Virus record (IMG/VR): IMGVR_UViG_3300024246_000001
Location: 3,513-67,512 of that record
Origin: a virus
Taxonomy: Duplodnaviria; Caudoviricetes
Direction: 5' to 3' (one strand)
Length of the DNA stretch: 64,000 bases
The notes under the pieces: generated by a model
What the model was told of the DNA's origin: nothing
The model's input: only the letters and a program-made list of their open reading frames with translations
The model's database searches: none
Translations under genes and position numbers: made by a program
In this document: in pieces, positions 1 to 64,000 of the stretch
Position numbering within the stretch: position 1 is the first letter of the stretch
Layout: every line of letters begins with the position of its first letter

Positions 1-1
1 C

Positions 2-289
2 GCTATCCCACTATCTGCGCAGTCGGTCGTCCCAGTCGCCCCCACGCCTGTCCTCAACATCGCCTACATTACCGGCGTCGACACGCTTACTCTGATCAAC
101 ACGTCCGCTCAGACGCTCACCCTATCAGTGCACATTGCTGAGGGTACGGCTGTGTATGTATCGGCACCGGGGCCGACAGTGCAGGCGGCAGTGGTGCTGG
201 GGCCGCACGAGACGAAGACCGTGACGGACTTTCGGACGGCGTGGCTCGTGCCGGGGAATACGACGTGGGTAGGAATTCAATCACAATGA
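2..289 (+). CDS. 5'-truncated hypothetical protein (beta-rich)
   Basis: Open frame from the window edge (AIPLSAQSVV...WVGIQSQ*); its TGA overlaps the next ATG. Confidence 0.55.
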   Translation, partial: AIPLSAQSVVPVAPTPVLNIAYITGVDTLTLINTSAQTLTLSVHIAEGTAVYVSAPGPTVQAAVVLGPHETKTVTDFRTAWLVPGNTTWVGIQSQ

Positions 290-456
290 TCAGGGTAGTA
301 CGTAGGACGCATAAGCTCAACTACTGGCGCATGTACGGCTATGTCCCGCCAAGCGAGGCGCCTGAGTACGTCGATACCGGAGAGCGCATACCGATTGTGT
401 TGAAGGATGCGACGCAACCAAGAACCGGCAGACAGTCGGGGAGGAGGATTTCATGA
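286..456 (+). CDS. hypothetical protein
   Basis: ATGA overlaps at both ends. Confidence 0.4.
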   Translation: MIRVVRRTHKLNYWRMYGYVPPSEAPEYVDTGERIPIVLKDATQPRTGRQSGRRIS

Positions 457-707
457 TTGAAATGCCGAGGTACAAATGTCATAAGGAAGTGCGCGCGCTG
501 AAGATTAAAGAACTCCGACTGGACGATGAGCGCGGGCTTATGTTGGCGTTTTCTGACGAACGGTATGCACCAATTCCCATTACGGGTGAGTGGAACAGAG
601 TACACGCACCGCTGCCAGGAGGCTATTTCGTCGTCTATGCGGACGGGTATCGATCGTTCTCGTCTGCTGAGACTTTCGAGTCCGGATATGAGTTGGTGAA
701 GCAATGA
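453..707 (+). CDS. conserved phage hypothetical protein
   Basis: PRYKCHKEVRALKI...GGYFVVYADGYRSFS pattern typical of small phage proteins; RBS GGAGG. Confidence 0.7.
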   Translation: MIEMPRYKCHKEVRALKIKELRLDDERGLMLAFSDERYAPIPITGEWNRVHAPLPGGYFVVYADGYRSFSSAETFESGYELVKQ

Positions 708-994
708 CCCGCATCCCCCTCACCGCCCTCATCGCCATCGCGCTCGCCGGATGCGGAACGGTTCGCGACTATGCGACCCTCACGCTCTACCGCGCCGAGA
801 ACAAAGTCCTCCTGACCGCGCGGACGCCATGCTCGGACCCGAGGACGCCGGCGCTCGTGATGGAGTGGGTCCGCGAAAAGGATATCGATAAGATGGTCAT
901 CCTCTGCGATGCCGACTGCAACTGCCGCCTCGTCAAACGCACGCCGAAGATGAAGATTGTTCAACCGCCGTCAGAGAGCGGTATCTGTCGTTAA
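704..994 (+). CDS. putative lipoprotein
   Basis: Hydrophobic N-terminus ending in lipobox LAGC. Confidence 0.65.
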   Translation: MTRIPLTALIAIALAGCGTVRDYATLTLYRAENKVLLTARTPCSDPRTPALVMEWVREKDIDKMVILCDADCNCRLVKRTPKMKIVQPPSESGICR

Positions 995-1021
995 CGCAGC
1001 AACGAAAGGAGCAACACGCAA

Positions 1022-1357
1022 ATGAACGCACGAAAGATTCTCATCCTCATGGCGGCAATCGCCCTCGAAGAGAGCGGCCAACCGGAACTGGCCGCTCTGG
1101 TCCGTGCTGCATCAATTGATGATTATTCAGCCCAAGGACCAACATCCTCATTCCGTCTATTTGGCGGTGGGAGATCAAGTCAATATTTCAGCAAGTTCAC
1201 ACCGGACATCGTCCGTCACTTCACTGGAAACGCGAAGGTCGATAGGCTACAACTCGTCTTCGAATTGCCTCTCGATGTCGTGCAGGCTCAGGCAATAGTA
1301 TCCGTGACTAACGCCAGCCTGCCGACGTGGCTTGTCGGCCAGAAGGAGACCGCATGA
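1022..1357 (+). CDS. hypothetical protein
   Basis: RBS AAGGAG; coupled to the next gene. Confidence 0.5.
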   Translation: MNARKILILMAAIALEESGQPELAALVRAASIDDYSAQGPTSSFRLFGGGRSSQYFSKFTPDIVRHFTGNAKVDRLQLVFELPLDVVQAQAIVSVTNASLPTWLVGQKETA

Positions 1358-1926
1358 AACGCCTCACCATCGCAGCCCTACTCATCACCCTCGCAACCTC
1401 GGCTGAGGCCCGCTGGCATCTGCCGTGGAACAAGCCGGCCGCCGCCTCCCCGACCGACCCGCTCCATAAAGTCATCGCGCAAGTCACCGGTTCGGCGCCC
1501 ACCGATCCGCTCACGGTCGAGGTCTCGCCGCTCGACCATATCGTCCGCACTGTTCTCAGCCCGACCTTCGTGGAGCACGCCAACAAATCACTCGCCATGG
1601 CCGGCACCACCGACCCCATGTTCACTCAGTGCGTGCAATTCGGGCTCACCATTCGTCAGGAGATCATCGACAAGCCACTCATCGACAAGCCGACCTCCGC
1701 GCTGGCCACGGTCGACCTCACCTGCCCGCTGTGCGTCATCGAGGCGCAGCGCCAGGACTTCGAGGCGGTCCAGTCCGGGGCCTTGGCGGCGCGGGTGTCC
1801 GACCTGCGCCTGCGGGTGCGCACCATCAAGAAACGCGCGGCGATGGCGTGCGGCCCACTCAAGATGGATCAAGAGGATATTGCCGGGCAGGCATTCGATT
1901 TCATCGGTGGCCTGTTAGGTCACTAG
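1354..1926 (+). CDS. putative secreted protein
   Basis: Sec signal MKRLTIAALLITLATSAEA; RBS AAGGAG. Confidence 0.65.
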   Translation: MKRLTIAALLITLATSAEARWHLPWNKPAAASPTDPLHKVIAQVTGSAPTDPLTVEVSPLDHIVRTVLSPTFVEHANKSLAMAGTTDPMFTQCVQFGLTIRQEIIDKPLIDKPTSALATVDLTCPLCVIEAQRQDFEAVQSGALAARVSDLRLRVRTIKKRAAMACGPLKMDQEDIAGQAFDFIGGLLGH

Positions 1927-1943
1927 GGCAGGGCAATTAAGGT

Positions 1944-2468
1944 ATGCCGAACAGCCGCAAGGTCCGCAAGAACTACACCCGCGACCGAGACGCGCTCGTG
2001 ATGCGGGACCACGTGCGGGCGGTGAGATTGGTCGCCCAGGTCCGCCCCGACCAATACGAGTGGCTGGCCGCCGAGGCCGACAAGCGGGCGGGCAAGGGCG
2101 TGGGGGGAGGAACTCGGCGCGGTCGCGGGAGCAAGGTGAGTGAGATCGTCCGCGAGGGCATCGACCTCATAATTGAGATGCGCGAGCACGCCGAGTTCAT
2201 GCGGCTCAAGTTAGGCGGGGACCGGCCGCCCGTGAGGGGCAAGTACGCGCGGGAGCGGGTGGGGGAGCTCAATCCCGACATGCCCGAGCCGCCACCGCCG
2301 GAGCCAGAACCGCCGGCGCCCATGGGCCTGCCCACGCCAGGCAAGCCGGTGGTGAGGCCCATCAAATTGCCGGGTTTCAGTCCGCCCGCGCGTGAACCCG
2401 ACGCCAGATCGCCGGAATCCGCAGCACCCGGTCAACCGTCGTGTGATACCGGCGGGCGATCCGGATGA
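1944..2468 (+). CDS. ribbon-helix-helix-like DNA-binding protein with Pro-rich tail
   Basis: VRLVAQVRPDQYEWL...VSEIVREGIDL pattern. Confidence 0.5.
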   Translation: MPNSRKVRKNYTRDRDALVMRDHVRAVRLVAQVRPDQYEWLAAEADKRAGKGVGGGTRRGRGSKVSEIVREGIDLIIEMREHAEFMRLKLGGDRPPVRGKYARERVGELNPDMPEPPPPEPEPPAPMGLPTPGKPVVRPIKLPGFSPPAREPDARSPESAAPGQPSCDTGGRSG

Positions 2469-2676
2469 GGGTGAGCAGGCCTGGCGCGCGGCCACCCGCC
2501 AGGACGCGGCACAGGGTGGCGGCCGACACGCCGAGCTCGCGCGCGAGCTGGGCCTGCTCGCCGCGGCGGGACAGGTCGATGGCGAGGGGGGAGGGTTCGT
2601 GGCCTGAGCCGCAGCAGTGCCTGCACACCCGCGTGACGGGCATGGTGGTGGCAGGCGGTGCGGCTGTGTCGGGCAT
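2377..2676 (-). CDS. XRE-family HTH transcriptional regulator (repressor-like)
   Basis: QAQLARELGVSAATLCRVLAGGRAPGLLTLIRIA HTH; has its own leftward promoter. Confidence 0.7.
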   Translation of the reverse strand: MPDTAAPPATTMPVTRVCRHCCGSGHEPSPLAIDLSRRGEQAQLARELGVSAATLCRVLAGGRAPGLLTLIRIARRYHTTVDRVLRIPAIWRRVHARAD

Positions 2677-2692
2677 GGCGCTCACGAGCAAG

Positions 2693-2721
2693 AGTATAGC
2701 AGGGTAGTGGGGGGAAGTGAA
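2693..2721 (-). promoter_or_regulatory. leftward sigma70-type promoter
   Basis: TTCACT-17-TATACT with extended TG, upstream of the HTH gene. Confidence 0.6.
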
Positions 2722-2723
2722 TG

Positions 2724-2753
2724 TTGACTGTCAGGCAAGATTGCTAATAGACT
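2724..2753 (+). promoter_or_regulatory. rightward sigma70-type promoter (TTGACT-N4-GGCAA class)
   Basis: TTGACT-18-TAGACT, back-to-back with the leftward promoter. Confidence 0.6.
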
Positions 2754-2871
2754 GTATGCCGCCCAGTCGTTTAAGAGAGGACGCCCCAACCGTCAGCAGC
2801 GCTGCTGCGCAGGGATGCGCATACGGGGAAGGGAGATGGCGGTGCGAGTCCGTCCGGGCGACCAATTCAAT

Positions 2872-3645
2872 ATGACTACTAGACGCAATCGCCCCAGCCC
2901 GCCACGTGCGCCCACCACAGCAGGCACCGGGTTCACCAGCAACTTGAGCGTGATCGACGGTGGCCTAGCCGACAACGCAATTGAGCCCGGCGCCACCTCG
3001 CCGGGAGGAGCAGCGCAGCCCTTCGACGAGGACGCCATGCTCATAGCCTCGTGGGACAAGGGCCAGATGGAGCCCGTCACCTTCAAGATCCACGAGCAAT
3101 ACCTCGCGTGGGGCAGGCTAATTACGGAGAGCAGGCGGTTCCCGGCCCTGCGCACGCGTTCGGATCTGGCGAGGTTAGGGTGGGAGCGCGTGGTGGCGTG
3201 GCTCTCCGGGCTTAATGGGGACGCCGCCGAGCGGAGCGTGATGCACCAATTGGCGCAGATGAACGAGAAGGTGGCGTGGGAAAGAAGGAAGCTCGACTAC
3301 GTGCGGTTCATCGAGGACTACACGCCAGTCATACAGGAGCAGTTAGCCCTGCCACACGGGCGCCTGCATGCGGCCAGAGTATTGCGGCGCATGCGCGGGC
3401 ACATCGACGCCATGGAGCCGGGGTTCTATAAGGACGTGTTCGACCAGATGTTCACGGCCAGGTTCGGGGCATATGAGCAGGCCGGGCTCACCTTGATCGA
3501 GGTCGCGGCTGAGGGGGAGGGGGAGGACGGGGCCGGGGCCGGGCTGGTGGAGGAGGGCGCGCACGTGGGGAATGGGTCGCGTGACCACAATGACGGCGTG
3601 GATATGGAGGAGATGATGCGGGAGATTGAGGACATGTTGAAATGA
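2872..3645 (+). CDS. hypothetical protein, possible RHH domain plus acidic tail
   Basis: TFKIHEQYL...FPALRTRSDLARLG; long ORF with high GC3. Confidence 0.65.
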   Translation: MTTRRNRPSPPRAPTTAGTGFTSNLSVIDGGLADNAIEPGATSPGGAAQPFDEDAMLIASWDKGQMEPVTFKIHEQYLAWGRLITESRRFPALRTRSDLARLGWERVVAWLSGLNGDAAERSVMHQLAQMNEKVAWERRKLDYVRFIEDYTPVIQEQLALPHGRLHAARVLRRMRGHIDAMEPGFYKDVFDQMFTARFGAYEQAGLTLIEVAAEGEGEDGAGAGLVEEGAHVGNGSRDHNDGVDMEEMMREIEDMLK

Positions 3646-3980
3646 GCAAACTGATTACGCTGGCTGCTTCCGTAGGTGCCCCACAAATTGACATTGCTCT
3701 ATCTTCGCGCGTGCGGTTCCATTTCAAGGATCGGTGGAAGACGTTGGGGTTGCCCGATGCGTGGATTGAGGTGGGCTTCCACGATTCGAAGGATGCTATT
3801 GAAGTTTACGGTGACTCTGGGTTGGTGCTGGCTGCTGTGGCTTGTAACAAAGTCACAATTGCTTCGATGGATATGTATGGCGGAGAGGCGGAGATTACTG
3901 AGTCCAGACTGCGCATCAAGCAATTGGTACAACAAGTGAATGTAGCGCAAGATCCAATGCGAAAGAAGCACCGCCGGTGA
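3642..3980 (+). CDS. hypothetical protein (lower GC)
   Basis: ATGA/GTGA coupling on both sides. Confidence 0.6.
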   Translation: MSKLITLAASVGAPQIDIALSSRVRFHFKDRWKTLGLPDAWIEVGFHDSKDAIEVYGDSGLVLAAVACNKVTIASMDMYGGEAEITESRLRIKQLVQQVNVAQDPMRKKHRR

Positions 3981-5587
3981 GTCTGCCCACCCCACGCGAC
4001 TTCGGCCTGCCCGACAGGTTCTCAGCTTGGTGGGGTTACCAGGAGGAGGCGTTCGAGCGCGCCATCACCACCGACAAGCGGGTGGTCGCATTAGGAGCTC
4101 CCACCGGGTTCGGTAAGAGCCCGGTAGGTGAGACGGTCAGCATGTTCTGGGGCGCACGCGTAGCCTATCTAGTAATGGACCGCGCCCTGCAAACTCAGGT
4201 GATCGACCCACTGCGGGGCTTCACGCACCGATTCGACGTGCGGGGTAAGCAGAACTATGATTGCAGGGTCTTGGTCGACGCAGGGGTAGATCAGGATAAC
4301 GGTGGCACCAAGTGCGACAAGGCCGAGGGCCTGTGTGAGACCTGCCAATTCAAGGACAAAGGGTGCCATTATTACGACGCGGTGACCGCCGCCATCAAGC
4401 ACGACTACCCGCTCACCAACTACTCCATGTGGTTCGCCATGGCGAGGTATAAAGAGGGGTTGGGCAAGTTCGCCGGACTGGTGTGCGACGAGGCCCACCA
4501 AATTCCGCAGGCTCTGTGCTCGGCCCTCAGAATTGAGCTGGGCCAGCGCACGGTCGAACAATTCACGCGGCGCCCCTTGCCGGGCATGCAGTCACTCGAC
4601 TTGTGGCGCGAGTGGTCGCGCAACCACCTCCACATGCTGGGGCCCCGGCTCGACTCGATGCAGCAGGCCGCGCGCGGACAGGGCAAGCAGAGCTGGGAGC
4701 TCAAGGAGTTGAAGGGGCTCGTGGGAGCGCTTGAGGATCTCGCGAGGGCGAGCGGCGACTGGGTGGAGGACCGGAGCGCGTGGGCGGCTAAAGAGAGGGT
4801 CGGGTTTGAGCCGCTCTCGCCAGCGCCCTACGCCGAGCGCCTCCTGTTCCAGGGGATCAAGCACGTCCTGCTCATGAGCGCCAACCTGCGGCCCAAGCAC
4901 ATCGAATTGATGGGCCTGAAGATGGAGGATGTCGAGTTCGCCGAGTTCCCGTCAAGTTTTCCAATTGCCCGGCGGCCGGTCATCCACGTCAAGACGGTTC
5001 AGCACAAGGCCAGCATGTCGGCCGAGGCCAAGCTGGAGGCCGTGCGGCGGGTGGACCAGATCATCAGTGGCCGGCTTGATCGCAAGTGGCTGATCGACAC
5101 GGTGAGCTTCGATAGGAGTGCGTTCATCCGCGAGCACTCTACATATAGTTATTACATGATCGCCAACACGCCGGGCCGCGACGGGCTGAGTGCGGCGGAC
5201 GCCATGGAGAGGTTCAAGCTGGCCTCGCCGCCGAAGGGATTGATTGGCCCGAGCTTCCGCACCGGGTATGACTTGCCGGGCCAATTGTGTGAGTTCGCCA
5301 TCCTGTTCAAGGTTCCATTTATGGACGGGCGCAACCCTCTCACCGCCGCTCGCCGGGCTGCCGATCCCCTGTGGGAGAAGCTGGCGGTGATGGTCGAGAT
5401 CGTGCAGTTCTTCGGGCGCGGGATGCGGAGCGCCGGGGACCAATGCGAGGGGCTAATTGTGGACGACCAGTTCGCGTGGCTATTTAGGGATTGCGTCCAA
5501 TTGGGGTTTGTGCCACAATGGTTCATACCGGCGGTGAGGCTCAATCAGGCTATACCGAGGCCGCTGTCGAAATTGGAGGACAAATAA
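3977..5587 (+). CDS. DinG/XPD-like SF2 Fe-S DNA helicase
   Basis: Walker A GAPTGFGKS; DEAH (CDEAHQ); SANL motif III; Cys cluster DCR...KCD...CETC...CHYY; KVPF and QFFGRGMRSAGD C-terminal motifs. Confidence 0.85.
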   Translation: MSLPTPRDFGLPDRFSAWWGYQEEAFERAITTDKRVVALGAPTGFGKSPVGETVSMFWGARVAYLVMDRALQTQVIDPLRGFTHRFDVRGKQNYDCRVLVDAGVDQDNGGTKCDKAEGLCETCQFKDKGCHYYDAVTAAIKHDYPLTNYSMWFAMARYKEGLGKFAGLVCDEAHQIPQALCSALRIELGQRTVEQFTRRPLPGMQSLDLWREWSRNHLHMLGPRLDSMQQAARGQGKQSWELKELKGLVGALEDLARASGDWVEDRSAWAAKERVGFEPLSPAPYAERLLFQGIKHVLLMSANLRPKHIELMGLKMEDVEFAEFPSSFPIARRPVIHVKTVQHKASMSAEAKLEAVRRVDQIISGRLDRKWLIDTVSFDRSAFIREHSTYSYYMIANTPGRDGLSAADAMERFKLASPPKGLIGPSFRTGYDLPGQLCEFAILFKVPFMDGRNPLTAARRAADPLWEKLAVMVEIVQFFGRGMRSAGDQCEGLIVDDQFAWLFRDCVQLGFVPQWFIPAVRLNQAIPRPLSKLEDK

Positions 5588-5589
5588 TT

Positions 5590-5757
5590 ATGAAAGAGGA
5601 TATTGCAAGGGCCATCCGCGACCTCATCCAAGCCGAGATTGAGTGCTTCGCCGACAGGAGCAGGCGGAACGAGGAAGACGCAGAGAAGGCGTATGAGGCG
5701 CTATTGTCGGCTGGAGAAGGGGCCGCGCCGGAGGAGGTGTCCGGTGGGCAGACCTAA
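5590..5757 (+). CDS. hypothetical protein
   Basis: Short ORF after the helicase with RBS GGAGG. Confidence 0.45.
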   Translation: MKEDIARAIRDLIQAEIECFADRSRRNEEDAEKAYEALLSAGEGAAPEEVSGGQT

Positions 5758-6220
5758 AGCACGTGGCACCCCGCCCGCCGGCCCGCGGACCAGCGTGTCC
5801 ATCGACACCCAATTGCACGCCCAGCTCAAGTTCGTGGCGCTGGAGGAGACCACCCGCCGAGGCCAAAAGGTGAGCGTGGCTGATCTGGTGGGCGAGGCGG
5901 TGATCGCCATGTGGGCGCCGAGTGCATTCAGGCCCGGCCCGGCCGCGACGCCCGACATCGAGGCCCAGCGCCAAGCCCTGCTTGCGGAGGTCGAGGCCAT
6001 GGAAAGCGCGCCGCCGGGGCCGTCGATATTCGATGAGATGTTCATGGCGGCGCTGGCCGATCCGATCCCCGACGTGATCGGCAAGATGGTGGGCATGGTG
6101 ATCGGGACTGTGGGGCAGCGGATCGCCGTGCGGGATCTCACCTACCACCTGCGGAATGCCCTCAATGAGGGCCGGGCCATCACGACGATGGCGGAGCTGG
6201 TCGAGGATTACGAGGGGTAG
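5744..6220 (+). CDS. RHH-like DNA-binding protein
   Basis: RBS GAGGAGG plus GTG; TSVSIDTQLHAQLK...SVADLVGEAV. Confidence 0.6.
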   Translation: MGRPKARGTPPAGPRTSVSIDTQLHAQLKFVALEETTRRGQKVSVADLVGEAVIAMWAPSAFRPGPAATPDIEAQRQALLAEVEAMESAPPGPSIFDEMFMAALADPIPDVIGKMVGMVIGTVGQRIAVRDLTYHLRNALNEGRAITTMAELVEDYEG

Positions 6221-6233
6221 AAAGGAGGACACT

Positions 6234-6422
6234 ATGACAATTGAAATCAGTGAAGTTCAGCGAGATCGTATCGGCCAACTTGTGGATAAGGCGGATAATT
6301 ACCTTGGAGCACTCAAACTCCAACTACCCGCACATATCCATTTTGATGGCTGTAGGGCTGGATTCGAGGAAATCAGGGCGGAGGCATCTGCTATCTATCG
6401 AGAACTTGGTGGTGAGGAGTGA
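6234..6422 (+). CDS. hypothetical protein
   Basis: RBS AAAGGAGG. Confidence 0.6.
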   Translation: MTIEISEVQRDRIGQLVDKADNYLGALKLQLPAHIHFDGCRAGFEEIRAEASAIYRELGGEE

Positions 6423-6551
6423 CACCACGACGCCCGGTTGCCCGCCAGACCACCATGCAGATCCGCGCCCCGGCGCACCACGCAATCGCGCACGCACACC
6501 CGCCGAACAAGCTGCACACACAAGCACATCAATTTGTGAGGAGGATTTCAA

Positions 6552-7001
6552 GTGGCAAGATTCAACTACGATAATTTGAACGAGAAGCAGTTTCGGATCG
6601 CCATCGCGTTGCTCAACCAAGAGGACGAAGTGGTCGCCGCGCTGGAGACGGCGGCAGCGAATGCAATCAAGGAAATGCTGGCCGCCTTCGACATCATCGG
6701 GTTCGACCCAGCCAATGTTCTCAACGGCGGCGCTGCGGGAGGTGCCCGCAAGCAGACCACGAAAAGCGCCGGTCCAGCAAAGGTCTATGAGAACAGAGCC
6801 CCCGCAGATCGAGTCCGCAAGGTCCGCAAGCCCCGCCTCAGTGCCGACCAGACCCTCTCGCGCCAGCTCCAAGGCAAATACATCGCCGCCATCCGCAGCG
6901 TCCCCAAGTCCAAACGCGCCCACTATAAGGCGCTCGTCAAAGGCCCCGGCGGGCGGCAAGCCGCCATCGACGCCATCTACCTCACCTACCCACGCAAATG
7001 A
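6552..7001 (+). CDS. basic, probably DNA-binding/nucleoid-like protein
   Basis: Strong RBS GAGGAGG; helical N-terminus, K/R/A-rich linker, C-terminal SRQLQGKYIAAIR helix. Confidence 0.65.
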   Translation: MARFNYDNLNEKQFRIAIALLNQEDEVVAALETAAANAIKEMLAAFDIIGFDPANVLNGGAAGGARKQTTKSAGPAKVYENRAPADRVRKVRKPRLSADQTLSRQLQGKYIAAIRSVPKSKRAHYKALVKGPGGRQAAIDAIYLTYPRK

Positions 7002-7210
7002 GAAGGGAGCCCGCCGCCTTGGCAAGTCAATCAAGCAGATCGAGCGCGAGCAATCCGGTGAAGGACATGACGGGAGCCCAGCTTATCGCCTACCTGTCCC
7101 GATGTGGGAGCCCGACGAGGACCAGCAACACGCGGCGCACGCAGAGCCGCCGGAGCCGCTACAGCCTCTATTGCTTAGGGGAAGGAAACACAATCGCAAA
7201 AACTTCTTGA
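6998..7210 (+). CDS. hypothetical protein
   Basis: ATGA coupling. Confidence 0.4.
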   Translation: MRREPAALASQSSRSSASNPVKDMTGAQLIAYLSRCGSPTRTSNTRRTQSRRSRYSLYCLGEGNTIAKTS

Positions 7211-7235
7211 CTCAGGGGCAACAAACACCTATCTT
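7207..7235 (+). promoter_or_regulatory. sigma70-type promoter (TTGACT-N4-GGCAA class)
   Basis: TTGACT-17-TATCTT. Confidence 0.65.
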
Positions 7236-7299
7236 ATCCACTGACGATACAATTGCAGCACTAACAGACGATCAATTTTGTGAGGAGGATCTTTCAGCT

Positions 7300-8442
7300 A
7301 TGGCATTCACAATCAACATGACCGAATTCGGTTCCAGCGGCGGGTTCTACGGCGACGGGCGCGTGTGCACCTGGAACAACTGGCGTGCCGAGGCCCACTC
7401 GCTCGTCAAGCACGGGCCTGACGGGATGACGGTGGTCGAGGAGTACCCGCCGCAGTGCATGGTGGGTGTCGACTTGTACGCCGACCGCACGCCCGACGAC
7501 GACGACAAGTTCCCGCAGTTCGTGACGCAGTGGTACGGCGTCGGCCAGCTCCCCTTGGCGGTGATGGAGGCCATGGGGTGGCCACTGGCCCGTTTGCAGA
7601 CCTCCATCCTCGCCGGGCCAGGTGGTCAGGACCAGTGGAAGCGCCGCCTCCAGCAGCCCGGCGGGTTCCAGCCCTCGCCGGACGGCAAGGTGCCGGGCCC
7701 GAGTGGCCCGTTCTTCGGCAGCGACCCAGCCGAGAAAATCTACCCGGGCAGCGGCTACGCGGTATTGAAGGGCGAGCTCGACAACCTCGCTAACTCTGGC
7801 GGCGAAGACCTCAACGACCGGGTGGCCGCACACGGCCTCGCCGCGCTCAATGGCCTGCGGGCGGTGGCCGGACAAAAGCAGATGCCGCTGTCCAAGGCCA
7901 GCCAGAAGAAGATCGACGCCGCGGCCAAGCTCGGCGTGAAGGCCGACGTGAAGGACCCGCGGAGCATCATGGTGCCGGTGCAGGTCGAGAAGTGGCCGTG
8001 GAAGGCCGAGGCTGAGCCGGGCGCGCAACCCGCCCCGCAAGCGCAGACACAGGCGCCGGTTGCCGCGCAGGTGGTCAACAAGCCGGTGGCCGTGCCGAAC
8101 GCCGTGCCCGCGCAAGCTGCCACGCCTGTCACGCCTGCTGCCAATGCCACCGCCGACCTCGACAAGCTGCTGGCCGCTGTGGTGGTCAGTCTGGTCAGCA
8201 AGGCGCCCGGCAATTCGTTCACGCGCTCACCGGCCATGGGCACGGCGGTGCTCAAGTCCGGCAGGTTCTCCGGGCCGAACCTCGCGGCGGCTGCCCGCCG
8301 GATCATCACCGACGAATTCCTGGGCGGGGAGTACAACGGGTTGCTGTGGCAGTTCAACCAGGCGGCGAACACGGTCTCGTTGGTGGACGGCGTTAGTGCC
8401 GAAGACGCCGTGGCCATGGCTGAGAGCGCTGTAATAACGTAG
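7300..8442 (+). CDS. hypothetical protein, candidate ssDNA-binding/recombination protein
   Basis: Own promoter and RBS GAGGAGG; beta-rich aromatic N-terminal domain, A/P/Q linker; lies in the replication module. Function inferred from position only. Confidence 0.7.
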   Translation: MAFTINMTEFGSSGGFYGDGRVCTWNNWRAEAHSLVKHGPDGMTVVEEYPPQCMVGVDLYADRTPDDDDKFPQFVTQWYGVGQLPLAVMEAMGWPLARLQTSILAGPGGQDQWKRRLQQPGGFQPSPDGKVPGPSGPFFGSDPAEKIYPGSGYAVLKGELDNLANSGGEDLNDRVAAHGLAALNGLRAVAGQKQMPLSKASQKKIDAAAKLGVKADVKDPRSIMVPVQVEKWPWKAEAEPGAQPAPQAQTQAPVAAQVVNKPVAVPNAVPAQAATPVTPAANATADLDKLLAAVVVSLVSKAPGNSFTRSPAMGTAVLKSGRFSGPNLAAAARRIITDEFLGGEYNGLLWQFNQAANTVSLVDGVSAEDAVAMAESAVIT

Positions 8443-8454
8443 CCAAGTTTAGTG

Positions 8455-8769
8455 GTGGTCCCGGTTCGGAGGGCGTGCTGCCTACACCCGCCGAGCCGGG
8501 GCCACAAGTTTGCGGATCATTTTTTCATTCTTGTGGGCCACTGGAGCTTCCACGAAATAATAGCAGCTCCCGCTAAGTGCAGGTAGCCGTAGCCTGCGGT
8601 GGCCATTACCAAGTTTTGCGGATCATTGAAGTGCCGGTGCGAGGGAGGCTTGTCCGGGGAATAGCAACCTGACGCTACCCACCCTAGGGTAGCCATGCGA
8701 GTGCTGGACCCACTCGCGACCTCTCTCGCTTCCCCGCAGGGCGGGCTCTCTCGCGCCGGCACTTGAATG
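8455..8769 (+). ncRNA. cluster of three structured RNA domains
   Basis: 15-bp stem 8455-8469/8491-8505; three-way junction about 8536-8603; 24-bp stem 8624-8647/8746-8769 closing two hairpins; G-U pairs favour the + strand. Confidence 0.65.
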
Positions 8770-8799
8770 GCCCACAAAATTGGGAAAGGGAGGTTACTC

Positions 8800-9006
8800 A
8801 TGAATAGAGCCGAGCATCTTCAATGGGCAAAGAACCGCGCGATGGCGTATGTCAACGCGGGTGACTATCCGCAGGCAGTAGCGTCGATGCTGAGCGACCT
8901 TGGCAAACACGAAGAACTGGTAGCCTCCGCCGCGAGATGCGGAATGCTATCGCTGATGGTCAAGGACCGTAAGACCACAACCGACTTCGTGCAGGGCTTC
9001 AACTAG
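8800..9006 (+). CDS. conserved phage hypothetical protein
   Basis: RBS GGGAGG; MNRAEHLQWAKNRAMAYV pattern. Confidence 0.65.
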   Translation: MNRAEHLQWAKNRAMAYVNAGDYPQAVASMLSDLGKHEELVASAARCGMLSLMVKDRKTTTDFVQGFN

Positions 9007-9011
9007 GTACT

Positions 9012-9437
9012 GTGCCGGTGGCCCACAAAATTAAAGTCGTAGCGCGGTCCAAGAACGAGGTGCAACTCAAGCTGTACGTCGACCGCAAGGTGTATGAGGT
9101 GCTGCTGGAGTATGCCCGGCCGCTCTGTATATCGCCGCTTGACCTCATTCGTGCGGTGCTCGCCGACAGGTTCCCCGAGACGCCGAGCCAAGAGCTGGAG
9201 GTCGGCCCGCGGATCGAGGGCAAGCGGGCGCCCAAACAATTCACGGATAATAGGCCGGACATATGCATGCGTGTGGGGTGTGGGCACTCGTGGGGAGCCC
9301 ACAATTATGGCGCACAGGGCGAGGAGTTGCCCGATGGCGGGCCGTGCATCGAGTGCGCCGCGAACCAGGACCAAGCTGTTGCCGACAATCCGCTCATCAA
9401 CGTGGGCAAACTTGAGTTGTGTGGGAGGTTCGTGTGA
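9012..9437 (+). CDS. RHH-like protein with C-terminal Cys/His motif
   Basis: VQLKLYVDRKVYEVL...PLDLIRAVL; CMRVGCGHSWGAH...CIEC. Confidence 0.55.
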   Translation: MPVAHKIKVVARSKNEVQLKLYVDRKVYEVLLEYARPLCISPLDLIRAVLADRFPETPSQELEVGPRIEGKRAPKQFTDNRPDICMRVGCGHSWGAHNYGAQGEELPDGGPCIECAANQDQAVADNPLINVGKLELCGRFV

Positions 9438-9661
9438 AAGAGCTGAGCAGGCGGGAGATCGTCGCGGGGGTCAATTTCGACCGTACTGCACACTCAACTA
9501 CGTGGCCGGACCTAGTTGAGGTAGTAGGTGTGGTCAAGCTGTTCGAACGCGAGGGCGACGGCGGCAAGTTCTATACGGCGTTCCTGCACGAGAACATCGA
9601 GACGGTGCTGGAGCGGGCCGCGGCCGAGCCTGGGGCGCAAATAGTGATGAGGTTTGTGTGA
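9434..9661 (+). CDS. hypothetical protein
   Basis: GTGA coupling; RBS GGGAGG. Confidence 0.55.
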   Translation: MKELSRREIVAGVNFDRTAHSTTWPDLVEVVGVVKLFEREGDGGKFYTAFLHENIETVLERAAAEPGAQIVMRFV

Positions 9662-9816
9662 GCACCGAAGAAATCAAGAGGCTACTCACGGCGAAACGCG
9701 TCATCATGGAGGTGTTGCGTAATACCTGCCACCCTCAATTGACGTTGGAGGATATCTATGAGACCTCCGACCGCATATTGATGGAGTTGTCAAAGAGGGT
9801 GGGGGATATGCTGTGA
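9658..9816 (+). CDS. hypothetical protein (52 aa)
   Basis: GTGA overlaps at both ends. Confidence 0.5.
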   Translation: MSTEEIKRLLTAKRVIMEVLRNTCHPQLTLEDIYETSDRILMELSKRVGDML

Positions 9817-10604
9817 CTTTCATCCTCCGCGAGCGCCTAGAGCTAGACCCGCAGAAGTTCGCGACGGCCAACCTTCGCCGCACCCCGGGCGTCCACCTCA
9901 CGGACGTGGTGCGGGATATGCTCGGGAGCCTCGGGATCATGGCTGCCGGCGGTCGGGGGAACACGTTCACTAAGGCCGACCTCGCGGCGTTCGCGTTGCA
10001 GGGGTTCCTGTGGGAAGACGAGATGACGGAGACACTGGTGAACAAGGTGAGGAGCACGAGCGGCGCAGCGATCGGCGAGCCCAATTACGTGAGGTTCCCT
10101 GAGATCGCCACGGACGGGCGCGAGGCGTTCTGGGTGGAGTACGACGAGGACACCGGAGTGCTACTGACGCCTATTCCGCCCACCTTTATTGTCATGTCGC
10201 CGGACGGTGGCGTGCTGGAGGAAGTGCTGGCCCTACTTGAATGCAAGCGGACAGCGAAGGCCCCGCCGCAGTGGGACGCGGACCCGCAGACACGCTTGGA
10301 CTTGCTGAGCAAGTGGCTAGCCGCCAACCGGCCGGACTGGATGTGGCAGACGCCGTGCTACCTGCGCGGGCTCAGCTTAGTGCTCGGTCAGGAGATCGAC
10401 ACGGTGCAGCACCACTGCCAGTTTTGTGTTGGGGACTGGCGCGTAAAGGTGGTCAGCGACGAGGAGGGGCGCGTGGTCCCGCTGAGCCCTGTGCCGATCT
10501 ACGAGAAATGGACCAGGAAATATAGTGCTGGTGAGGTGGCGGATAGGTGGGACGCGGTGTATGGCCACGCGCGGGACACGGGGAGGCTTAATGAACACGA
10601 TTGA
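9813..10604 (+). CDS. PD-(D/E)xK nuclease (phage exonuclease-like)
   Basis: MSPDG...LLECKRT catalytic motif; QTPCY motif. Confidence 0.7.
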   Translation: MTFILRERLELDPQKFATANLRRTPGVHLTDVVRDMLGSLGIMAAGGRGNTFTKADLAAFALQGFLWEDEMTETLVNKVRSTSGAAIGEPNYVRFPEIATDGREAFWVEYDEDTGVLLTPIPPTFIVMSPDGGVLEEVLALLECKRTAKAPPQWDADPQTRLDLLSKWLAANRPDWMWQTPCYLRGLSLVLGQEIDTVQHHCQFCVGDWRVKVVSDEEGRVVPLSPVPIYEKWTRKYSAGEVADRWDAVYGHARDTGRLNEHD

Positions 10605-10863
10605 GGGTCAGTGGATTCGTTTTGTTGATGAAGGTGTGCCTAAAAACGCTAAAACGCATATCTTCCGCATTGAGGCCAAGACGGACTTTACCGAAGGAGT
10701 TGAAGACTTGGTAATATTAGGCACGGTCAAGTGGTTTGGCAGGTGGCGTGCCTATTGTTTCTTTCCTGGCACGAATACAGTCTATGAAAAGACGTGCTTG
10801 CGCGAGATCGCCGATTTCTGCCAAGACATGACAACGGCGCACAAGGCGGGGTGTGATGGCTAA
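10591..10863 (+). CDS. conserved phage hypothetical protein
   Basis: LGTVKWFGRWRAYCFFP...CLREIADF pattern. Confidence 0.65.
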   Translation: MNTIEGQWIRFVDEGVPKNAKTHIFRIEAKTDFTEGVEDLVILGTVKWFGRWRAYCFFPGTNTVYEKTCLREIADFCQDMTTAHKAGCDG

Positions 10864-11560
10864 GTACATCGACCTCCAATTCTCCTGCCCCCCGTCGCTC
10901 GACTTCCCCACCTATGTGGGCACGCAGGACGAGGAGGGTCAGCCTGTGCAGGTCGGCCAGTGGATCAAGCCCAGCGCCGACAACCCGTTCTGGATTTTGC
11001 GGCTCATACCAGCCGAACTCCTCATGTACCTGATCTCGGACGGCCAGCCGGTGCAGGTGGTCACGGAGCGCCACGTGCGTCGCAACCCGCCACTGGTCGA
11101 CGATATGCCGAGCGGATTGCTACCCACATTGTCGCCGCGCGCCGCCCTCAAGGCCAAATTGGCCAACGCCAAGCCTAAACAAATCACGGATCGGTATATC
11201 CCAGCAGCAGATCCGCTCTTAACCGACAAGTGCCCCAATCCGACTTGTGGCAGGATGTTCAACCCGCAAACACATCCGTTGCTCGACTGCCCCACATGTG
11301 GGGAGGACAAGTGCACGCTCAATTGCTTCGGGTCCACCGCCGAACCTTGCAAGGACTGCCTCGCCTTAGTGGCTGACCCGGAAGAGGGTGGGTATGAGGC
11401 GCCGGTGGCCGAGGTGGCCCAGATCAAGACGCCGGAGCTGCGCAAGGCCATGGCTGATGAGGCACGCGGGGCGGCGGCGGCGGTAGGGAGCAGGCTGTTC
11501 GACGGAATTCACCATGGGAAGGGCGGGCAGGACAGTGAACCCGCCGACGACGACGAATAA
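10856..11560 (+). CDS. hypothetical Cys-rich protein
   Basis: CPNPTC, CPTC, CxxxC, CKDC motifs. Confidence 0.65.
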   Translation: MAKYIDLQFSCPPSLDFPTYVGTQDEEGQPVQVGQWIKPSADNPFWILRLIPAELLMYLISDGQPVQVVTERHVRRNPPLVDDMPSGLLPTLSPRAALKAKLANAKPKQITDRYIPAADPLLTDKCPNPTCGRMFNPQTHPLLDCPTCGEDKCTLNCFGSTAEPCKDCLALVADPEEGGYEAPVAEVAQIKTPELRKAMADEARGAAAAVGSRLFDGIHHGKGGQDSEPADDDE

Positions 11561-11580
11561 TTGAGAGGGAGGATTAGGGT

Positions 11581-11817
11581 ATGCCACAACCACAAGAGCA
11601 AAAGTCAGACATCGGAATCATTGAGATCACTTACCAGCACGTGCATGATTGCCGGGCCGGTAGGGAGAAGAGGCCGTGCCAATTCTTCTGGGGCAACCAC
11701 AGAACACCCACTGATGAATCGGCGTTGCCGGGTGTGTGTTCGTGTGATCCACGCCAAGACGACACGAACCTGCTGCTCGACGGGCAAGTGTTCATCATTC
11801 ACAAAGGAGTGTGTTGA
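11581..11817 (+). CDS. small Cys/His-rich protein
   Basis: RBS GGAGG; HVHDC...CQFFWGNH...CSC. Confidence 0.5.
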   Translation: MPQPQEQKSDIGIIEITYQHVHDCRAGREKRPCQFFWGNHRTPTDESALPGVCSCDPRQDDTNLLLDGQVFIIHKGVC

Positions 11818-11818
11818 C

Positions 11819-12694
11819 GTGGCGATCGACCCGCGGCTCGTCGCACTCGGCTACGCTCCTGTCGGCTCGGCCCAGACCGGCCGCAAGCGACGCCTCTTTA
11901 TCACCATGGAAGGCCCGCCCTCAACCGGCAAGACCGACTTCCTGCGCCGCTGCCCGCCGCCGCAAGTGTGTATTGATTTGGACCGCGGCATGGAGGGGGT
12001 GTGCGAGACCGACATCTGGGGCAACGAGATCATGCGCAAGGTGATCGAGATGCCGGACCTGGATGTTGGCGGTAAGCTGGCGAGTGACGCCGAGCGCACC
12101 ATCGCCAAGAACTCCTACGCGCAGTTCAAGACGCTGGCCAAACAGACCTTCAAGGCGCTGGGCGAGATAGGGGGCGGCACACTGAGCATCGAAACAGGCG
12201 GGGCGGCCTATGCGCTGGCCCAGATAGCCAGGTTCGGCCAGATCGCGCAACTGGGTGAGGTGCCGGCGGCCATGTGGACCTCGATGCAGGCCGAGTTCCA
12301 GCAGATATTTCTGCAATATGAGGACTATCCAGTGAACTTGATCGTCAGCCACAGACAGGGCGCCAAGTTCGGCGGGGCCACCGGCGAGACGGACCTCAAG
12401 GGGTATAAGGAGATGCAGCACCTGAGCCAGATCCATCTTGAGTTCCAGCGCGTGTACCGGCGTACGCCGCTCGGCATGGTGGTGCGCGACGCCAGGGGGA
12501 TCGAGCAATTCGACCTTGTGAGGAAGGTCAAGAAGTGCCGGGCAAGATTGGCGTTGCTGGGGGCGGAGTTCCCGGTCGTGTTCTTGGACGACGACATGCG
12601 TGAGAGTATTGGTGGGGACTTCCTCACTGTGGCGCAGGCGGTGTTCCCGGACACTACTGTTGACGATTGGATGCCTACTGGGTTAGTGGCATGA
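11819..12694 (+). CDS. P-loop ATPase, AAA_24/Sak4-like recombination protein
   Basis: Walker A GPPSTGKT; IDLDRG; IVSH; RBS AAAGGAG. Confidence 0.75.
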   Translation: MAIDPRLVALGYAPVGSAQTGRKRRLFITMEGPPSTGKTDFLRRCPPPQVCIDLDRGMEGVCETDIWGNEIMRKVIEMPDLDVGGKLASDAERTIAKNSYAQFKTLAKQTFKALGEIGGGTLSIETGGAAYALAQIARFGQIAQLGEVPAAMWTSMQAEFQQIFLQYEDYPVNLIVSHRQGAKFGGATGETDLKGYKEMQHLSQIHLEFQRVYRRTPLGMVVRDARGIEQFDLVRKVKKCRARLALLGAEFPVVFLDDDMRESIGGDFLTVAQAVFPDTTVDDWMPTGLVA

Positions 12695-12795
12695 ACAGAC
12701 TACTCAATTGGATTATGCTCCCTTTCGTGGTCGCCTACGCCGCATGGTTCTTCGGCAGGCGTATGCTCAAACACCAGTTCGATAGGTGGTGGTGA
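12691..12795 (+). CDS. small single-TM peptide (34 aa)
   Basis: MNRLLNWIMLPFVVAYAAWFFGRR; ATGA overlap, abuts the next GTG. Confidence 0.45.
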   Translation: MNRLLNWIMLPFVVAYAAWFFGRRMLKHQFDRWW

Positions 12796-13677
12796 GTGGC
12801 CGACACGCCTACCATCCTGGTCGACCCACGTGCGGGCTCGGCAGACTTGCGGCCCTACCTGCGCGACCTCGGTGCCACCGTCGACATGGCCACCCAGATC
12901 CCGGCCGACATCGCCTCCGCCGGCTACGGTCCACAAGGACTCATGCTGATCGGCATGGAGTACAAGCTCACCGCCACCGGCGACATATTCACGAGCATGT
13001 CGGACGGGCGCTTGACCGGCACGCAGCTCCCGGCCTTGGTGAGCAATTTCGAGCGGCGCTACCTCCTCGTGGAAGGCCCCACGCGAATGGCCCCGGATGG
13101 TGGTCTCGAACAGTCCCCCAAGGCCGGCGTGTGGGAGCGCGTGTGGGCCATGAACGCGCACGAATACTGGTCGCGCCTGGATTCAGTCACCGAGTTCTGG
13201 GGCGTGAACGTCAAGGAGACCCACAACAAGGTGCAGAGCGCGGCGTGGATCATCTCGCGGGCCAGGTACTGGGCCAAGCCCTACAATGCGCACGCGAGCT
13301 ATAGAGCGTGGGACAGGTCGGCCGAGCCGCGCAAGGGGGCGCAGGGCGAGGGGTTCGTGGTCAATGAGTTCGGCCCCACGAGCGCCCTGCCGATCGTGCA
13401 GCGCATGGCGGCCCAGATCGACGGCATAGGCGAGGGCCACAGTGGGTATGTGGCCAAGGAGTTCGCGACGCCGGCCGAGATGATCCTGGGCAAGGAACTC
13501 GCGCGCGTGGTGGCCCAGAACCCGGACTACGCGGCCATGTTCGCCGACGATTGGCGGCAAATAGAGTGCTTGCAGAAGCTCAAGCGCCCGGCGAATGGCG
13601 GCGGGCAGTACCGGCGGATTCACTTCAGCAAAGAGCGCGTGGCCAAGATCCGCGCGCAATTGTGGGGACCACAATGA
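12796..13677 (+). CDS. ERCC4/XPF-family nuclease
   Basis: ILVDPRAG...DI...GMEYK...DIFTSMSDGRL..Q...LLVEG. Confidence 0.8.
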   Translation: MADTPTILVDPRAGSADLRPYLRDLGATVDMATQIPADIASAGYGPQGLMLIGMEYKLTATGDIFTSMSDGRLTGTQLPALVSNFERRYLLVEGPTRMAPDGGLEQSPKAGVWERVWAMNAHEYWSRLDSVTEFWGVNVKETHNKVQSAAWIISRARYWAKPYNAHASYRAWDRSAEPRKGAQGEGFVVNEFGPTSALPIVQRMAAQIDGIGEGHSGYVAKEFATPAEMILGKELARVVAQNPDYAAMFADDWRQIECLQKLKRPANGGGQYRRIHFSKERVAKIRAQLWGPQ

Positions 13678-14048
13678 TCGAAACAGATGATGAAGCTATT
13701 GCTTTGCGGTGGTTGATGATGATTCCGCGCCTCAATTGGAAAACTACCACACCGCGCAAGTCCGACCACCAGATCACAATCCATATTTGCCCACCGACTC
13801 CTCGTGGTGATGGTACTATGGCGGCGATGCTAGTACACATCCGTGTAGTCTATCCGCGCCCCGGCCACCGGCAGGGCGATCTGGTAGTGCGCGGCTCTGG
13901 TAATTATATGGGCAGCGCCGTGCATGACCTCTGGCAGCAACTGGACCGTCACAAAATCTATATGCCACCACCCGGCGTGGACATCACACCCGAGGCGTGG
14001 GCAGCACAACGAACGAAAGTACAGGAGGATGTGAATGCCACTCATTGA
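13674..14048 (+). CDS. hypothetical protein
   Basis: ATGA coupling. Confidence 0.5.
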   Translation: MIETDDEAIALRWLMMIPRLNWKTTTPRKSDHQITIHICPPTPRGDGTMAAMLVHIRVVYPRPGHRQGDLVVRGSGNYMGSAVHDLWQQLDRHKIYMPPPGVDITPEAWAAQRTKVQEDVNATH

Positions 14049-14453
14049 TTTCACCGCCCCGGCCCAATCGTGGCCGGACTTCCTCGACTCCATGCCCCCC
14101 GGTCGCACCCCGCAGCCCGAGGACATGTACGCCCGGTGGGACTCACCCACCTATATCTGCCCGGCCAGACCTCGCAACGGCATCCAATCACAGATTGAAT
14201 CGGTGCATGGCGCACGCATGCGCCTCACGTCCGGCCACTGCAAGTGCGGCTTGACCCTGCGCAAGGAGGGCCTGCAAGGGGTCGGTGAGTCGCATGCTTA
14301 TTTGGCGTGGCTGGCCGATATGATGAGCGATGCCGAGGCCGCCCACTTCTGGGCCACCGTCGCCAGCGCCAAGCCGGAGAGGTTGACCGAATTGGGGATA
14401 TTGCCGGTCTTGCGGGAGTGCTTCAGGTTCCTGCGCGAGATGGGGGGGGTGTG

Positions 14454-14454
<1 letters not shown>
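14035..14454 (+). CDS. hypothetical protein
   Basis: RBS GGAGG; high GC3. Confidence 0.6.
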
Positions 14455-16689
<2,235 letters not shown>

Positions 16690-16737
16690 TGCCCAACATC
16701 CAGCCACTCCAGAACGTCCCCGAGGCCATCTTCGACA

Positions 16738-16845
16738 CTGAGGATGGCCCCAGCGGCGCAGTGGGAGATACGACAATACGCCAACGCAGTTGGGTCATTG
16801 ATTGCCAAGAAGTTCCCGCGCACGTGGGAATTGTTTAGCCGCTAA
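16738..16845 (+). pseudogene. thyX: C-terminal remnant of flavin-dependent thymidylate synthase
   Basis: LRMAPAAQWEIRQYANAVGSLIAKKFPRTWELFSR* matches the ThyX C-terminal pattern LRxxxxAQWEIxxYA; in-frame upstream sequence is unrelated and stops at 16687. Confidence 0.75.
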
Positions 16846-19800
16846 TGCCCCCACAACCCGGTGCCAACGATATCCCCCGCAACCACGTCCCCGGACGCGG
16901 CCCGCTGCCGGCGCCGGTCATGATCATAGGGGAAGCCCCGGGTAGGGCGGAGAACAGTACGCGCATGCCCTTTGTGGGCCAAGCCGGCCAAGAACTGGAG
17001 CGCTATGCCCGCACCGCCGGACTGGACCTCGCGAGCTGCTACATAACCAATCTCGCGAAATGGTGGCCGCCGGTGGATTTCCGCGGCAACCAGCTCCCGC
17101 CCACGCCCGAGGACATAGCGCGCGACGAGCCCGAGCTGCTGGGCGAACTCCTGATGTGCGAACCCCGCGTGATCGTGGCGGTGGGAGCACATGCGGCGCG
17201 CTACTTCCTGCCCAAGTTCAGCAATATGCGCACTGAGCATGGATTGCCGCAGCTCACTTGGATTGAGGTACTCGGCCGCGAGGTGCCGGTAATTGCGGTC
17301 CTGCACCCAGCGGCGGGCCTCCACTCAGGGCTGCAAGAGGAGATGGCACGTATCCAGTGGGACTTCCAACAGGTTGGCAAACTGGTGCGCGGCCAGCTCC
17401 CCCTCACGCGCGCCGACGAGTTCCCCGACCCGCAATACCGGCGCCTGTTCGATGATGGTCCTTGCGAATTTGCCTGCAATGAGATGAAAGGCTCCTGTGT
17501 TGAATGTGGCGGTGAGGCGGACTACGACCACACAGACCATATTTATATCCCGCAGGGTTGCACTTGTGAGCGTAGCGGCCCGGCTGTACTAAGGAACTTA
17601 CTCGCCGGCCGCACCGAAGTGGCGATCGACACCGAGGGCACGATCGAGGACCCGGAGTGCCTGACCCTGGCCGTCACGCCCGGCGAGGGGTGGATGGTCG
17701 AGGCTGGCCAGGTCGAGACCCTCGCCGCCTTGGACAGGCACATCAATGCGCCGCACGGGATATGCACCGTCATCCTGCACTACATGACGCACGACCTGCC
17801 AGTGATCGAGGCGCTGGGCGTACGCGTGGCCCACCGGCCGGCCGTGAACTCTGACGGGTCGCCTGCGTTCCGCGACACGATGAACGAGCTCCACCTCTTG
17901 GGCGGGATCGAGCCGAAGGGGCTCAAGGCGGCCGAGTGGCGCCTGTGCGCGATGGAGGCCGATTCGTTCGAGGACGTGGCTGGAGAAAGTGCGTACGAGA
18001 CCGCGCGCGACTACTTCGAGCACGCGTTCGGGATGGCCGCCTGCGAATTGTGTGTGGGAGTGGGCAAGACCAACAAGCCTTACAAGGTGGTCGATACGGC
18101 GTGCAAGGTGTGCGGCGGGTCGGGTAGGGTGGCAAGTGTCAAGGCATGTGATTGCAGAGTGGTGGACATCACCGACTATGAGGGCGTGACCGAGACCACC
18201 ACACTGCCGATTGACATGGCAAAGGCTGATTGCGGAACGTGTTTTGGGGTTGGTGAGTTGCCGACTGGGCGCACTAAGTATTGCAAGTGCGTGAAGACTT
18301 CGGACGCGTGCGAGATGCCCGAATGCGTGGACGGCCTCCTCATCCCGGCGCCGGCCAAGGAGCTGAACTTCGACGCCACGACCGGTGAGTTCCGGTGGAA
18401 GCAGCCACAGTCGATGGCCAAGTGGCTCAAGCGCCGCATCCTCGGCGTCGACCTGCTCGGCACTGATACTGAGGAACTTGGGGCGCAACTGCCCATCAAC
18501 GCGCCGGATGCCGAAGACGAGCAGGACACTGCCCCCCTCTTCAAGCTGCGCAAGGCGTGGCGCGACCTGCCGCCAGAGCGCCGGGCCTTGGTGGAGCGCG
18601 TGGCCGGCCACATGCCCCGCGTGGCCCTCCGGAACGTGAAGGACCAAGCCCGCGTCACGAGGTACGCCTGCCGCGACGCCGACGCCACCCTGCGCGTGTC
18701 CCGCGAGACTGACAGGCGCATCCGCGAGCATGGCCTGCAAGCCGCCCGCGAGATCGACATCGCCATCCTGCCCATGCTCTCGCGGATGGAGCGCAACGGT
18801 ATGATGATCGACCGCAGCCACTTTGAGGCGTTCCACAGTGACCTCCAGCGTTGGCTCAGCGAAGAGCGGGCCAAGCTGGCCGATCTGGTCGGCGAGCACA
18901 ACCCGAACTCCAAGCGCATAATTGGAGTCCTGTTCCGCGACCTCCAACTCCCGGCAATCAAGATGACTGCGGGTGGCCAAGAGAGCACCGACGACGAGAC
19001 GCTGGGCATCTTGAAGGCCCAGCTCAAGGCTCGGCAGATGGGCGGACAGGACAGTGAATTGGTGCACACCGGTGTGCAGGTGATTGACTGCATCCAGACA
19101 TACAGGGAGTTCCAGAAGATGGACTCCACATACGTGCTTGGCCTGCTCGGGAAAGCCGACGCGCACAATCGGGTCCACACGACCATCAATTACACTAAGT
19201 CAGTGTCGCGCCTGAGCAGCGAGGAGCCCAACCTCCAAAACATCCCTAACCCAGACAATTCACCCTACCCTGACGACGCGGTGCGCAACATGGGCCTGCG
19301 GATGCGCCGCGGGTTCGTCGCGCGACCGGGCTACAAGATCATCGAGGCGGACTACTCGGCGATCGAGATGGTGGTGGGCGCCCACCTCACGCAGGACCAC
19401 AACCTCATGCGGATCTTCCACGAGGGGCTCGACCCACACCGCTATGCTGCCAGTGAGTTCCTCAAGATGCCCATGGCCGACGTGCCCAAGCCAGTGCGCA
19501 CGCAGTTCAAGACTCTGAACTTCGCCTCCTTCTATGACACGTCCGCAATGACGATCCAGCGGCAACTCTCGCTCATGCAGCCCCCTATCGACATGTCTGT
19601 GGAGGAGTGCCAGCAGCTCATCAACTGGTATTTCAGCGAGTTCGCGCCCGACGTGCTCGCGTGGAAGGACCGCGTGCGCCGGGACGCCCAGGCCGAGGGC
19701 GTGGTGCGCACTATGTTCGGCCGCATGCGCTGGATGCCAGGCCTGCGCTCACAGATCAAGCGGGTGAGGTCGGCCGCCGAGCGCGAGTGCACCAACTTCC

Positions 19801-20060
19801 CCATCCAGGGCACCGCGCGCGACATCCTGTGCGTCGGCATGGCCCGCATGTGGGAGGACCTCTTCCCCACCTTGTGGGCTTGCGGGGTGGACGCCCAGCC
19901 CATCATGACCGTGCACGACGCGGTGGCGGTGGAGTGCCCAGCGGAGTTCGCCGAGTTCGTGGGGGATCAGATGCGCGAGGTCATGGAGCAGGCGGTCGGG
20001 CTCAGTGTGCCGGTCAAGGTGAGCGTAGGGATCGGGGACAATTGGGCGGAGGCCCATTGA
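16845..20060 (+). CDS. polA: family A DNA polymerase with N-terminal uracil-DNA glycosylase and 3'-5' exonuclease domains
   Basis: UDG GEAPG/PFVGxAG/HPA; ExoI IDTEG; ExoIII YACRDADAT; RLSSEEPNLQNIP; motif A ADYSAIE; motif B KTLNFASFY; motif C VHDA. Confidence 0.95.
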   Translation: MPPQPGANDIPRNHVPGRGPLPAPVMIIGEAPGRAENSTRMPFVGQAGQELERYARTAGLDLASCYITNLAKWWPPVDFRGNQLPPTPEDIARDEPELLGELLMCEPRVIVAVGAHAARYFLPKFSNMRTEHGLPQLTWIEVLGREVPVIAVLHPAAGLHSGLQEEMARIQWDFQQVGKLVRGQLPLTRADEFPDPQYRRLFDDGPCEFACNEMKGSCVECGGEADYDHTDHIYIPQGCTCERSGPAVLRNLLAGRTEVAIDTEGTIEDPECLTLAVTPGEGWMVEAGQVETLAALDRHINAPHGICTVILHYMTHDLPVIEALGVRVAHRPAVNSDGSPAFRDTMNELHLLGGIEPKGLKAAEWRLCAMEADSFEDVAGESAYETARDYFEHAFGMAACELCVGVGKTNKPYKVVDTACKVCGGSGRVASVKACDCRVVDITDYEGVTETTTLPIDMAKADCGTCFGVGELPTGRTKYCKCVKTSDACEMPECVDGLLIPAPAKELNFDATTGEFRWKQPQSMAKWLKRRILGVDLLGTDTEELGAQLPINAPDAEDEQDTAPLFKLRKAWRDLPPERRALVERVAGHMPRVALRNVKDQARVTRYACRDADATLRVSRETDRRIREHGLQAAREIDIAILPMLSRMERNGMMIDRSHFEAFHSDLQRWLSEERAKLADLVGEHNPNSKRIIGVLFRDLQLPAIKMTAGGQESTDDETLGILKAQLKARQMGGQDSELVHTGVQVIDCIQTYREFQKMDSTYVLGLLGKADAHNRVHTTINYTKSVSRLSSEEPNLQNIPNPDNSPYPDDAVRNMGLRMRRGFVARPGYKIIEADYSAIEMVVGAHLTQDHNLMRIFHEGLDPHRYAASEFLKMPMADVPKPVRTQFKTLNFASFYDTSAMTIQRQLSLMQPPIDMSVEECQQLINWYFSEFAPDVLAWKDRVRRDAQAEGVVRTMFGRMRWMPGLRSQIKRVRSAAERECTNFPIQGTARDILCVGMARMWEDLFPTLWACGVDAQPIMTVHDAVAVECPAEFAEFVGDQMREVMEQAVGLSVPVKVSVGIGDNWAEAH

Positions 20061-20080
20061 CATCCGCCGCAAAATAGTTG

Positions 20081-20109
20081 TTGACTCTGGGGCAAGATTG
20101 ACCTACATT
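20081..20109 (+). promoter_or_regulatory. sigma70-type promoter (TTGACT-N4-GGCAA class)
   Basis: TTGACT-17-TACATT. Confidence 0.65.
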
Positions 20110-20240
20110 CCACTTGTGAACTTGGCCGGTATCCTTGATGAGCGCGCCCTTAGGATCGTCGAGGCTGTGAAAGTCAGCTTGAAGAGGGGGTCGGACCCTA
20201 ACCAGCCAAGCTCACGTTTTGTTTGAGGAGGGTCAATCAA

Positions 20241-20480
20241 GTGTGGCAAGTTCGTACCAGAGGTCACCACGAAACAGAGAGTTGGGCCAACGCCCCGGCC
20301 AATTGCTACTGGGACATGGGCCACCTCGTGATCCCGCAGCCCGGCAAGCCCCCAATCCGCTACTCCGGCGGGGATGTACGCTGGTACACACCCAAGCGCT
20401 CGGAGGAATTCGCAACCCTGATACCGCCCGCGGCCCATAAGCGCCTGCGCGCAACCTACGAGAAGGAGCACAATGTCTAA
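20241..20480 (+). CDS. hypothetical protein
   Basis: RBS GAGGAGG plus GTG. Confidence 0.55.
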   Translation: MWQVRTRGHHETESWANAPANCYWDMGHLVIPQPGKPPIRYSGGDVRWYTPKRSEEFATLIPPAAHKRLRATYEKEHNV

Positions 20481-21021
20481 TCTTGCTGCTGATCCTGCTG
20501 CTACCGACTCCGCCGCCGTCCCCTTCGAGTCCGTCCCTGCCCTCGCTGCCAACGACGCCTATATCGAAAAGATGACGCGCCTGCGCGACCTCAAAGCGCT
20601 CAAGGACCAACTCTTTAACGACAAGGAGCCCAAGTCACCCGGCGATCTGCCGCTCGGCGAGTACGAGGGCTTGAAGCGTGAGTGCGCCGCCATGCAGCTC
20701 ATCAACGGCCAGAAGTCGGTGGCGTTCTTCGATCTGCGCGTGATGAGCGCGGCGGGCGGGGTGACGAAGGGGAAGGTGACCGGCGCCGGAATAATCGATT
20801 CACTGGGTGATGCCACACCGCAGCAGTTGCGAGCTATCGCTCTGGCCGCCAAAGAGTGTGATCCGGAGGTGTTGGTTAGCAACGGCATCTCCGCTTCGGT
20901 GGTAGTCGCCGCCCGCACGCCCGACAAGCCCCGCGCAGGCAGCGTCCGCGTGGAGTGGATCGGCGCCAAGGGCCGGGGCGCTGGCCAGAAGACGCGTGGC
21001 ACTGGCGGGGACGTGCAGTGA
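20473..21021 (+). CDS. hypothetical protein
   Basis: RBS AAGGAG; high GC3. Confidence 0.7.
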   Translation: MSNLAADPAATDSAAVPFESVPALAANDAYIEKMTRLRDLKALKDQLFNDKEPKSPGDLPLGEYEGLKRECAAMQLINGQKSVAFFDLRVMSAAGGVTKGKVTGAGIIDSLGDATPQQLRAIALAAKECDPEVLVSNGISASVVVAARTPDKPRAGSVRVEWIGAKGRGAGQKTRGTGGDVQ

Positions 21022-21224
21022 TGCCAAGCGAGTCGCGCTGCGCCCGCTGCAACACGTCCTGCGAGCCCGAGGACCTCGACGAGTGCTTGGGGTGCAAGTC
21101 GTCAGACCTGTGCCCGGCGTGCATGACCGGCCCGACCAAACACGACTGCACTACCCGAGCTTTTCAGCGGGGTGGTGCGGCCAAGATACTACGCAACCTT
21201 GTGGATGGAGGAGCTATCGCATGA
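21021..21224 (+). CDS. small Cys-rich protein
   Basis: CARC, CLGC, CPAC; TGATG coupling. Confidence 0.55.
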   Translation: MPSESRCARCNTSCEPEDLDECLGCKSSDLCPACMTGPTKHDCTTRAFQRGGAAKILRNLVDGGAIA

Positions 21225-21667
21225 GCGTGATCCCGGCAACCTCACAACCCCGCAACCCCTCCTTCCACCACACCCCGCCCAAGCCGACCCGCTCCCGCGG
21301 CAAATCCTATACGCCCGGCATGTTCGACAAGTTGATCGACCACCCTGTACTCCAGCCAGACCACGCCCCGCCGGAACAGGTGTGCGGGGTGCACGTGGAG
21401 CTCGCAGCATCCGGCCGCAGCGTGATCGTGGCCGAGCAGCTCAAGGGAGGCGTATGCGGGCCGCGGCACCTCCTCACGCTGGAGGAGCCACATTCGGTGT
21501 TCATGCGCCTGGCGGACGGGCGGGAGGTATGGGTCGAGATACGAGCCGTCGAGCCGACGCCAGAGGAGGACAGGGAACCGTGGTCGGATGGGCCAGTAAC
21601 CATGGTTACTGCGGAATCCTTGCCGCCGCAGTCCTCGTTCGTGTGCGTGGAGTTCCTGCCACGCTGA
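21221..21667 (+). CDS. hypothetical protein
   Basis: RBS GGAGGAG; ATGA coupling. Confidence 0.55.
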   Translation: MSVIPATSQPRNPSFHHTPPKPTRSRGKSYTPGMFDKLIDHPVLQPDHAPPEQVCGVHVELAASGRSVIVAEQLKGGVCGPRHLLTLEEPHSVFMRLADGREVWVEIRAVEPTPEEDREPWSDGPVTMVTAESLPPQSSFVCVEFLPR

Positions 21668-21987
21668 TGGCCCGGCAACCCAAGCTACTCGCGCGCGTCC
21701 AGTTCGCCCTCGCGCACGTCTGCTGGCCCCACTGGTGCCAGCGCCACCGCATCCCATACGTGAGCGATTTCTGCCCTGAGTGCAATGGTGCTCGGCTGGC
21801 CCGCCTTGAGGTTGTCGACGGCCGGAACTCAGCCCAGGCCCGCGACATGCCGAGCGAGGAGGCGGCGCTCATCGGACTGGACCGGCTGCTGGCGTTCGAC
21901 ATCGAGGAGGTCCGCAGATACGTGCGCGGCCGGCGGCGGAATGGGCTGCACCGGGCGATGGCGGACGGGGAGATCGGCGGGCGATGA
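21667..21987 (+). CDS. hypothetical protein (Zn-binding motif)
   Basis: CQRH...CPEC; TGATG coupling. Confidence 0.55.
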   Translation: MARQPKLLARVQFALAHVCWPHWCQRHRIPYVSDFCPECNGARLARLEVVDGRNSAQARDMPSEEAALIGLDRLLAFDIEEVRRYVRGRRRNGLHRAMADGEIGGR

Positions 21988-22184
21988 TGGAGAGAGCAAA
22001 GTGCCCCTATTGTGGTCGCATTTTGGCCGTGCAGCCTCCCAAGGGTGGTGACGGATCGGTTGATGTGTTTCCGCGCCACGCAAAGAGTCCACTGCGGCGC
22101 AACAGGGCAGATATCTCGTCCCATGGCATCAGGTGTGAAGGTGGTCGGCAATTGGTGGAATACTCCGATTATGTGAGTGGCTAA
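21984..22184 (+). CDS. small Zn-ribbon protein
   Basis: CPYCG...RH...C. Confidence 0.5.
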   Translation: MMERAKCPYCGRILAVQPPKGGDGSVDVFPRHAKSPLRRNRADISSHGIRCEGGRQLVEYSDYVSG

Positions 22185-22335
22185 GCTGGGCCGGCCGTCT
22201 GCCTACAAGCACGCCCTGAGAACCATCCACACCCACCCACGCTCCACCCGCCACCCCTCGCGAGTTCTCAGCAGCGCACGCACGCCCACCCTTCCCCAAC
22301 GGCCAGCCCTGCGGCGCCCAGCATAGCACGCCTGT

Positions 22336-22491
22336 TCAGGTCGGGATCTTCATGAGGATGAAGCTAAGCACGAAGAACGCCAGACCGTAGCACACGAGCC
22401 TGGAATGCCACGGGTGGGGCTGTGGCACGGCCGAACCGGCGACGATGAACAGGACGATCGAGATTATCTGGGCTACGAGGCTGAGAGTCAT
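22336..22491 (-). CDS. 51-aa two-TM membrane protein, holin candidate (absent from the ORF track)
   Basis: RBS AAGGAGA; MTLSLVAQIISIVLFIVAGSAVPQPHPWHSRLVCYGLAFFVLSFILMKIPT. Confidence 0.6.
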   Translation of the reverse strand: MTLSLVAQIISIVLFIVAGSAVPQPHPWHSRLVCYGLAFFVLSFILMKIPT

Positions 22492-22536
22492 GGAAGGTGG
22501 TCTCCTTTTTTGAATGAATGTGGCTTCGGTGCCACG

Positions 22537-22692
22537 TCAGTAGCTATCCGGCATGGACGTTCGGAAGGTCAGAATCTCCTCCGCCTCGACTGGCCGTTTG
22601 TCGGCCTTCACGCTACCATCCGGACGGATCTCAATCTCGTACCCTTGCTCCATCAGCTCTCCAAGTTCGTCGATCGATGGATGCGCGCTCAT
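22537..22692 (-). CDS. hypothetical protein
   Basis: ATGA coupling to the upstream gene. Confidence 0.45.
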   Translation of the reverse strand: MSAHPSIDELGELMEQGYEIEIRPDGSVKADKRPVEAEEILTFRTSMPDSY

Positions 22693-22883
22693 GCTGCCCA
22701 CCCGCGAGGAAGCCAGCCGTTCAGTTGCCATCCGGACTGTCTCGAAAACCAGATGGAGCGGCAACACCGCGTGCAGCCATACATCGGAATCCATTGCCCG
22801 TCTTCAGGGCGCCGGACGCTGATGCCGTCGAGCGGACCACTCACCGCATGACCGAAGATTCGGCACCACAACGCTTTGAACAT
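22689..22883 (-). CDS. hypothetical protein
   Basis: MFKALWCRIFGH...CTRC, a small-phage-protein pattern. Confidence 0.5.
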   Translation of the reverse strand: MFKALWCRIFGHAVSGPLDGISVRRPEDGQWIPMYGCTRCCRSIWFSRQSGWQLNGWLPRGWAA

Positions 22884-22913
22884 GCCGCGAAGTTTACCAC
22901 CTTCGGTGCCGCG

Positions 22914-23315
22914 TCAGTGCTTCTCCGGCACAGTCAGGATGTGCTCCGACTCCTCGGCCGTACGATCTCCTGGAGCGATCTTCGCTACCCGGCGCGTTTC
23001 GGCATCGTCCGCCATCCCGCCGAGCTTCATGGCGTTGGCAGTCCTCACTTCCTCGTGAACCACCTTCACATCATCGGCAATCGATTCCAAGCGCTCGGAG
23101 GTCTGGCCGTGCTCTACATGGCTTTCAATGCGCTTCTCATCGACCCGTTGGCGCGTCTTCCAACCCTGCCACGCGGCCGTAGCCGGGCCGATCGCGATGC
23201 CGAGGAAACCAAGGACGGCCAGGGTGATGTGCTCGACGGGCGCGGCCCACCACGGAGCGACGGGCGACGCGGCCACGATCGCGAGGAAGGTGATCGATTG
23301 AAGGAGGAGGATCAT
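22914..23315 (-). CDS. membrane protein (lysis-region candidate)
   Basis: Two N-terminal hydrophobic segments plus hydrophilic tail. Confidence 0.6.
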   Translation of the reverse strand: MILLLQSITFLAIVAASPVAPWWAAPVEHITLAVLGFLGIAIGPATAAWQGWKTRQRVDEKRIESHVEHGQTSERLESIADDVKVVHEEVRTANAMKLGGMADDAETRRVAKIAPGDRTAEESEHILTVPEKH

Positions 23316-23639
23316 CTACGCGGGCATCTTCCCGGCGGCGAGGTCGTCGATGGCGGACCAGATGTCGGCGGTCCATTTGTTCATCAGGTCGGCGCGGCCG
23401 ACTACCTCGTCACCTTGTGGAGGATTGCGCAACCATTGAGCGAGTAGCTTGCCCTGCTCGCAGCCCTTGAAGCCGTCGAGATCTGGTACGATGCCCATCC
23501 AACTCACGATCTCGGCATAGGCTTTCGCTGCTACGGCGAGCGCAGAGGCTTCCGGTCCTTCGATGAGTGGCGCGAGGGCGGCGATAAAGCCGCCGTTGTT
23601 GAGGATCTTCTTCACGGATGGATCGAGCGGTCCTGGCAT
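23316..23639 (-). CDS. hypothetical protein
   Basis: RBS GGAGG; tightly packed with neighbours. Confidence 0.6.
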   Translation of the reverse strand: MPGPLDPSVKKILNNGGFIAALAPLIEGPEASALAVAAKAYAEIVSWMGIVPDLDGFKGCEQGKLLAQWLRNPPQGDEVVGRADLMNKWTADIWSAIDDLAAGKMPA

Positions 23640-23640
23640 G

Positions 23641-24069
23641 TCATTGGCCTCCTAACTTTGGTGGGTCTGGAATAGCGGGGGCCGGAATCCCCCGCATCTT
23701 CAATGTGGTGGCCATCTCGACGACAGCACCATGCATGTTGAAATTATATGCGTTCTGATCGCGCAGGCTTGCTCTGGTCTGACTTTGCTCCTCGGTCAGG
23801 TGCCGGATATCGCTCCCCTGCGAAGTGAACGAGTTGGATGTCGTGAGGGTCAGGTTGGCGATGTTGTTGTTCACCGACTTGATCTCCTCAAGCATCCTAC
23901 TGGCGATCCAGATAGTAGCCGTAAGCAGAAGGCCGCAGACGGTCAGCATGAGCCCGAATAGCGTCATCCATGTTCGCGGATCAGACCATGCGCTCGGCTT
24001 GGCTCGCTCGCTTGAAACATACTGCCCCTCCGGATCACCTTCCCTGCGGTGCTGATGCGGTTCAGCCAT
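23641..24069 (-). CDS. single-TM coiled-coil protein (holin/antiholin candidate)
   Basis: TM WMTLFGLMLTVCGLLLTATIWIA followed by heptad-like region. Confidence 0.6.
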   Translation of the reverse strand: MAEPHQHRREGDPEGQYVSSERAKPSAWSDPRTWMTLFGLMLTVCGLLLTATIWIASRMLEEIKSVNNNIANLTLTTSNSFTSQGSDIRHLTEEQSQTRASLRDQNAYNFNMHGAVVEMATTLKMRGIPAPAIPDPPKLGGQ

Positions 24070-24105
24070 TCAGCGTACCCTCCCGGTGACATAGTGCCAT
24101 AGAAA

Positions 24106-26814
24106 TCACTTTTGCGCACCTTTGCCGCGGATGTACTCCTTGCCGCCGTGGAACTGCCTCATCATCCCATACCACTGTGGGTACTTGGCCTTGAACTCTG
24201 ATGGGTTGAGCATGTAGTCCTTGCCAAGCTCCGCGAAAGATTCATGCACGCCAAGTTCTCCACCGCTTGAATTCTGCATCACCGCCTGTGGAATCCCATG
24301 AGTGTCTGAGGCTCTCCATGCGGCATGCACGGCGGATCGGAACCGCTGCTTCTCCTCGGGCGTCAGGTCGCGCTCGTAAACGCCATGATAGGCCTCGTGT
24401 GCGTACGTCGCCGGCTCTTCCGTGCCGCTCTTGGCGATCTGCACGGTGTTGGCGAAGGTGCCCGGGCCGAGCTGGGAATCAGGATGCTCGAAGTCGGCAC
24501 CGTACTTGCCGAGAGCGGTCGGGCGCTCGGGGAAGGAGCCGGACAGCGGCGAGCCCCACCGCAGACTGTTGCGCGTGTTCTTGAACCTCTCCGGCAGCAG
24601 CCTGTTTGGAGGGATCGGCACGGGGAATTCCAGTTCGTTACCCTTTGCATCCTCGCGGCGCATGAGCATGTTGTCGTTCTCGTCGTATTGCCCATAGGTC
24701 GAGGGGAACTCCCTATTTGACGACTGGTATGCGCCTTGACCCGGGACTGGCGGCGGCCCACTCACCAGCGCACTCGACCGGCCTGCCCGCGCGCGCCTGG
24801 CCGCGTCGCTCGCCTCCAAGGTGCCGAGCATGCCCTTCGTGTCGACCCCACCACCACCACCGCCAGATTGGCTCTGGTTGCCACCCTGCTGCATCTCGAC
24901 GCCCATCACGAGGCTGGATACCTTGCTCGCGAGTGCCCGGCCGGCGGCGCTTGCCGGACTGGTGGTCATGGCTTTGGCCAGCACGTCCACCGTGCCGGGC
25001 CGCGCGAGCACCTTGGCCACCAGCGCAGGTGCCAGAGCCATGGCGGCGCCCGCAGGCCCCCACATCTTCCAACCGCCGGCGCCGTCGTGTTCGAGCACGC
25101 GGTCGGCCCCCACGCCCACCGCAGCACCCGCGCCCGCTTTGATGGCCAGTCCGCCGATCGACTGTTTGGCTGCGGCGTGCATCCAGCTCGTGTCCATCAT
25201 CGCGGCGAACTTGCGCATCTTGACCACGTTCTCAGTCGACCCGAATACGGCCTCCTGCGCGGCCGGGCCTAACTTGTCCAACATGCGATCGAACTTCGGC
25301 GCCAGGAACGTGCTGTCGCCGGGCGAGGACTGTTCGAGGAGGCGCTTCCACAGCGACGACCGTACGGCCTCCATGTCCGCCGCTGGGATGAGCTGCTTGA
25401 GGTTGGTGGCGGTGGTCTGTGCATTCTTGCCCATGAGCGCGTCGAGCACCGCATCCGGGGCCTTGGCACGCACCAGAGCCTTGATGGTGCCGGACTCAAA
25501 CGTGTTGATGAACTGGGCGTACTGCGCGCTGGCCCGCGAGAACTGCTGGCCGAGCCCAGGGGAAGCCTGCTCCAACGCGCTTGTCATCGAGTCGTGCCAT
25601 GCGCCAGTCAAGCGCTGGAGCGCACCCTTGCCGGTCGAGGTCTGGAAGATGGGTGAACTCGCGATGTCGCGCAGGAAGGTCCGGCGCTGGATGGCTTCAG
25701 CTACCGACACGCCCTTGCCCGACTGCGCCTCGTTGATCATGTCCTGCAAAATCCCACGTGCTTTGTTCACGTCGTCAATAGCACCCAGCCCCGGCACGTT
25801 CTTGACACCCCCTTCAAGTTGGGTGAGGAGGCGCTGGGCTTCGGCCACACCCGGTGCGTCGAGGGTGATAGTCGGGTTGCCGTGCGCCGCGGCTTGGGCG
25901 GTCACTTGAGCATACTCGCGGCCGAGGGCTTGCCCGGCAGCGTCGTGCGCCTGCGCTAGACCCTCTTGAATGGCCGCACCAGCTTCGGTGCCGGATTTGG
26001 CCAACGCTGGGTCGACGACCCCCTTGATGAGGGCCTGCACCCGCTCGGCCTTCGACCAATATTTGAGTGGGGCCGCAGTGAGCGCCCCGAGTGCGCCGGC
26101 CCACGCGGCGGCATGTGGGTCACCTGTTTGCAGGCCCGTGACGGCGGCGTTGGACACGCCCTCGGCCCCACCGGCGAGTGCTGCCCGGCCGAGGCGGCTT
26201 GTCACTGCCGGGATCTCGGCCAGCACTGTGCCGGGTGCGCGGACACCGCCAGCTCCACGTGCGAGCATGCCGGTCGTGTCGACCAGATCAATCCCGGCAC
26301 CGGCCGCCTTTGCGCCACGCGAGGCGAGTCCGGCGGGCGCGAGGAGCTCAGCCAACTTCTCGCCATAGAACCCTGCCGTGTCGGCACCGCCTTGCGGGTC
26401 AATTGAGGTGGGGTTAGAGCCGTGCAACTGCTCCTCCACCGCCGGGTCGCTGTACGGCCCGAAGTCCCCGGTGGTGGCCCCGCGCACGAACTTGCCGATC
26501 TGCGTGCCGGTGGACACAGCGCCGCGGCCGATGCCGGTGAAGAACGCGTCCACGCCCGGCAGTTGCGGCGGGGGTGGCGGCGGGAGCATGGCGGTGAGCC
26601 GGTTGTTGCGCACACTGATCGCCGCGCGTGAGGCCACCGAATTGGGGTCGTCGAGCGGCGAGGCGCCGAGCGGGTGGCCGTTGTCGTCGACGAGCGCGGG
26701 TTCCCCACCGGCGACGGGCTTGCCGTTGTCGTCGACCAGATCCGGCTCGGCCGCCTGCGGGGCTACTGCTGTGGCGCCGGTGCCCAACCTACCCCCTTGC
26801 TGGTCTGCGACCAC
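24106..26814 (-). CDS. large internal-virion/DNA ejection protein with C-terminal zincin metallopeptidase
   Basis: Ala/Gly-rich helical body after two other ejection-like genes; HEAYH...ESFAE...NP..F..KYP..Y at the C-terminus; start codon uncertain. Confidence 0.7.
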   Translation of the reverse strand: MVADQQGGRLGTGATAVAPQAAEPDLVDDNGKPVAGGEPALVDDNGHPLGASPLDDPNSVASRAAISVRNNRLTAMLPPPPPPQLPGVDAFFTGIGRGAVSTGTQIGKFVRGATTGDFGPYSDPAVEEQLHGSNPTSIDPQGGADTAGFYGEKLAELLAPAGLASRGAKAAGAGIDLVDTTGMLARGAGGVRAPGTVLAEIPAVTSRLGRAALAGGAEGVSNAAVTGLQTGDPHAAAWAGALGALTAAPLKYWSKAERVQALIKGVVDPALAKSGTEAGAAIQEGLAQAHDAAGQALGREYAQVTAQAAAHGNPTITLDAPGVAEAQRLLTQLEGGVKNVPGLGAIDDVNKARGILQDMINEAQSGKGVSVAEAIQRRTFLRDIASSPIFQTSTGKGALQRLTGAWHDSMTSALEQASPGLGQQFSRASAQYAQFINTFESGTIKALVRAKAPDAVLDALMGKNAQTTATNLKQLIPAADMEAVRSSLWKRLLEQSSPGDSTFLAPKFDRMLDKLGPAAQEAVFGSTENVVKMRKFAAMMDTSWMHAAAKQSIGGLAIKAGAGAAVGVGADRVLEHDGAGGWKMWGPAGAAMALAPALVAKVLARPGTVDVLAKAMTTSPASAAGRALASKVSSLVMGVEMQQGGNQSQSGGGGGGVDTKGMLGTLEASDAARRARAGRSSALVSGPPPVPGQGAYQSSNREFPSTYGQYDENDNMLMRREDAKGNELEFPVPIPPNRLLPERFKNTRNSLRWGSPLSGSFPERPTALGKYGADFEHPDSQLGPGTFANTVQIAKSGTEEPATYAHEAYHGVYERDLTPEEKQRFRSAVHAAWRASDTHGIPQAVMQNSSGGELGVHESFAELGKDYMLNPSEFKAKYPQWYGMMRQFHGGKEYIRGKGAQK

Positions 26815-28676
26815 ACCATGTTCTGGCCACCGATGTTAGCGACTGTCTTGCCGACCACGCGCTGGCTGGCCGGGGGCAGAGCGTTGCCACCCGCACGAGG
26901 CTGAGTTATGGGCTGCGCATTAGGGTCGGGCGGCGGCGTGCTGATCCCGGCGTTGCTGTAATCGTTCTTCCCTTGACTCCCACGCATCCCGCCGCGGCGC
27001 TTGACGAGGATGGAACTCTCCACATTGTCCAATTGTGCGCGGATGTTGGCCTGCTTCTGCTGCGCGGTGCCGATCGTGTCGGTGATCTTTGGGATGTCGT
27101 TGGCCACCGCGAGCAGGATCTCCTTCTCGTTGAGCCGCAGGCCCTCGCTGCCGGCTGTGGCGCGCAGAGTCCGGATCGCGGTGGTGCGCCATGAGTTGAA
27201 TGCAGCCAGCTCCTCGTCGGTCTGGAGGAACTGAGAAATCTTGTTGCCGAGCCCACCTGTGATTCGTCCGGTGGCATCCTTGGGCAGCTTGTCGAGCACG
27301 TTGGCCAACACCGAATCCTGGTTGAGCCGCGCGCCGTCGATGTCACTGATCGCTTTGGCCCGTGGGCCATCCACCACAGGCAGGCCCTGTGCGATATAGC
27401 GCTGCATCATCGCGTTCTTGATCTTGCCGGTATAGCCCGTTAGGTCGACATAATACCTGCCCGAATTGGTCTGGCTGACATGATTGTCACTCATGTAATC
27501 AGATGGCCCACCGGCTCCACCAGTATTTATCGGTGCGCCGGGTGTGGCCATACCGCCATATAGTGACTGGTCTAGCGCCAACCGCTGTTTGGAGATGCCC
27601 AGCCGCTCAGCGCCCTGCTGCACGCCCTGCAATGCGATAGCTTCCTGCGCCTTCCAATGGGCTAGTTTGGCTTGGCGCTCAATTGGGTTGCTGATGGTCT
27701 GTGCGTGCACGAGGCCCACACGCGCTTCGGCGAGGTCCGACATCGAGGTGCGGTAGTGCGCCATCGGGGTCTGCTGTTCGGGCGGCAGGCGCTCACCGGT
27801 TTCCGGGTCCAGCCCCGCGAGACGCATCTTGACTTCGCGGTCCTTGGATTTACTGAGCATGCCCGCGCCCTTGAGCGCCCGCAGGTCGATGAGCGCGTGC
27901 GGGTTGGCCTCCAAGTCAATGCCCATCTGTTCGGCCAACTCGGGCGCGCTCGACGCGGGGATGGAATTGTTGAACGCCGCCATCTCGGGCGGGGTCATGG
28001 GCATGATCTCTTCGGTCTGCGGTGGGGCCGGTGGCGGGGTGGTCATCGCGGACTGCCCGCCGGGCGCACCGACTGCCGGCGCCGGGCTCACCTTGCCTGG
28101 CATGGGCTGCACGCCCCCTGGCACCGCGCCTGCTTGTGGGGCTGGCGGCCCAGCAGCAATTGTGGTGGGCGCCATGTCTGTCGGCCCGAATGGCCCGCCC
28201 TGCGGTGGCGGCGGCCCGGCGGCGAACGGGTTGGTGGGCTCCGGCGGTTGAGCAGGCTCGGGCGGCTTGGAGGGTTCGCCGTTTTTGCGGATCTCAGCCG
28301 TCGCGACCCGGTGGAACAGGTTGCCGTATGCCGGGATCTGGCCGTCCGAATTCGGCTTGTATTGGGTGGGGAGCTGCTTGTTGTAGGGGATCTGCCGGAT
28401 GGCGGCGGCGTGCATGTGCGCGTCACGCTGAAGGTCCGGGTGGTTGGCGTAGCGCGGGTCGTTGGAGAACTGATCGAATCGCTGGGCGAGTTCTTCCCGC
28501 CGGTCGAGCTCGCGGTTGGCCTGGCGGCGGTTGTCAGCTGAATGGAGCTTGAAGAATTCGGCGGCGATCGCAGCCAGCGGGTTGCCATACCCTGCGGTGA
28601 GCGGGGGCGGGGTGGTCTCGGCCGACAATGGGCCAAGCGGGGCGAGTGAGGGCGTAGTGGAGGGATCGTCGGCCAT
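26763..28676 (-). CDS. internal-virion/DNA ejection protein
   Basis: Pro/Ala-rich, helical; position in the podovirus ejection cluster. Confidence 0.65.
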   Translation of the reverse strand: MADDPSTTPSLAPLGPLSAETTPPPLTAGYGNPLAAIAAEFFKLHSADNRRQANRELDRREELAQRFDQFSNDPRYANHPDLQRDAHMHAAAIRQIPYNKQLPTQYKPNSDGQIPAYGNLFHRVATAEIRKNGEPSKPPEPAQPPEPTNPFAAGPPPPQGGPFGPTDMAPTTIAAGPPAPQAGAVPGGVQPMPGKVSPAPAVGAPGGQSAMTTPPPAPPQTEEIMPMTPPEMAAFNNSIPASSAPELAEQMGIDLEANPHALIDLRALKGAGMLSKSKDREVKMRLAGLDPETGERLPPEQQTPMAHYRTSMSDLAEARVGLVHAQTISNPIERQAKLAHWKAQEAIALQGVQQGAERLGISKQRLALDQSLYGGMATPGAPINTGGAGGPSDYMSDNHVSQTNSGRYYVDLTGYTGKIKNAMMQRYIAQGLPVVDGPRAKAISDIDGARLNQDSVLANVLDKLPKDATGRITGGLGNKISQFLQTDEELAAFNSWRTTAIRTLRATAGSEGLRLNEKEILLAVANDIPKITDTIGTAQQKQANIRAQLDNVESSILVKRRGGMRGSQGKNDYSNAGISTPPPDPNAQPITQPRAGGNALPPASQRVVGKTVANIGGQNMVWSQTSKGVGWAPAPQQ

Positions 28677-28679
28677 CTG

Positions 28680-29363
28680 TTAACCTCCGCCACCGGTGCC
28701 GCCAGCACCACCACTTGCGGGCTTGCCGTTGCCACCACCACCGTTGTTATTCTTGTACTCTTGCCACGCGTTGAAGAGGGCTTGGGCCATCTGCTGTTGC
28801 GCCGCGGATTGATCGCCGGCGGCAGTGCGGCCCATGTTGAAGGCTGATTGGTCGAGGGTGCCAGCGCCTAGTCCAGCGTTGGTGGACCCACCGGCGGCCC
28901 CAGAGCCGATGTTCGCGGCTTGCCCAGCCATCGCCGACAAGGCCGGGTAAGCACTCGCGCGTTCTGTGTCGATGACCCGCTGACCCTCGTCGGCGGCGCG
29001 GAACCCCAAGTCCGTGTTATATGCAGCCCCGGCCCCAGAGCGCGGGGCGAGGTTGCGCGACGCTGTGATGAGTGAGCCATACCGCGAGTTGATGTCAGCT
29101 AGTTGCGGGGCCACCGCGCCCATGATCTGGGAGCGGTCCCCACTCGCGAGCGCCCGGTAGTGCTCGAACGCCGGGTCGAAGGCCTCACCTGCGCGCTGGT
29201 AGTACTGGCCGATGTACGGGCTCAGCGTCTTCATGTTGGCCAGTTGCTGGTTGGCCAAGTCGGTCTGTGAGCGGATGAGGGGCTGCTGCTTTTTGGACGC
29301 CGAGCGGCTGCCCATGTAATTGAGCACTGCCCCGCCAGCGACGGCTACGGCGACCCAGCTCAC
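28680..29363 (-). CDS. small ejection (DNA transfer) protein, P22 gp7-like
   Basis: MSWVAVAVAGGAVL..GS.SASK start; Gly/Ala/Gln-rich. Confidence 0.7.
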   Translation of the reverse strand: MSWVAVAVAGGAVLNYMGSRSASKKQQPLIRSQTDLANQQLANMKTLSPYIGQYYQRAGEAFDPAFEHYRALASGDRSQIMGAVAPQLADINSRYGSLITASRNLAPRSGAGAAYNTDLGFRAADEGQRVIDTERASAYPALSAMAGQAANIGSGAAGGSTNAGLGAGTLDQSAFNMGRTAAGDQSAAQQQMAQALFNAWQEYKNNNGGGGNGKPASGGAGGTGGGG

Positions 29364-29872
29364 GAAGCCACCGCCAATTCGACCCGGCCGCCCAGCAACT
29401 CTTTGTAGAGCTGGTTGGCGGTGAGGTCGCTGCCGGGCATCGTGCGGCGTTCAATCAACATGTCTTCAAGTTCGGCGAGGTCGCGCGTGTTGGTCGGGTT
29501 GGGGTGGAAGGTGATAAACACAGCGTCCTCGTGCACCAGGATCACCCGCCGCGTGCCAGCCTTAGTGATCCCCACATGTGGGGCGCGCAGGTGCTCGACC
29601 TTGCCGCCGTCCTCTGGCACGAAGGTGGAGATGCTCCCGCGCATGAGCACGAACGGGTGCTCTAACTTGTGGACCTTCGTAGTGATGAGGGCGCCGGCAG
29701 GATTGTAAATCTCGCGGATGTACATCCCGGGCGTGAACCGGTGCACGAGCGGCATGTCGAGCAACTCGCCGCTGCCGAGCATGACTTGCTCCAGCTCGTC
29801 GATGGCCGCGTGCAGGTCGACGCCGCTATGCGTCTGCGTCAGTTCCCTTGTGGTCGTCACGCCCGCCCCCAT
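29360..29872 (-). CDS. conserved phage cupin-like protein
   Basis: HRFTPGMYIREI.NPAG...TKVHK.EH...GTRRVILVHED. Confidence 0.75.
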   Translation of the reverse strand: MGAGVTTTRELTQTHSGVDLHAAIDELEQVMLGSGELLDMPLVHRFTPGMYIREIYNPAGALITTKVHKLEHPFVLMRGSISTFVPEDGGKVEHLRAPHVGITKAGTRRVILVHEDAVFITFHPNPTNTRDLAELEDMLIERRTMPGSDLTANQLYKELLGGRVELAVAS

Positions 29873-30323
29873 CCCCTCTACCCCAAGGAACATGCTCCTC
29901 ACCACCCACCGGAATGGCTGGGTGCAAGGTGATCTCGTACAACACTCCGGTGCTCCGCTTGAGCCCGTTCTTGATCGCCGCGGCGTGGGCCGCAGGAGTG
30001 TCCTGCACCATCGAATACACGGTGATCGGGTAGCCCACCTCGTCGACCAGTTGCTCGAAGGACGCACGAATCAGGCACCCCAATTCGGTCACACTGAATG
30101 TGATGTCAAGACCCACCTTCGATACGAGTGGCTCGACGTGAAAGCACATCGTCTTGAACAAGGCCACCACAGGTTCTCCGGCAAGCTCCACCACGTAGGG
30201 GGTGGCGGCTGGGCCTGGCCATTCAAGCCCCCGAGCGATGAGCATGTCGGCGATGGCCGGCACGTCCTCGGGCACAGCTTGGCGGTAGGTGATCTCTGCG
30301 GTTTGGTCGGTCACGCTTGACAT
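29826..30323 (-). CDS. GNAT-like protein of the podovirus tail module
   Basis: ITYRQAVPEDVPAIADM start typical of GNAT folds; position. Confidence 0.5.
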   Translation of the reverse strand: MSSVTDQTAEITYRQAVPEDVPAIADMLIARGLEWPGPAATPYVVELAGEPVVALFKTMCFHVEPLVSKVGLDITFSVTELGCLIRASFEQLVDEVGYPITVYSMVQDTPAAHAAAIKNGLKRSTGVLYEITLHPAIPVGGEEHVPWGRGDGGGRDDHKGTDADA

Positions 30324-30341
30324 TCTATCATCCTCGTGATC

Positions 30342-30713
30342 TCACCATGCCACCCATGTGCGCGTAGGCCCATCAAACACATACTTGATGTTGGTCGCAC
30401 GTACCCTGACGATCTGCCCGTCAACGGCAGTGGCGACCGGCGGCAGGTCGGCGAAGGTGGCCACTTGACTGGCGAGACCTGGCTGGGGCGGAGCCGCACT
30501 GGCTGTGCCACCTACAGCGAGTTGGCTGAGTAGGGTCCGGTCAGTAGGGGTGACGAGGCCGGTGCCTTGCTGGGCCTCGACCGCCGCAGTGCGCCCCTCA
30601 AGTGCGGCGATGCGGGTGAGCAGGTGGGCGTTCTGCGCGTAGGCTCCATCTAGCCGTTGGCGCAGGCGCTCCGGATCGGAGATGTCTTCGTGGGTGATCT
30701 GGATGCGGTCCAC
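30342..30713 (-). CDS. virion-associated hypothetical protein
   Basis: Coiled-coil plus LP......DGQIVRV...YVFDG..W motif. Confidence 0.6.
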   Translation of the reverse strand: MDRIQITHEDISDPERLRQRLDGAYAQNAHLLTRIAALEGRTAAVEAQQGTGLVTPTDRTLLSQLAVGGTASAAPPQPGLASQVATFADLPPVATAVDGQIVRVRATNIKYVFDGPTRTWVAW

Positions 30714-33700
30714 TAGATTTTGGCCCCACTCTCAAAATGCAAGTCGCCGAGTAAATTAGCGTTCTGCCACGGCGTGCCGATCGCCTTGCCGTCGAGTGCC
30801 ACATGATAGGCACCCCACCCTTTCATCTCAATCATGAATTCCTTCTTGAACAAGGCCACCCGCCCGGCCGTAGTGGCACACCGCAGCCGAGGCTGGATCA
30901 CCTTGAACTTCATGACCGAGCACCGGAACCGCAACGCCTTGCGCTGCCCGGCCGTGTTGGTCACCGCGTCGTAGAACACGGCCGCGTGCGCGAAGGTGCC
31001 GGCGCCGTCGAGGTCGAACTCAAGCACCAAATTGTCAGTCGAGCGCACGGTGATCTGGCCGTCACCGAGATATTTGTAGCCATCTATGCCGCCGTCCGTT
31101 TGCTGGCTCCACCACATATAGGCCAACTCAGGCTCGGGCTCACTGACATACTCCGTCTTCCACACCCGGCAGGCCGCGCTGGGCTCGCTCCGGATGAGGT
31201 GTGTGATGAAAGGTACGTCGAACGAGTACGCCTTAATTGCCCGGCCATTCGCCAGCACCGGGCCACTGTGCGCACCGGCTTGGATTGTGGTCTGTACGAC
31301 CTCCTCGTCCACGCGGATGAGCATGTTGACGGGCACGTTCGCCGTGTCGATCTCATACCTCACGCCCTGCACGAACCGGGCTTCCCCGAAGTCCGTCCAT
31401 TGGGCGATCTCGGTGCTTAGTGGCGGCGCGGGCTCGGCATCCAGCCTGTACCCCTCGAAGTCCCAAGCCGCAGCGTCGGTGGGTCGCAGCCTAGACCCGG
31501 TGATATACAGCCCGTCAGGGATTGGGTAATATACCTCGGTGAGTGCGGCGTGGTTGATGGACGCAATAGCGAATGTGGTGGTGGTGCCAACGTCCGTAGT
31601 GAAGTCCAACGTAGCTGCCCGCGCCACGCCGTAAGTGTCCGCATAAATCCACAATCCTCTGCAAAACTTGGCACCACCACCGCCTACCAGATGGTAGTCG
31701 TGCGCACGCAAGAGGGTGGTCTCGGGCCGGGGCTCCCACGAGGGTTGCCACAGATAGAGAATTGGCCGCAGGGTGGTGACCGAACTCGTGATCCGCAAAG
31801 CCACGTTCCTTGCCCGGCGTCCACTCCCAGCAGGGCTGCCGATGTCGAGCCGCTTCTGCCGCCGACCGGCCGCGTCGGACAGGGCGAACGGGCCGTCCGG
31901 GGTCAGACTGAAGTTGTCGTTGCCCGGCGTCACGTTGATGGTGGCCCCACCGGTGTCATAGTCGAGTAGGTAGTCGCCGACGTACTTGCTGACCACCGCA
32001 TCTCCGCCGTCCTCGGACCTCACCTGCAAGGTGGCCACGATCGCGGCCCCGGCGGCGTCGGCGGCGTTGCGCGCCAGCCTGTAGACCTTGCCGTCTACCC
32101 CGCCTAGGAGCACGCTTGTCACCTTGCGCCCCTCCTCGGCATAGTGGATTTGCGCCCCCACCGAATAGAGGTATGGCCGCCACCCGGCCTGCCCCGCGGC
32201 ATTGGCCCGCCGCACCAGTGTCCTGCGCGCCCCATTCGTGTCGAGGTAGTCGAACATGAGTTCACCACGGATGTTGGACAGGCGCAGGTTGGTCTCGTTT
32301 GACAAATCAGGCGGGAACAGGCCATTCGCTGCCACGCCCGCCGATCCCTCGTGTGGGAAGATCGTGCGCAAGTCCTCCGAGAGCACCTGCACCTGCCCGC
32401 CGGAGGTCAAGTGGATGCCGGTCCTGCCCATGAACGCCGCAGCAGGCCCCGTGTCGCACATCGCGAACCTATAAGGCATGCCCACAGCCCCGATGCGCCG
32501 CCACGCGAACAGGGCGCCTCCCGAGTCCGCTGTGGTGAATGCTGGGTCGATGGCGAATGCATATTCGGTGCTCCAGACGAACATGCGCCCGTCCGTGGTG
32601 ACCAGCATGTTCTGCAAGGTCTCCGACTCGATGTCGATCCAGTTCACGTCGCTCGTCGTGTCCGGGTCGTTCCCGTTCGTGTAGTAGAGCCGCCACGGGT
32701 TGGCCGAGTCGCCGAGGCCGAAGTAGAACCCGTGGAATGGCCCGGCGAAGATAGGCAGGCGCTGGTTCTCCAAGAGTGGCGCCGGGATCTCCCACGTGAC
32801 GCCAGCGCCGGTGTTGCCCATCGACTCAATGGTCTCAAAACCAAAGCCGTTGATGGGACGGTAGATCGTGTAGTCGAGGCCCGCGACCTTAACCGCAGTG
32901 CCCGGGGCGATGCTCGGTGGGATAGCGCCAGACGCCAACGAGAACAAAGTACCGGTGCCAGAGCCGGTGCCACTGATCGGGGCGCCAATTGTTGGCCACA
33001 ATTGGTAGTGGATGTTGCCCTCGGTGAGCGTCTGCACGGCGGCGAGGTCGATCTCGGCGAATATGTCACCGAACCCAATCACGTTGCCGGCGCCGGGGTT
33101 GACGGTAGACCCCATGATGGACCACCCAAGCAATTCGCCGCCGAATGTGGCGAAGTCGAGCTTGTCCACTTCAGCCGCCCCGGTTCCAGCCCCGACGACC
33201 AGGACTTGCTGGCGCTGCGGGCGCACCCCACCGCGGGACGCCGGGCTCCAGTTACTCACCACACCTGTGGAACTGTCACGATAGCGGTAACGGTAGATCC
33301 GCGGCATGCCCGCCGGGCTGACATCCGGGCCAAATCCCCCCGAGACGGTGAGACTGTCGACTTGGACAGTCACGGCGCCTGTGGCGACGACCTCAACCTT
33401 GAGCGCAGCCACATTCGCCAAACCCCGGGAGAAGTCCGATCCCACGCGCCCCACACCCGGGGTGAGGAGCTCACTGATCCGGAAACTAACCTCCGCGTAG
33501 GAACTCTGCCCCGAACTGCCTTGGTCCTGGCTGTTGCCGGGGTTCGGCCCGACGAGGCTGGGGCCGGGGCCTAGTGGTGTGAGCCTGCGATCCCCCGCAG
33601 CCGTGCGGTCTATGTTCGTGAGGTTGCCCGACATGTCGACGCTGTTGCGTGCGGCCTGCTCACCCGCCGCCTGCGCCCGCTGGTCGTCGATGATGGTGCG

Positions 33701-35074
33701 CTGGGCTTGGACGGCCGCATTGTCAAGGGCGGTCTGCGTACCCTTGGTGACCGGCACGAGGTCATTCTGGCGGATCGAGTGGAGTAGGTAGTTCTTAGTG
33801 TGATCAGTCGCCGCGAACACGTTATTGGTACCCGAATCAATGTCGAAGTAGAGCTTGACCTCGGTGATCAGTTCGGGCTTGTCGGCGAACAGGGAGATGT
33901 GCACGATGTCATCTGGTTTGGTGGCCACACCAGCCGCAATTGATGACATATCAATAGGGGTGGCCGCACCCACGTTGCGCGTGATAGAGCCGGTACCTGC
34001 CGCCACAGTGAATTGGAGGGAGGTGGCCGTAAGTGGGTCGGTAGCCACGTGTGTGCCAGAGAAATAGGCGCGAAAACTGGCCACCACCTGCGCCGGGTCT
34101 CCGGCTGCTATCGTGCCACTGACCGGCGTGCACAAGAACGAGGTGAACCCGACCTTAGTGCGCTCCACGGCTAGCACGCGCACGTATTCAGGTCCGCCAT
34201 GGGCACCAGCGGCATTGAGCAGGACCATGCCGTCCACGTCGATCTGGTCGATGGGCGTGGTGAGGTGAATCCACGCGTAGGCGCCGTCGTACTTGATGCC
34301 CGCAATTGTGGTGGCAGCAGAACCCTGATAGACGCCCTGCACACGGAATGTTTCCGGGTTCGCGCCGGTGACGCCGAGTTCCATACCCGCGCCGATGTCG
34401 GCCATAGATGATGGGCGCACGTTGGCCCAGCCGGTGTGGGTGAGCAAATCTTCATAGAGGATGGCGGTGATGGTACGCGTGGCCACGTTGACGCGGGGGA
34501 CTGCGGCCAAGGCTGCTGCGGTGCCACCCACCAACCAATTCGCGGCTACTAGCATCGGGTCGATGATCTTCGCGGCGGGCTGGGCGGCGAGGGATGCTGT
34601 GGGGAATAATGCCGGGCGCGCGAGGCCCACCTGCTTGAGGTTCCCGGCCACGTCCACCTTCTGCATCTTGAGCCGGTCGCACAGGTAGCACCACGGTTTG
34701 ACCGACTCAGTGGGCTGGTGGACAGCCATGGAGAGGGGGTCGCCGGACCACCCGGAGCCTAGGTCCACAGGCGTGGTGAGGGCGACATCCACGATAGCCG
34801 CGTGCGTGCCAGTGCCCGCGATGATGGCCTCCACCAAAGAGCCGGTGGAAGTGTCCTGCATGCGCTTGAGCGAGTGAACCGGGGACTGGCCTGCCACGAG
34901 GGTGATCCCGTTGCCTTGGCCCGGCCGGATGGTGAGCGCGTTGTCGATCTCCGGGCGCCAGTTCTCCATGAACACGGCAAACCCGTCGCGCACCCGGTCC
35001 ACGGGCGCATTGAGGTCGACGCCGATGTGGTCGAACAGGTATTGCTTGCGCTCGAATTGGGGGTCGTTGGGCAT
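30713..35074 (-). CDS. tail nozzle/tail tubular protein B-like (P22 gp10/T7 gp12 position), about 1450 aa
   Basis: TAATG-coupled start MPNDPQFERK; beta-propeller-like LYYT.G.DPD motif; position. The ORF-track extension to 35677 is a shadow frame. Confidence 0.7.
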   Translation of the reverse strand: MPNDPQFERKQYLFDHIGVDLNAPVDRVRDGFAVFMENWRPEIDNALTIRPGQGNGITLVAGQSPVHSLKRMQDTSTGSLVEAIIAGTGTHAAIVDVALTTPVDLGSGWSGDPLSMAVHQPTESVKPWCYLCDRLKMQKVDVAGNLKQVGLARPALFPTASLAAQPAAKIIDPMLVAANWLVGGTAAALAAVPRVNVATRTITAILYEDLLTHTGWANVRPSSMADIGAGMELGVTGANPETFRVQGVYQGSAATTIAGIKYDGAYAWIHLTTPIDQIDVDGMVLLNAAGAHGGPEYVRVLAVERTKVGFTSFLCTPVSGTIAAGDPAQVVASFRAYFSGTHVATDPLTATSLQFTVAAGTGSITRNVGAATPIDMSSIAAGVATKPDDIVHISLFADKPELITEVKLYFDIDSGTNNVFAATDHTKNYLLHSIRQNDLVPVTKGTQTALDNAAVQAQRTIIDDQRAQAAGEQAARNSVDMSGNLTNIDRTAAGDRRLTPLGPGPSLVGPNPGNSQDQGSSGQSSYAEVSFRISELLTPGVGRVGSDFSRGLANVAALKVEVVATGAVTVQVDSLTVSGGFGPDVSPAGMPRIYRYRYRDSSTGVVSNWSPASRGGVRPQRQQVLVVGAGTGAAEVDKLDFATFGGELLGWSIMGSTVNPGAGNVIGFGDIFAEIDLAAVQTLTEGNIHYQLWPTIGAPISGTGSGTGTLFSLASGAIPPSIAPGTAVKVAGLDYTIYRPINGFGFETIESMGNTGAGVTWEIPAPLLENQRLPIFAGPFHGFYFGLGDSANPWRLYYTNGNDPDTTSDVNWIDIESETLQNMLVTTDGRMFVWSTEYAFAIDPAFTTADSGGALFAWRRIGAVGMPYRFAMCDTGPAAAFMGRTGIHLTSGGQVQVLSEDLRTIFPHEGSAGVAANGLFPPDLSNETNLRLSNIRGELMFDYLDTNGARRTLVRRANAAGQAGWRPYLYSVGAQIHYAEEGRKVTSVLLGGVDGKVYRLARNAADAAGAAIVATLQVRSEDGGDAVVSKYVGDYLLDYDTGGATINVTPGNDNFSLTPDGPFALSDAAGRRQKRLDIGSPAGSGRRARNVALRITSSVTTLRPILYLWQPSWEPRPETTLLRAHDYHLVGGGGAKFCRGLWIYADTYGVARAATLDFTTDVGTTTTFAIASINHAALTEVYYPIPDGLYITGSRLRPTDAAAWDFEGYRLDAEPAPPLSTEIAQWTDFGEARFVQGVRYEIDTANVPVNMLIRVDEEVVQTTIQAGAHSGPVLANGRAIKAYSFDVPFITHLIRSEPSAACRVWKTEYVSEPEPELAYMWWSQQTDGGIDGYKYLGDGQITVRSTDNLVLEFDLDGAGTFAHAAVFYDAVTNTAGQRKALRFRCSVMKFKVIQPRLRCATTAGRVALFKKEFMIEMKGWGAYHVALDGKAIGTPWQNANLLGDLHFESGAKI

Positions 35075-36450
35075 TATTGTTGCGCCTCCACGCCCTTCTT
35101 CGCCGGCGGCTCGTCGCGCCGCGGCTTGGCCTTCTCTTGCGCTTGGGTGAAGATGCGCTGATCGTCCTCGAACACGCTGATCGCCGACAAGCGCTGGTTG
35201 CGGGCTTGCGCCGCCGCGAAGAACGCCTGCGCCCCGGGCTGCGTGGCTGCCCATTCCCGCCCGGCGATCTTGAACATCAAGAGGTGCTCGACGAATCCTA
35301 TGAACAGGTCCATATATTCGCGTGGGACTTGGATGAACGCGCCAGGCGCTGCGGGGATAGGCGCGTTGGTGGAGATGGTCACTGTCAAAGCCGCGTCGGC
35401 GGTGGGCGGGAATGCCACAGCCACCAGATTGATCCCCACCGGCGCCACGAACTGCGGCACGCCGGGCCTGTTCTGCCAGTACTGCATGGTCGGCCCAGCG
35501 TCGAGCGACACTAAGGAGGAGAACTGGACCACCTTGTCGTTGAACCGGGCGTCGATCAACACCGCAGCGGTCTTGGCGGCTTGCACGCCCAACTGGTACA
35601 TCGACTCGCAGTGCCCTGCGCGGGCGAAGTCGCGGCCGGGGCCATCGGCGTTCATGAGGTCCGCCAGCGCCCCCCACCGGATGAACGGGGTGAAATCGTC
35701 CGGCACCCCGAGCAGCACGCCCACTGTCGGGTCGAGCGCGGCGCCTGTGTCGACAGTAAGGAGGTCAAGTGTGCCTATGTCAGAGTTCGGTGGCCCCAAT
35801 TGCAGGATCGACGGGGCGTATTGGTTGTAGGCGTAGGTGCGCGGCAGGCCGGGCTCCAAGTTCCACGCCGCCGACTTGCCCCGCAAGGACCAGTTCGAGG
35901 CCGCCCACAACGGGACAGTTTTACCGTCCGGGGTGGTCCACGCAGCGCGCCGGATATCGATTATTTGCTGGTTGATCGGCACCTGACCTCCCGCCGCTGG
36001 GTCGATCACGCCGGGTGCGGCGGGGATGGGCTGGTGGCGCGTGATCCGGCAACCTGTTTCGAGTAGGAACTGGTCGCGCCGGCGCTGGAGGGCCTGCACC
36101 ACCACTGGCATGGAGAACTGCGCACTGCCGGTCCACACGGTGGGGCTCTTGGGCTCCAAGAGGGAGTATTGGATGGACCCGACCAATTCCTGGTCCAACA
36201 CGGTGTAGCCGCGCAAGGCGGGGAAGAGGGTCGGCAGGTCGGCGAACGCGGTGCCAGCGGGCACGGTGGCGGTCTGGGTGTCCTGCCACAAGCCGGTCAA
36301 GGCACTGAAGGTGCGCAGGGCTTCAATGAGGGCTACGTCGATCTCGTCGGCGCCAAACCTGACGAATGGCTGGCTCGCGGTCTCGGCGAGGCGCAGGGCC
36401 ATGATGGCCTCGAACTGCGCGCGGGTGGTGTGCGTGTACGTGTTGGCCAT
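35074..36450 (-). CDS. head-tail connector/tail tubular protein A-like
   Basis: Helical N-terminus, PRTYAY, FIRWGALADL motifs; position. Confidence 0.6.
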   Translation of the reverse strand: MANTYTHTTRAQFEAIMALRLAETASQPFVRFGADEIDVALIEALRTFSALTGLWQDTQTATVPAGTAFADLPTLFPALRGYTVLDQELVGSIQYSLLEPKSPTVWTGSAQFSMPVVVQALQRRRDQFLLETGCRITRHQPIPAAPGVIDPAAGGQVPINQQIIDIRRAAWTTPDGKTVPLWAASNWSLRGKSAAWNLEPGLPRTYAYNQYAPSILQLGPPNSDIGTLDLLTVDTGAALDPTVGVLLGVPDDFTPFIRWGALADLMNADGPGRDFARAGHCESMYQLGVQAAKTAAVLIDARFNDKVVQFSSLVSLDAGPTMQYWQNRPGVPQFVAPVGINLVAVAFPPTADAALTVTISTNAPIPAAPGAFIQVPREYMDLFIGFVEHLLMFKIAGREWAATQPGAQAFFAAAQARNQRLSAISVFEDDQRIFTQAQEKAKPRRDEPPAKKGVEAQQ

Positions 36451-36459
36451 CGCATACCT

Positions 36460-36849
36460 TCAGATCCAAGCGCCCCCCTCGGGCAGGCCGGCGTCGTCGG
36501 GGATGATCGTGCGGAACCCCGGAGGGAGGGCGCGGCCGCGCGAGGCGTAGAGGGTACGCAGCCTGCCACGCCGAGTGTTCTCTTCAGGCGTGACCACTTC
36601 GAGGTGGCGCACGCATCGGCGGCGCGAGCACAGGTGGTCCGGCACCATGCCGGGTGGGATCTTGCCCACCAGTGATTCGTAGGCGAACCGGTGGGCTCGG
36701 ATCTCCAAACCATCGATGAAAAAGCGCCCGTAATCGTCCTCACGCATCGGGCCATTCCAGAGCCAGCAAGTAATGGCCGGGTCAGGGTGGTCGATGACGT
36801 GGGACCAGAACAGACGCTCGATCTCGGCCTCAAGTAGTGCAGCGGGCAT
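36460..36849 (-). CDS. HNH homing endonuclease
   Basis: CWLWNG...YGRF...AHRFAYE...PDHLC.RRRCVR.HLEVVT.EEN..RG. Confidence 0.85.
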   Translation of the reverse strand: MPAALLEAEIERLFWSHVIDHPDPAITCWLWNGPMREDDYGRFFIDGLEIRAHRFAYESLVGKIPPGMVPDHLCSRRRCVRHLEVVTPEENTRRGRLRTLYASRGRALPPGFRTIIPDDAGLPEGGAWI

Positions 36850-36856
36850 GCAAACC

Positions 36857-37177
36857 CTAATAGCTCCCGCTCGGCTTCGGCACGTCGCCCAGCCCACCAG
36901 CTAACTGGTTACCAAGGTCGGCGACCGGTGTCTCGGGGGCCTCGAACAGGCTCACGCCGGGCGAGTTGCCGGGCGAGTGGTCCGCGCTCATCCCCTCGTA
37001 CGCCTCGGCGGGTTTGGTCCCGGTCGGCGAGTCGCCCGACTTGTCGGTCATCGAGATATCCGGGTGGATGCTCGGCTGGCCGGGATTCGAGAATGCGCCC
37101 GGCGAGGGCAGGTCGGCGAGTCCTGATGCAGGCGAGAACATGAAATCCCCGCCTGTGTTGCGATTCGGGTTGGCCAC
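36857..37177 (-). CDS. hypothetical structural-region protein
   Basis: RBS AAGGAGG; Pro/Gly/Ser-rich. Confidence 0.55.
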   Translation of the reverse strand: MANPNRNTGGDFMFSPASGLADLPSPGAFSNPGQPSIHPDISMTDKSGDSPTGTKPAEAYEGMSADHSPGNSPGVSLFEAPETPVADLGNQLAGGLGDVPKPSGSY

Positions 37178-37189
37178 TTGAGCCTCCTT

Positions 37190-38407
37190 CTAAAAACTGT
37201 CTACGTACGCTAATCCGAGGTCGTGGTTGACCATGAAGTCCCCATCATACACCGGCAGTTCGTTCCAGTCGTGGTAGGTGAGGTCGGTGGACTCGCGGGA
37301 CTGGTCGGCGCGCATCATGTCGAGCAGCAAATCATTCGCTTTGGACATGTGCCAACCGGCCAACTTGAGGTCGTAATACCCGTTGTCCGGGTTTTTCCAT
37401 GAGGCGATGTCGGCGAGCACCATTTCCATGAGGAGGTCCCCACGCACAAACCGCGGCAATTGCGCCCCGAGGTCGGTGAGGTCGAGCAGGTTGGCTAGGT
37501 ATAAGTAGGGGCGCGTCTCGTCGGCCTTGATGTGGGGCCACGCCTCGTAGCGCGGGTTGCCCGGGGCGTCGGACGCCTGGCACGAGATGCTGAACACGTC
37601 GCCGACCGAATAGGCCACCGGCGGGAAAGCGACCGCCACGCCATCCTGGAGGATCTGGGCGTTGCCGGCCGGGTCCATCGCCACGCCGACGATCGCCACA
37701 CCGCCGTCCTTTTTCCACTTGAAGGTGGCCGCACCTGTGATCTCGATGGTGAAGAGGGCATTGGCGACTCCGGTGTAGGTGCCCCCGCTTACAGGCGCGT
37801 TGCCGGTGCCACGGGCTTGGATCACGCCCCCCACGATGCCGCGCCTGTCGCCCGAGTAATCCTTGAGCACGACCCAATACGCCGTGTTGCCCGCATAGGC
37901 CCGGCGCGCGTCGATGCGGTCAAGCTCGTCGGCGGCGTGCGACCAGTGGTCGAGCTGGTAGCCGCGCGTGAGGTCGACGATCGTCAGGAAGCTCTCGAAA
38001 TCGTCCGGCACCGTGACATAGGCTTGGTATATCTCGAACCCCTTTGCGGTCTGGTCGATAGCGCTCCACGACCGGTCGAGCGTCGCGTGTGTGGTGTCCA
38101 ACATCCCTGTGAGAGTGCGGATGGGCGTATCGTTGCCCGCTATGCGCACCTGCCTGCCCAATAGCGCTGGTGTCATGATGGGGGAACTGAATGTAACCAG
38201 ATTTTGGCCACGCAGCACTGTCGCGGTGCCGGTCGTGATTGGAGCATAGAAGAACATATCGCCCTGTCGACGCCGCCATGTCCAAGGGATGCGAGCCTGC
38301 ACGTCGCGGTATTTGTTGACCACCGCGTCTTGGAGCATGAAGTAGTCGGGGAGCGTTCCAACACGCTGCTGGACCTTCGAGATCACCGAACCCAAAGTGT
38401 CAGACAT
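37190..38407 (-). CDS. head-tail adaptor-like protein with beta-rich insertion
   Basis: W.W-containing helical N-terminus, GTATV beta repeats, acidic C-terminus; position after capsid genes. Confidence 0.6.
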   Translation of the reverse strand: MSDTLGSVISKVQQRVGTLPDYFMLQDAVVNKYRDVQARIPWTWRRRQGDMFFYAPITTGTATVLRGQNLVTFSSPIMTPALLGRQVRIAGNDTPIRTLTGMLDTTHATLDRSWSAIDQTAKGFEIYQAYVTVPDDFESFLTIVDLTRGYQLDHWSHAADELDRIDARRAYAGNTAYWVVLKDYSGDRRGIVGGVIQARGTGNAPVSGGTYTGVANALFTIEITGAATFKWKKDGGVAIVGVAMDPAGNAQILQDGVAVAFPPVAYSVGDVFSISCQASDAPGNPRYEAWPHIKADETRPYLYLANLLDLTDLGAQLPRFVRGDLLMEMVLADIASWKNPDNGYYDLKLAGWHMSKANDLLLDMMRADQSRESTDLTYHDWNELPVYDGDFMVNHDLGLAYVDSF

Positions 38408-38433
38408 GCTAGATGCGCCCCCCGGCCACAAAA

Positions 38434-38700
38434 TTAGCCGTTGCGGTACTTGACGAGTAGACCCGTCGCGGTGAATGCCCCACCGGCAGCGGCGAAGGTC
38501 AACCTGATTTGGCCATTGACCGTTGACTGGGTGACCGCCGTGATGGTGGATGGCTCCACAAACACCTCAATTGACCTGACAGGCTTGATCCCGGTGTCGA
38601 GCGTGTTGGTGTCGAGGCCCGTGATCTTCCACATCTTCTCAGTGAGTGCTCCGGCAGCGTTAGCTTTGTAGGAGCGGGGAACTACGGTGACTGCGGCCAT
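38434..38700 (-). CDS. small virion protein
   Basis: beta-rich; RBS GGAG. Confidence 0.55.
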   Translation of the reverse strand: MAAVTVVPRSYKANAAGALTEKMWKITGLDTNTLDTGIKPVRSIEVFVEPSTITAVTQSTVNGQIRLTFAAAGGAFTATGLLVKYRNG

Positions 38701-38784
38701 GGGTGAGGCTCCTTATGACTGCTGCGGTGTGCACGCCGGGCCAACCCAAGGGCATGCGCCCCGCTGGCCCGGCGTGCGGGTGGA

Positions 38785-39219
38785 TTAGAGGAATGACGAC
38801 GCAGGCTTCGGCGCCGCCGGGTTGCTTGCGGACGTATCCACTTGCCCGGCGGTGGGCGGTGGTGGCGGCAACTCCTGCTTGGCCGGTGCCGGTTCGAGAG
38901 CCCGACGCTCCGGTGCGGTAGCGGTGATGACGATATGCGCCACCCCGCCCGCGCTGACGATGACCGTCTCGACCGTCTTCTTGCCGGTGCCGCGGTCCTC
39001 ACAGGTGACGGTGGCCGTGCCGGGCGCTACCCCGACCACGATGCAGGTGCGCTCGTCCTCGGCGGGGAAGAGGGCCACAATAGCGCCCTTGCTGTCTTCG
39101 GTCCACCGGGGCTGCGGCGCGAGGGGGTTGGTGAGGTCGGGTTCGATGACGCCGCCGTTGGCGTCCTTGAAGATGCCAGTCAGAGTGGATTGCTGGTCAG
39201 TGGTGAGTGAGAGTGTCAT
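38785..39219 (-). CDS. Ig-like (Big_2-like) virion protein
   Basis: W..DS...V.L......CIVVGVAPGTATVT pattern. Confidence 0.55.
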   Translation of the reverse strand: MTLSLTTDQQSTLTGIFKDANGGVIEPDLTNPLAPQPRWTEDSKGAIVALFPAEDERTCIVVGVAPGTATVTCEDRGTGKKTVETVIVSAGGVAHIVITATAPERRALEPAPAKQELPPPPPTAGQVDTSASNPAAPKPASSFL

Positions 39220-39245
39220 GGCGTAATTGATGTCCTTTCTCTTCC

Positions 39246-39803
39246 CTAGAAGCTGCGGGAATCGATGTCAAGGTCGACGACCACAGTGCCGGCGCCGCCC
39301 GAGCGGTCGACAGGCGTGTGGACGGTGCCCAGCCGCTGCGCGGGCGGGGCGGTGAGTGCGGCGGTGCCGGTCACGATCCCTACCGTGGCGATCGGCGTGA
39401 TCACCATGCCGGCGAGGAAGTTGACGTTGGTGCCGTTCATGACGATCGCGGGACCGCCCTGCAAAGCCCAGAAGTGCTGGTTGGCCACTGGTAGGGTCTG
39501 GCCGACCGCGAAGACGCCGGCGACACTGTTGGCGGTGGCCTCGGAGTCGGTGTAGTCGGTGTCGACCACGAACCCATGCGCCGCGGCCCAGTAGAACACG
39601 TTGCTGGCCACGGCGGCCTGCGTGAGAGTTCCGGCCGCCTTGACGCGCTGCCACGTGCGGCCGTCGGGGCCTCGGTAGATGTGGCCGAGCTCCCCCACGC
39701 GCGGTATTGGCCCGCCGAAGCCGGTGGGAATCGTGTCGGTTGATAGTTTGGGCTCGCCGCCTGAGAAATAGACTTGCGTGTCAATGAACATTGGCTGTGC
39801 CAT
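39246..39803 (-). CDS. capsid decoration/cement protein
   Basis: Directly after the MCP; G.....GPDGRTWQRVK...GVF...FW...GGPA pattern. Confidence 0.65.
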   Translation of the reverse strand: MAQPMFIDTQVYFSGGEPKLSTDTIPTGFGGPIPRVGELGHIYRGPDGRTWQRVKAAGTLTQAAVASNVFYWAAAHGFVVDTDYTDSEATANSVAGVFAVGQTLPVANQHFWALQGGPAIVMNGTNVNFLAGMVITPIATVGIVTGTAALTAPPAQRLGTVHTPVDRSGGAGTVVVDLDIDSRSF

Positions 39804-39821
39804 TGTGAGTGCCCTCCTTTC

Positions 39822-40919
39822 TTAGACGGCGTTGGCGATCTGTCCGTGGAAGGACGGGTTGTCGAGAGTGAACTGGCCGGCGTAGAGGATCTGGCCGGAA
39901 ATCTTGGTGTTCCGCGCGGTGAGCTTCCAGCCGGTGAAGCCAAACTGGTACTCCGGCGCGGTCGAGATGTGCATGTGGATGTTTGGCTTGCGCATATTCA
40001 GCAGGAACATGGTCTCGCCCGACACGGCGGGGTAGGTGGCCTGCACACCCTTTGAGGTCGCGTTGATGAATCGCGTGGCCACCCGGTTGGACTTCTTGGT
40101 GGTGGTAGCGATGTCTTGGCCGGGGCAGTAACGCGACTTGAGGAACGTGGTGTTCTCGATCGAGAAGCCCTTGAACCCGATCACGGGCGAGGCCTCGTTG
40201 AGGCGCTGCTGGACTTGGTAGCGCTTCTTGAACGAGTTGTAGAGCTTGGGCGTGCCAAGCAGCACGTTCACTTCGAGGTCGCCGTCGCCCCACGAGGTCT
40301 CCTGGATGGCGTCGGTCACGTCGTCGTACTCGATGGCGGCGCCTGCGAGGTTGACCACATACGGGGTGAGGGCGCCATTGTAGCTGGCCCGGGTGAGCCC
40401 GCCGTAAGTGGCGTAGGCCGTCGAGTCCCACCCGTTGGTGGTGCCGTCGTTGATTGACTCGGCGAATCCGGTGAGGAACTTGCCGAAGCCGGCCTTCGCG
40501 TTGGGCAGATACTGGTTGATCGCGAGGCCGCTGCCGATCGTGTTGTAGGCGTTGCGCAGCTTGGAGTCGATGTCGCGGTAGATCGCGTTGGGCCCCACGT
40601 TGTAGACCTTGAGCATTTCCATCGAGGTCGTGACGTTGACTTCGAGCTGGCGCGGGAACCACTGCAACTGGTCGTCCGTCTTCTGTTCGCTGAGGTCGAA
40701 GTCGTCGCCGATGTCATACGCCATCGCCAGCAGGGTGTCGAACGAGATGTTGCCAGCGATCACCCGGCCGCCTGGGAATGGCACCACGCACGTGCGCTTC
40801 TGCATGGCCATACCCGAGTCGGACTGGAAGATGCCGTCGATGAGAATTGGTGAGCGGCGGATGTGCCGCGTTGTGCTGACGTTGAGGGCGTCCAGCGGCC
40901 CGTCAAGTGCTCCGTTCAT
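39822..40919 (-). CDS. major capsid protein (HK97 fold, podovirus type)
   Basis: About 365 aa after the scaffold; YGGLTRASY, GF.GF......F, ILYAGQF.L.NP..HGQI; very high GC3. Confidence 0.8.
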   Translation of the reverse strand: MNGALDGPLDALNVSTTRHIRRSPILIDGIFQSDSGMAMQKRTCVVPFPGGRVIAGNISFDTLLAMAYDIGDDFDLSEQKTDDQLQWFPRQLEVNVTTSMEMLKVYNVGPNAIYRDIDSKLRNAYNTIGSGLAINQYLPNAKAGFGKFLTGFAESINDGTTNGWDSTAYATYGGLTRASYNGALTPYVVNLAGAAIEYDDVTDAIQETSWGDGDLEVNVLLGTPKLYNSFKKRYQVQQRLNEASPVIGFKGFSIENTTFLKSRYCPGQDIATTTKKSNRVATRFINATSKGVQATYPAVSGETMFLLNMRKPNIHMHISTAPEYQFGFTGWKLTARNTKISGQILYAGQFTLDNPSFHGQIANAV

Positions 40920-40976
40920 AGTGCTGCCCTCCCCTTCACACCCACCCACACACAAAACGTCGCGGTGCGGCGGGCT

Positions 40977-41915
40977 CTATTGAGTTGCGTCTGCTTCGGT
41001 AGTGCTGCGTGAGAATTGTTCGAGGTCCTGCGCGAACAGCGCAGCGTTCTCGTCGTCCGAGTGCGCGTCGATGACCTTCTTGTCACCGGCCTTGCGCTCG
41101 GCTTCGATGCGGTCGAACACGATGCCGGTCTCGGGCACCGCGGCACCGGAGCGGCCCATTGCGGCGGCTGCGGCCTTGCGGCCCTTTTCGACACCGCGGT
41201 TCTCAGCCGCTGTGATTTCGGCCGCGCGTGCGGCGGTGTCCAATTCGGTGACCTTGGTGCCGTACTCCTCGTTGTATGCCTGCGTGAGTGAGATCGGGTG
41301 CTGCGGGTCGGCGGCGGAGTGCTCGGCCATGATCTCGATGAGGCGGGCCTTGTTCAACGGTTCCTTGAAGCGGGCAAAGTGCTGTGTGGCAAGTTGGCCC
41401 TCCTCAAGCTGGAATTGCATGAACTGGCCCGCGAGCTTCTGCGTGGTCTTGGTTTCAATTTCCGCGCGCAGAGCCTCGATGTCCTTGGTGCGCACCACGT
41501 CGCCTGTTGCTGTCACTGTTTTGCCTCCGCCGATGTTCACTGTCTCGTCGAGTGGTCCGAACTCATCCTCGTATTTCTTGAGGTTGACCAACACTGCGTC
41601 ACGCTCGGCCAGCGCCTTGTCGTAGTCGGCCTTAGCCGTGCCACGCCAAGCCTGGTTGTCGTCGTAAGCCTGTTTGGCCAACTTTTGGGCCTTCTGGGCC
41701 TCGCCCATCGCCCGCGAGTGGTCGGCGCGTCGTCCCACAGCCTGATCTGCCACCGGCGTGACAGCCGCGATCACGTCGGCGAGAGGCACATCCTTGAGTG
41801 CCTCGGTGTCACCGGTCATGAATGCGACCGCGATCTTGATCTGCGGCTCGGTCAGCCCCTTCTCTTTCGCGAGTTCTTCAGCGTATTGCTTGAGTTCGTC
41901 CACCTTGCGTGCCAT
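40977..41915 (-). CDS. capsid scaffolding protein
   Basis: Charged, helical, coiled-coil; immediately upstream of the MCP. Confidence 0.7.
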   Translation of the reverse strand: MARKVDELKQYAEELAKEKGLTEPQIKIAVAFMTGDTEALKDVPLADVIAAVTPVADQAVGRRADHSRAMGEAQKAQKLAKQAYDDNQAWRGTAKADYDKALAERDAVLVNLKKYEDEFGPLDETVNIGGGKTVTATGDVVRTKDIEALRAEIETKTTQKLAGQFMQFQLEEGQLATQHFARFKEPLNKARLIEIMAEHSAADPQHPISLTQAYNEEYGTKVTELDTAARAAEITAAENRGVEKGRKAAAAAMGRSGAAVPETGIVFDRIEAERKAGDKKVIDAHSDDENAALFAQDLEQFSRSTTEADATQ

Positions 41916-42013
41916 CGTCAGAAGCTCCTTTTGCATGCTGAGCGCTGGCCGGCTACCAATCGCACTGGTCCGGGGCGGGCGCTCGTTGCGGTAAGGTACA
42001 TGCGGTTAAGATA

Positions 42014-42083
42014 CAACACTTTTTGTCACCGGTTGACACTTTTCGTCACTGACACTTTTTGTCACTATTGACATTTATTGTCA
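42014..42083. promoter_or_regulatory. four TGACA-N5-TGTCA operator-like boxes
   Basis: 42014-28, 42034-48, 42050-64, 42069-83, upstream of scaffold/MCP. Confidence 0.7.
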
Positions 42084-42500
42084 CCTCATCGGCGGCGGAG
42101 GAGGCGGACCACCCATCCCCATGCTGGGGCCACCACCTCCGCCCGGTGGACCTCCTTGGCCCGGCGGCGGCATCCCGGCGTCCTGCGGGGGCATGCCAGT
42201 CCCGCCCTGGGCCAGATCCGCGAGGCTCCCGGCCATCATGTCGCGTGCCTGGCCGATGACCGGGGCAAAGAGGGCCGCGATGTCGGGCCGGACCTGCGCG
42301 AGGCTGGCGATGCGCTTCTGGATCTCCATCATGTCACCCATCACCGAGGCGATCGGCGAGCCGCCAGCCCCGAGCAGGTGGGCAGCATTGGAGCCACCAG
42401 CAGTAGGCGGCGGCTTGGCGCTCCTCAGCGCCGGCACAGGTGGACCACTGCGCAGCGGGTCGTCTTTGGGGTCGGTGCTGCTCATACCAATATTAAGCAT
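42081..42500 (-). CDS. Pro/Gly-rich hypothetical protein
   Basis: Type of protein commonly seen between portal and scaffold. Confidence 0.6.
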   Translation of the reverse strand: MLNIGMSSTDPKDDPLRSGPPVPALRSAKPPPTAGGSNAAHLLGAGGSPIASVMGDMMEIQKRIASLAQVRPDIAALFAPVIGQARDMMAGSLADLAQGGTGMPPQDAGMPPPGQGGPPGGGGGPSMGMGGPPPPPPMR

Positions 42501-42523
42501 GTCCGTCTCCTATTACTTGCGGC

Positions 42524-44467
42524 TTACCTGATTCTGATCCACGCGCGAATAGCCAGAGTCGTCCCATTGCCGATGCTCGCGGGCCAGCTCGCCTCGGCGC
42601 CGGTAGCGTCGAGTAGTCGCAGGGTCGTACGATTCTGGGTGACGCCGTTAATATTGACCGTACTCACCGACAAGGACTCTCGTACATTCGCGCCGGTCGT
42701 GTTGTCCTCGATACGGAGAATTCCAAATGGCACGGCACCTTGGGCAGCGGTGTCCAGCACAAGCGAGGAGCCAAAGATTCCAGCACCATTCACAAACGCC
42801 ACGTTGCCGGGATCAAGGGTCGGGGTGTTAGCGTAGGCGTTGCTGAAACCATTGATCTTATCGGCCTCGGCCGAGCCGGACTGGTTGATGAGGTCCGAGA
42901 TGATGCGGTGCTGCAACACTCCGCCAGCCGTGCGCGTGACTTGGATTACGAACGACTGGTCGGCACCGAACTTCAGTGTTTCGACGCGGCCCTTGCGGAT
43001 GATCGTGCAATCCGAGACGTTGAGCGCCGGGTTGGCGAAAAACGGTGCGGCGTCGCTGTTCGGGGCCGATATCACTACGTCCTGTGATTGGCCCAGGAAG
43101 TATTGCCCGGCGGTGTTGGCCTCGGTGTAGACCCGGCTGAACTGCGCACCGATGAACGCGGTGTTATTGTCGGCAACCGACACGCAGATCGCTACGAGGC
43201 TATTGAAATCTATCTGTCCGCCATCAACAACCGGGCCGTATAGTCCATCGAAGCGGAGGCCTACGGGATTGCCACGCGACACACAGTCAATGAGGTGATT
43301 GACGTTATTGTTGGTAGCTCGTTCTTCATAGTAACCGGCGCCGAGGCCGATCGCGAAGTCCAACCCAGCGGCTGAGACTTGCGGTTTGTTGTCCGTATTG
43401 ACCATAGCCGTGATCGTGGTGGCGGCTACGGACTCGACCTGGATGACCTGTGGTGAGTTGGGCGCGGTGAAATGGATGCGGATCAGTTCACCACGGCGGA
43501 TGCCAAGCGTGGTGAGGTCTGGTGCGCCGGCGAAGGTGATAGTGGCGTTGCCGGCGATGGTCGTGCAAGTCCCGGCGATGACGGTACGCACGCCTGACGT
43601 ATAACCCGCGATGACGCCCGTCGTGGCGCGCAGAGTCCCGTTGCCGACAAAGAAGCAGCGCGTGAAGGTGTTCGTGTCGTTGAGGTTTGGGTCTGTGCCT
43701 AAATGGAGCCCGTCCGTAATGCCATTGAGGAAGTTGCAGTCCTCCGCCGAGCTCCACGTGAACCCGTTGAGGTAGACCGCATAGGTGCCCAGCCGGTTGG
43801 CGTCGAACGTGATGCCTGATATTTTCACCCGGTAAGCATTTGTGGTGGTCAGGCAGGAGCGCGCCGAGCCGGTCAGCTTGAAGCGCGTGCCTTGGGCCAC
43901 GTCGTACTTGCCTGGGATGCCGTGCAGGATCTCGCCGTGGGCAGTGGCCGGGACGGAGAGTTCGGCCGACAGGAGATATTCCGCGTCCGGTGGGACGATC
44001 GTGATCCCGAGGGGGGAATTCGCGTTGATGAGCGTCTGGATGGTCGCGAAATCGTCCCCGCCGGAAGGGGGTGGTGGAATAGCTATGTTGGCCCCGCTGC
44101 CGCCGCCGCTGCCACTGCCGAACGAGGTCTGAGTCCACGGTATTGGGATGCCCGCGCCGGAGAAGCGCACGTCATAGGTGGGTGAGTCGCCATAGAAAGA
44201 CAGGAATGCCACCGCGTCAGTCGTGCATGGGCATACTTTGGGCGTGCCGGCGAGATCACTGAAGATGGTGGCTGGGGTAGAGGTGCCAGCGTTGAACACG
44301 TCGTATTGCGCTAGGGGGTAGGACGCCATGCCGCTGGCCGACGAGCCAGACAGGGTGGTCATGAAGGTCTGCCCACCACGGGTGGCATAGCCTTGGAATT
44401 TGGTGCGCGCCCACAGGGGGGTGGCCACCAGCAGGAGAACTGTGAGTAAAAGCGCCTTAATTCTCAT
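42524..44467 (-). CDS. tailspike-like right-handed beta-helix protein with signal peptide
   Basis: SGGDDFATIQTLIN...Y.L... pectate-lyase-3-like start; Asn ladders; N-terminal MRIKALLLTVLLLVATPLWA. Confidence 0.7.
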   Translation of the reverse strand: MRIKALLLTVLLLVATPLWARTKFQGYATRGGQTFMTTLSGSSASGMASYPLAQYDVFNAGTSTPATIFSDLAGTPKVCPCTTDAVAFLSFYGDSPTYDVRFSGAGIPIPWTQTSFGSGSGGGSGANIAIPPPPSGGDDFATIQTLINANSPLGITIVPPDAEYLLSAELSVPATAHGEILHGIPGKYDVAQGTRFKLTGSARSCLTTTNAYRVKISGITFDANRLGTYAVYLNGFTWSSAEDCNFLNGITDGLHLGTDPNLNDTNTFTRCFFVGNGTLRATTGVIAGYTSGVRTVIAGTCTTIAGNATITFAGAPDLTTLGIRRGELIRIHFTAPNSPQVIQVESVAATTITAMVNTDNKPQVSAAGLDFAIGLGAGYYEERATNNNVNHLIDCVSRGNPVGLRFDGLYGPVVDGGQIDFNSLVAICVSVADNNTAFIGAQFSRVYTEANTAGQYFLGQSQDVVISAPNSDAAPFFANPALNVSDCTIIRKGRVETLKFGADQSFVIQVTRTAGGVLQHRIISDLINQSGSAEADKINGFSNAYANTPTLDPGNVAFVNGAGIFGSSLVLDTAAQGAVPFGILRIEDNTTGANVRESLSVSTVNINGVTQNRTTLRLLDATGAEASWPASIGNGTTLAIRAWIRIR

Positions 44468-44477
44468 AGGCAATTTG

Positions 44478-46724
44478 CTACCTCATCCTGCGGCAACGAA
44501 TTGTGCCACCTACCTTGATTGTCGAGACAGTGAAAGTCGCCTGCGAAACGAGGAATACTGGCGTCGACCCAGAAGCGCTGATTCGCACTGTAGGAACAAC
44601 CCATGTTGCTACTGCGGAGCCGGTCGGCACTATGGCCGAGGTCTCATAGTCGAAGTACGAGTCCTGTGCCGGGAGTGTTGCCGTCGTCGTGCTGATCCCA
44701 CCTGCTAGGTTCGTGATCGAAGTCGTCGCCCCGAAGGTGAAGTTCACGACGCCGGTACAGTCCCAATCTCCAGCGGTCAATGTGATGTTCGTGTTCGTTC
44801 CGACGTTCGCGGTGCTGCCGGTCGAGAGCGAGGTTGTGTTCGCCGCGACGGTTCCGGAGATCAGTTCGCCAACGTCACCAGCAGTCGCTGAGTCGTTCGT
44901 CTGGGAACCACGTAGCGAAACCGCTTGCGTCGATCCGCTGATCGTAAGCGCCCGCGTGCCGCCCGTTCCCATAATGACCGGATTAGCGCCGGTAGTGTCG
45001 ATGAGTAGACCGTTACCTGTCGATTGAAAAAGTTCTACCCAGTTCGCCAGCGTGACTCCGAGACGAGTAGCCGTTCGTCCAGCTTGGTGTGCTTGCAGTC
45101 TCCCAAGCACCGTCGCTCCGCCTAAAACCTCGAAGGCCGAGAGGGAACCAGTGTCCGTCGCGTCAGGATTCGAGGCGCGGATGATCGTCGCACCGTTGAA
45201 ATTGTCCGTAGCAACCAACATTTCCCCGGCCACTGCGGACGGCGCCGCACCAACACCGGCGTTGCCTGAAGTCTGGACCGTTGTCGCGGTAGGAGCGCCG
45301 AGAGCTGGAGCCGTGAAATTAATATCCCCATCAACCACCACACCGAATGCTGGATTGCCCGCCGCATTACCGTGCAGCACAGTAGTCGTCGTCCCTTGAT
45401 TGGCATGTTGCGCGCTAGCGAGCGTATCTGTAGTGCATGTGGGGACAAGAGATGTCGATACAGCACTCACGAATTGATTAGTACATGTTGCACCGGCGCC
45501 GGGGATAGTTACTGTCCCGCCGCTGGTGAATGTCACGCGCGGCGTGTAACCACCAGCGTTGATCTGTGAAGAGAACACTAGATTGGATGAGGGGTCAGCC
45601 GCTCCTTGAACAGGCTGGACTTCGGCGATCCAATCCACCGCTTCGCTCTGCGCAACTGCGTTTGTGCGCCAGCCCTGAGCGGTGAAGCGCAGGCGCGGGG
45701 ACCATTGTTGAGCCCCGGCGGACGCTGTACCATTAGTGGTTAGGATAACGGCATCCGTGGAAGTGGCGGCGATAGCGTTTATCTGTTGGATCTGCGTCCC
45801 GGTTCCATGCCATCCTGAAGAGTCAAACCAACCGACGGTAGTATTCGCGGTAACACCTAGCTGACCGGCGCCGCGGCGGAACAAGCCGAGGGTAGGTTCG
45901 GAGGTAAAACCGAAAGCGGCCGGGTTGACCCCACCGTCGCCAGCCTGCACGTCGCTTGTAGCAACTAGATTGTGCGTGGCGGTGGCATCACCGCTGTTCG
46001 CAATCGTAAACCGAGTGTCAATGGCCGTCGAGGTGGATGGAGCGGCAGTGGTGAGGGCAGCATCAGCTACGTTATCGGTGAAAGTAGTGGCAGTGTTGTT
46101 GGCGATCGTCGTGACGAGCTTCCACGCACCTGTGTCTCCGGCAACAGTGCGGTAGAGTTTGCGCGAAGTAACAAAGATATTGCCAGTAGCTATGTTCGTC
46201 ACCGCCACCTGACCGTTCACCGCATCGTCGGCAACGGTTACCACATTCGACTTGGTGGAGGGTACGGACTCCCCGCCCGCAGTGACGAAAGTGACCTTAT
46301 AGGAGTGTGTGCCCACCTCGACCAAGCCAGCCCCAGCCCCGGCTAATGCTCCCATGGGCGCGGTGGGTGCGGCCGTAGAGGCTTTGGTCAGCAAGTCCGT
46401 GCTCGCGGCCAAGCCCAACACACCCACCGAATCGAGATACATCCCATTCGTAGTGGAATTGGTGAACGAATAAGATGGTGCGGCGGTAGTTCCATTCGGG
46501 GCGAGCAGGGGGTAGGTGGGTATGCCCGTGCTGAGCGCCGTCCACGTGTTGGCCGCCGAACATATTTTGAGCGCGGCCGTATCGCTGCGGTAGAAGATGT
46601 TAATTGAGGTTGGCAGGCAAGTTGTGGGGTCGACTGTGCCATTGCGGATAGACACGGCGGGCTGCTGGGCCTGCAATTGACTGGCCACCAACACTAGTGT
46701 GATTAAAAGTAGTAGTTTGCGCAT
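44478..46724 (-). CDS. tail-fibre-like protein with signal peptide
   Basis: APSYSFT..T..G.Y, GS.TND.A.AGDVGE and TP.FLV.QATF...GGTIRCRRMR phage fibre motifs; N-terminal MRKLLLLITLVLVASQLQA. Confidence 0.7.
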   Translation of the reverse strand: MRKLLLLITLVLVASQLQAQQPAVSIRNGTVDPTTCLPTSINIFYRSDTAALKICSAANTWTALSTGIPTYPLLAPNGTTAAPSYSFTNSTTNGMYLDSVGVLGLAASTDLLTKASTAAPTAPMGALAGAGAGLVEVGTHSYKVTFVTAGGESVPSTKSNVVTVADDAVNGQVAVTNIATGNIFVTSRKLYRTVAGDTGAWKLVTTIANNTATTFTDNVADAALTTAAPSTSTAIDTRFTIANSGDATATHNLVATSDVQAGDGGVNPAAFGFTSEPTLGLFRRGAGQLGVTANTTVGWFDSSGWHGTGTQIQQINAIAATSTDAVILTTNGTASAGAQQWSPRLRFTAQGWRTNAVAQSEAVDWIAEVQPVQGAADPSSNLVFSSQINAGGYTPRVTFTSGGTVTIPGAGATCTNQFVSAVSTSLVPTCTTDTLASAQHANQGTTTTVLHGNAAGNPAFGVVVDGDINFTAPALGAPTATTVQTSGNAGVGAAPSAVAGEMLVATDNFNGATIIRASNPDATDTGSLSAFEVLGGATVLGRLQAHQAGRTATRLGVTLANWVELFQSTGNGLLIDTTGANPVIMGTGGTRALTISGSTQAVSLRGSQTNDSATAGDVGELISGTVAANTTSLSTGSTANVGTNTNITLTAGDWDCTGVVNFTFGATTSITNLAGGISTTTATLPAQDSYFDYETSAIVPTGSAVATWVVPTVRISASGSTPVFLVSQATFTVSTIKVGGTIRCRRMR

Positions 46725-47137
46725 TATAGTGGTCCGTAGTGGATCTGGAAGATGTCACCGGTCTTGCCGGATATGGCGGTCGTGCGGAAGTCATACAGTC
46801 CCACCCCACCACTGCCAGGAAAATCTACATATAGACCCGGCAACAGGATGCTGCCGTGCGCCGTGGCAATCACATTGGAGGTCTTGAAATTGGCCGCTAT
46901 GTCGGTAGACTCAAAGCCTATGCGGGCCGGGTTGTGCGTGGCGTCCCCGGCGTTGTTGCCGCCTTCGGCGTGGACGCGCAGCCACAGGTGCCGGGAACGT
47001 AGCTTGCGCGCGTCATGCGAAGATGGGTTGACATCATCCGCGTCAAGGATCTGCGGTATAGCGGTGCCGAGTGTGGCAAGATAGGTGATCGACTTCGGCA
47101 CGTAGTCGGCGTCGAGGACAACAGTGAGCGTACGCAT
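46724..47137 (-). CDS. hypothetical virion protein
   Basis: RBS AAGGAG; TAATG coupling to the fibre gene. Confidence 0.6.
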   Translation of the reverse strand: MRTLTVVLDADYVPKSITYLATLGTAIPQILDADDVNPSSHDARKLRSRHLWLRVHAEGGNNAGDATHNPARIGFESTDIAANFKTSNVIATAHGSILLPGLYVDFPGSGGVGLYDFRTTAISGKTGDIFQIHYGPL

Positions 47138-47151
47138 GATGGGGGTTCTCC

Positions 47152-49266
47152 TTATGACTCGGCTACTGCCCCGGAGGGCGTGAAAGATGGTGGGGCCTGT
47201 GCTGTGGGCGGGTGTCCTGCTGTCGAAGCAAGGATGCCCAGACCGAGGATCTTCTCGGCCTGCAAGCGCGAGGTGATGTCGGTGGCCCACGAGGGCGGCT
47301 TGCCCACGTTCGGGACGCCCCACACTTCGAGCAGGGTCCAGTGGTCGATGAGGCCCATGCGTGCGCCTTGCAGGTAGAACATGCGTTTTGATGTGGTGGC
47401 CACGTCAAGGAGGGTGCCCTCGGCCACGTCGAAATTGAAGTATTGGAGGAACTGCTTGTTGCGCACGTGTTCGGGGTCCGGGCCGCGCTCCCACGCCTCG
47501 GGCTTGAGCCGATGCACACGCTTAGTGCGTGGTGACTTATGCACAATTGGGTTGCCATAGGCATCAGCAAGCCCTGTCTGTATCTCGTCATACTCGCCCG
47601 TAGGCGAATCGAAGCTCTCGTAGTCCTCGTCCTTGATGAAGTCCGGCATGAGGTCGCCCGACTTGTAGTCCCAGTCTTCCCAAGTCATGCCGTCCGCACC
47701 GAGGAGCCTGAGCCGCAATTCGAGTGGGTAGAACTGCATGAACATGCTGGCGAGCATCATGGCGAACTCGCGGATGAACACTTCGAGGGATCGCGAGCGG
47801 GCGCGCACCAGAGGCGTCATGGCTTGGATGAGTTGCTCGATGGTGTCGCCCGAGGGCATCTGGTTGAGTTCGGCCAGGCCGCGCAGATTCGCGACGCCGG
47901 AGAGCTCGTCCATCGAGTCGAGCAGGAACTTGAGGTGCTCGGGGATCGCGGCGTCGAGCGGGGGCTCAGGGACGATCTGGAACGCCTTGCCGGGCTCCAG
48001 CCCGGGGTTGACACCCAATTGCATGCCGGACAAGCGTGTGTTGAACCCCTTGGCCAAATTGGGGCTGATGGCCTTCTTGTCGTAGATGAAGTTGCGCTTG
48101 GCCGCCCGGCGGATGTGGTCCTGGATCGCGCGCAAGTTCTCGTCGACATCCCGCTGCAAACTGAGCAGCGGGTGGATTGGGGATGTCCCCCACCTTGCCC
48201 AGGCCCAGGTGTCAAGGGTAACCTTGCACACCGGGAGCATACCGTGGTGGAAGTGGCCCGGGCCGTCCTCCAGGATGCCGTAGCGGGTGGCCACGATGCG
48301 CCGGCCGAATGGATAGAGCCGCTTGCCGGGCTCCGCGAGGTAACTCCACGGCGAGGCTGGGATGCGCTGGCCCGGCTCATCCGGGTCGTCCGCCCATGGA
48401 CCCATCTCCTTGGCCACCTTCGACTCGTTCACGCTGAAATCATGTAGGTAGACTGTGAACTCGTCGGTCACCGGGATCTTACCGCCGATGGCCTGTGCTG
48501 GCGCCCCGCCGAAGAGGGCCGCGTTCGGGGCGCCTTCCGACATGAGGGCCTCCTCGGCCTCGCGCAGCCGGCGCGCGCTCGGGGACTCCTTCTCATACCC
48601 ATACCTGTCGATCTTGAGGTTCTTGACCGCGTCCTTGCCGTACACGCGCTCGAAGTAGTCGATCGGCCGCTCCCGGCGCACCCACGCCCCGCGGGCGTTC
48701 TGCACGCTGCGCTTGTCCCCGCCTTGGAAGCGGATCATGCCGCAGTCGCGCGGGTCCTCGGCCACCGCGTCGATGTCGCCCTGCGTGGTGATGCCAGTGT
48801 CGAGGTCACGCGGCCCCAAGGCGTCAGGGTTGTAGAACATGTGGATGTAGCCGGTGCCTGCCACGAGCACGTAATCTATGGAGTCGCGGAACACCTGGTC
48901 GATCCCGCGCCGCAGGAACCACGATTTGGAGAGCTTGCCGAAGATGTCGGCTTGGCGCTGGTAGCGGTCGGCGTTCGTCGAGTAGGTCCAGAAGGGCTTG
49001 ATGTCGGTGAGGAGGGCACGGAGTTCGAGGGCGATGGTCTGGAGCTTGTTGAACCGGCCGCGCGAGAGCTTCGGGGAGCGGATGCGTGGCTCGTCGATGC
49101 CCATGATGGCGTCGATGGACTCGCCGATGTGGTCGTAGGAGTGCTCGGCCTTGTTGGCGGACACGCCCTCCTGGATGGCGTGGCCGATCCAGTCCATGAC
49201 CTCCTGCTCGTGTTCGGCAAGGCCCGGATTACTTGGAGCTACTGACCGCGGATTACGTCTTGCCAC
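47152..49266 (-). CDS. portal protein (P22-like)
   Basis: 704 aa after the terminase; D..VAGTGY.H..Y, RR.VAT.YGIL.DGP..F.HG..P, D.LSGV..L.G motifs. Confidence 0.8.
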   Translation of the reverse strand: MARRNPRSVAPSNPGLAEHEQEVMDWIGHAIQEGVSANKAEHSYDHIGESIDAIMGIDEPRIRSPKLSRGRFNKLQTIALELRALLTDIKPFWTYSTNADRYQRQADIFGKLSKSWFLRRGIDQVFRDSIDYVLVAGTGYIHMFYNPDALGPRDLDTGITTQGDIDAVAEDPRDCGMIRFQGGDKRSVQNARGAWVRRERPIDYFERVYGKDAVKNLKIDRYGYEKESPSARRLREAEEALMSEGAPNAALFGGAPAQAIGGKIPVTDEFTVYLHDFSVNESKVAKEMGPWADDPDEPGQRIPASPWSYLAEPGKRLYPFGRRIVATRYGILEDGPGHFHHGMLPVCKVTLDTWAWARWGTSPIHPLLSLQRDVDENLRAIQDHIRRAAKRNFIYDKKAISPNLAKGFNTRLSGMQLGVNPGLEPGKAFQIVPEPPLDAAIPEHLKFLLDSMDELSGVANLRGLAELNQMPSGDTIEQLIQAMTPLVRARSRSLEVFIREFAMMLASMFMQFYPLELRLRLLGADGMTWEDWDYKSGDLMPDFIKDEDYESFDSPTGEYDEIQTGLADAYGNPIVHKSPRTKRVHRLKPEAWERGPDPEHVRNKQFLQYFNFDVAEGTLLDVATTSKRMFYLQGARMGLIDHWTLLEVWGVPNVGKPPSWATDITSRLQAEKILGLGILASTAGHPPTAQAPPSFTPSGAVAES

Positions 49267-49296
49267 CCACCACCCACCCTCCCAGCAAATTGTGTG

Positions 49297-49860
49297 CTAC
49301 GTGTCCTTGGTCATGTCGTCCGAGTACTCGGCCCGCTCACGTGCTTGGCGGGTCGGCTCGTCGAAGTGGCCCATCTCATTATACGCCATGTTGCCGGTCT
49401 GGGCTGAGCGCACCGCCTCAAGCCGGTCAAGCTGGGCGAGGTTGGAGGCCTCGACCACCATGTAGCCTGCCCGCTTGTACCGCTCGGGCATGGGGGCGCC
49501 ACGGTAGCCCGGCGGGGCCACGCGAGTGCCATCCGGGCTGAGCCAGGCGTAGAAGCGTTCGGCTTCGGGAATCTGGGCGAACTCGCGGAAGGTGGAGGTG
49601 GTCGGGTCGGTGAGGGGGTCACCGATGAGCGGGCAACCTTCCTGTGGGCACTTCGGCACGGGGAGCCATTTGTGGTCCGGTGGCCCATCAGGTCGGACCT
49701 CTTTACCGTGAACATAATCATATTGGCGATTGGTGCGATAGAACTCTTCATACTCTTCACTGCTGGCCTTGCGCACAGACCTACACGCGGCACGGAACTC
49801 ATGTCCGGCCGGGCACCGGAATTGGCGGAACTGGATGCGCGTGCGGGCGGCGTCAGCCAC
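49297..49860 (-). CDS. Zn-ribbon (FmdB-like) protein
   Basis: F.CPAGHEF...CPQEGC; position between terminase and portal. Confidence 0.55.
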   Translation of the reverse strand: MADAARTRIQFRQFRCPAGHEFRAACRSVRKASSEEYEEFYRTNRQYDYVHGKEVRPDGPPDHKWLPVPKCPQEGCPLIGDPLTDPTTSTFREFAQIPEAERFYAWLSPDGTRVAPPGYRGAPMPERYKRAGYMVVEASNLAQLDRLEAVRSAQTGNMAYNEMGHFDEPTRQARERAEYSDDMTKDT

Positions 49861-50113
49861 ACCGCCTCCGCATCTCTTTCCACGCTCCGTACGGCCCGAG
49901 ATAGAGCGCACCCTCTGGCGACTCCCAAATGGTTGCGCTCTTTCGATGTGTCTTCCACCCCGCCGCAGCCAATTCGCGCTTCCACAGTTCTACGTTCTGA
50001 TAAAGACGATCACCGGCAGCGTTCACTAATTGGTGGAGTGCGTCCTTCGTCTCGGCGTTCATATTCGGGTAGTCGGAACGGTAGGCTGTGAATGCATAGC
50101 GTGGTGGCGTCAT
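49853..50113 (-). CDS. hypothetical protein
   Basis: TAATG coupling. Confidence 0.5.
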   Translation of the reverse strand: MTPPRYAFTAYRSDYPNMNAETKDALHQLVNAAGDRLYQNVELWKRELAAAGWKTHRKSATIWESPEGALYLGPYGAWKEMRRRCG

Positions 50114-50283
50114 TAGTAGAACACCTCGAATTTGGCGCCCTTGCGTTCATAATAACCAATCACCACGCTGCTTGGCTTACCCAGTGTCCACTTAGCTATT
50201 GGTGGTGCCTGCACCACTACACCACGTTCACACCAAATGCCGGAGGTGGCATAGGCCAGCGAAATCCAGTACCCATAATTCAT
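50113..50283 (-). CDS. hypothetical protein
   Basis: ATGA and TAATG coupling. Confidence 0.5.
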   Translation of the reverse strand: MNYGYWISLAYATSGIWCERGVVVQAPPIAKWTLGKPSSVVIGYYERKGAKFEVFY

Positions 50284-50693
50284 GCCCGGAACTTCTCCGA
50301 CACCGCATCCGCGATCATCTGCGGGGCCACTTCCTCGACCGGCTTGCACAGCGATTTTGCCGCCCACGCGATCTGCTCCAGCACCGCCGGGCGCAGCTCG
50401 ACGCGATGGCCACCGACGTGCAGGCTCACGAGGCGCCGCAGCATGTCGAGGAGCTTGGCTTGGCCGTCCACGCGACCACCGAGCAGGCGGCGGATTTCGG
50501 CATCGCCCGCCTTGTCGATCATATAGGCCATCTCGCCAAGCACGAGCCCCACACCGATGGCACCCACAACTACTTCTTCAAGGTTGGCGCCGGCACCCTC
50601 CAGTTCCACCAACTGCTTATAAAGCTGTGCTGGGATAGTCAGACGCATTGTGACAGACGGTTCGACTGTGGCAACGGGTACGGTGTTTGACAT
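50280..50693 (-). CDS. RHH-like hypothetical protein
   Basis: RBS GAGGAGG; MRLTIPAQLYKQL. Confidence 0.6.
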   Translation of the reverse strand: MSNTVPVATVEPSVTMRLTIPAQLYKQLVELEGAGANLEEVVVGAIGVGLVLGEMAYMIDKAGDAEIRRLLGGRVDGQAKLLDMLRRLVSLHVGGHRVELRPAVLEQIAWAAKSLCKPVEEVAPQMIADAVSEKFRA

Positions 50694-50710
50694 GGTGACA
50701 GTATACCTCC

Positions 50711-53266
50711 TCAGAATAGCCCCTCATCCGCCGGGTCGTCGTCCCCGCCCAGCCTCGCGTACGGATTGATGGAGTCCAGTTCAATCTCCTCGGCGCTCGC
50801 GTGGGTGGCCTGGCACTCCGGCGAGCAGTCCTCGAAGTGGCCGAACTGCAAGTCCTGGTCCTCATACATGCGCCCGACCACCTCATTCCACACGGCGTGC
50901 TGGGCCTCGGCGGTCACCCCTTGCCCAGCCAACTCCTTGTTGAACATAGCGCCCATGCGCCCCGGCAGCTCACGCAAGAGGCCCTCGGCGGGCGTCTCAG
51001 CCAGGTCGTCACCGTCGCGAACGGGGAAGAGCACCCACCCGGCGAGGAAGGCTGTGATCATGCGATCGTCATGCTGGCCTGCGTTCGGCGGGACGTAGAA
51101 CCGCTCATAAGTTTTAAGCGCGGCCGAGGTCTCGGTCTGCACGCCCACCGTCTTGACCACCGCGTCGCCCAGCTCTTTGATGAGGAACTTGCTGCGGGGC
51201 TCCATGTCGCGGCGCACCAGCAGCAATCTCCCGCGTGAGTGGAGGATAGGCACGGTGCTCGGGTGCTCGTTGAACCCGATCTGCGGTAAAGTCTTGATAG
51301 CGATGCCGTCCTGCACCGCCTCGGTCTGCCACAGGTTGGTGTAGCCACGGTTCTGGAGGGTGCGCACGGTGAGCATGCCGACCGAGATGCGGTTGATGAT
51401 CAGCTCACACTCATCCAAGTCCGAGGCCCCGCGGTAGATCCGCCCCAAGATGAAGGGGATCACCGCGATCTCCTCGGCGTCCATCGGCGCGGCGAAGTCC
51501 ACCACCTGCACGGCCCGCCCGCCAACCCGCCCTCGCCCGTCGCACGCAGAGCACTCAAGTTGGACGCCCTTCTGCTCAGTGGGGAGCCAGCCCAGACCGT
51601 GGCACGGGTCGCACTGGCCACGCGGCTGCTCCTTGCGCCAGACCTGCACCGCACCATTGTCGATTTTGATGTCGTTGTGCGTGCGGGCCTGCCGGGTCCA
51701 TTTCGGGATGCCGCCGCTCCCCGGTGGGTCGCACGCCTGCACGTAGGTCGCGCGCGTGTCGGGCTGCTCGAACACCCACACAATCCCGCGTGGGTCCTTG
51801 AGGGCGTCGTCGAGTTCCCCTTCGTGCATAGGGCCTAGGTGGTAGCCGACCACGTGGTGGATCGGCGACCGCTTGGCGTCGGCGTACTGCTCCACTTCCG
51901 GGAGCTCGTCCTCGGTCATGAGCCGGTAGGGGATAGGCACGTACGCGGTCGAGTTGAGCTGCATGCGGTCGATGGTCTCATTGGTGAATGCGCCGGCAGC
52001 CGAGTGCTGGAAGGCGTCTATGGGCTCGATCGGGTAGGACTGTTTGAAGATGTTGAGCTTGCCCTTGCGGAAGGCTTGCTGGCGTGTGACCTCGTACCAA
52101 TACATGACCTCCTTGTCGAGGCGGACCTTGGAGTGGTCGGGCATGTAGAGGTGGGAGGTATCATAGACGCGTTCGGCGGCAAGCACCGTATCCGGGCGCG
52201 GCTCCCAACCAATTGGCACTTCCATGCGGCACTTGGAGCGTTGGCCACGAGCGGCCTGGTAGGCGTCGATGAGGTAGAAGGGGGCGAAATTGTAGTCGAA
52301 CCGGCCCGCGCCACCCTCTGCGGTCCCAGACATGACGTTTGTACAGAACTCGTACCAGTAGCCAGATTTCCCCTTTGCGGTGGACTCCATCCCGAAAAGG
52401 GTGCGGCGGTCGAATGGCACGGCCGGGAATAGGCCCTCGTCGAAGTGGTCGTAGGCCCGGTCTGGCGCGACAACGCTGATCTCGGTGCCGTGGAAACCCA
52501 CCCACGTCTCGCCCTTCCCTAAATCCTTCTGTTGGCGGAAGTCCTGCAATTGAATCATGGAGTCGTTGACGAACTCGCTGCCCCCGTCGATGGTCTTGCG
52601 CTTGATCTTCGCGCGCATCCATATGGGCATCTTCTCCCACATGCGCTCCGAACGCCGCTGGAGGGACTGAGTGGACTGGGCGTCGATCGATGCTATAAGG
52701 GCCGGGAAGTAGGAGTAGAAGTTGACGCGGTGGCGGATGAAGGACTGCCACGCCGTCGAAGCTCCTAAATGGCGCGCCTTCAATAATATGAGTAGAATTC
52801 CATTGACCGGAACCTTGCGCTTGGCCTGATCGTGCGCGATGTCCTCCAAGCGGGCCATCTTGAGCAGGAGGGCCTCCTGCATACCGTTGAGGATGAACTT
52901 GCCGAGCGGACCTTTGTTGTCGCCGGTGTGGCCGTCCTCTAGGATGTCCCAGCCCTCGGGCCTATCGGATAAGCTGTGAAGTTGGATTAGGCAAAAATTC
53001 TCCGCCCAGTGGCGCCAATCCAATTGACACAGGATCATCTCATTGTCGATGAACCGTTGCTCGACCGCCGTCAGCTCGCGCGACCACTCGAACGACCCGT
53101 CCTCCTTGATAGTGCGCTTGTCCACCAGCTTGTCAAGGTGGGCCACCATGTCGTCGATCTCGGGCGGGTCGAAGCGGATGATGCGGAACTTGGGGTCGTT
53201 GCGGCGGACGCGCTCGGCGTCGACCACCTTGGAGATGTTCGCTTCGATAATGGCCGGGGAGTACAT
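50711..53266 (-). CDS. terL: terminase large subunit
   Basis: LKARHLGAST Walker A; FHGTE; MESTAKG; RNase H-like nuclease ACDP...HDDRMITAFLA. Confidence 0.9.
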   Translation of the reverse strand: MYSPAIIEANISKVVDAERVRRNDPKFRIIRFDPPEIDDMVAHLDKLVDKRTIKEDGSFEWSRELTAVEQRFIDNEMILCQLDWRHWAENFCLIQLHSLSDRPEGWDILEDGHTGDNKGPLGKFILNGMQEALLLKMARLEDIAHDQAKRKVPVNGILLILLKARHLGASTAWQSFIRHRVNFYSYFPALIASIDAQSTQSLQRRSERMWEKMPIWMRAKIKRKTIDGGSEFVNDSMIQLQDFRQQKDLGKGETWVGFHGTEISVVAPDRAYDHFDEGLFPAVPFDRRTLFGMESTAKGKSGYWYEFCTNVMSGTAEGGAGRFDYNFAPFYLIDAYQAARGQRSKCRMEVPIGWEPRPDTVLAAERVYDTSHLYMPDHSKVRLDKEVMYWYEVTRQQAFRKGKLNIFKQSYPIEPIDAFQHSAAGAFTNETIDRMQLNSTAYVPIPYRLMTEDELPEVEQYADAKRSPIHHVVGYHLGPMHEGELDDALKDPRGIVWVFEQPDTRATYVQACDPPGSGGIPKWTRQARTHNDIKIDNGAVQVWRKEQPRGQCDPCHGLGWLPTEQKGVQLECSACDGRGRVGGRAVQVVDFAAPMDAEEIAVIPFILGRIYRGASDLDECELIINRISVGMLTVRTLQNRGYTNLWQTEAVQDGIAIKTLPQIGFNEHPSTVPILHSRGRLLLVRRDMEPRSKFLIKELGDAVVKTVGVQTETSAALKTYERFYVPPNAGQHDDRMITAFLAGWVLFPVRDGDDLAETPAEGLLRELPGRMGAMFNKELAGQGVTAEAQHAVWNEVVGRMYEDQDLQFGHFEDCSPECQATHASAEEIELDSINPYARLGGDDDPADEGLF

Positions 53267-53532
53267 TACAGACCGGAGTCCACTTCTCCGTCCATGCGCT
53301 TATTCATACGATGAACAAACCGAACCCCAGCAGTCAACAGTTCAAAATACTTGCCATCGAATGGTGCCTCGTATTGGTGGTTATCTGCCAATAAAATGGC
53401 CAAACCTTGGAACTGCTCGCCAGCCTCCAGACGGGCCAGCACCTCGCGCACGATCTTGAGTTTGGGTTCATCCAACTCCACCAACTTGCGGATCGGAACT
53501 ACCGTGCTCGGGTCTGCGGCGTTGGTGGTCAT
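53266..53532 (-). CDS. hypothetical protein
   Basis: TAATG coupling to terL. Confidence 0.55.
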   Translation of the reverse strand: MTTNAADPSTVVPIRKLVELDEPKLKIVREVLARLEAGEQFQGLAILLADNHQYEAPFDGKYFELLTAGVRFVHRMNKRMDGEVDSGL

Positions 53533-53951
53533 AGGCCCGCCTTGCGCGTGCCCACAATGCCGTCGCCCGCATGCGGGTTGGCCGGTTCGGCGGGCTTGGG
53601 TGGCTCTGGCGGTTTGACCAGTTCGGATTGGTCGGCGGCGAGCGCCTCCTCGTCGACCGTGGCCAGCTTGCGGTCGGGAGGAGTGAGGCCGAACCGGCGG
53701 TAGGCGGCGTCCGGGACCTTGGTGCCGCGCTGTTCGAGGATCTCCATCATCGCGAGGGTCTCTTCGAGGGGCTCGGCGGCGTGGGCGTCGGCCTCCGAAT
53801 TGAGGCGGTCCAACTCCTCAAGCTCGGCGTCGGTCAGCTCCACAGGGATAGGGCACAGGCGCTCGAACGCGTCGGCGATGCGCGTGAGTAGAGCCAATGC
53901 CTCGCGCGTGCGTTCAGTTACCCACTGCCACTCACCATCACTCAAACTCAT
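53529..53951 (-). CDS. hypothetical acidic protein
   Basis: RBS AAGGAG; ATGA coupling. Confidence 0.6.
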   Translation of the reverse strand: MSLSDGEWQWVTERTREALALLTRIADAFERLCPIPVELTDAELEELDRLNSEADAHAAEPLEETLAMMEILEQRGTKVPDAAYRRFGLTPPDRKLATVDEEALAADQSELVKPPEPPKPAEPANPHAGDGIVGTRKAGL

Positions 53952-53960
53952 GTGATCTCC

Positions 53961-54161
53961 TTATAGCTCCCCAAAATTATAGTCTGGTGGTGGCGGGCAC
54001 GGGTGCCTGTCGAGCCCACTCTTATACAGGAATTGGAACCCGCAGCGCGGGCACTGGTTAGATAGTCGCTCAACCTCGCCGATGAGTTGCTCAACATGTA
54101 TTGAGGTGATCCGCCCAGAGGCGAGCAGTTCGCGCAAGAGTCTAGTGTTCAAGCGGCTCAT
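53961..54161 (-). CDS. small C2H2-like zinc-finger protein
   Basis: CPRCGFQFLYKSGLDRH.C. Confidence 0.5.
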   Translation of the reverse strand: MSRLNTRLLRELLASGRITSIHVEQLIGEVERLSNQCPRCGFQFLYKSGLDRHPCPPPPDYNFGEL

Positions 54162-54886
54162 TGGTCGATCAACTTCTGCACGCGCACGTTGATGGGCTCA
54201 CCGCCACCACCTGCGTTTTCTTGCTTGGCGCTTGCCGCTGCGTTGGCGCTGACGATGATGTCCCGCACACCGCCGGAAGCATGGCCGGCGCTGCCTTTGC
54301 CACCCATGGCCCCGCCGTGGAGGCCCACGAACATCTCGATGTATTTGGGGTCGGCGAACACTCGCACCTCGCCAGAACCATGGCAATACCAGCACTCGGG
54401 TGCAGGTTCGCCGTCCTCGCCCGGCAAGTAGCCCTCACCCTCGCATTTGGTGCAATCCACGATGCGCGGCTCAGCAGCTTCCCCGAGCCCGTCGATCACG
54501 CGTTCCAGCCGGGTGCCGGACTTCGCGATGGCCATGCCCAAATTGCGCGCGCCTACCAGAGCGAGTAGTTCTGGGAGCTTGACCCCGAACTTGGCCATCA
54601 CCGTGTCGACCGGGTAGCGGATGCGGCCGGTCTGGCGATCGGGCAGGCTGGAGGTGGATGGATCGAGCATGAAATCATACATGAGCCGGAATTTGGACGG
54701 CGCGATGGGGCGACCCTGCTCGTCCTCGGCCGGCTCGGCGGCGATGGCGAATTCGAGGGCCTCGATGATGGTCGGTAGGCCGATGTGCTGTTCGAGGAGG
54801 GCGCGGGAAGCCTTGCGCGCAAAGTAGGGCGTGGCGACGGGCGCCGGCTGGAGCTCGGCGGAATCTGGCGGTTGGTCGGCGCTCAT
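54158..54886 (-). CDS. putative terminase small subunit with CxxCxGxG finger
   Basis: Helical, Gly-rich C-terminal tail; upstream of terL; CTKCEGEG...CWYCHGSG. Confidence 0.55.
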   Translation of the reverse strand: MSADQPPDSAELQPAPVATPYFARKASRALLEQHIGLPTIIEALEFAIAAEPAEDEQGRPIAPSKFRLMYDFMLDPSTSSLPDRQTGRIRYPVDTVMAKFGVKLPELLALVGARNLGMAIAKSGTRLERVIDGLGEAAEPRIVDCTKCEGEGYLPGEDGEPAPECWYCHGSGEVRVFADPKYIEMFVGLHGGAMGGKGSAGHASGGVRDIIVSANAAASAKQENAGGGGEPINVRVQKLIDQ

Positions 54887-56253
54887 GAGAGACATTCTAA
54901 CTCGCCGCATCCCCAGTGGAGGCCCAACTGGTGAGCAAGCAGGCAAGCTGCGTACGCTGCCTGGAGAGGTACGACTCCATTTCCGCAGGCGCGCAGTCGG
55001 TCCATCCGCCCGAAGTGTATTGGTCCGGCCAGCCCATCAACCACTCCACGAAGCGCGGATTCAGGTACAGCCGGGAGCCTGCCCAGCCCTCCGGAAGCGA
55101 TAATTGCGGCCCACCCGTCAACATCCGAGGGGCTTGGTGGCCAAGGAGGGAATTCGTAGGGGCATTCGGGCTCGGCGTGCCACCGTCCTTGCCGTCGCGA
55201 GTCGTCGGGGTTGCCCAACCCACAGCCTGCGCCGGAAGTGGTGTACCACCCGCTCCGAAACTCATGTTCGGCCCACCCTTCTCCCCGTCCGTCGCGCGGG
55301 GGCTGCTCCAGTTCTGCGCTTCCCCCACAAGCGTCCGCCCGTGCGTCACCCCGTGGCTCGGCGCCGCCTTCGTGTTGCGGTTCTCGTTCGGGCTCGCGCG
55401 GGGGGTAGGCCACTGCCCCGCCATCGTCTGGAGTGACGGCCTGACCGCCGCACCCTTGCTCAAGGACTGATTCGTGCCATAGGGCTGTGTCGGTGTTGGC
55501 CATTGCTCCATCGCCGCCGCTGCATGGTCCGGCAGATTCCGCCCGCCGTGTTTGGTTCCATACCTCCCATGGCGTGCCGCATCCGCTGCTCCCTGTGAAT
55601 CGTGGGCTTGTGGAGTCGTCCACTGGCGAACTTGTGACCCGAGGTCCACTTGCCGCTTCCCCCGTGAAGTCGCACCTTTCGCCGCCACGTTCTCCGCGCT
55701 CATCACGCGGCCACCGTTCGGCACATTGGGCGTCATCCACGGCGAGGATGAACAGTCGCTCTCTGCGATGTGTTGCGCCCACTTCCGCCGCCGAGAATAT
55801 ACCTGCCGCAACTTTGTAGCCCATCTCTTCCAATTGTGGTCCGACGATGCGGAATCCCTTATTGAGGTGGTTGGCGACGTTCTCAAACAAGCACCAAGCT
55901 GGCCCAACCTCTCGCACAATTCTGGCGACCTCCGGCCACAACCACCGCGGGTCGTCAACTCCACGCATGAGCCCGGCGACACTCTCTCCCTGGCAGGGGT
56001 AGCCGCCGATGATGCCGTCCACAATTCCACGATAAGGTCCGCCGCGGAAGGTTCGAAGGTCAGTCCAGATAGGAGCCGGGTCCATCGCTCCCGCTTCAAT
56101 AGCCTGCGCCAGCATGGCTGCGGCTGGTCCTTCCCTCTCCACGTAAGCGAGCGTGACGCAAGCTGGGTGAAGGATTCGGAGTCCAAGGTCCAGGCCGCCG
56201 ACTCCTGAGCAGAGACTGATAATCCGGCGAGGACGGCTTGTGGGATGATCCAC
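54883..56253 (-). CDS. C5 cytosine DNA methyltransferase, alpha frame (motifs I-VIII and X)
   Basis: SLCSGVGG (I), GGYPCQ (IV), FENV (VI), HRRERLF (VIII), RLRACGNGVVP (X); probable GTG start at 56253. Confidence 0.9.
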   Translation of the reverse strand: MDHPTSRPRRIISLCSGVGGLDLGLRILHPACVTLAYVEREGPAAAMLAQAIEAGAMDPAPIWTDLRTFRGGPYRGIVDGIIGGYPCQGESVAGLMRGVDDPRWLWPEVARIVREVGPAWCLFENVANHLNKGFRIVGPQLEEMGYKVAAGIFSAAEVGATHRRERLFILAVDDAQCAERWPRDERGERGGERCDFTGEAASGPRVTSSPVDDSTSPRFTGSSGCGTPWEVWNQTRRAESAGPCSGGDGAMANTDTALWHESVLEQGCGGQAVTPDDGGAVAYPPREPEREPQHEGGAEPRGDARADACGGSAELEQPPRDGRGEGWAEHEFRSGWYTTSGAGCGLGNPDDSRRQGRWHAEPECPYEFPPWPPSPSDVDGWAAIIASGGLGRLPAVPESALRGVVDGLAGPIHFGRMDRLRACGNGVVPLQAAYAACLLAHQLGLHWGCGELECLS

Positions 56254-56255
56254 AT
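54897..56255 (-). CDS. methyltransferase beta frame (WxTP repeats plus motif IX-like LNPRFVEWLMGWP)
   Basis: 452-codon ORF almost wholly inside the alpha gene in another frame; WMTP/WTTP/WPTP/WPTP/WSSP/WATP repeats. Confidence 0.8.
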   Translation of the reverse strand: MWIIPQAVLAGLSVSAQESAAWTLDSESFTQLASRSLTWRGKDQPQPCWRRLLKRERWTRLLSGLTFEPSAADLIVELWTASSAATPARERVSPGSCVELTTRGGCGRRSPELCERLGQLGACLRTSPTTSIRDSASSDHNWKRWATKLRQVYSRRRKWAQHIAESDCSSSPWMTPNVPNGGRVMSAENVAAKGATSRGKRQVDLGSQVRQWTTPQAHDSQGAADAARHGRYGTKHGGRNLPDHAAAAMEQWPTPTQPYGTNQSLSKGAAVRPSLQTMAGQWPTPRASPNENRNTKAAPSHGVTHGRTLVGEAQNWSSPRATDGEKGGPNMSFGAGGTPLPAQAVGWATPTTRDGKDGGTPSPNAPTNSLLGHQAPRMLTGGPQLSLPEGWAGSRLYLNPRFVEWLMGWPDQYTSGGWTDCAPAEMESYLSRQRTQLACLLTSWASTGDAAS

Positions 56256-56260
56256 ACGGG

Positions 56261-56845
56261 TCAGGCTCCGGCAAGTTCGCCCCGCCACTCCACAAGCTCG
56301 GCGTCCCGAGGCCCGGCCACCTTGAACTGGACCGCCGCGCCGCCGCCGTATTGGTGGATGAACACGCCGCAGTTGCGCGCGGTGGCCATGCAATTGCGCG
56401 TGCCTGGCGAGCTGCCGTCCCACACTGCCACGAGTAGGTCGGCCAGCGGGCGATACTTAGGCTCAAGGATGCCTAGCATGGCGGCGTTGCGGGCAGGCCC
56501 AGCCGACTTGCCATCCCTATCCCAGTCGCTGGCAAGGTGGGCTACCTCGATATCTGCTGAATCACTCAACAGCAAAGGCCATGATTGCTCCCATGCGACG
56601 TAGCCCGCCCTGTCGGCGAAGTAGATCGTGCGCGGCACGCCCCTCGCGCGCGCCCACCCGAGCGCAAGGTGATCTACGCCGGCCGCGTCCCCGAGCCGGA
56701 CCTGCACGTCGAATCCGGTGGTGGTGTAGTAGGCCCACTCGGCGTCCAAGAGGTCCCACACCAACTCGCGTGCGGTGATCCCGCGCGAGCCGCTGACGGC
56801 GATGATGAACGGGCCGGACATGTTGGGCGAGGGCAGCATGGTCAT
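56261..56845 (-). CDS. YspA/DUF2493 SLOG-family protein
   Basis: IAVSGSR...GDAAGVD..A..WA...DW...GKSAGPARNAAM...WDGSSPGT. Confidence 0.85.
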   Translation of the reverse strand: MTMLPSPNMSGPFIIAVSGSRGITARELVWDLLDAEWAYYTTTGFDVQVRLGDAAGVDHLALGWARARGVPRTIYFADRAGYVAWEQSWPLLLSDSADIEVAHLASDWDRDGKSAGPARNAAMLGILEPKYRPLADLLVAVWDGSSPGTRNCMATARNCGVFIHQYGGGAAVQFKVAGPRDAELVEWRGELAGA

Positions 56846-57150
56846 AATATACGTTCCACTGAATACCATTTCCGTACCCAACCACGCGCAAAGGTAGGTA
56901 CTTTGTCCTTATCGTAGGCTGTACGACGTAGAACGAAAACGCCCTTCTTTATTAAAGCATCAACAGTTGATAATCGAGCAAAGACAAGACGATCGGTTTG
57001 TCTGGTTCTATCACTAACCTCAGGTTCGTTTTGATCGGGTTCCACCGCGAAATATTCAGCCCAACCAGCGCCGAGTATTAGAAGCTCTTTGCCCTCGGCG
57101 ATATCATTCAACAACTGCGACTGCGCCGATGTTAATCTCGATTTGCTCAT
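56842..57150 (-). CDS. hypothetical protein (low GC)
   Basis: ATGA overlaps at both ends. Confidence 0.55.
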   Translation of the reverse strand: MSKSRLTSAQSQLLNDIAEGKELLILGAGWAEYFAVEPDQNEPEVSDRTRQTDRLVFARLSTVDALIKKGVFVLRRTAYDKDKVPTFARGWVRKWYSVERIL

Positions 57151-57638
57151 CGCGACCACACCCATCCCGCCACCAGCCCGAGCAAGGTGCCCGCCAGAGC
57201 CCCAGCCAACGCGGAGTAGTAGATCAACTTGCGCTCGTAATTAGGTGCGCATGTGGGGCGCGGCGGGGCGCCAGCCGGGCGGTAGAACTCTTGCCGAGGC
57301 TGCGGATTGAACCACTGCACCGGCGCATCTTCTTGAAGGTATTGGCGCATCGACTCATAAGCACGGCGCAGCTTGGCGTCTTGGTCGGCCATGATGTCGG
57401 TGGCGGTAGGTATTGGCCGTGACTGGGTTTGGCCACTGCACACCGGGCACGCCGGGCACGCCGCTACAAGGTTATCCACACCGGTACGGGCGCACTCCGC
57501 TGGTCGCCACACTACCCAAGGGTGTTTGTATGTGCGCCAAAAGTGCCCGCAGCGGCAGGCTCCCATCTCGCGCGTGGTTTCCCTGTGTACGCAGTAGTGG
57601 GCCTCGGACAATGAGGGCTGGTGCAGGGTGTCAGGCAT
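57147..57638 (-). CDS. Cys-rich protein with C-terminal TM helix
   Basis: ACRCGH, CPACPVC; C-terminal hydrophobic helix; probably leaderless. Confidence 0.6.
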   Translation of the reverse strand: MPDTLHQPSLSEAHYCVHRETTREMGACRCGHFWRTYKHPWVVWRPAECARTGVDNLVAACPACPVCSGQTQSRPIPTATDIMADQDAKLRRAYESMRQYLQEDAPVQWFNPQPRQEFYRPAGAPPRPTCAPNYERKLIYYSALAGALAGTLLGLVAGWVWSR

Positions 57639-57645
57639 GCGTGCC

Positions 57646-57675
57646 ACTATGTCACACAAGTTGCCCGCCAGTCAA
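57646..57675 (-). promoter_or_regulatory. sigma70-type promoter (TTGACT-N4-GGCAA class)
   Basis: TTGACT-18-CATAGT; ATG 8 nt downstream. Confidence 0.55.
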
Positions 57676-57778
57676 CAAGTCATTCATGCCCCCGGCCTAT
57701 TTTTTTTTTGGCCCCGCGCACAGGCGCTTGACATGCCTAATTTTTTGGTGTCGAGCGGATTGCAAGCACCCTCGCGCG

Positions 57779-57798
57779 CCCACCCCCACCCCACCCCC
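57779..57798 (-). other. canonical G-quadruplex motif
   Basis: GGGGG-T-GGGG-T-GGGGG-T-GGG on the - strand in non-coding DNA. Confidence 0.6.
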
Positions 57799-57902
57799 GC
57801 AACAATTCCGCCGCAAGTATTCCAAGGTGTAAGGAAGCCAATTAAGGCGGGCTGGCCGGGCGGCGGAGGGGTCCAAGGAATGGATGCTGCCTGCCTCTCT
57901 CT

Positions 57903-57932
57903 AGGATAGCATGGCTCTGGCAAGGCTGTCAA
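57903..57932 (-). promoter_or_regulatory. leftward sigma70-type promoter
   Basis: TTGACA-18-TATCCT with extended TG. Confidence 0.5.
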
Positions 57933-57952
57933 GCGTCAATTTGCCGTCAAGG

Positions 57953-58068
57953 GGTATATCGTATATCGTCTTACCGTATACCGATAATTATACGTTTAAC
58001 TCTATTACCCATAACCTTATGAATGAACAAGAAAACTGCGTAAGACGGTATACGGTATACGATATACC
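57953..58068. repeat. inverted heptamer arrays flanking an AT-rich core (ori/pac-like)
   Basis: Left GGTATAT-CGTATAT-CGTCTTAC-CGTATAC; right (reverse complement) GGTATAT-CGTATAC-CGTATAC-CGTCTTAC. Confidence 0.7.
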
Positions 58069-58202
58069 ATTGACGCCGGCTTGACGCATCCTTGACGCCT
58101 GCCACGGCCACCAGCCTGGCGACTGTCACGGGCAGCACGGCGGCACACGTCATCTAAGGTTGCCGGTGGTAGTGGCGGTGGGTTGCTCGGGAAGGCAGCG
58201 AG

Positions 58203-58231
58203 AGCATATCGGAAAAACTTACCAATGTCAA
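58203..58231 (-). promoter_or_regulatory. leftward sigma70 promoter
   Basis: TTGACA-17-TATGCT. Confidence 0.65.
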
Positions 58232-58243
58232 GCACAAAGTGAC

Positions 58244-58324
58244 TGACAAAAAGTGTCAGTTATGGTGCGTGGGTGACATAAAGTGTTAGTGACGGTAATT
58301 GGAGTGGTGTGACACTAATTGTCA
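58244..58324. promoter_or_regulatory. three TGACA-N5-TGTCA boxes
   Basis: 58244-58, 58274-88 (one mismatch), 58310-24. Confidence 0.7.
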
Positions 58325-58396
58325 CCTGGGTGCTATCAATGATATCGTTGCCTATAAGGTATTGATTACAAAGGGTAAAAAAATAGGAATATAAGC

Positions 58397-58425
58397 TTGA
58401 CAATGGCGTCGCTTGGCATTATCAT
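58397..58425 (+). promoter_or_regulatory. strong early sigma70 promoter
   Basis: TTGACA-17-TATCAT with an A-tract UP element; RBS AAGGAGG follows. Confidence 0.8.
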
Positions 58426-58456
58426 TACCCTAGAGTCAATAAGGAGGACTCGCAAC

Positions 58457-58903
58457 ATGATCGCACGACAGTTCACACGCCGTCTCGTCGTCAACCTCGC
58501 AACCGCCGCGGCGCTCACCTTAATAGCCGTGGCATCGACCAACGCGCAACCAGCAATCCGGCAGGCCACCACGGCGCGCCCGCCGGTAGTCAATGTTAAT
58601 ACAGCCTCGCTCGCGCAGCTCTGCTACCTGCCGCAAGTCGGGGAGGCGCGCGCGGCTGCCATCGTTGCCGGCTGGCCGTACCATGCGCCGGGCGAGCTGG
58701 CGAAGGTCAAGGGGATTGGCAAGGGCAAGAGGCTGGCGAGCATGCTGCCGTTCGTGACGGTGAGCGGCGCGACCACGGCGACCGGCAAGATCGTCGCCTG
58801 CAAGGCCGGCGAGACTGGCGCGGCATGTCAGGCTCGTGTGGGGAGCAAGCGGGAAGTGATCCAATTCGCCAACAGCGTGCGAGTGGTGGAGGTGAAGCCG
58901 TGA
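58457..58903 (+). CDS. comEA: ComEA-family helix-hairpin-helix DNA-binding protein with signal peptide
   Basis: VNVNTASLAQL..LP.VGEARA.AIV...PY.....L.KVKGIGKG; hydrophobic N-terminus. Confidence 0.85.
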   Translation: MIARQFTRRLVVNLATAAALTLIAVASTNAQPAIRQATTARPPVVNVNTASLAQLCYLPQVGEARAAAIVAGWPYHAPGELAKVKGIGKGKRLASMLPFVTVSGATTATGKIVACKAGETGAACQARVGSKREVIQFANSVRVVEVKP

Positions 58904-59103
58904 ACGCGCTGGAGGTAGGCAAGCGGTACGAGGTCGCGTTCGGGCAGGTCGAGAGTTCGCGGCGCACGTGGGAACCGGCCACCTATGAGCAGGAGCGCGC
59001 GCACGCGAGAGGGACGCTGCACGTGTTCCGGCTCGGGCCGATGGAGACTTATTCCACGCTCACCCCGGCGACGGACGTGCGTGCTTGCGGGGGGCAGCCA
59101 TGA
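58900..59103 (+). CDS. early hypothetical protein
   Basis: GTGA coupling; RBS GGAGG. Confidence 0.55.
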   Translation: MNALEVGKRYEVAFGQVESSRRTWEPATYEQERAHARGTLHVFRLGPMETYSTLTPATDVRACGGQP

Positions 59104-59732
59104 CGAACACGGCAACAGCGACGGCAGTTCAGCAGCAAGTCACGGCGGCGGATATCAGCTACGACGGGCAGCGCATCGAGCTCGAAAGTGGATGGTACGC
59201 AATCGTCAAGACGGAATACGACGAAAACATGGGCGCGCCGTGGAAGGAGCACGACGGACACGGCGAAGTGTCGGAATGGCGTCACTATGATCCACGCGAC
59301 GGCGATGCGGGCAAGCGCTCCGGCGAGCGCGTACTGTGCCGCGACGGACGGTCTGCACGGTTCTACGACTTCGCCAGGGCAGTGGAGACAGCGCGCAAAG
59401 ACGGGTGGGGGTGTTCACACTGGGGCGATGGAAAGTATCCCGTACCGCTGGACACTAGTAAGACGCGCGAGAATTACGCGGGACACACCACGGCACGCGA
59501 GATGGCCGCGTGCGCGGCGGATCAGGACTTCCGATTCCTGCAAAGGTGGTGCAATGGGGATTGGCAGTGGATTAGCGTCATCGTCACGCTGTTCGATGCG
59601 GACGGCGCGAAGGTGGACCATGATGCACTCAGTGGTATCGAATCGGATGGCGACTACTGGAAGGTGGTAGCGGCGGAAATTGTCAACACGCTGGCCGGTG
59701 GGGTGTGTGCGGCAAACGAGGTGTCACTGTGA
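59100..59732 (+). CDS. early hypothetical protein
   Basis: ATGA coupling; PWKEHDGHG, DALSGIES motifs typical of phage early genes. Confidence 0.7.
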   Translation: MTNTATATAVQQQVTAADISYDGQRIELESGWYAIVKTEYDENMGAPWKEHDGHGEVSEWRHYDPRDGDAGKRSGERVLCRDGRSARFYDFARAVETARKDGWGCSHWGDGKYPVPLDTSKTRENYAGHTTAREMAACAADQDFRFLQRWCNGDWQWISVIVTLFDADGAKVDHDALSGIESDGDYWKVVAAEIVNTLAGGVCAANEVSL

Positions 59733-59914
59733 ACGCGCGCAACCTTGTCCAGGCCGCGGCGAACGCTGAGATGCACCTGCGGCGGGCGTACGTGCGCGAG
59801 CGGGTCCGGGTGGTGCGGCGGGAGCTGGCACGCGAGACGGAAGCTGAAATCCGTGCGGCGATCGCTGAACAGTTCATGATGACGGCGCGCGATGCGTCGA
59901 AGGGAGCGCAGTAG
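59729..59914 (+). CDS. early hypothetical protein
   Basis: GTGA coupling. Confidence 0.5.
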   Translation: MNARNLVQAAANAEMHLRRAYVRERVRVVRRELARETEAEIRAAIAEQFMMTARDASKGAQ

Positions 59915-59916
59915 CT

Positions 59917-60435
59917 ATGGAAACCAAACAGCCGATGTGGGAGTTTATTGCTAACCTCGGAGACATGTCTCCACTCGACTACGGCGGTTACTTCGTCTAC
60001 GTAGACGCGACCGGAATCTACGATCCGCAGGCGGTATTGCTGGAGGAGCCCAACGAGGGCAGGACGTACACCGTCTATCGCTTCGACCTGGAGCAGCTGA
60101 AGCGTGTCGAAACGCCCGAGCGCATTCTCCTTGTGCCGTTCGCGTACGCCGCAGATTGGACGCATCCGGTGGAAGCCTATGACGCGTGGTTCTCAAAGGA
60201 TCTCACGGGGGTTGCGGAGTCTGGCGGGATCGATCTCACGAAACTGCGGGGTATGTTGTGCAGTAATGATGCCACAACGCTAGCGAGGGCATATCAGTAT
60301 ATCGGGGAGTATCACGGTTGGGATAACTTCGACAGCTACCCTGAGACGATGACACAGGCGGAAGTCAAGCGGCGCTACAAGGTGGAAGTGTCGCGCACAA
60401 ACGAGATATACGAAATGGCGATTGATCGCCACTAA
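59917..60435 (+). CDS. early hypothetical protein
   Basis: RBS GGGAG; LGDMSPLDYGG...YHGWDNFDSYP. Confidence 0.7.
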   Translation: METKQPMWEFIANLGDMSPLDYGGYFVYVDATGIYDPQAVLLEEPNEGRTYTVYRFDLEQLKRVETPERILLVPFAYAADWTHPVEAYDAWFSKDLTGVAESGGIDLTKLRGMLCSNDATTLARAYQYIGEYHGWDNFDSYPETMTQAEVKRRYKVEVSRTNEIYEMAIDRH

Positions 60436-60446
60436 GGAGCAGTGTC

Positions 60447-60905
60447 ATGACCATGATCTACTCGAATCCCGCGAGAGAGAACGAGAACGACGGGGCGCTG
60501 CCAGATGTCGAAGTGTGGCAGCACCATCACACACAACTCGGAGGGTGCCAGCCGAGCGTAGCACCGTCATGGCCGTGTGCCGGTGCCGGCTGGTACTGGC
60601 AGGCTGGCACATCAGGCCGCACGCCGACATTCGACTACTCGACATGGACGCCTGACCCGGACGACACGCCGCACGGACCGTTCGACACCGAGGCTGAGGC
60701 GGTCGAGGATGCGCGGTTCAGCGCTGCCGCTGACATGGACGACTACGACGGTGCTACGACGGTCGGAACGCCGAACGCCGGGCCATTTGGTCGTGCGCTG
60801 CCGCAGTGCGCCATCGCCATGGGCTGCCTGTGCGCTGGACACGCCCAAGGCAATCCGGCCAGCGCGGCGTGCGATACGAACGAGACTACACGGGTGAGTG
60901 AGTAG
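60447..60905 (+). CDS. early hypothetical protein
   Basis: RBS AAGGAG; ALPDVEVW...GWYW...P.GPFDTEAEA. Confidence 0.65.
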   Translation: MTMIYSNPARENENDGALPDVEVWQHHHTQLGGCQPSVAPSWPCAGAGWYWQAGTSGRTPTFDYSTWTPDPDDTPHGPFDTEAEAVEDARFSAAADMDDYDGATTVGTPNAGPFGRALPQCAIAMGCLCAGHAQGNPASAACDTNETTRVSE

Positions 60906-61000
60906 CAACGTACAGCCGTCCGGCGTTTGAGAGGGTCAGACGGTTGTGCGGATCGACTCAATTACGGGCCATCCAAACCGCAGTACAGGAGCAAAGAGCC

Positions 61001-61198
61001 ATGACAAGGAAGGATTACGTAGCAATCGCTGAGGCAATCGCATTCGCACGGAGCACACTGCCGTCGCCGCAACGGAGAGGGGACATCGGCAGAGCCGTGC
61101 AGACAGTAGTTGACGCCATCGCTAAGACACTCGCCGACGATAACCCGCGTTTCGACCGCGAACGGTTCCTCCAGGCATGCAGGACGGTGCAATCGTGA
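61001..61198 (+). CDS. conserved phage early protein
   Basis: MTRKDYVAIAEAI...DNPRFDRERFLQAC family pattern. Confidence 0.75.
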   Translation: MTRKDYVAIAEAIAFARSTLPSPQRRGDIGRAVQTVVDAIAKTLADDNPRFDRERFLQACRTVQS

Positions 61199-61959
61199 GC
61201 GCGCATGACGGATTCAAGCATCATTTACTAATCGGAACTTTGCCGGACTTGGGCAAGGTGTTCGTGACAGTCGAATACTCCTCAGACGGGAAGCTGTCCC
61301 TCACTGGCGTTGAAGGGCCGAAACCTAACGGCGATGCGAAAGGATCATGCGGGCAGATCATCATCGGATTCAAGGAGTACGACGCACGCGGATATCTGAC
61401 ACTGGATGAGATCACGCCTGCGGACGGATGGACGCCTGAGAGCATCCGCCGGCTGTTTGACGTATGGGCAGCGTGGCACGGCAACGATATGCAGGCAGGT
61501 TGCGAACATCAGCGGGTAATTGACACAACGCGACAGGTTGAAGTTGTGAGCTACAAGCTCACGCATAACGCGATGGCGTTGCGCACGAACACCCGTCATG
61601 CGGCGGCACAAGCGGCACTCAAAGGCGAATCGTTCAACCCCACTGCCACGGCACGCGCGCTAGCGGAGCTGAACAACTGGTATTCGGACATTCACACCTT
61701 ACCGGATGCAGACTCACCGCTGTTTGACTGCTACGAAGTATCCAAGCGCGAAACCAAAGCCGTCGGCTGGCTAACCCAGGATGAGCATCCTGACGGGATG
61801 CTGTCGCGCCCGTGTGGGGTCTGCGGTTACAAGTACGGCAGCGCATGGCTCAAAATGGACGTTCCGTCTGATGTTGTCGAATGGCTGTGCGGGTTGCCTA
61901 CTGACGACCCGCTTCCATCGAGTTGGGCAAAGACGCAAGACGTGGTGAACGAGTCGTAG
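61195..61959 (+). CDS. early hypothetical protein
   Basis: GSCGQI...WHGNDMQAGCEHQ...CGVCGYKYGSAW. Confidence 0.7.
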   Translation: MSAHDGFKHHLLIGTLPDLGKVFVTVEYSSDGKLSLTGVEGPKPNGDAKGSCGQIIIGFKEYDARGYLTLDEITPADGWTPESIRRLFDVWAAWHGNDMQAGCEHQRVIDTTRQVEVVSYKLTHNAMALRTNTRHAAAQAALKGESFNPTATARALAELNNWYSDIHTLPDADSPLFDCYEVSKRETKAVGWLTQDEHPDGMLSRPCGVCGYKYGSAWLKMDVPSDVVEWLCGLPTDDPLPSSWAKTQDVVNES

Positions 61960-62019
61960 CTTGCTCCTGCCCTCCAGCGCGTGAGTGTTCGGAGGGCAGC
62001 GTGAAGGAGACGAACGAAC

Positions 62020-62190
62020 ATGGCAGACTGCAACCGAGAACTGGCATTAGCAATTCTTGAACTGATCCGTGAAGAGATTGTGCGTGAGAGGGGCGGCATT
62101 CCCTCGCTGGCAATGGAGCGCGAAGAGCGTGCAGCGACCGCATTCGAGAACGTTGTGGAGGAGTTGTTTGCATGGAAGGTGACGCTATGA
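62020..62190 (+). CDS. early hypothetical protein (56 aa)
   Basis: RBS AAGGAG; ATGA coupling. Confidence 0.55.
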   Translation: MADCNRELALAILELIREEIVRERGGIPSLAMEREERAATAFENVVEELFAWKVTL

Positions 62191-62678
62191 GCACACAACA
62201 GGAGCGCGAATTCATCGAAGGAGCCGCGCGTACGGCGTACGTGATGGCGTGGGCGGAGCGCGAGGCGCGTACGTGCCAGTGGCGCAATCCCGATACCGGT
62301 CACAAGTGCCGAGAGGAGCAGGATGCACCCGTGCATGAGGAACACCATACGTTTAAAAATCGCTCGTTTGCTGGCAAGCGCCCGGAGGACATCGCCCCGC
62401 CAACGCCGACATATGCGCGGGAGTGGGCGTGGAAGCTTCTCGGAGCGCTGGAGGCGATGAACGGACGGTTCGCTGGACTGCCCGGACTGCTCAACGCGCT
62501 GGCGTCATACGACGACAGATCAATCCATGACGGTCAGAGCGCGGAGTTTGCGCGCGAATTTGGCAGTTACGCCGCGCATGTGGCCCTCGGAATGGGTGTG
62601 TGGTGGTTCGACGACTGCGGCCAATTCAAACTGCACGTGCCGGAGTGGTACGCGCGAGGGTTCGAGCTGGAGGACTGA
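62187..62678 (+). CDS. early hypothetical protein
   Basis: ATGA coupling; high GC3. Confidence 0.65.
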   Translation: MSTQQEREFIEGAARTAYVMAWAEREARTCQWRNPDTGHKCREEQDAPVHEEHHTFKNRSFAGKRPEDIAPPTPTYAREWAWKLLGALEAMNGRFAGLPGLLNALASYDDRSIHDGQSAEFAREFGSYAAHVALGMGVWWFDDCGQFKLHVPEWYARGFELED

Positions 62679-62794
62679 CGCCATGCACACCCTATTGTGG
62701 CCCCTGGTCCGGTGCGCGCTGTGGCTGGCGGCGGTGTGCTTTTGTGGGTGCAAGCAGTAACTCTCGGAGACGCAACCGCAAGTTAAGGAATGTC

Positions 62795-63124
62795 ATGACG
62801 ACAACTGGTAAGTTGAAATTTGGCGAGGTCGAGGATAGGGCGCAAGGGTGCCCGAACGGCTGCGGCCCGCTTGATGCTCCGAGCGCGAGCCCGCCTGATA
62901 CGGCAATATACCGATTCTGTAAACTGTGCGGCTATGCTGTCCTAATTGAGGATGTCATGACGACGACTCGGAACTCGAAATTTGCTGGTCGTGAGGCTAG
63001 GGCGGGAGCAGGTGCCCCGCAATCGAACTTGACGGTGGTGACGGAATTTGCTAAGGTGGGTTGTAACAATGCTCGGTACCTTGGCACGCAATCGCAAACC
63101 CCCCTACAGGCAACGATTCTTTGA
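62795..63124 (+). CDS. hypothetical Zn-ribbon protein
   Basis: CPNGC...CKLCG; RBS AAGGA. Confidence 0.4.
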   Translation: MTTTGKLKFGEVEDRAQGCPNGCGPLDAPSASPPDTAIYRFCKLCGYAVLIEDVMTTTRNSKFAGREARAGAGAPQSNLTVVTEFAKVGCNNARYLGTQSQTPLQATIL

Positions 63125-63133
63125 AATCAAAAG

Positions 63134-63211
63134 TGGTGCTCCGGGTGGGATTTAAACCCACGACCGACAGATTAGTAGTCTGCCGCTCTGTTCTGGCTGA
63201 GCTACCGGAGC
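63134..63211 (-). tRNA. tRNA with anticodon ACU (Ser codon) on an Arg-like class I body
   Basis: Full cloverleaf with encoded CCA; anticodon loop CT-ACT-AA; 5-nt variable loop; A20, C35, U36, A73. Confidence 0.85.
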
Positions 63212-63218
63212 CCAAAAA

Positions 63219-63315
63219 TGCGTCAGGCGGGACTCGAACCCACATGGGGGCCGGGTAACCGACCTTACCGGCGGAGTGACAATCCGCTGCGTCTACCAAG
63301 TTTCGCCACTGACGC
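63219..63315 (-). tRNA. tRNA with anticodon GUC (Asp) on a Leu-like class II body
   Basis: GCGTCAG acceptor; D-arm GCG-AAACTTGGTAGA-CGC; loop TT-GTC-AC; 27-nt variable region; T-loop TTCGAGT; A73; no encoded CCA. Confidence 0.85.
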
Positions 63316-63366
63316 GCACTGCTGTACCTAACGCCTCGTGTGCCTGATCCGCTGCGAGGCGTTGGC

Positions 63367-63395
63367 ATTTTAGGGTGGTGTCGTGCAATCCGCAA
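63367..63395 (-). promoter_or_regulatory. promoter of the tRNA pair
   Basis: TTGCGG-17-TAAAAT, followed by a 9-bp leader hairpin AACGCCTCG/CGAGGCGTT. Confidence 0.65.
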
Positions 63396-63396
63396 G

Positions 63397-63666
63397 TCAC
63401 TCCAGAGACTTCTTGCTCCACCGCTTGCGTGCTGCGTCGCGCGCGATCTCAGTCCGCCTCTCCTGCGATAGCGCATCCCGTCGTGCCGGGCCACCCTTAG
63501 CGCCGCCCCGTCTTCCCATGATCGAAGCCGCGCGGCTCATTTCCGGAGAAACGGCGGGCTTCGTCGTCGGCTCGTCCGGCACATCACCCGATAGGACGAT
63601 CACCCTATCGGCCACGCGGCGGGCGCTTTGGACTCCATCTTCTTTTTTGCGTGAACGCTTAAGCAT
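63397..63666 (-). CDS. small basic KGG-motif protein
   Basis: AASIMGRRGGAKGGPARRDALSQERRTEIARDAARKRW. Confidence 0.75.
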   Translation of the reverse strand: MLKRSRKKEDGVQSARRVADRVIVLSGDVPDEPTTKPAVSPEMSRAASIMGRRGGAKGGPARRDALSQERRTEIARDAARKRWSKKSLE

Positions 63667-63685
63667 CCGCAAAGTATAGGTCCGG

Positions 63686-63946
63686 CTACCGCCGTTTGTC
63701 GAACGTACGCAGCATGTGCGACGGAGGAACCTCCAACGCATCCGCGAGCCGCAGCATGATTGTCAACGTCGGAACGTTCTCCCCCCGTTCGATGAAGCCG
63801 AGGTAGTCCGCCGCCATCTCCGCGCGTTCCGCGAGCGCTTCCTGACTCAAGCCGCGCTCTTTCCGCATAATGTGCAGAGCATCGCCGAATCGCTGCCCTT
63901 CCGGGCTCCGTGTCGTCCTTCGCGGCATGACTTGAACACTAGCCAT
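63686..63946 (-). CDS. XRE-family HTH regulator
   Basis: RKERGLSQEALAERAEM..DYLGFIERGENVPTL..MLRLADAL. Confidence 0.9.
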   Translation of the reverse strand: MASVQVMPRRTTRSPEGQRFGDALHIMRKERGLSQEALAERAEMAADYLGFIERGENVPTLTIMLRLADALEVPPSHMLRTFDKRR

Positions 63947-64000
63947 GGGTCGGAGTAGACTTCCATCCAGCCATGGCTAGGAATCAGAAACAGCGCATCA

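Follow-up and report, generated by a model that had tools for sequence, protein, structure and literature searches.

The two tRNA genes at the end of the window, as we call the whole 64,000-nucleotide stretch of phage DNA analysed here, came into the phage as cargo on an IS1-family transposon, and the module is not of phage origin. The element is 1,443 bp long, lacks a transposase gene and runs from window position 63034 through the window end into positions 1–603 of the phage genome, which is ~67 kb in size (Table 1). The sequence GTCAAGTT directly adjoins both inverted repeats of the phage copy. The same terminal repeats delimit a copy in L094 and a chromosomal copy in the bacterial contig L082, where an element 99.8–100% identical to that of the phage lies between dnaA and rpmH. 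Three independent insertions, each with 18-nt repeats and an 8-bp duplication, are therefore represented: at GTCAAGTT in the phage, at CGGGGTCT in the dnaA–rpmH spacer and at TATCTGTA in L094. IS1 elements generate duplications of 8–9 bp.

The chromosomal copy additionally encodes a 290-aa IS1-type transposase, which matches DDE_Tnp_IS1 (PF03400) at 28.9 bits (cut-off 24.1) and has an N-terminal helix-turn-helix. The inverted repeats and short target duplication of an IS1-family transposon are present in the window copy and the transposase is absent; lacking the transposase block, this copy is a non-autonomous derivative. A DDE_Tnp_IS1 transposase with an N-terminal helix-turn-helix, terminal inverted repeats and an 8-bp duplication are likewise found in IS1-family insertion sequences that carry passengers. 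Unlike these, however, the cargo here is a tRNA gene pair with regulators that has been kept across the clade, and the window copy is without its transposase.

Table 1. Features of the tRNA-bearing transposon in the window (strand given where it applies)
Feature	Window position	Strand	Description
Target-site duplication, 8 bp	63026..63033		AACTTGAC on the + strand; second copy at genome 604–611, beyond the window
Right terminal inverted repeat, 18 nt	63034..63051		GGTGGTGACGGAATTTGC; left repeat at genome 586–603
Missing-block point	63102..63103		In related copies, site of a 979-bp block encoding the 290-aa IS1-type transposase; absent in the window copy
tRNA-B (cassette tRNA2)	63134..63211	-	78 nt, class I, anticodon ACU, CCA encoded
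tRNA-A (cassette tRNA1)	63219..63315	-	97 nt, class II leucine-type body, anticodon GUC
Leader hairpin	63330..63363	-	AACGCCUCG ... CGAGGCGUU; between promoter and tRNA-A
Promoter-like TTGCGG-17-TAAAAT	63367..63395	-	TTGCGG 63395–63390, TAAAAT 63372–63367; begins right past the small basic gene's stop codon
Small basic protein gene, 89 aa (earlier 'KGG' gene)	63397..63666	-	Belongs to the conserved core of the cassette
XRE-family helix-turn-helix regulator, 86 aa	63686..63946	-	HTH_31 and HTH_3 match, E 5e-14
Two palindromic sites	63939..63980		CTAGCCATGG and CCATGGCTAG; overlap the start codons of XRE and of the divergent 154-aa gene
154-aa gene start	63973..64000	+	Continues at genome 100–564; HTH_17/excisionase-like lead; adjoins the left transposon end

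The original prediction had described two tRNA genes 7 nt apart, each with a body and an anticodon that disagree, behind one TTGCGG-17-TAAAAT promoter and a leader hairpin, and all of these features are borne out. ARAGORN found exactly two tRNA genes in the whole window, both on the minus strand (spacer 63212–63218), and Rfam model RF00005 scored tRNA-A at 50.5 bits and tRNA-B at 63.8 bits (gathering score 29). Both fit a 7/5 cloverleaf fold; thermodynamic folding of tRNA-A alone did not recover the cloverleaf. The putative promoter lies where it had been placed, with a weak -35 hexamer, and because only 8 of its 12 consensus positions match, a consensus scan did not list it. Support for it comes from TTGnnn-16/18-TAnnnT at the equivalent place in six diverged cassettes, described below. 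The leader hairpin folds at -21.5 kcal/mol (z -3.1) and is kept, with compensatory changes, in five other cassettes; its stems were read directly, an automatic alignment of the hairpins having been misregistered.

The small basic protein gene starts at 63666, the longer ORF from 63741 not being the gene, and is preceded by a promoter-like site of its own (63702–63673). It had been taken for a KGG-motif gene. The gene is real and conserved, but its 89-aa product matches no family in Pfam, NCBIfam or PADLOC, the KGG repeat PF10685 included, so that 'KGG' is a motif-level label only; its neighbours in the Atlas carry the name 'histone H1 family protein'. The predicted XRE regulator gene was recovered with significant profile matches, and the inverted repeat noted around its start (63939–48 / 63971–80) is exact. 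These palindromic sites, probably an operator, are kept in L125 and L124, and a comparable TAGCCGnGGCTA pair is present in L094. A type II toxin-antitoxin pair would have a co-oriented toxin gene beside the XRE gene; no toxin-family matches were found in the window copy.

Seven diverged cassettes, including that of the window, share the order small basic gene, promoter, leader hairpin, tRNA1, tRNA2 (Table 2). The XRE–KGG–tRNA–tRNA arrangement for which a synteny search had been proposed thus recurs as far as the small basic gene and the two tRNAs are concerned, whereas the XRE gene is adjacent in only part of the family. The tRNA pair lies just 3' of a relative of the small basic gene (75–81% identical) in 7/7 cassettes, which share descent and hence are not seven independent trials, and in all six that have sequence past the tRNAs the transposase is found ~0.5 kb from the small basic gene. 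The tRNA1 body is Leu-type or Ala-type in six of the seven, with anticodon GUC, UGA, UUG or UAU, while tRNA2 has A20, C35 and U36 with anticodon ACU or GCU in every cassette. In the tRNA2 alignment pairing holds in 96.6% of cells, and compensatory changes are seen at 15 of 21 pairs, a result reached by none of 500 shuffles. Even the tertiary elbow pair 19:56 covaries across cassettes (G:C, A:U or C:G). We conclude that the cassette tRNAs are under structural selection. No cassette contains a synthetase gene, distant relatives of the small basic protein have no adjacent tRNAs, and blastn of the window tRNAs against E. coli genomes gave no match.

Table 2. Body type and anticodon of the two tRNAs in the seven cassettes
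Cassette	tRNA1	tRNA2
Window / L082	Leu-type, GUC	Arg-type, ACU
L124	Leu-type, UUG	Arg-type, ACU
L092	Leu-type, UGA	Arg-type, GCU
L095	Leu-type, UGA	Arg-type, GCU
L094	Ala-type (G3:U70), UAU	Arg-type, GCU
L125	Ala-type (G3:U70), UAU	Arg-type, GCU
L091	Irregular 8/4, CGC	Arg-type, ACU

Identity rules for the synthetases were taken from a review (PMC9976931). By these rules tRNA-A, which reads GUGGCGAAACUUGGUAGACGC, carries the tRNA-Leu set (A73, A15:U48, G18G19, A20a and a class II body), along with A14, a variable arm of 27 nt and a variable region ending in U48, and it groups with 14 labelled tRNA-Leu, apart from tRNA-Ser or tRNA-Tyr. Its GUC anticodon, set in an Asp-type loop (UUGUCAC), reads no Leu codon. 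When tRNA-A is compared with the bacterial tRNA-Asp set, G34, U35, C36, C38 and G1-C72 are present, but A73 stands in place of G73, pair 2:71 is C-G and not G2-C71, and the long arm is foreign to tRNA-Asp. The bacterial tRNA-Arg set (A20, C35, U/G36, A/G73) is found in tRNA-B and in all seven tRNA2. The D-loop GG-A20-N-A21, which in a reference genome occurs only in its four tRNA-Arg, is present in 7/7 tRNA2. The ACU anticodon of tRNA-B and the GCU of its relatives nevertheless pair with AGU/AGC, which are Ser and not Arg codons, and tRNA-B, with its variable loop of 5 nt, its A73 and an A19:U56 elbow pair, has neither the long variable arm nor the G73 of a tRNA-Ser. By overall similarity Arg is within the top five isotypes for 7/7 tRNA2, though not always first; because this measure is not decisive, the Arg assignment is based on identity elements only.

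Since body and anticodon disagree in every cassette, a deliberate missense function would be the most economical reading. We give about even chances to the proposal that the cassette encodes mobile, promoter-driven missense tRNAs (Asp to Leu, Ser to Arg), for which we infer the charging, the decoding and the role. The conserved core of the transposon family consists, in order, of the divergent 154-aa gene, XRE, optional cargo, the 89-aa protein, promoter, hairpin, tRNA1, tRNA2 and the IS1-type transposase. tRNA1 combines the identity set of an anticodon-blind synthetase, here LeuRS, with the anticodon loop of another amino acid, here Asp GUC. tRNA2 retains the bacterial ArgRS set A20, C35, U36, A73, with position 34 changed such that it would read AGY (Ser) and no longer AGR (Arg). 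Most likely charged with Leu and Arg, the two tRNAs would insert these amino acids at GAY and AGU (/AGC) codons, and the element would act as a mobile, promoter-driven mistranslation cassette. For the transposon the cassette might serve in addiction, act like a toxin or manipulate the host, to a degree set by tRNA dosage and perhaps by the XRE, 89-aa or 154-aa protein. More tentatively, and with clearly less confidence, we suggest that an IS1-type clade could share a two-tRNA mistranslation core, with an anticodon-blind body (Leu, Ala or Ser-like) and an exchangeable anticodon in slot 1 and an Arg-charged AGY reader in slot 2. The tRNAs of such a core might act as a long-lived RNA toxin or manipulate the host, and so keep the element stable or help it spread. 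The element itself would move between soil bacteria and their phages, making the phage a vector of genetic-code misreading.

The closest published case is that of the irregular tRNAs described by Mukai et al. 2017 (PMC5389517), missense tRNAs of soil bacteria some of which are active and toxic in E. coli; in those of soil Acidobacteria, GUC is among the three predominant anticodons (PMC5389517; review PMC7609411). Shared with these allo-tRNAs and irregular polycistrons are a conflict between identity and anticodon, tandem genes, toxin-antitoxin and transposon-related neighbours, the GUC anticodon and Acidobacteria as likely hosts, and the sister cassette L091, alone among the cassettes, has an 8/4 tRNA1. 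The window cassette has the non-cognate anticodons, tandem genes and toxin-antitoxin or transposon neighbours of an irregular polycistron. Neither window tRNA, however, has the 8/4 or 9/3 arrangement of the 12-bp acceptor branch that, with a tRNA-Sec-like D arm, marks an allo-tRNA; both are canonical 7/5 tRNAs with Leu- or Arg-type identity and A73, in contrast to Ser identity with G73/U73. A defined IS1-family transposon with repeats and duplication, the small basic gene, the leader hairpin, the fixed Arg-type NCU partner and the insertion into a phage are all absent from that report. In Streptomyces and Kitasatospora, tRNAProX and ProRSx combine one identity with the anticodons of other amino acids, which has been read as deliberate mistranslation (PMC11415595). 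Those tRNAs are also encoded in bacterial genomes and also join the body of one amino acid to the anticodons of others, but they have a Pro body and a dedicated synthetase paralogue nearby, whereas here the bodies are Leu, Ala and Arg, there is no synthetase gene and the genes are transposon-borne. Ordinary phage tRNAs, which supplement codons or replace nuclease-cleaved tRNAs, likewise reside on phage genomes, and tRNA-B resembles the T4-like tRNA-Arg; they differ from the present pair, in which body and anticodon conflict and which arrived on a transposon common to a bacterial chromosome.

Only a handful of examples are known of natural tRNAs that misread the code deliberately. What is new here is a precisely bounded mobile element that has such candidate tRNAs as constant cargo and that demonstrably jumped both into a phage and into a chromosome beside dnaA. 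New as well are the variation of the tRNA1 anticodon from copy to copy and a recognisable design, in which one tRNA would use an anticodon-ignoring synthetase and the other would profit from ArgRS being blind to position 34. The element offers a concrete system for mistranslation as a possible selfish-element or toxin function. For tRNA genes on phage genomes, it also indicates that the anticodon alone is insufficient for assignment.

The strongest alternative, although we regard it as rather unlikely, is that the tRNAs serve the transposon outside translation, as RNase P/Z processing signals for cleavage of the small basic gene and transposase transcripts, in transposase regulation, or as sponges or decoys for tRNA-targeting toxins or nucleases; the identity of the anticodon would then hardly bear on decoding. 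The tRNA pair is always flanked by two conserved protein-coding genes of the element, toxin-like cargo occurs in some relatives (a HicA-like gene in one, PIN/Phd genes nearby), and some related tRNA-like genes elsewhere have a broken acceptor stem. Many allo-tRNA(UAU) are moreover inactive in translation, and links to transposons or toxin-antitoxin systems have been proposed for them (Mukai et al., PMC5389517). But processing signals or decoys would need no full set of synthetase identity elements, no CCA in the gene and no compensation at the 19:56 elbow, nor would they call for anticodon loops like those of the tRNA that naturally decodes the codon (UUGUCAC with C38, CUUGAAA). The transposase of related copies has a strong promoter of its own, and a tRNA1 anticodon that varies between cassettes is unlike a decoy for one nuclease.

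It is improbable that the pair instead decodes correctly, as ordinary supplementary tRNAs in odd bodies that may resist host anticodon nucleases, with tRNA-A acting as tRNA-Asp through its anticodon and C38, and tRNA-B reading Arg AGA/AGG or Ser codons after modification or unusual charging. Of the five strong Asp determinants tRNA-A has four, G34, U35, C36 and C38, and in bacteria these rank strongest (PMC9976931); with them, and G1-C72 besides, AspRS might charge it correctly despite A73 and the long arm. The phage also uses AGG and AGA (8.0 and 2.8 per 1000), codons for which tRNA-Arg is frequent on phages, and it is the phage tRNA-Arg(UCU) of the T4-like type that tRNA-B resembles. AspRS requires G73, however, and A73 is invariant in 10/10 intact Leu-type GUC tRNAs. 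For its part tRNA-B is a class I tRNA without the long arm required by bacterial SerRS, and if charged with Arg, an ACU or GCU anticodon cannot read AGG and would still read AGY. An anticodon-driven rescue of identity is also not expected for all of the UGA, UUG and UAU anticodons that sister cassettes carry on Leu- or Ala-type bodies.

Still less probable is a weapon or defence evolved by the phage, poisoning the translation of the host or of superinfecting phages, or a toxin RNA checked by XRE, selected for the benefit of the phage. The original prediction had such systems among its hypotheses. Against a phage-made module stand the IS1-family insertion with its target duplication, the nearly or fully identical bacterial chromosomal copy and the unshielded codons of the phage. 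The element is kept at one site in phage variants that differ by ~7% elsewhere, and an XRE regulator and operator-like palindromes do exist, but XRE is not beside the tRNAs in several cassettes. No cassette relative was found in other viral contigs. More distant relatives of the transposase (≤53% identity), present in 26 viral contigs of IMG/VR, had no tRNAs adjoining the transposase gene; exact and loose tRNA-A patterns had no match in IMG/VR, and an exact tRNA-B pattern had none in viral contigs, where a loose pattern retrieved only solitary ACU tRNAs, none accompanied by the small gene. Searches with a neighbouring 260-aa phage protein in IMG/VR and by megablast with 24 kb against a phage collection gave no match. 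Self-shielding of the phage through avoidance of the target codons was ruled out, GAC, GAT, AGC and AGT being used at ordinary rates (46.9, 12.0, 13.5 and 5.5 per 1000), so that the phage's own proteins would also suffer from an active cassette.

That the tRNAs are decaying pseudogenes, hitch-hiking on a dead element and functionless in the phage, is very improbable: the window copy has no transposase and transposition into a phage can be accidental, but the stems of both tRNAs are perfect, their sequences do not differ among many independent assemblies, and the family evolves by compensation, not decay.

Three further candidates were rejected. A change of genetic code in the phage was ruled out by a GroEL alignment, which indicates that the standard code is used: GAC/GAT fall on Asp in 12 of the 18 columns invariant in three bacterial GroELs and never on Leu, and AGC/AGT never fall on Arg. 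A cassette tRNA that decodes rare codons of the transposase was unsupported, the transposase of the UAU cassettes having zero ATA and anticodons showing no correlation with codons; Ser columns alternate between TCN and AGY, so AGY is meant as Ser. Finally, a class II GUC tRNA does not appear to be the sole tRNA-Asp of some bacteria. Within one order, class I tRNA-Asp is present in 59 of 61 genomes, a tally that counts the unpublished genome G060 (58 of 60 without it), and the class II GUC form occurs in only one of the 61; a normal tRNA-Asp is also present in the complete genome G002. As regards the host, our only lead is to Acidobacteriota.

In the 64-kb window, ARAGORN identified two tRNA genes, which share the minus strand and are separated by 7 nt. 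Both score above the threshold of the Rfam tRNA model (tRNA-A, 50.5 bits; tRNA-B, 63.8 bits; threshold 29). The observation behind the original prediction, a closely spaced pair of mismatched tRNAs beside an XRE regulator gene and a gene for a KGG-motif protein, is confirmed. The XRE gene product is a clear HTH_31/HTH_3 protein, and the inverted repeat reported at its start is exact and overlaps both start codons of a divergent gene pair. Upstream of the tRNA pair, the predicted TTGCGG-17-TAAAAT promoter and a 9-bp leader hairpin (-21.5 kcal/mol, z -3.1) are both present, but the promoter agrees with consensus at only 8 of 12 positions and is missing from the list of a consensus promoter scan, which includes a site ahead of the "KGG" gene. 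That gene does exist, an 89-aa ORF being its best reading; the small basic protein it encodes matches no curated family.

Coordinates of the tRNA pair, its surroundings and three insertions of the element
Feature	Position	Strand	Details
tRNA-A	63219-63315	-	97 nt, anticodon GUC; ARAGORN
tRNA-B	63134-63211	-	78 nt, anticodon ACU, CCA encoded; ARAGORN
Small basic gene	63666-63397		89-aa ORF
Promoter listed by scan	63702-63673
Inverted repeat	63939-48 / 63971-80
Insertion, phage	63034 to window end plus genome 1-603		1,443 bp; target duplication GTCAAGTT
Insertion, bacterial chromosome (L082)			2,424 bp; target duplication CGGGGTCT
Insertion, relative between clpS and clpA (L094)			4,376 bp; target duplication TATCTGTA

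When aligned with 27 labelled class II tRNAs drawn from three bacterial genomes, tRNA-A clusters with tRNA-Leu and not with tRNA-Ser or tRNA-Tyr. Its D arm (GUGGCGAAACUUGGUAGACGC) provides A14, A15, G18G19 and A20a, and it also has U48, a variable arm of 27 nt and A73. Bacterial LeuRS recognises A73 and A14/A15/G18G19/A20a/U48-type core elements and does not use the anticodon (PMC9976931). Since it has the tRNA-Asp anticodon loop UUGUCAC, C38 included, tRNA-A possesses four of the five determinants that are strong for Asp under the same rules, but not G73. tRNA-B is a class I tRNA with the loop CUACUAA and the bacterial ArgRS set A20, C35, U36 and A73 (PMC9976931), and the phage collection's best matches to it are T4-like tRNA-Arg. 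It has GA for the usual GG in the D loop and UUU for the usual UUC in the T loop, a double change by which A19:U56 replaces the elbow pair G19:C56. Within one complete reference genome, the D-loop form GG-A20-N-A21 is confined to the four tRNA-Arg.

The module is almost certainly a transposon insertion. The exact small basic protein is present on 20 contigs, and three soil contigs from independent assemblies (up to 117 kb long) have the same DNA between dnaA-dnaN-recF-gyrB and rpmH-rnpA-yidD-yidC. These chromosomal copies carry an extra 979-bp block encoding a 290-aa protein with an N-terminal HTH and a DDE_Tnp_IS1 match above the Pfam cut-off. Both ends of the stretch common to phage and chromosome are 18-nt inverted repeats (GGTAGTGACGGAGTTTGC / GCAAATTCCGTCACCACC), and an 8-bp direct repeat particular to the site flanks each of three insertions. 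The phage copy has no transposase, which makes it non-autonomous. Its carrier, a 67,512-bp IMG/VR record of which the window covers most, has a terminal overlap of 127 bp and is rated complete; helicase, GroEL, DNA polymerase, portal protein and large terminase genes lie in the window. It has no close relative in the phage collection. A phage variant about 7% diverged elsewhere has a near-identical element at the same site.

Just outside the target duplication in the phage (window 62788-63025), a motif of about 60 nt occurs in two direct copies 165 nt apart, which both begin ATGTCATGACGAC and resemble paralogous small ORFs (MTTTGKLKFGE... / MTTTRNSKFAG...). In the chromosomal copy (L082:5052-5230 and 7614-7929), the transposon occupies the dnaA-rpmH spacer, the usual place of oriC or the dnaA promoter, and its flanks contain short GGGGTCTCG repeats. 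Its transposase promoter (L082:6632-6667, TTGACT-17-TATATT) holds a conserved palindrome, TTGAACGTTCAA, between the hexamers, also found at this place in the relative cassettes L091, L092, L094 and L095; it is likely an autoregulation site. Two contigs, L087 (= L040) and L088, join the left phage flank to an element with transposase, and L087 also has the chromosomal flank beside rpmH. They reflect either chimeric assembly across the common 1.4-2.4 kb element or an integration of the phage near oriC, brought about by homologous recombination between transposon copies.

Small-protein relatives with 75-81% identity were followed back to the contigs that encode them. Two tRNAs lie directly downstream of the small gene in all seven cassettes examined, and a transposase lies about 0.5 kb from it in all six with sequence past the tRNAs. 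Between cassettes, the small gene and transposase block can be aligned, while the tRNA stretch mostly cannot.

Type and anticodon of the two tRNAs in each cassette
Cassette	tRNA1	tRNA2
Window / L082	Leu-type, GUC	Arg-type, ACU
L124	Leu-type, UUG	Arg-type, ACU
L092	Leu-type, UGA	Arg-type, GCU
L095	Leu-type, UGA	Arg-type, GCU
L094	Ala-type with G3:U70, UAU	Arg-type, GCU
L125	Ala-type with G3:U70, UAU	Arg-type, GCU
L091	irregular 8/4 form, CGC	Arg-type, ACU

The first tRNA has the body served by an anticodon-blind synthetase in six of seven cassettes, the seventh being irregular, and a foreign anticodon in every one. The second keeps A20, C35 and U36 throughout, and its position 34 is A or G; charged with Arg, it would read Ser AGY codons. 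Its stem cells are 96.6% paired, with both-sided changes in 15 of 21 pairs, a result equalled by none of 500 shuffles, and its 19:56 pair is G:C, A:U (window, L124) or C:G (L095). Every cassette shows TTGnnn-16/18-TAnnnT and, after it, an AACGCC hairpin with compensatory changes in the inner stem (CTCG/CGAG, GTCG/CGAC, CCCG/CGGG, CCTCG/CGAGG). We consider it very likely that the tRNAs are functional and selected. No such tRNAs accompany distant small-protein relatives, and none lie beside distant transposase relatives (<=53% identity, 26 viral contigs); at three of the latter loci an ordinary Trp/Thr tRNA pair is found about 2.7 kb off on the other strand. The small protein and the 154-aa product of the divergent XRE neighbour both have Atlas clusters that are commonest in Acidobacteriota, only a lead to the host.

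The cargo between the XRE and small basic genes differs from one transposon copy to another (L095:2061-2300, L094:3444-4819, L091:4252-5001, L124:1330-2860). Among it are a gene for a HicA-like toxin, a DUF6932 gene together with a 318-aa gene, one UPF0158-like gene and three without an assigned family. In L092:2315-4487 (NCBI GCA_040383985.1, JAWVHF010000679.1), 16 more tRNA genes are arrayed directly downstream of the transposase.

The cassette's kind is already known but poorly understood. A literature search found nothing closer than the study of Mukai et al. 2017 (PMC5389517), the closest published case, which described allo-tRNAs with non-cognate anticodons, GUC among the commonest, and irregular-tRNA polycistrons of Acidobacteria that have toxin-antitoxin genes and a transposon-related ORF in their vicinity. 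However, those allo-tRNAs are defined by an 8/4 or 9/3 form, which tRNA-A and tRNA-B lack, and have Ser identity, whereas the window tRNAs have Leu and Arg identity. The bounded IS1-type element, conserved small gene, leader hairpin, fixed Arg-type partner and jump into a phage are likewise absent from that study.

The most economical reading of the identity rules and family pattern, to which we give an even chance, is that LeuRS would charge tRNA-A and ArgRS tRNA-B, and that the anticodon loops, copies of those of the natural decoders, would place Leu at GAY codons and Arg at AGU(/AGC). Two points weigh against this reading or leave it in doubt: AspRS might recognise tRNA-A through its anticodon, and the cassette, judging from codon usage (per 1000 in the phage: GAC 46.9, GAT 12.0, AGC 13.5, AGT 5.5), would harm its carrier, phage included. 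We tentatively favour a role as dosage-limited toxic or host-manipulating transposon cargo, on two grounds only: related irregular missense tRNAs stop E. coli growth (PMC5389517), and relatives carry toxin-antitoxin-type genes. A role of the tRNAs as the transposase's own decoder was tested and is unsupported. Codon reassignment in the phage is equally unsupported: its code is standard, and GroEL GAY codons align with conserved Asp and never with Leu.

Leu-type GUC tRNAs are sporadic. A pattern of the Leu-type D arm with the Asp-type loop matched ten distinct intact tRNAs (sources: 19 metagenome contigs, 6 GTDB genomes), all with A73, and several such genes lie in chromosomal contexts, adjoining thyA or an enolase gene. 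Within one order, the class II GUC form occurs in 1 of 61 genomes, the unpublished genome G060 included, and a normal tRNA-Asp in 59. Intact copies beside thyA on Rhizomicrobium-like contigs of that order (L024:5760-5846, L034:2593-2678, L043:1277-1362) have no transposon nearby, and their anticodon stems show compensatory changes. Arg-type ACU tRNAs also occur singly in other viral contigs, some from the same soils; L007 (6872-6948), L008 and L009, of which two come from these soil samples, each have an intact copy with encoded CCA and neither the small basic gene nor an IS1 transposase. At L027:1622-1797, a Leu-type tRNA(GUC) lies 14 nt ahead of an irregular Arg(ACG)-like tRNA, which has A33 and a weak anticodon stem; TTAGAGGATTGT precedes each, a SWIM/DDE_Tnp_1 transposase gene adjoins, and the locus resembles another mobile setting, unrelated to the first, for such pairs. 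Finally, tRNA-like genes in GTDB genomes (L019-L023) and IMG/VR contigs (L002, L004-L006, L010-L013, L015, L016) have the top two to four acceptor pairs mismatched, with intact D, anticodon and T arms and an often A-rich 3' strand (CGAAAG, CGAATG, GGGGAAAG); they could be pseudogenes, integration-site remnants or end-repair substrates.

What the first reader, a model, noticed from the sequence alone, without database searches (positions are those of the whole stretch)
63219..63315. tRNA with a complete Leu identity set but an Asp (GUC) anticodon: candidate Asp-to-Leu mistranslating tRNA
Seen: the D-arm GCG-AAACTTGGTAGA-CGC gives A14, A15, A20a and G21; the variable region ends in U48 (A15:U48 pair); the discriminator is A73; the variable arm is long; the anticodon loop is UU-GUC-AC. 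Established: bacterial LeuRS largely ignores the anticodon and reads A73, the A15:U48 core and the long variable arm. AspRS needs GUC plus G73, and bacterial tRNA-Asp is class I. Inference: this tRNA would be leucylated yet decode GAU/GAC. All stems pair, the T-loop is canonical and the gene has its own promoter, which argues against simple decay. Deliberately mistranslating tRNAs are known (Streptomyces Pro-charged tRNA with AGU anticodon; allo-tRNAs), but I know of no phage Leu/Asp example. The 27-nt variable region is longer than usual and folds two ways.
Basis: partly seen in the sequence, partly recalled or inferred. Interest (0 to 1): 0.9.

Follow-up and report, generated by a model that had tools for sequence, protein, structure and literature searches.

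The report
Leucine-type phage tRNA reading aspartate codons
A complete soil-phage genome carries an intact transfer RNA built like a leucine tRNA but with an aspartate-reading anticodon loop. It belongs to a small mobile family of such "mismatched" tRNA pairs from Acidobacteria, which may deliberately misread the genetic code, though charging and use in translation remain untested.

Summary
Window 63219-63315 (-) is a 97-nt 7/5 cloverleaf tRNA with anticodon GUC, A73 and a 27-nt variable region. Its D-arm and anticodon stem match only tRNA-Leu elsewhere. Its loop UUGUCAC is the tRNA-Asp loop, including C38.

The gene is not decaying. Homologues behind the same promoter and leader hairpin (L027, L061) keep every helix through compensatory changes, yet carry anticodons AGA and UGG. 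The body is conserved and the anticodon varies.

The phage itself uses the standard code. GAY makes up 5.5% of codons, and reading it as Leu costs 63-72 Pfam bits.

The tRNA is the first gene of a pair. The second is an Arg-type class I tRNA with an ACU or GCU anticodon, which recurs next to an IS1-like transposase gene in Thermoanaerobaculia genomes.

The kind is known in outline: allo-tRNAs and "polycistrons of irregular tRNAs" of Acidobacteria (Mukai 2017), and the Leu-charged nev-tRNAs of nematodes. This scan has also met mismatched IS-borne tRNA pairs on other DNA.

New here are the canonical Leu body with an Asp loop, carriage on a complete phage genome, and the module architecture.

Leucylation is likely but unproven. 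The tRNA also holds five of six bacterial Asp determinants, and its over-long variable arm may affect charging.

The parts
63219..63315 (-). tRNA-1: a 97-nt class II (7/5) tRNA with a Leu-type body, anticodon GUC, discriminator A73 (at 63219) and no encoded CCA
   Evidence: ARAGORN; Rfam RF00005 at 50.5 bits; stem parse; Leu-HMM 44.9 bits against Ser-HMM 9.4 bits
63289..63306 (-). D-arm GCGAAACUUGGUAGACGC, which carries A14, A15, G18G19 and A20a
   Evidence: A 20-nt exact search over 185,579 species genomes gave 19 loci. Fourteen lie in genes ARAGORN calls tRNA-Leu, one in an edge-cut Leu-like gene, and four in uncalled Leu-like 5' halves or fragments. The arm is identical to that of tRNA-Leu(UAA) in a Thermoanaerobaculia MAG (L019).
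63271..63287 (-). Anticodon arm GCGGA-UUGUCAC-UCCGC, with the anticodon GUC at 63278-63280
   Evidence: The stem is identical to that of phage tRNA-Leu(CAA), GCGGA-UUCAAAA-UCCGC (L050). The loop positions 33-38 match the tRNA-Asp loop CUGUCAC. None of 22 Leu references has C38.
63244..63270 (-). 27-nt variable region forming a two-part helix (2 + 6 bp) with a UUAC loop, one unpaired nucleotide on the 5' side and two on the 3' side (A, U48)
   Evidence: RNAfold -10.9 kcal/mol. L061 has the same architecture, with a compensatory change in the inner helix.
63227..63243 (-). T-arm GUGGG-UUCGAGU-CCCGC with a canonical T-loop
63330..63395 (-). Putative promoter (-35 TTGCGG 63395-63390; -10 TAAAAT 63372-63367) and leader hairpin AACGCCUCG...CGAGGCGUU (63363-63330), followed by the motif ACAGCAG
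   Evidence: The -10 box and the hairpin are conserved in L027, L060 and L061. The second stem pair covaries (A-U in the window, C-G in L027). The simple consensus scan did not call the promoter.
63134..63211 (-). tRNA-2: a class I tRNA 7 nt downstream, with an Arg-type body (A20, C35, U36, A73), anticodon ACU (63174-63176), elbow pair A19:U56 and an encoded CCA
   Evidence: Rfam 63.8 bits; parse with 21 of 21 pairs. It is 94% identical to a tRNA(ACU) in a Thermoanaerobaculia MAG. The nearest housekeeping relatives of this tRNA type are tRNA-Arg(UCU).
63686..63946 (-). XRE-family HTH regulator upstream of the tRNA pair and in the same orientation. It is paired divergently with a conserved HTH-like protein of about 155 aa that starts at window 63973 and continues at G000:C1:100-564.
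   Evidence: Pfam HTH_31 and HTH_3. Homologues with the same divergent partner occur in seven loci.
63102..63103 (.). Site where near-identical phage variants (L049, L046) carry a 979-bp insertion encoding an IS1-like transposase, 32 nt downstream of tRNA-2
   Evidence: blastn and junction analysis; NCBIfam IS1 model at 54.6 bits, below its cut-off

Best explanation
This is a functional, phage-borne tRNA that descends from a tRNA-Leu(CAA/UAA)-type gene. Its anticodon loop has been replaced by an aspartate-type loop (UUGUCAC).

It is transcribed with the downstream Arg-type tRNA(ACU) from a conserved promoter and leader. This step is inferred from sequence conservation, not shown.

It keeps A73, A15:U48, G18G19, A20a and C2-G71, and bacterial LeuRS does not read the anticodon. 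It is therefore most likely leucylated by the host LeuRS. It would then compete with host tRNA-Asp at GAC and GAU codons and insert Leu for Asp at some frequency.

It is optional cargo of a mobile acidobacterial module. The module runs: XRE regulator with a divergent HTH protein, variable small ORFs, promoter and leader hairpin, a class II tRNA with a swappable anticodon, a class I Arg-type tRNA with an NCU anticodon, and often an IS1-like transposase gene.

The most likely biological role is controlled, potentially toxic, mistranslation used by the mobile element for host manipulation, exclusion or addiction. That role is speculative.

Shown here: the gene anatomy, the Leu-type body, the Asp-type loop, structural conservation with a varying anticodon, the standard code in the phage, and the accessory and mobile context. 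Inferred: transcription, leucylation, ribosomal use and biological role.
For: 1. It is a real tRNA: ARAGORN and Rfam agree.

2. The body is Leu-type.
- The exact 20-nt D-arm occurs at 19 loci in one-genome-per-species GTDB. Fourteen lie in genes ARAGORN calls tRNA-Leu (CAG, GAG, UAA, UAG). The other five are an edge-cut Leu-like gene and uncalled Leu-like 5' halves or fragments.
- The D-arm plus anticodon-stem pattern hit 10 of 10 tRNA-Leu(CAA/UAA) in IMG/VR.
- The Leu-HMM gives 44.9 bits and the Ser-HMM 9.4 bits. Leave-one-out scores for true Leu tRNAs are 37-70 bits on the Leu model and 4-20 on the Ser model. True Ser tRNAs score no more than 10.5 bits on the Leu model.
- All Leu identity elements listed for bacteria are present: A73, A15:U48, G18G19 and A20a, plus C2-G71, which acts against SerRS. 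The anticodon and variable-arm sequence are not required (PMC9976931).

3. The structure is under selection.
- The homologues L027 (anticodon AGA) and L061 (anticodon UGG) lie behind the same -10 box and leader hairpin.
- They keep all four stems fully paired, with compensatory changes at pairs 3-70, 4-69, 5-68, 6-67, 11-24, 31-39, 49-65 and 51-63.
- The long variable arm of the window tRNA and of L061 shares one 2 + 6 bp architecture.

4. The anticodon loop was remodelled, not only the triplet. C38 is present, U33 and A37 are kept, and the loop equals the Asp loop seen in 3 of 5 tRNA-Asp. None of 22 Leu references has C38.

5. The phage uses the standard code. There are 1002 GAY codons, and GAC runs at 43 per 1000. 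Reading GAY as Leu lowers the PolA score from 279.5 to 216.6 bits and the GroEL score from 204.5 to 133 bits.

6. There are precedents for Leu- or Ser-charged tRNAs with foreign anticodons working in translation: nev-tRNAs (PMC3333845) and allo-tRNAs. Induced allo-tRNA expression was toxic in E. coli (PMC5389517).

7. The partner tRNA shows the same logic. It has the full bacterial Arg identity set with an ACU or GCU anticodon in six loci.
Against: 1. No charging or expression data could be obtained.

2. The tRNA has G10, G34, U35, C36 and C38, which are 5 of the 6 bacterial Asp determinants. AspRS may therefore charge part of the pool.

3. The variable arm has 8 bp. [quoted passage not shown] A large arm, together with C11-G24 and G30-C40, also favours SerRS.

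4. GAC is one of the phage's most used codons, and no phage gene avoids GAY. Efficient Asp-to-Leu decoding would therefore damage the phage's own proteome.

5. In the published acidobacterial polycistrons, some irregular tRNAs were charged but did not decode in E. coli, and others were not charged at all (PMC5389517).

6. No codon enrichment matching the tRNA-1 anticodons was seen in neighbouring genes.

7. Related phages lack the tRNAs, so they are dispensable for this phage lineage.

8. The Leu reference set for the HMM was partly chosen by D-arm identity to the window tRNA, so the score is biased upward.
Confidence: 0.45

Rival explanations
1. Dual-identity or Asp-accepting tRNA. AspRS reads G34, U35, C36, C38 and G10 and charges it, fully or partly, with Asp despite A73. 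The phage thereby gains an extra decoder for its very frequent GAC codon on a foreign body. Such a body might, for example, be insensitive to a host nuclease that attacks normal tRNA-Asp.
For: Five of six bacterial Asp determinants are present, and anticodon determinants are the strongest in bacteria (PMC9976931). C38 was specifically acquired, since it is absent from 22 Leu references and from the homologues L027 and L061. GAC is among the top three codons of the phage.
Against: G73 is missing, and so is the G2-C71 pair that is strictly conserved in bacterial tRNA-Asp. The body is class II with an 8-bp variable arm. From my own recollection, not tested here, class II AspRS approaches the tRNA from the variable-loop side, so the arm may clash. 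The homologues carry AGA and UGG on the same body. AGA is not a normal bacterial Ser anticodon, and L061 lacks G72 and G37 for ProRS. Correct charging therefore cannot be the general rule for this family.
Confidence: 0.15
2. Serine-accepting missense tRNA. The enlarged variable arm shifts identity to SerRS, as in allo-tRNAs, so the tRNA would insert Ser at Asp codons.
For: Arm size is the major SerRS determinant. C11-G24, C72 and G30-C40 are present (Table 1 of PMC9976931). Acidobacterial allo-tRNAs with GUC anticodons are common and are thought to be Ser acceptors.
Against: A73 and C2-G71 act against SerRS in E. coli. The Ser-HMM gives only 9.4 bits. The homologue L027 has a normal 15-nt Leu-size variable region on the same body. 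The numbers of unpaired bases at the foot of the arm (1 and 2) equal those in the Leu references L019 and L057.
Confidence: 0.1
3. Non-translational tRNA-like RNA. It may be processed, and perhaps charged, but is not used by the ribosome. It might instead serve the mobile element as a regulator, a decoy for tRNA-targeting enzymes, a processing signal for the dicistronic transcript, or a recognition element for the adjacent IS.
For: Published members of the acidobacterial irregular-tRNA polycistrons were charged yet did not decode, or were not charged at all. The module sits among regulators and next to a transposase gene. Efficient Asp-to-Leu decoding would harm the phage.
Against: The anticodon loop is fully decoding-competent: 7 nt, U33, a purine at 37, and an Asp-type C38. 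The elbow, T-loop and acceptor stem are canonical. Strict maintenance of the Leu identity elements across three homologues is hard to explain without aminoacylation. No antisense partner RNA of the kind noted elsewhere in this scan was found within 700-900 nt.
Confidence: 0.22
4. Inert hitch-hiker. The tRNA is a recently scrambled tRNA-Leu copy carried along with the IS or XRE module, with no function of its own.
For: The module is accessory. It is absent from related phages and was not found in IMG/VR or in 301 genomes of the class Thermoanaerobaculia. The region between the XRE gene and the tRNAs is highly variable.
Against: There are eight compensatory stem changes and no broken pair across three diverged homologues. 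The promoter and leader are conserved. Four loop positions changed in a coordinated way to the Asp pattern.
Confidence: 0.08

Closest known systems
Polycistrons of irregular tRNAs and allo-tRNAs of Acidobacteria (Mukai et al. 2017, NAR 45:2776, PMC5389517)
   Same: Both come from the same phylum-level source, soil Acidobacteria. Both are tandem tRNA genes in which the anticodon does not fit the identity marks, and both have long variable arms. GUC is among the three commonest allo-tRNA anticodons, and GCU occurs in the published partner tRNAs. Both sit near regulators, toxin-antitoxin systems or transposon genes, and their function is unknown. One relative here (L060) has an 8/4 allo-like tRNA at the tRNA-1 position.
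   Different: The window tRNA is a canonical 7/5 cloverleaf with a tRNA-Leu D-arm and A73. It is not an 8/4 or 9/3 tRNA-Sec-like fold with Ser, Ala or His marks. It sits on a complete phage genome. Whether the published tRNA0/1/2 set includes Leu-type members could not be checked, because the supplement is not held.
nev-tRNAs of nematodes (Hamashima et al. 2012, PMC3333845)
   Same: Both are class II tRNAs derived from tRNA-Leu that carry non-Leu anticodons. The nev-tRNAs were shown to be charged only with Leu and to decode GGG as Leu in vitro. Mechanistically this is the closest precedent.
   Different: nev-tRNAs are eukaryotic, chromosomal and restricted to nematodes. Their anticodons are CCC and UAU, for rare codons. 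Here the target is a very frequent codon, and the anticodon loop is also Asp-like (C38).
tRNA-ProX / ProRSx of Streptomyces and Kitasatospora (reviewed in PMC11415595)
   Same: Both are bacterial tRNAs with dual identity. The body belongs to one amino acid and the anticodon to another, often with A34 as in the relatives here (AGA, ACU). Both cause mistranslation when expressed in E. coli.
   Different: tRNA-ProX comes with a dedicated synthetase paralogue and has odd features (A33, A15-A48). No synthetase-like gene was found among the phage ORFs scanned against Pfam, and the window tRNA has a canonical core.
Canonical bacterial and phage tRNA-Leu(CAA/UAA)
   Same: The D-arm, anticodon stem, A26, U48, A73, the G1-C72 and C2-G71 pairs and the T-loop type are identical or nearly so (L050, L019).
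   Different: Anticodon-loop positions 34, 35, 36 and 38 are changed from CAA..A to GUC..C. The variable region is 27 nt instead of 14-19 nt.
Phage-encoded suppressor or replacement tRNAs (stop-codon recoding phages; T5-type tRNAs that evade anticodon nucleases)
   Same: Both are tRNA genes carried by a phage as accessory cargo that could alter decoding in the infected cell.
   Different: Those tRNAs either read stop codons that the phage itself has recoded, or are correctly charged substitutes. Here a sense codon is targeted, the phage is not recoded, and the identity is mismatched. This comparison rests on my own knowledge of that literature.

Membership tests
Bacterial tRNA-Leu (class II) | Long variable arm, 3-bp D-stem with A14, A15, G18G19 and A20a, the A15:U48 pair, and A73 | tested here: met
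   Parse. The D-arm is identical to those of bona fide tRNA-Leu. Leu-HMM 44.9 bits against Ser-HMM 9.4 bits. The identity list comes from PMC9976931.
Bacterial tRNA-Leu (class II) | Anticodon for a Leu codon (NAG or YAA) | tested here: not met
   The anticodon is GUC.
Bacterial tRNA-Leu (class II) | Aminoacylation by LeuRS | not testable with these tools
   This needs a charging assay. The enlarged variable arm may lower activity (PMC2377443).
Bacterial tRNA-Asp | Anticodon-loop determinants G34, U35, C36 and C38, plus G10 | tested here: met
   The loop is UUGUCAC and G10 is present. The identity list comes from PMC9976931.
Bacterial tRNA-Asp | Class I body (4-5 nt variable loop), G73 and G2-C71 | tested here: not met
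   The variable region is 27 nt, the discriminator is A73 and the second pair is C2-G71.
allo-tRNA (Mukai 2017) | 12-bp acceptor branch split 8/4 or 9/3, with a tRNA-Sec-like D-arm (long stem, tetraloop) | tested here: not met
   The fold is 7/5, with a 3-bp D-stem and a 12-nt D-loop. Only the relative L060 shows an 8/4 fold, and only by ARAGORN. Rfam did not call it.
allo-tRNA (Mukai 2017) | Long variable arm combined with an anticodon that does not match the identity marks | tested here: met
Polycistrons of irregular tRNAs of Acidobacteria (Mukai 2017) | Two or three closely spaced irregular or mismatched tRNA genes (7/5 or 8/4) forming one transcription unit | tested here: inconclusive
   The two mismatched tRNAs lie 7 nt apart behind one conserved promoter and leader.
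Polycistrons of irregular tRNAs of Acidobacteria (Mukai 2017) | Acidobacterial origin and a neighbourhood of toxin-antitoxin, regulator or transposon genes | tested here: met
   XRE homologues are named Thermoanaerobaculia. tRNA-2 is 94% identical to a gene in a Thermoanaerobaculia MAG. XRE, HTH and IS1-like genes lie nearby.
Polycistrons of irregular tRNAs of Acidobacteria (Mukai 2017) | Sequence homology to the published tRNA0/1/2 sequences | not tested
   The supplement with those sequences is not held.
nev-tRNA | Class II tRNA derived from tRNA-Leu with a non-Leu, non-Ser anticodon | tested here: met
nev-tRNA | Conserved in and restricted to nematode nuclear genomes | tested here: not met
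   This tRNA lies on a phage genome of bacteria.

The most novel reading that the evidence does not exclude
The tRNA pair is a mobile 'private decoding' device of acidobacterial phages and insertion sequences. The Arg-type tRNA with an ACU or GCU anticodon would out-compete host tRNA-Ser at AGU codons, which are strongly over-used in the adjacent IS1-like transposase gene. The element's own product would then be made correctly, or made at all, only when its tRNA is expressed. The Leu-type tRNA with a swappable anticodon (GUC, AGA, UGG) would be a programmable missense tRNA under XRE control. It would poison or remodel the proteome of the host or of competing elements, acting as an RNA-only toxin or host-takeover factor.
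Probability: 0.1. Interest if true: 0.9.

Novelty: new variant of a known kind. Interest (0 to 1): 0.62.

Why it matters
Natural tRNAs whose charging marks contradict their anticodon test the assumption that the genetic code is read faithfully. Only a few systems are known: allo-tRNAs, tRNA-ProX and nev-tRNAs. Their biological purpose is still open.

This locus offers a simple case to study. It is a textbook tRNA-Leu body with a textbook Asp anticodon loop, on a complete phage genome. It has close relatives in which only the anticodon has been exchanged, and a partner tRNA built on the same principle.

That makes the question directly testable with standard charging assays and reporters. Do mobile elements use deliberate mistranslation, and against whom?

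The link to an IS1-like element whose transposase gene is enriched in the codon read by the partner tRNA hints at a coupling between tRNA cargo and transposase expression. I did not find this coupling described in the literature I searched.

Tried and rejected
1. Recoding of GAY to Leu, or AGY to Arg, in the phage is rejected. With GAY read as Leu, Pfam scores fall by 63 bits (PolA) and 72 bits (GroEL). With AGY read as Arg they fall by 4-10 bits. GAY is used evenly across all genes.

2. Host flank or prophage edge is rejected. The contig has a 127-bp terminal repeat and phage genes throughout.

3. An alternative cloverleaf that uses the variable-region hairpin as the anticodon arm, or an 8/4 fold, is rejected. 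No 7-nt loop or consistent stems result (reasoning).

4. An antisense partner RNA, as noted for other mismatched tRNAs in this scan, was not found. Exact 8-mers and duplex energies within 700-900 nt are at chance level and fall at no conserved place in four loci.

5. Codon coupling for tRNA-1 was not seen. TCT is not enriched near L027, CCA is not enriched near L061, and GAY shows no pattern near the window tRNA.

6. Homologues of tRNA-1 were not found in IMG/VR with three patterns. They were also not found by BLAST in 301 genomes of the class Thermoanaerobaculia, although only two candidates per genome were scored, so this is weak evidence of absence.

7. The 155-aa HTH protein was not found in IMG/VR, and the neighbouring 260-aa ORF was not found there either.

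8. Related phages found through a neighbouring gene (L069, L070) have no tRNA within 6 kb.

9. Reading AGT as Arg in the IS1-like transposases changes the IS1 HMM score by -2.9 to +0.1 bits and the IS481 HMM score by -0.3 to +2.6 bits. This is inconclusive.

The contig of the closest XRE relative (L024) ends about 30 nt before the expected tRNA position, and its record is not held.

11. Pfam scans of about 50 phage ORFs found no synthetase, integrase or tRNA-modifying enzyme. Most ORFs have no family.
Full report
**What is there.** ARAGORN finds two tRNA genes in the whole 67.5-kb genome, both on the minus strand near the window's end. One is a 97-nt gene at 63219-63315 with anticodon GUC. The other is a 78-nt gene at 63134-63211 with anticodon ACU. 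Rfam's tRNA model scores them at 50.5 and 63.8 bits against a gathering score of 29.

The contig begins and ends with the same 127 bases. It is therefore a complete phage genome, circularly permuted or terminally redundant, of about 67.4 kb and 62% G+C. It encodes PolA fused to a UDG domain, GroEL, a portal protein and a large terminase. Its nearest cultured relatives are the Tunturiibacter (Acidobacteriota) phages, at only 23-25% amino-acid identity. The tRNAs are thus phage cargo, not host flank.

**Anatomy of the flagged tRNA.** The parse gives the following:
- acceptor stem GCGUCAG/CUGACGC
- U8 G9
- D-arm GCG-AAACUUGGUAGA-CGC
- A26
- anticodon arm GCGGA-UUGUCAC-UCCGC
- a 27-nt variable region
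- T-arm GUGGG-UUCGAGU-CCCGC
- discriminator A73, with no encoded CCA

The variable region folds best as a two-part helix: 2 bp, an internal loop, 6 bp and a UUAC loop, at -10.9 kcal/mol. One unpaired base lies on the 5' side and two (A, U48) on the 3' side. The Leu references L019 and L057 have the same base layout on a shorter arm.

**The body is a leucine tRNA.**
- An exact search for the 20-nt D-arm over one genome for each of 185,579 species gave 19 loci. Fourteen lie in genes ARAGORN calls tRNA-Leu (CAG, GAG, UAA, UAG), from many phyla, including a Thermoanaerobaculia MAG (L019). The other five are one edge-cut Leu-like gene and four uncalled Leu-like 5' halves or fragments.
- A pattern of D-arm plus anticodon stem with a free loop hit ten IMG/VR contigs. 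All ten are tRNA-Leu(CAA) or tRNA-Leu(UAA). One of them (L050) has the arm GCGGA-UUCAAAA-UCCGC against GCGGA-UUGUCAC-UCCGC here.
- Profile HMMs built from 25 Leu and 12 Ser class II tRNAs score the window tRNA at 44.9 bits (Leu) and 9.4 bits (Ser). This lies inside the leave-one-out range of true Leu tRNAs.
- The Leu reference set was partly picked by D-arm identity, which biases the score upward.

According to the identity review PMC9976931, bacterial LeuRS needs A73, the A15:U48 pair, G18G19 and A20a. It does not need the anticodon or the variable-arm sequence, and C2-G71 blocks SerRS. All of these elements are present.

**The loop is an aspartate loop.** Positions 33-38 (UGUCAC) equal the loop of tRNA-Asp, CUGUCAC, found in 3 of 5 tRNA-Asp fetched here. 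None of 22 Leu references has C38. Together with G10, the tRNA therefore has five of the six bacterial Asp determinants and lacks only G73. It keeps partial aspartylation open as a possibility.

**It is not decay: the body is conserved and the anticodon varies.**

Homologues of the XRE regulator 370 nt upstream led to related loci in metagenomes.
- L027 (XRE 93% identical) has the same -10 box and the same leader hairpin. It then carries an 84-nt Leu-type tRNA with anticodon AGA, followed by the ACU tRNA.
- L061 and L062 carry a 97-nt Leu-type tRNA with the arm GCGGA-CUUGGAA-UCCGC, which gives anticodon UGG. ARAGORN misreads this as a 4-base anticodon. A class I tRNA(GCU) follows.
- L060 carries an 8/4 allo-tRNA-like gene with anticodon UGC, plus a class I tRNA(GCU).

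In the three Leu-type genes every stem is fully paired. Compensatory substitutions occur at pairs 3-70, 4-69, 5-68, 6-67, 11-24, 31-39, 49-65 and 51-63. The window tRNA and L061 share the same long variable-arm architecture. A73, U48, C2-G71 and the D-loop are invariant.

Two further contigs, L048 and L049, carry the window's pair unchanged. L046 begins inside tRNA-1 and matches the window over what it holds of the pair.

**No recoding.** The phage has 1002 GAY codons (5.5% of all codons), spread evenly over its genes.

| Gene | Standard code | GAY read as Leu |
|---|---|---|
| PolA | 279.5 bits | 216.6 bits |
| GroEL | 204.5 bits | 133 bits |

Reading AGY as Arg lowers these scores slightly. 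A Leu-charged GUC tRNA would therefore mistranslate rather than implement a variant code.

**The partner tRNA and the mobile context.**

The downstream tRNA has the complete bacterial Arg identity set (A20, C35, U36, A/G73), but its anticodon is ACU. Five related loci have the same combination with ACU or GCU. Their bodies are not all homologous, and the elbow pair covaries: A19:U56, C19:G56 or G19:C56.

In a Thermoanaerobaculia MAG (G001), three tRNA(ACU) genes occur, one of them 94% identical to the window's. Each is followed by an IS1-like transposase gene.

The search of 301 genomes of that class gave these results:
- Nine of eleven further IS copies fetched have an ACU or GCU tRNA just upstream.
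- The nearest housekeeping relatives of these tRNAs are the chromosomal tRNA-Arg(UCU) genes.
- One unpublished genome, G172, is merely one of the 77 genomes counted in that tally.

Near-identical variants of this phage (L049, L046) carry a 979-bp IS1-like insertion 32 nt downstream of tRNA-2, between window 63102 and 63103.

The transposase genes over-use AGT. In one subgroup there are 79 AGT against 21 AGC, while six other NNY codon boxes show only 22% T (odds ratio 13). The sequences are related, so the p-value is inflated. Whether AGT is read there as Ser or Arg could not be decided.

Related phages at about 45% identity lack the tRNAs. The module is therefore accessory.

**Comparison with what is known.** Mukai et al. 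2017 (PMC5389517) described two things in Acidobacteria. The first is allo-tRNAs, with 8/4 or 9/3 folds, long variable arms and anticodons for 35 codons, of which UAU, GCG and GUC are the most frequent. [quoted passage not shown]
- Some of these inserted Ser or Ala at foreign codons in E. coli, and induced allo-tRNA expression was toxic there.
- Others were charged but did not decode.
- Their function remains unknown.

The present pair fits that description. It differs in having a canonical 7/5 tRNA-Leu body, an Asp-type loop and a phage carrier. Mechanistically the closest precedent is the nematode nev-tRNAs. These are derived from tRNA-Leu, are charged only with Leu, and decode GGG as Leu in vitro (PMC3333845). 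tRNA-ProX (PMC11415595) is a further bacterial case, but it comes with its own synthetase.

Earlier notes of this scan report similar mismatched tRNAs on other DNA. These include an IS-borne pair (e1-4288783) and cases with an antisense small RNA (for example e1-4119919). I looked for such an antisense partner here and found none.

**Verdict.**
- The gene is a real Leu-type tRNA with an Asp anticodon loop, conserved in structure.
- It belongs to a small mobile family in which the anticodon is exchanged.

My rough odds for its charging state are:

| Outcome | Odds |
|---|---|
| Leucylation | about 0.5 |
| Asp charging | about 0.15 |
| Ser charging | about 0.1 |
| No translational role | about 0.2-0.25 |

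Several points weigh against efficient Asp-to-Leu decoding. The variable arm is over-long (PMC2377443). The phage uses GAC very often. Some published relatives did not decode in E. coli.

I rate it a new variant of a known kind and of moderate to high interest. It is directly testable with standard charging and reporter assays.

Noticed in passing
window 63134-63211 (-); L027:4596-4673; L060:6730-6804; L061:4875-4947; L066:4315-4391; L067:2360-2434: Class I tRNAs with ACU or GCU anticodons (which read Ser AGY codons) carry the full bacterial Arg identity set: A20, C35, U36 and A/G73. All are fully paired. The elbow pair 19:56 covaries among them: A:U, C:G or G:C. Their nearest normal relatives are chromosomal tRNA-Arg(UCU) genes of the class Thermoanaerobaculia.
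   Followed up: partly
window 63102/63103; L049:398-1376; L046:128-1106; L071-L073 (G001); L076-L085: An IS1-like transposase gene lies 26-140 nt downstream of an NCU tRNA, in the same orientation, in almost every locus examined. This includes three copies in one MAG and 9 of 11 copies from other genomes. In this phage population the 979-bp unit is present in some variants and absent in others. No terminal inverted repeats were seen, and a 2-bp GG duplication is possible. Whether the tRNA is part of the mobile unit or is its insertion target remains open.
   Followed up: partly
transposase ORFs, e.g. L071:520-1398(-), L078:800-1675(-), L085:1677-2552(+): These transposase genes strongly prefer AGT over AGC although GC3 is about 0.8. 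One subgroup has 79 AGT against 21 AGC, while other NNY boxes show 22% T. The preferred codon matches the anticodon of the adjacent tRNA. One conserved Arg column (the RRYSP motif) is AGT in that subgroup, whereas other AGY columns align with TCN Ser codons.
   Followed up: partly
window 63686-64000 and G000:C1:100-564 (L023); L024, L026, L027, L060, L061, L063: The XRE regulator is always paired divergently with a conserved protein of about 155 aa (51-73% identity) that has no Pfam or NCBIfam family. Its N-terminus looks like an excisionase/MerR-type HTH. The pair also occurs without tRNAs in bacterial contigs (L063, L026).
   Followed up: partly
window 63330-63363 (-) and the equivalent places in L027, L060, L061: A leader hairpin (AACGCCYCG...CGRGGCGUU), together with an ACAGCAG motif, is conserved upstream of tRNA-1 in all four loci even where the tRNA itself is replaced by a different type. 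Its function is unknown.
   Followed up: no
L060:6638-6718: An 81-nt tRNA-like gene with an 8-bp acceptor stem, a 4-bp T-stem (allo-tRNA-like), U73 and anticodon UGC occupies the tRNA-1 position of the same module. ARAGORN calls it, but Rfam does not at gathering score.
   Followed up: no
L020 (Deinococcus MAG) about 3900-4110 (-); also L010, L013, L009: tRNA-Leu 5' halves with the exact Leu D-arm are followed by long insertions at or after the anticodon loop. These may be intron-containing or split tRNA-Leu genes. L020 seems to have two such interrupted tRNA genes in tandem.
   Followed up: no
L047 (ODAI012976070.1) 583-1176 and 2235-2307: An eight-tRNA array includes a tRNA-Arg(CCU) with the same unusual D-loop CAGAACA and T-loop UUUAAAU (A19:U56) as the window's tRNA-2. 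This elbow variant therefore also exists in a correctly matched Arg tRNA.
   Followed up: no
window 1-64000: Most of the roughly 50 phage ORFs scanned have no Pfam family. No integrase was found, so the lifestyle of the phage is unclear despite its cI/Cro-like regulator pair.
   Followed up: partly
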